Assembly: GCA_041615815.1 (NCBI GenBank)
Contig: JBFJCP010000055.1
Coordinates: 1 to 12,121 of the forward strand
Source of the DNA: Gemmatimonadales bacterium
Lineage (GTDB): Bacteria; Gemmatimonadota; Gemmatimonadetes; Gemmatimonadales; GWC2-71-9
Direction of reading: 5' to 3'
DNA length: 12,121 nt
This document shows, one piece after another, positions 1-12,121 of the stretch (the stretch's first letter is position 1; every line of letters starts with the position of its first letter). The notes under the pieces are model-generated. The model made no database searches and was not told the DNA's origin. It saw only the letters and a program-made list of their open reading frames with translations. A program made the translations under genes and the position numbers.

Positions 1-8
1 AGTGGATC

Positions 9-581
9 ATGCGCGCGACCATGTTCTTCGTTCCGCTCGTGGGCCTCAGCCTCGCCATGCACGTGGCGTGCGCCCAGGGCAAGCCCGCGGACCGCCAGAT
101 TGCGGAGGCGATCACCCCCCTTCCTGCCGAGCTTCGCGACGGCGCCACCGTCCTGGGGTATCGCGGCAACCGAGTAGTCTCGTTGCGAGAGGGGACCAAC
201 GACATGGTTTGCCTGGCCGACGATCCCCGCGAGGAGGAGTTCCACGTGGCCTGTTATCACGCGTCACTGGAGCCTTTCATGGCCCGAGGACGCGCGCTCC
301 GGGCCGAGGGAAAATCCACTGGTGAGGTGCGGGAGATTCGCGGTCAGGAGATCGAGGCGGGTAGTCTGGCCATGCCAGATCATCCGGCGGCGCTCTATTC
401 ACTCACGGGCGGTACCTTCAACGCCGAGAGCGGCGAGGTGGACGACGCCAGCGGCTTGTACGTCGTATACGTGCCGTATGCGACGGAAGAGACGCTCGGC
501 ATCCCGGCAACCCCCGCCCGGGATCGACCGTGGCTGATGTTTCCTGGCACGCCGTGGGCGCATATCATGATTAGTAGATAG
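9..581 (+). CDS. Exported hypothetical protein (190 aa)
   Basis: N-terminus looks like a signal peptide (MRATMFFVPLVGLSLAMHVACA-Q). Codon usage is GC3-rich and the composition is globular. The mature part has two Cys (MVCLADD, VACYH) and ends in PWLMFPGTPWAHIMI. The true start could be a nearby ATG. Confidence 0.8.
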   Translation: MRATMFFVPLVGLSLAMHVACAQGKPADRQIAEAITPLPAELRDGATVLGYRGNRVVSLREGTNDMVCLADDPREEEFHVACYHASLEPFMARGRALRAEGKSTGEVREIRGQEIEAGSLAMPDHPAALYSLTGGTFNAESGEVDDASGLYVVYVPYATEETLGIPATPARDRPWLMFPGTPWAHIMISR

Positions 582-587
582 TTCAGA

Positions 588-750
588 GGGGCTAGGGACT
601 AGGGGGTCTGGGGTTGGGGACCAGGAGCGGAAGGACCCTTCGCAGTCGCGCCAATGCAGACGGCGAATGGTCACGAAGGCCCGTCACCGCCCGTTTCCAA
701 CCCCTTCACACCCAACCCCTAGTCCCCGTCCCCGAACCCCGAAGCCCCGC
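588..750. repeat. Intergenic imperfect inverted repeat of degenerate G-rich/C-rich heptamers between convergent genes
   Basis: GGGACTAGGGG (595-605) is the exact reverse complement of CCCCTAGTCCC (716-726). GGGGTTGG (610-617) pairs with CCAACCCC (697-704). Left units are GGGGCTA/GGGACTA/GGGGTCT/GGGGTTG/GGGACCA; right units are CCCCTAG/TCCCCGT/CCCCGAA/CCCCGAA. Confidence 0.75.
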
Positions 751-752
751 CC

Positions 753-1214
753 CTACGCCTCCTCCACCTCCGCCGTCCACGCGACCTCGACCGCCCCGCG
801 CAGCGTTTCGGCTGTGGGACACTTGGACTGATGCTTGGCCAACGCGCGATCCACCGTTTCGCGCGTGCCCCTGGGGATCCACAGGCGATAGTGAATCCGT
901 ATCTGCGTGAGCACCGGCACGCCGTCCCGTATCTCGTTGATGCCACGGACCTCGGCGCGAATGGCATCCGGCTCAAGCGTGATCCCGCGCACCTCCAGTG
1001 CGCCGTTGAGAGTGCCAAGCATTCAGCCGCCGGTGGCAGCAACCACGTAGTCCACGGGTAAGGGGATATCCGGCTCTCGGACGAGCTTGTAGTGCTGTTT
1101 GATGGGACCATGTACCCCGAACTCCACCGCCACACCGGCGTCGAGGTGGGCCCGGCGGTGCACACCCTTCACCTTCTCGATGGATGCCGTCGACACGTAG
1201 AGTGGCTCAGCCAT
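753..1214 (-). CDS. OsmC/Ohr-family protein, predicted selenoprotein (153 aa; Sec at TGA 1023-1025)
   Basis: ORFs 1023..1250 and 753..1022 are in the same frame and separated only by TGA (GGC GGC TGA ATG CTT). The joined protein reads ...PVDYVVAATGG-U-MLGTLNGAL...ALAKHQSKCPTAETL.... TGA occupies the first OsmC active-site Cys position and KCP supplies the second. ATG 1214 has AGGAGG upstream (1227-1232) and overlaps the symporter stop. A SECIS-like hairpin follows the TGA. Confidence 0.85.
972..1010 (-). promoter_or_regulatory. Putative bacterial SECIS element
   Basis: On the minus strand, GCGCAC-TGGAG-GTGCGC (1003..987) forms a perfect 6-bp stem. Its loop starts after 25 nt downstream of the UGA and has G as its second base. 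An outer CTCAA/TTGAG pairing is possible (1010-1006 with 976-972). Confidence 0.65.
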
Positions 1215-2679
1215 GACGCGCCAATACCTCCTGTGGAGGGCCTGTCTCACTCCGGGCGCGCCCGTGCACGAGCGTCACACCCACCAACACGAGCGAGCTC
1301 ACGACCAATATAGGAATCAACGGTAAGAAGCCGAACGTCAATCTTGGCGGGATGATCTCGTAGTGGTAGCCGAAGAGCAGGATCTGGCCCACGAGGATGG
1401 ATGCAATGCACGCTCCCGCCCCGACACGACGCCAGTAAAGCACCGCGACGGTGGTGGGAAAGAGAATGGCCAGTCCGGTAAATGCCTCGGTGGCGATAGC
1501 GAAGATGGTAGCGGGAGGCTGATACGCGATGGCCAACCCCACCACGGACAGCAAGACCACGAGGGCGCGTCCCAACTTCACCTGGAACTCGATGGACGCG
1601 TGCGGGTTCACGAACCCGAGATAGAGGTCCCGAGTGAGCATCGAGCTGAGCGCGAGGAGCTGCGAATCCATCGTGGACATGAACGCCGCCAGGGCACCGA
1701 CCATCACCAGCGCCGCAAGCCACGCGGGCGCGTGCGCCGCCAACATCATGGGGAGAATCCGGTCCGACTCGTTTCCTTCTAGTCCTGGAAACGTCAAGTG
1801 CCCCAGGACGCCGATGATCACAGGACCAATGAACAGTATGGCGGTCACGACGGGATAGAGGGTCGCTGCCACCCGTAGCGACCGCGCCGTGTCTGGAATA
1901 AAAAACCGCATGAACACCTGCGGGAACATCGGCACCGCCAGCGCGAACAGCAACATGAAGCTGAACCATCGCCTCGGCGTGAAAAAACCTCCTCCGCCCT
2001 CGCGGGTGAACAGCGCTGGCTGAAGCTCCCGGACGCTGGCATTGGCCGACCCCAACCCTCCCAACGCTTGGCCGATATACGCCACTACCAGCACGATGAG
2101 CACGAACATCAGGATGCCCTGGAATACGTCCGTGATCGCCACGCTCCGCATGCCGCCCAGAAACACGTAGGCCACCATGAAGGCGGTGAGTAGCACGGCG
2201 CCCCAGAAGTAAGGAATGGTCTCGCCCGTCAGCTGCGACAGGAGATACCCTGCGCCGATGGGTTGGAGCGCCAGATAGGGGATCGTGAAGAACACCATGA
2301 CCGCAAGGAAAACCACTTGCAGCGGCTTGCTCCGCAAACGATCGCCGATCAGCTCCGGCGGGGTGATGTACCCAGCCGCCTTCCCCAACCGCCAGGCCTT
2401 GTAGCCGATGAAGAAGAACGGCAGCGCCACGAGCGCCGTTCCGAACGACAGGATGCCGTAGTAGCCGTAGCCGATACGATACCCCGCCCCCGCAAACCCG
2501 AGGAAGAAGAACGCACTGAAGTTGGTGGCAATGAGCGTGAAGAAGAGAACGAACGCTCCGACGCCGCGGTTGGCCAGGAAGAAGTCGTCCGGTGTGTTCT
2601 TCCGATAGTGGTATCCCGCGATCCCGATGCCGACGGTGATCACGAGATAGAGCCCGACGATCAGATAGGGGAGCGTCAC
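1207..2679 (-). CDS. Sodium:solute symporter (SSS, PanF/PutP/ActP-like) family protein (490 aa)
   Basis: About 13 hydrophobic segments. SSS motifs: DDFFLANRGVG, ATNFSAFFFLGFAGAGY, YVFLGGMRSVAITDVFQG, AAFMSTMDSQLL. The GTG start overlaps the upstream TGA (GTGA). Substrate cannot be determined. Confidence 0.93.
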   Translation of the reverse strand: MTLPYLIVGLYLVITVGIGIAGYHYRKNTPDDFFLANRGVGAFVLFFTLIATNFSAFFFLGFAGAGYRIGYGYYGILSFGTALVALPFFFIGYKAWRLGKAAGYITPPELIGDRLRSKPLQVVFLAVMVFFTIPYLALQPIGAGYLLSQLTGETIPYFWGAVLLTAFMVAYVFLGGMRSVAITDVFQGILMFVLIVLVVAYIGQALGGLGSANASVRELQPALFTREGGGGFFTPRRWFSFMLLFALAVPMFPQVFMRFFIPDTARSLRVAATLYPVVTAILFIGPVIIGVLGHLTFPGLEGNESDRILPMMLAAHAPAWLAALVMVGALAAFMSTMDSQLLALSSMLTRDLYLGFVNPHASIEFQVKLGRALVVLLSVVGLAIAYQPPATIFAIATEAFTGLAILFPTTVAVLYWRRVGAGACIASILVGQILLFGYHYEIIPPRLTFGFLPLIPILVVSSLVLVGVTLVHGRARSETGPPQEVLARHG

Positions 2680-2915
2680 GGCGCTTTGTCGTCGGGCTCA
2701 TCATCCGGTTCCTCGGACCAGTGCCGCCGGCCGAAGAAGTGGACCGCCACCGCCAGCCCCAACTGCAGGATCACGAAGTAGTAGATCCACTGCGGAAGAT
2801 GCAACGGACCAACCTTCACGGGCCCGTCCCACCACCAGAAGTCGAGGGAGAGCAGGAATAGCGCGGCGAACGCGAGGGTCCACCGCATCATGGATGCGGT
2901 GTCGCGCCGGTTCAT
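2676..2915 (-). CDS. Small two-TM membrane protein accompanying the SSS transporter (DUF3311/DUF997-like, ~79 aa)
   Basis: Two hydrophobic helices flank LSLDFWWW...LPQWIYY, with an acidic tail. It lies directly upstream of an SSS gene, where such proteins are typical. ATG 2915 overlaps the oxidase stop (ATGA). Alternative starts are at 2891 and 2888. Confidence 0.75.
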   Translation of the reverse strand: MNRRDTASMMRWTLAFAALFLLSLDFWWWDGPVKVGPLHLPQWIYYFVILQLGLAVAVHFFGRRHWSEEPDDEPDDKAP

Positions 2916-3985
2916 CTCCTTACGCGCTCCTTGGTGACCTCCCGCACGCTCGTGCATCCGAGGAGCGCAAGCGCTAGCTCCAGCTCGGCCTTGAGCAAAT
3001 CCAGCACTGTGGCAACCCCAGCCTCGCCGGCGGCGGCGAGACCCCAGAGGTAGGGCCGGCCGATGAGAACCCCGCGGGCGCCGAGAGCCAGCGCCTTCAC
3101 CACGTCGGTCCCGCGCCGCACCCCGCTGTCCAGCAGCACCTCCGCCCGCCCGGCGACGGCCTCGACCACCTCCTCGAGCACATCGATGGTGGCTGGCGCA
3201 CCATCCAGTTGCCGCCCGCCATGGTTCGAGACCACGACCCCGGCGGCCCCGTAATCGGGAGCCAACCGGGCATCTTCATCGGTCAGGATTCCCTTGATCA
3301 GCACCGGCAGATCGGTGATGGAGCAAATCCAGTCGATGTCCCTCCAGGTCAGGGACTCGACCAGATAGTCGCTCACGAATTTCTCGATCGCCGATCCCTG
3401 CTGGGCATCGGGCACGGCGGAGAGATTCAGCCTGTCCTTGAAGTTTCGTGGCATGGCCTCTCCCGGCACGGCCGCATGGTTGCGGATGTCCTTTTCCCGG
3501 CGCCCCACGCGCGGGACATCCACGGTGATGCACAGAGCCGTATAGCCGGCTTCCTTTGCTCGCTGGATGAGGCTTTGGGTCAACCCTCGATCCCGCGAGC
3601 AGTACAGCTGGAACCACCGAGTTCCGCCCGCCTCGGCGATTTCCTCCATGCTGGCCGAGGTAAAGGTACTGGCGATCATGACGACGCCCGCCCGCGCTGC
3701 CGCCCGGACCGTGGCGATTTCGGCATCGGGGTGAACCATCCGCTGAAAGGCCGCCGGCGCCAACAGGACGGGCATGGTCAAGCCGTGACCGAGCACCTTT
3801 GTGCTGGTGCTGACCTTGGCCACGTCCACCAGCGTGCGGGGCCGCAGTTTGATTCGCTGGAACGCGGCGCGGTTCTCCCGCAGGGTGACCTCGTCGCCGG
3901 CACCGCCAGACACGTAGTCGAAGGTGTCAGCGGGCAAGCGTTCCCGGGCGAGGGGTTCGAACTCTGCGATGTTGACCGGCTGCAT
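2912..3985 (-). CDS. FMN-dependent alpha-hydroxy acid oxidase/dehydrogenase (glycolate oxidase/L-lactate dehydrogenase/hydroxymandelate oxidase family, 357 aa)
   Basis: Motifs FDYVSGGAGDE, WFQLY, TVDVP..GRRE.D, VLIKGI, SNHGGRQLD, DSGVRRGTDVVKALALGA and GRPYLWGL. Start moved to ATG 3985 (MQPVNIAEF), which has AGGAG upstream. Confidence 0.95.
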   Translation of the reverse strand: MQPVNIAEFEPLARERLPADTFDYVSGGAGDEVTLRENRAAFQRIKLRPRTLVDVAKVSTSTKVLGHGLTMPVLLAPAAFQRMVHPDAEIATVRAAARAGVVMIASTFTSASMEEIAEAGGTRWFQLYCSRDRGLTQSLIQRAKEAGYTALCITVDVPRVGRREKDIRNHAAVPGEAMPRNFKDRLNLSAVPDAQQGSAIEKFVSDYLVESLTWRDIDWICSITDLPVLIKGILTDEDARLAPDYGAAGVVVSNHGGRQLDGAPATIDVLEEVVEAVAGRAEVLLDSGVRRGTDVVKALALGARGVLIGRPYLWGLAAAGEAGVATVLDLLKAELELALALLGCTSVREVTKERVRR

Positions 3986-4142
3986 AGGCGCTCCTGGGAG
4001 GGGGGGTCGGCGGGGTGGAAATTGAGGGGTTGGCCACGGAATCGCCACGGGCCGTGACCGGATGAAATTGTGCGCCATGACCCCCTTCCCTTGTTGGCCG
4101 ATGCGATAGATTCCGGCGTCTTGGACCGGAGCCGTCCCGTTG

Positions 4143-5429
4143 ATGACCGAGGTTCACACCCCATCCCGACACCAGATCAGCGCCGAACAGGCGTTCAAGT
4201 TCAACGTGATGATGCAGCGGGTCCTCGCGGCCAACACCTTTTATAAGGCGCGCTGCACCGTAGCGGGCTTCACCGCAGACCATCCACCCACCCTCGAAGA
4301 GCTCGAGCAGATTCCCTTCACTCGCAAGGCTGAACTGGTCGAGGATCAAGGCCGGTATCCCCCCTACGGGACCAACCTCACGTTTCCCGAGAGCGAATAC
4401 ACGCGGCTGCATCTGACGTCCGGCACGAGTGGCCATCCGCTCAGGTGGTTGGACACGGCCGAGAGCTGGCAGTGGTGGCTGGAGTGCTGGAAGGAGGTGT
4501 ACCGATCGGCGGGTGTCACCGATCGCGACCGAGTCTTCGTGGCGTTCTCGTTTGGGCCCTTCATCGGATTCTGGACGGCGTTCGAAGCCGGGCAGCTGCT
4601 GGGCCCCATGATGTTGGCCGGGGGCGGGCTCAGCACCAAGCAACGGGTGGAGACCATCATGGAGCACGGCGCGACCGTCGTCGTGTGCACGCCCACCTAC
4701 GCGTTGCGCATGGCCGAGGTGGCCCGTCAGGACCATATCGACCTGATGGACAGCGCCGTGCGTCTCACCATTCACGCCGGTGAGCCCGGGGCGAGCGTTC
4801 CCAACGTGCGGTCGCGGATCGAACAGGCGTGGGGGGCCCGCTGCGTCGACCACGCCGGCGCCACAGAGGTGGGCGCGTGGGGGTTTGGGTGCGGGATCGA
4901 CAACACGATGCACATCAACGAGTTGGAATTCATTGCCGAGGTGATCGATCCCGACACCGGGAAGCCCGCACCAGTCATCGATGGCGTGGAGCGCGGCGAG
5001 TTGGTGCTCACCAATCTGGGCCGCATTGGGAGCCCGGTCATCCGATACCGCACCGGGGATCTCGTGGAAAAAGTCGCCGGAGGCTGTGCCTGCGGCCGCG
5101 AGTTGGTGGCGCTGCGGGGTGGGGTGCTCGGACGCATCGACGATATGGTGATCGTGCGAGGGATCAACGTGTTCCCATCTGCCATCGAGAACATCGTGCG
5201 GGAGTTCGGCGACATCACCGAGTTCGAGATGGTGGTGGAGCGCAAGCAGGAGATGGCCGAGCTTCTCGTGAAGATCGAGATCGCGGATACCGCCAAGAGT
5301 GCCGTGCATGAGGCGTTGGCCGAGCGAATCTATCGCCGGCTCAATCTGCGACCCGCGGTCGAGGTCGTGGATGAGGGGAGTCTGCCACGCTACGAGCTCA
5401 AGGCGCAGCGCTTCAGAAAGAACCTTTGA
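4143..5429 (+). CDS. Phenylacetate-CoA ligase (PaaK)-family adenylate-forming enzyme, copy 1
   Basis: Motifs IPFTRK, P-loop TSGTSG, AGEPG, GATEVG, ELVLTNL, IRYRTGD, GRIDDMVIVRGINVFPS and C-terminal LPRYELKAQRF. Start is ATG 4143 or TTG 4140. Confidence 0.92.
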   Translation: MTEVHTPSRHQISAEQAFKFNVMMQRVLAANTFYKARCTVAGFTADHPPTLEELEQIPFTRKAELVEDQGRYPPYGTNLTFPESEYTRLHLTSGTSGHPLRWLDTAESWQWWLECWKEVYRSAGVTDRDRVFVAFSFGPFIGFWTAFEAGQLLGPMMLAGGGLSTKQRVETIMEHGATVVVCTPTYALRMAEVARQDHIDLMDSAVRLTIHAGEPGASVPNVRSRIEQAWGARCVDHAGATEVGAWGFGCGIDNTMHINELEFIAEVIDPDTGKPAPVIDGVERGELVLTNLGRIGSPVIRYRTGDLVEKVAGGCACGRELVALRGGVLGRIDDMVIVRGINVFPSAIENIVREFGDITEFEMVVERKQEMAELLVKIEIADTAKSAVHEALAERIYRRLNLRPAVEVVDEGSLPRYELKAQRFRKNL

Positions 5430-5440
5430 GGGAATTGGCC

Positions 5441-5564
5441 GTTGTCAGTTACCCGCCGCCTGTCATCCGTCAAGTTCAAGTTGAGGTCTGGCAACGAGAG
5501 GTCTAGCTTGCCACAGATCCGTAATGTTTATGATTCGGCCTGACGGCAACGGGTAACTGACAAC
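5441..5564. repeat. 124-bp element bounded by a perfect 15-bp inverted repeat between convergent genes
   Basis: GTTGTCAGTTACCCG (5441-5455) is the reverse complement of CGGGTAACTGACAAC (5550-5564). Pairing extends imperfectly inward (GCCTGTCA / TGACGGC). There is an inner TGGCAA (5489-5494) / TTGCCA (5508-5513) pair. Confidence 0.85.
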
Positions 5565-5578
5565 AACGAGATTGCTTG

Positions 5579-6649
5579 TTAGTGCGAGCCCGCTCCGGCG
5601 GGATCGCGGGCCGGCGTCTGGCTTGGCTGACTTCGAGCCACAGGACGCCCAATGGCGTCACCGATGACGCTTACATCATCACAGACCGATCGGAACTCCT
5701 CGAGGGACAACGTCTGAAATCCGTCGGACCACGCCCGATCGGGATCATAATGCACTTCAATAATCAGGCCATCCGCACCGGCCGCCACGGCAGCTCGACT
5801 CACTGCCTTTACCAAACTACGCTTGCCCGTGGCGTGACTGGGATCCACGATCACGGGCAAATGTGAGAGTTCCTTCAAGACTGGGACGGCATTGATGTCG
5901 AGACTGTTGCGTGTGTACGTCTCGAACGTGCGAATGCCGCGCTCGCACAGCAACACATTGCCGTTCCCGTGCGAGAGGATGTACTCGGCGCTCAGCAAGA
6001 ACTCCTCGATGGTAGACATCATGCCGCGCTTCAGGAGCACCGGCATGCCCGTCTCACCAGCGGCGTGCAGCAGCATGTAGTTCTGCATGTTGCGGGTGCC
6101 GATCTGCAGCACGTCCGCGTACTTGGCCACGAGCGGCACGTGCTCCGACGAGAGGACCTCCGTCACGATGGGAAGGCCGGTCTCCTCCCGCGCTGCCGCC
6201 AAAATCTTGAGCCCCTCTTCAGCGAGTCCTTGGAAGCTGTATGGCGAGGAGCGTGGCTTGAACGCGCCACCGCGAAATAGCGTAGCCCCGGCCTTCTTGG
6301 CCCCTTTGGCGATCTTGATCACCGATTCCGGTGTCTCCACCGAGCACGGGCCAGCCATGATCACTAGCTCCGTACCCCCGATCACCCGACCACGAACGTC
6401 TACGGTGCTGGGCTCCGAGCGAAACTCTTTGCTCGCCAGCCGGAACGGCCGGCTCATGGGGCGGACTTGCTCCACGCCACGGAGCATCGTGAGCACGTTG
6501 GGGTTCAGTCCCTTCACGTCGCCCGTGAGGCCGATCAGCGTGTGGCCGTTCTGCAACGAGATGTGGGTCTTCAGACCCAGACTCCGTGCACGGCGAACGA
6601 CGTAATCGGTGTCGCGCTCGCTGGCGCCCGGTTTCATGACAATGACCAT
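5579..6649 (-). CDS. aroF: 3-deoxy-7-phosphoheptulonate (DAHP) synthase, class I-beta with N-terminal ACT-like domain (356 aa)
   Basis: Regulatory N-terminus begins MVIVMKPGA. Motifs [57 protein letters not shown] and SDG.Q. SD-like GGAG upstream. Confidence 0.96.
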
Positions 6650-6660
6650 GCTCCGCTCCC

Positions 6661-8016
6661 TTACCCGACCACCGGCCCGCGGTGATCCGTAAACCGTTTG
6701 GCCTTGAGATCGAACCGTGGCAACGTGCCGAACGGAACCGGGGTCACCACCGCACGGATGCCGATACCGGCGCGAATCTCTTTGGCCACGGCGGCGGCAA
6801 CGTCATCGGCGCTGCCGTTTCGGACCTCGAGACGCACTTCCATGTCGTCCAGTTCTTTCTTGCGGTACACGTCGACCGCGAACTCACCCACTTCGGGGAA
6901 CCGCCGTACAATGTTCTCGATGGCGCTGGGGAAGACGTTCACGCCACGGACGATGACCACGTCGTCGATCCGTCCGATCACGCCACCCTCGAGCTGGATG
7001 TAGCTGCGGCCGCATTCGCACGGCTCAGACGCGAGACGTCCACGATCGCCCGTGCGGTACCGAATGATGGGCATCCCGAGTCGTCCGAGGTTGGTCATGA
7101 CCAGCTCGCCCTCGGTGGAAGGCTGGAGCGTGAGCGGGTCGATCACCTCACAGATGAACTCGCCCTCGTTCACGTGGACGCCACCCTGGGCCTGGCACTC
7201 GAACCCCCACGCGCCCACTTCGGTGGCACCAGCATGGTCGTAGCACCGTGCGCCCCAGGCGTGCTCGATTCGCTCCTTGGTGCCGGAGACGCTGGCGCCG
7301 GGCTCTCCGGCCTGGATGGTGATGTTGACGCTGGAGTTGGCCAGGTCGATGCCCTCCTGCTCCGCCACTTCCGTAAGATGCAAGGCGTAGGTGGGCGTGC
7401 AGACGAGGACCGAGATGTCGTGGTCGAGGATCGCCTTGGCCCGCTGGTAACTGGACATGCCACCACCCGGCACGGCCAGCGCGCCAATGAGCTGCGCACC
7501 GTGATAGCCGCTCCAGAATCCGATGAACGGACCGAAGGAGAAGGCAAAGAAGATCCGATCCCGTTCCGTGACTCCCGCCGCGCGATACACGCTGGCCCAG
7601 CAGCGAGCCCACCAGTTCCAGCTGTCTTCGGTATCCAGCCACCGGAGCGGCTCACCGGTGGTGCCCGACGTCTGGTGGATGCGGGTGTATTTGTCGCGCG
7701 GGAACGTGAGGTTCGTCCCATAGGGCGGCGTCTCCGCCTGATCCGCCGAGAGATCCCGTTTCGTGGTGAACGGCAGCTTCCGGAGGTCTTCCATGGTCTT
7801 GAGCTCCGCCGGCGACCGTAGCCCAGCTCCCATCAGCTTCTTCTTGTAAAAGGAATTGGAAGCCAGGACGGGCCCCAGGATGAGCTGCAGCTTCTTCAAT
7901 TGAATCTGTTGCAGCGCGTCGCGGCCCAGCGTTTCGACGAACGGGTCGAGGTAACTCGTATCCAGGGGGCCGCGCAGCAGGTTGCTGGGGCCGATCTCGG
8001 TCAGGGTGGCGATCAC
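6661..8016 (-). CDS. Phenylacetate-CoA ligase (PaaK)-family adenylate-forming enzyme, copy 2 (451 aa)
   Basis: Motifs [51 protein letters not shown] and [11 protein letters not shown]. The GTG start is preceded by GAGGTG. Confidence 0.92.
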
Positions 8017-8025
8017 GTTTTCACC

Positions 8026-8622
8026 TCAATGATGTGACGGCAGTCGATCGATGTCGCAGGGGAACTTCTCGTTGATCAGGGCGATGGGCTTGCCCTGATG
8101 AATGATCCGATACGCGCGGCTCACGAACTCTCCCGGGACACGGCGCCTGACGGCATCAGGCAGCTCGGCCGCGTGCTCCCGGCCGTACCACATGATCTCT
8201 CGCCGAGTCTCCATGGCCGTGTCATTCAAGATCCGTCCAATACCCTCTCCTTGTATGTCCAGTCTGGCGCGGAGCTCGGACGGGAACCTGTCCAGTACGA
8301 CGAGGGAGACGGCGTAGACGTACGGGGTACGGCTATACTTGCCCTGAATCAGCACTTGGCGGACAGCGACTTGAGTCCCGGCCGCCGCGTCCAGCCACGG
8401 ATGATCCGCATCCAACGGCTGGGTGTGCTGAGCGAGCCGCTCGATGTGCATGGGCTCCATGACGAAGGCCTCGATGAATTTGGTCACTGTCCCGTCGATG
8501 ACGAGCAGCGCCCGTTGAAACGGGGTGAGGACCCGGAAGTTCACGGCACCCAGGTCCGCCGGCCGCTCGGGGTCAGCCCGGAGCAGCGGCGCCAGCGGAT
8601 CGAAGCCATTGATGGTGCTCAT
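8026..8622 (-). CDS. Chorismate pyruvate-lyase-like protein (DUF98/Rv2949c/UbiC-like fold, 198 aa)
   Basis: Motifs RALLVIDGTVTKFIE, VRQVLI, YAVSLV, GIGRIL...ETRRE and SRAYRI...PIALINEKFP follow the chorismate-lyase pattern. Start moved to ATG 8622, which has GGAGG upstream. It is co-oriented with a DAHP synthase. Confidence 0.8.
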   Translation of the reverse strand: MSTINGFDPLAPLLRADPERPADLGAVNFRVLTPFQRALLVIDGTVTKFIEAFVMEPMHIERLAQHTQPLDADHPWLDAAAGTQVAVRQVLIQGKYSRTPYVYAVSLVVLDRFPSELRARLDIQGEGIGRILNDTAMETRREIMWYGREHAAELPDAVRRRVPGEFVSRAYRIIHQGKPIALINEKFPCDIDRLPSHH

Positions 8623-8866
8623 CACGGCCTCCGGATGCGCAGCAAGTGTGCCAGTGGGGGGCACCTGGCTGTGGTGGGTTTTGGCGGTATGTTCTGGGGC
8701 TCGGAGGGGCAGATGGTTGGGAGGCGGCAGAGGCGGCAGGGCAGGAATGCCCTGAAGCAGGGGGGAACTCGCGACCCCGCCGGTTCCTCGGAGCACTCAC
8801 CGACCGCTGGCGTCCGTCACCCGAAACCCGGCTCGCGCACCAATTGCTGCACCAATCCAACACCCG

Positions 8867-9538
8867 ATGAAGCGAAACTTCGCATACATCACGTTCGACT
8901 GCTACGGGACTCTGATCGATTGGGAGACCGGGATTTCGACGGCGGTCATTCAAGCGGCCGGGCCTCAAGGGGTGGATGTGACTCGCGAGCGGGTTCTCGA
9001 ACTCCATGCCCGGATCGAGCCCGAGGTACAGCGTGGGCCCTTCAAGACATACCGCGAGGTGTTGGCCGAGGTGGCAGTTCGGGTGGCCAAGGAGCTGGGC
9101 TGGAAGCTCAAGGCCAACAAGGCGTCGTATCTGCCGGACAGCCTTCCCAGCTGGACGCCCTTCCCTGACGTGAATCCGGCGCTCGAGCGACTCGTGGCCG
9201 GCGGGATCAAGCTCGGGATCCTGTCCAACGTGGACGACGATCTTCTCGCGGGCACGCTGCGCCACTTCACCGTCCCGTTCGATCTCCTGGTCACGGCACA
9301 GCAGCTTCGCTCGTACAAACCGGCAGCTGCCCATTTTGAATGCGCCGCCAAACAACTCGACGGGCATCCGTGGCTCCACGCTGCGCAGAGCTACTTCCAC
9401 GACGTTGAGCCGGCGGTGACGCTCAAGATCCCCGTGGTCTGGGTGAACCGGAAACACGAGCGGGCGCGGGGGACGGCACGGCCCGATGCTGAGGTGGATT
9501 CGGTTGCGGGGCTCGCGGATTTGCTGGGGGTGGAATAG
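8867..9538 (+). CDS. HAD-superfamily hydrolase, 2-haloacid dehalogenase-like (223 aa)
   Basis: Motif I TFDCYGTLIDWE, motif II ILSNVD, motif III SYKP, motif IV HAAQSYFHDV, and WVNR. Confidence 0.9.
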   Translation: MKRNFAYITFDCYGTLIDWETGISTAVIQAAGPQGVDVTRERVLELHARIEPEVQRGPFKTYREVLAEVAVRVAKELGWKLKANKASYLPDSLPSWTPFPDVNPALERLVAGGIKLGILSNVDDDLLAGTLRHFTVPFDLLVTAQQLRSYKPAAAHFECAAKQLDGHPWLHAAQSYFHDVEPAVTLKIPVVWVNRKHERARGTARPDAEVDSVAGLADLLGVE

Positions 9539-9636
9539 AAAAGCGCGGCAGAGGCAGCGGGCCCTTCACCGGAACCATTGTCCCAACCCGAGCATTGGGG
9601 CCACTAACGAACCATCCAACCACTTACGGAGGAGTC

Positions 9637-10320
9637 ATGGCCCTGAAGGCCGTCGTCCTGAACTGCACGCTCAAGAAATCTCCGCAGATATCCCACACGC
9701 GGGCCCTCATCGACAAGGTGGTGGGACTGATGGAGCCGATGGGGGTCACGTCCGAGGTCATTCGCGTCGTCGATCACCACGTCCCGTTCGGCGTCTCGTC
9801 CAACGAGGGGAAGGGCGACGAATGGCCCAAGATCCTCAAGAAGCTGATCGCGGCGGACATCGTGATCATCGGCACGCCCATCTGGTTCGGCGTGCGGTCT
9901 GCCGTGGCGCAGTTGGTGATCGAGCGGCTAGACGGCACCTACGGTGAGGGCGATCCCAAGACCGGCCAGTTCCCGTTGTACAACAAGGTGGCGGGTGTAA
10001 TCGTCACGGGGAACGAAGACGGTGCGCACGACGCCGCAGCCAACACCTTGTTCAATCTGTCGCACTTGGGATGCGTCGTTCCCCCCAACGCGGACTGTTA
10101 CTGGGTGGGCGACGCCGGCCCCGGACCCAGCTACATCGATGCGGGCGGGGACAAGCACATGTACACGAACAAGACGGCCCGTTACATGGCGCACAATCTC
10201 GTCTACATGGCCAACCTCATGAAGAAGAACCCGATCCCCACCAACTTGAAGAAACTGATCGAGGAGGCGAAGGCGGCGAGCGCCGACGACTGTCCGGACC
10301 GCCACGGAGCATCGGCGTAG
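9637..10320 (+). CDS. Flavodoxin-fold protein / NADPH-dependent FMN reductase family (227 aa)
   Basis: FMN loop LNCTLKKSP..SHT, ADIVIIGTPIWFG and NKVAGVIVTGNEDGAH. Start moved to ATG 9637, which has GGAGGAG upstream. Confidence 0.88.
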   Translation: MALKAVVLNCTLKKSPQISHTRALIDKVVGLMEPMGVTSEVIRVVDHHVPFGVSSNEGKGDEWPKILKKLIAADIVIIGTPIWFGVRSAVAQLVIERLDGTYGEGDPKTGQFPLYNKVAGVIVTGNEDGAHDAAANTLFNLSHLGCVVPPNADCYWVGDAGPGPSYIDAGGDKHMYTNKTARYMAHNLVYMANLMKKNPIPTNLKKLIEEAKAASADDCPDRHGASA

Positions 10321-10326
10321 TCTTGC

Positions 10327-11592
10327 ATGGAAAGTCTCGCCTTCGTCGTCATCGCGGTCGGCATTCTCGGCTTCGCGCTGATCTCGGGACGAGTCCAACG
10401 CAGCGTCATTACGCCACCCATGGTGTTCGTGGTATTCGGGTTCGTGGTGGCGCGGGGTCTCGGCGTGATCGACGTCGAGATCGAGCATCCGCTCATCCAG
10501 ACGTTGGCGGAGCTGACGCTCGTGCTCGTCCTGTTTACGGACGCGTCGCGGATCGACCTCAAGCTATTGAGGCGCGAGCACGATCTTCCGATTCGTTTGC
10601 TCGTCATCGGTCTGCCACTGACGATCCTCGCGGGCTCGGCGCTAGCACTGGCACTTCTCCCGCAGCTCTCGCTGTGGGAGGCCGCGGTACTCGCCGCCAT
10701 GCTCGCTCCAACCGATGCGGCGCTGGGTCAAGCGGTGGTGAGCATCGAGCGCGTGCCCGTTCGGATCCGACAGACGCTCAACGTGGAGAGCGGGCTCAAC
10801 GACGGCCTGGCGCTTCCGGTATTCCTCATCGTGTTGTCGCTCGCCGCGGCGGCGGAGGGTGCGGCGTCGGTGAGCTACTGGATCCGGTTCGCGGTGCTTC
10901 AGGTCACCCTAGGGCCGCTTGTGGGGGTGGCCGTGGGATACTTCGGTGGCAAGCTCGTGGAACGTGGTACCAAGACCGGGTGGATCACCCATTCCTTTCA
11001 GGATCTCTCGGCCATTGGCCTTTCCCTGCTCGCCTTTGCGCTCGCGGAAGTGGTGGGCGGGAATGGGTTCATCGCAGCTTTCGTGGCGGGACTCACGCTG
11101 GGCAACACCTCTCGCGCCATCTGTTCTTGTCTCTACGAGTTCGCCGAGGCCGAGGGGCAGCTGCTCACACTTTTGATCTTCATGGTCTTCGGTGCGGTGA
11201 TGGTACCGCTGGTGTTCGAGCACGCCGATCTGCGGATCGTGCTGTATGCGATCGCCAGTCTCACGGTCATTCGCATGATTCCCGCCGCGCTGTCGCTCGT
11301 GGGCGCGAGGCTCGAGGCCGTGACGGTGCTGTTCCTGGGGTGGTTTGGTCCGCGCGGGGTGGCCACCGTCTTGTTTGCGCTCGTGATGCTCGAGCGTGCG
11401 GAGCTGCTTGGTCGCGAGACGATTCTGGTGGCAGCGATGACGACCGTGACCCTCAGCGTGTTCGCGCACGGGCTCACCGCGTACGTGGGCGCCAACTGGT
11501 ACGCCGGGCAGGCTGAAGCGATGAAAGACGAACCGGACATGGCCGAGCTGAAGCCCGTACCCGAGATGCCTGTGCGGTTCCGGTACCGGTAA
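10327..11592 (+). CDS. Cation:proton antiporter, CPA1/NhaP type (421 aa)
   Basis: Multi-TM protein with LAPTDAALG, LNVESGLNDG, GNGFIAAFVAG and LGWFGPRGVAT. Confidence 0.93.
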   Translation: MESLAFVVIAVGILGFALISGRVQRSVITPPMVFVVFGFVVARGLGVIDVEIEHPLIQTLAELTLVLVLFTDASRIDLKLLRREHDLPIRLLVIGLPLTILAGSALALALLPQLSLWEAAVLAAMLAPTDAALGQAVVSIERVPVRIRQTLNVESGLNDGLALPVFLIVLSLAAAAEGAASVSYWIRFAVLQVTLGPLVGVAVGYFGGKLVERGTKTGWITHSFQDLSAIGLSLLAFALAEVVGGNGFIAAFVAGLTLGNTSRAICSCLYEFAEAEGQLLTLLIFMVFGAVMVPLVFEHADLRIVLYAIASLTVIRMIPAALSLVGARLEAVTVLFLGWFGPRGVATVLFALVMLERAELLGRETILVAAMTTVTLSVFAHGLTAYVGANWYAGQAEAMKDEPDMAELKPVPEMPVRFRYR

Positions 11593-11593
11593 C

Positions 11594-11798
11594 GTGCGGT
11601 TCGGACTCGCAATCTTGATGTTGATGTTCGGCTTCTACCGTTCTCTCGGGACGCGGTCAGCGGGGATGGTTGTTTCACCGGCTGGAGCTGTGGTTCGGCG
11701 AATACGCCAGCCGCGCCGTGCTCGTGGGCCTCGGATGGACGTCTCTCTTCGTGGGGATGGTGTGGCTGCTCACGCTGGGGCTTGCCGCGTCGATGTGA
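11594..11798 (+). pseudogene. Probable frameshifted small membrane protein (~67 aa if repaired)
   Basis: GTG 11594, 1 nt after the antiporter stop, gives MRFGLAILMLMFGFY. The +1 frame from 11640 gives VLSGRGQRGWLFHRLELWFGEYASRAVLVGLGWTSLFVGMVWLLTLGLAASM* (TGA 11796-11798), with GC3-rich codons and a clear TM helix. Confidence 0.5.
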
Positions 11799-11824
11799 GT
11801 GGTCCGCAACACGTGCCGTCGGAG

Positions 11825-11852
11825 TTGTGCGTTCTGAGTTCTGTCTTCTGCG
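11825..11852. repeat. Degenerate heptamer tandem repeat (TTCTGNN x4)
   Basis: TTGTGCG TTCTGAG TTCTGTC TTCTGCG. Confidence 0.6.
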
Positions 11853-12015
11853 CGCTGCTCTCTGAGCACCTGTTTTTCAAGTCTGACTCACTCGTTCATG
11901 CGCGGCTCCAGGCAAGCCGCTCCTAGACTGCCAGAAAGCACCCGGAGGAAGACACGAGACCACAGAGGGATGCTTGGTTTCCTCACGCCCACACTTCTAC
12001 CCTCTGCCAGCCGCG

Positions 12016-12043
12016 ATCTGACTTCTGCGTTCTGACTTCCGGC
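12016..12043. repeat. Degenerate heptamer tandem repeat (TTCTGNN x4)
   Basis: ATCTGAC TTCTGCG TTCTGAC TTCCGGC. Confidence 0.6.
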
Positions 12044-12082
12044 CTCTTCCTTCTCTCCACTGCCCTGGCCATGATTAGTGCG

Positions 12083-12121
12083 ATGCATCGCTTGCTTGCG
12101 GTTCTCGCCATCGCGCTCGTG
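12083..12121 (+). CDS. Possible 5' end of an exported protein (partial, runs off the window)
   Basis: ATG 12083 (in-frame ATG also at 12071) reads MHRLLAVLAIALV, like the n- and h-regions of a signal peptide. Only 13 codons are visible. Confidence 0.4.
   Translation, partial: MHRLLAVLAIALV

Follow-up and report, generated by a model that had tools for sequence, protein, structure and literature searches.

Does a reading frame interrupted by a single TGA in a Gemmatimonadales contig represent one intact gene whose TGA is read as selenocysteine (Sec)? The window, the whole 12,121-nt stretch of DNA analyzed here (contig JBFJCP010000055.1, assembly GCA_041615815.1), contains such a frame at 753–1214, and a first-pass annotation made from the letters alone had taken it for a hidden selenoprotein related to the OsmC/Ohr peroxidases. 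To answer this question, we examined the frame itself, the corresponding codon in homologs, the RNA downstream of the UGA, and the distribution of the Sec machinery.

A single TGA joins two halves of an OsmC-fold gene

The features of the locus are as follows:

753..1214, minus strand: predicted selenoprotein gene, 153 aa, OsmC/Ohr fold (PF02566); ATG at 1214, TAG at 755–753
1023..1025, minus strand: in-frame TGA, codon 64, predicted selenocysteine, aligned with the first (peroxidatic) Cys column
987..1003, minus strand: predicted bacterial SECIS hairpin; 6-bp stem pairing 1003–998 with 992–987, loop 997–993
819..821, minus strand: Cys132 (TGT), aligned with the second (resolving) Cys, in H-x-x-K-C-P-T-A
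1226..1232, minus strand: Shine-Dalgarno-like AGGAGGT lying 11 nt ahead of the ATG, within the 3'-terminal part of the upstream gene
1207..2679, minus strand: upstream sodium:solute symporter gene (PF00474), overlapping the start of the OsmC-fold gene by 8 nt

The first-pass annotation had described two same-frame ORFs linked by a single TGA, a good Shine-Dalgarno sequence, an overlap with the upstream gene, a frame without other lesions, and a retained second cysteine (SKCP), and we found all of these on the minus strand, a strand it had not named. The frame runs for 153 codons from 1214 to 753, and its sole internal stop is the TGA at 1025–1023, in the context A-A-T-G-G-(TGA)-M-L-G-T-L; Cys132 lies in HQSKCPTA. 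ORF calling with translation table 11 cuts the frame into same-frame ORFs at 1023..1250 and 753..1022. The Pfam OsmC model nevertheless matches across the TGA junction, covering residues 50–146 with an E value of 1.4e-12 and a score of 48.4 bits, above the gathering cut-off of 27.5, and the structural model likewise has the OsmC fold. A plus-strand reading of 753–1214 revealed nothing, and a consensus scan detected neither a sigma-70 promoter nor, close to the 3' end of the gene, a terminator.

The TGA itself recurs in public records. Contigs from two public runs belonging to different studies (X2 and X6, of which X2 is possibly the source study of the assembly) span codon 64, and among the matches listed they carry TGA and no other letter there; the X2 record covers 981–1663 with 0 differences, and the X6 record covers 981–1173 with 3 differences, none of them at codon 64.

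The TGA occupies a conserved cysteine column

A protein search with the joined frame returned 1503 matches, of which the best 120 were listed and examined. Thirty of these are full-length (at least 120 aa), and in all 30, column 64 is Cys and 132–133 is C-P. The other 90 of the best 120 are 89–98 aa long and begin exactly with the Met after the TGA; they are C-terminal halves stored as separate records. The first-pass annotation had predicted that standard gene callers would split or truncate this gene, and recognizing the joined gene puts right an error that is systematic in annotation. When representatives at 50% identity were searched with a profile, the same halves came up together with a wider family, with Cys at column 64 in 59 of the 80 rows of at least 125 aa; a C in a protein record may in some cases represent U.

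We then read the homologous loci as DNA. The codon is TGA in 118 of 121 loci and TGC in 3 (the only Cys-form genes represented as DNA), and never Trp, TAA, or TAG; the window's own locus and near-duplicates are counted in this set, 114 members of which are distinct, and the metagenome scan that contributed to it kept 80 of 113. Each TGA gene among the 121 has exactly one stop, with no second stop or other lesion. The Pfam match across the junction, together with this placement of the TGA in one column, argues that the joined frame is not a product of chance.

The same pattern extends over two phyla. In Gemmatimonadota, we found 135 matches in 85 of 301 genomes, and in Acidobacteriota, 45 matches in 41 of 251 genomes, every one with a single TGA (135/135 and 45/45), the column position having been verified in 30 of the 135 and 30 of the 45 loci, respectively; two unpublished genomes with selA and without the gene (G174 and G345) count in the denominators only. 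The matches form two subclades, with approximately 60–77% and 34–45% identity to the 153-aa protein, frequently both within one genome. Thus, in the two comparisons that the first-pass annotation had proposed, the in-frame UGA pairs with a conserved Cys in homologs, not Trp, and it is conserved in other Sec-using organisms, as a single TGA in 126 carrier genomes.

A co-varying hairpin follows the UGA

According to PMC1088965, what bacterial SECIS elements have in common is a G in a small apical loop just 3' of the UGA. The predicted hairpin here has this form, with conserved G996 and G995 in its loop, and spans +20 to +36 after the UGA (stem +20..+25 with +31..+36). Six of six stem positions are paired in all 107 distinct near-subclade TGA genes, and across 89 distinct 45-nt windows, 534 of 534 stem cells are paired, including 36 double changes (GC/CG 9, CG/UA or GU 5, and AU/GC 22). 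None of 500 shuffles scored as high and slid controls reached 7.5–64%, a comparison in which the structure is favored over the slid control because it was derived from the same sequences. RNAalifold, unprompted, predicted the identical stem.

Codon usage in the hairpin is also constrained. Leu73 is CTG in 106 of 107 TGA genes, against 31–64% CTG in other Leu columns, and Ala72 is GCA in 79 of 102, against 2–18% in other Ala columns; this collapse of synonymous freedom is confined to the hairpin region. In all three TGC genes, Leu73 is CTC, which removes the loop G. Some double changes shift amino acids jointly, with Ala72/Val75 becoming Ala/Ala, Val/Ala, or Gly/Ala, so that residues 71–76 offer a case of SECIS-forced amino-acid co-variation in which RNA and protein constraints overlap. 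In the distant subclade, both loop Gs are present in 24 of 24 genes and all six pairs in 18, the other 6 genes pairing just 3–5 of the six in the near-subclade register. A similar hairpin follows the TGA of the source genome's own selD.

The hairpin carries weight through its conservation rather than its stability, because single-sequence folding of the 60-nt region found no stability above shuffles (z 0.04) and, in the source genome, 1672 of 102404 TGA triplets (1.6%) are followed by a loosely defined hairpin. An exact-register count in the same genome (24 of 102457) was set aside as circular for the OsmC-fold gene.

The gene co-occurs with the selenocysteine machinery

In the source genome, we found selA (507 bits), selB (362.5), and selD (368.3), all above curated cut-offs, and a tRNA-Sec (71.6 bits, anticodon TCA), completing the selA, selB, selC, and selD set that the first-pass annotation had suggested looking for; selD itself contains one TGA. 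Among carriers in the same phylum, selA is present in 85 of 85 genomes (243 of 301 overall) and selB in 84 of 85; in Acidobacteriota, selA is present in 39 of 41 carriers (196 of 251 overall). Of all 126 carrier genomes, 124 have selA, and the remaining two (G399 and G540) have selB plus tRNA-Sec; a further exception, G279, combines selA and tRNA-Sec with a partial selB-like match. These counts come from hand cross-reading of the gene and sel tables. Fisher tests give p values of 5.5e-10 and 0.003, with a within-family product of 1.7e-4, all of which overstate the association because selA is present in the majority of genomes in either phylum and related genomes are not independent. As a separate observation, selA is abundant in the sampled genomes of both phyla, and with Sec machinery this widespread, their selenoproteomes may be generally under-annotated.

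Alternative readings of the interrupted frame

Could the UGA be a true stop within a conserved split gene, with an adjacent ATG restart and coupled polypeptides of 63 and 89 aa that assemble? In 105 of 118 loci, the TGA is directly followed by ATG, and the halves are stored as separate proteins in public collections, as this arrangement would predict. However, the codon after the TGA is CTN in the remaining 13 loci and in 19 of 24 distant-subclade genes, a Shine-Dalgarno-like word is absent before that ATG in 112 of 114, and the stop is always TGA, never TAA or TAG. Such a split would also delete a catalytic residue, cut the long helix at residues 53–75, and leave the co-varying hairpin and the tie to the sel genes unexplained, and we consider it highly improbable. 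Slightly more remote still is decoding of the UGA as Trp, Cys, or another residue through a code change or leaky readthrough, given that the sole TCA-anticodon tRNA found is tRNA-Sec, neighboring genes terminate at TGA, and homologs carry Cys, not Trp. The chance of a pseudogene or assembly error is negligible: the sequence does come from a metagenome assembly and TGA is one base from TGC and TGT, but the same TGA appears in contigs from two studies and in carrier genomes of two phyla, with no other lesion, and this cross-phylum conservation refutes the explanation. By contrast, the proposal of the first-pass annotation that the UGA is decoded as Sec is supported by the Cys/TGA pairing, the sel genes, the conservation of the TGA, and the co-varying hairpin, which it had not noted. 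From this comparative sequence evidence, we conclude with a probability of about 0.96 that 753–1214 is one intact gene in which codon 64 is read as selenocysteine. By analogy with established bacterial Sec recoding, SelB bound to the hairpin that closely follows the UGA would deliver Sec-tRNA(Sec), and the ribosome would insert selenocysteine at codon 64 and continue to the TAG at 753.

Predicted fold and function

The predicted structure, modeled with Cys for Sec, has a pLDDT of 89 and a pTM of 0.65. Foldseek placed OsmC and Ohr at the top of its matches (E 3.8e-9 and up) and also matched YhfA, at identities of 11–23%. U64 and C132 align with both Cys of T. thermophilus OsmC, and residues 53–75 form a long helix in the model. 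The column of the canonical catalytic Glu of OsmC/Ohr, which we take to be the first E of PEE, is occupied by Val54, followed by Asp55. In 31 of 31 sequences, His35, Asp55, and His128 do not vary, and Arg20 is nearly invariant; among 80 distant full-length members, D55 is kept in 71, H128 in 59, and H35 in 53.

The first-pass annotation had envisaged a peroxidase-type U...C redox pair. The pair stands, in that both positions align with the OsmC cysteines; the peroxidase activity is extrapolated from the fold, by which we judge the protein to be probably a peroxidase that cycles through a selenenylsulfide. In this cycle, Sec64 would take the place of the peroxidatic Cys and Cys132 would act as the resolving residue; a hydroperoxide would be reduced through a selenenic acid and then a Sec64–Cys132 selenenylsulfide, with re-reduction by lipoylated proteins or another dithiol, as in Ohr and OsmC. 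A weaker but serious contender, which rivals this function and not the Sec reading, is an OsmC/YhfA-fold thiol-disulfide oxidoreductase or an S/Se carrier. That the canonical Glu is out of register, that the candidate active-site residues His35, Asp55, and His128 are conserved (also in the majority of the distant members), that it shares so little identity with solved OsmC/Ohr structures, and that a long branch (SH-aLRT 96) divides it from other OsmC-fold proteins all speak for such a role, as does the description, in the sections of PMC8945050 consulted, of YhfA-type proteins without Arg and Glu as uncharacterized. Against it, both redox positions are in register with OsmC, Asp55 sits one residue from the Glu column and Arg20 is nearly invariant, so that equivalents of the canonical residues may exist, and the characterized members of the fold in those sections are peroxidases.

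Evolution of the family

In a quick tree with long outgroup branches, which we use as evidence of family separation alone, the family (64 rows) is separated from 10 other OsmC-fold rows with an SH-aLRT of 96. A tree of the near subclade, computed with the trait column masked and with two distant TGA genes as the root, has Cys forms nested at two or more points among the TGA forms. It covers 34 chosen rows, the tested group having been defined once the first tree had been inspected, and the placement of all Cys forms in a single clade is rejected (p-AU 5.6e-6). This favors repeated Sec-to-Cys change, with repeated gains as the less likely course. Cys-form proteins with Gly72/Ala75 (L027, L083, L102, and P0002–P0010) trace back to TGA genes that share this SECIS-compensated pair, which makes the pair a protein-level fossil of the hairpin.

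A broader scenario, which we put forward tentatively and consider somewhat more doubtful than not, is that of an unlisted, ancestrally Sec-using OsmC-fold family that arose separately from the OsmC-like selenoprotein already published. It would comprise two paralogous subclades in Gemmatimonadota and Acidobacteriota, often with two copies per genome, would have undergone repeated Sec-to-Cys reversions with SECIS decay, and would have a His/Asp/His active site that differs from the Arg/Glu of Ohr and OsmC, with its own chemistry or substrate. In addition, two YhfA-like OsmC-fold genes on another branch, L049:1472-1846 (G016) and L051:1501-1878 (G021), have one TGA at the first Cys column, score below the cut-off of the NCBIfam model NF041052 (47.8 and 44.9 bits), and have close paralogs with Cys in other relatives; they are possibly a third Sec-using OsmC-fold group.

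Genomic context

The gene ends an overlapping minus-strand run at 753–4078, likely an operon, that also comprises an FMN-dependent hydroxy-acid dehydrogenase (2912–4078), a 93-aa small membrane protein (2676–2957), and the symporter. A peroxidase would be in keeping with an H2O2-forming oxidase encoded upstream, and among the loci examined this link was not seen beyond the genus; the adjacency of the symporter is likewise local to this operon and, in the loci seen, conserved no further than the genus. No neighbor gene was universally conserved in the 75 of 77 cluster representatives scanned, where many neighbors are shadow ORFs. Divergent ctaA/ctaB/cox2 genes flank approximately 19–26 metagenome loci, pgeF lies upstream with rimP-nusA downstream in 7–12 loci, and other neighbors include DUF885, toxin-antitoxin genes, and, in 3 loci, msrB. 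Because these neighborhoods are clade-limited, we assign no functional partner.

Elsewhere in the window, an imperfect inverted repeat at 588–733 (arms 588–617 and 697–726, 70%; 18-nt core, 83%) sits between the convergent 3–581 gene and the OsmC-fold gene and may be a REP-like element or a bidirectional terminator. The 190-aa ORF at 9–581 begins with a signal-peptide-like stretch and matched nothing in Pfam or NCBIfam. A cluster at 4140–8622 contains two phenylacetate-CoA-ligase-like genes (4140–5429, plus strand, and 6661–8016, minus strand), a DAHP synthase (5579–6649, minus strand), and a chorismate pyruvate-lyase (Rv2949c-like, extending to 8026, minus strand), with weak similarity to BagE/BagF, and suggests a 4-hydroxybenzoate-type chorismate-derived pathway.

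Comparison with known systems

OsmC and Ohr are lipoyl-dependent 2-Cys peroxidases. OsmC from E. coli (1NYE/1QWI) and T. thermophilus (1UKK) and Ohr from P. aeruginosa (1N2F) share the fold and both redox positions with the protein described here, at 16–23% identity; it differs from them in having Sec in place of the peroxidatic Cys and Val at the Glu column, in lacking the VCPY motif, and in having conserved motifs of its own, G-V-H-G-P and L-P-V-D. YhfA (E. coli 1ML8) also shares the fold and the two Cys positions, with the canonical Glu similarly out of register, but its sequence is distant (profile E 0.048), and the YhfA-like proteins of relatives fall outside the family in the tree. Section 4.2 of PMC8945050 treats the activity of YhfA proteins as unproven.

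The published OsmC-like selenoprotein (COG1765/PF02566) belongs to the same fold family and likewise has a predicted Sec in the first Cys column, in the long helix, a retained second Cys, and a SECIS-like hairpin with a loop G downstream. The NCBIfam model NF041052 (OsmC_like_Se), which we take from its name to represent the Sargasso Sea family, scores the 153-aa protein at 23.9 bits against a cut-off of 95, and 0 of 41 relatives' genomes pass this cut-off. In the portions of the literature used here, OsmC-like selenoproteins were predicted in 2005 from 3 Sargasso Sea sequences (PMC1088965), 5 were counted in the GOS survey (PMC2398784), and one predicted entry with the motif UxxT is given (PMC9312934; PMC13188914 Table 1). 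Compared by eye with the excerpted published sequences, G-I-G-F-U-L-L-T and G-C-F-A-E correspond to G-G-U-M-L-G-T and K-C-P-T-A here, and in place of UxxT the family has UxxxT (U-M-L-G-T). The sub-cut-off score and the difference in both motifs indicate that this protein is of the same kind as the published OsmC-like selenoproteins yet on a separate branch.

The first-pass annotation had noted OsmC-like selenoproteins in surveys and supposed that this subfamily might be uncharacterized; the former have indeed been in print since 2005, and for the separate branch, a search of the literature on OsmC-like, Gemmatimonad, and novel selenoproteins found no paper, although it may be catalogued elsewhere. 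No entry for it appeared in the parts of deep-Sep (PMC12013277), BSepDB (PMC13326102), and PMC1976440 that were available, and Table 1 of a 2026 inventory (PMC13188914) lists no experimentally verified OsmC-fold selenoprotein. The branch reveals no new recoding mechanism; it extends the bacterial selenoproteome by a large subfamily in two phyla that are abundant and for the most part uncultured, and its natural Sec/Cys ortholog pairs (approximately 60% identity) offer a clean test of the role of Sec in a peroxidase scaffold outside the thioredoxin fold. Together, these comparisons place the gene among Sec-using OsmC-fold enzymes, a class that is already known, within a large branch in Gemmatimonadota and Acidobacteriota that is mis-annotated as halves.
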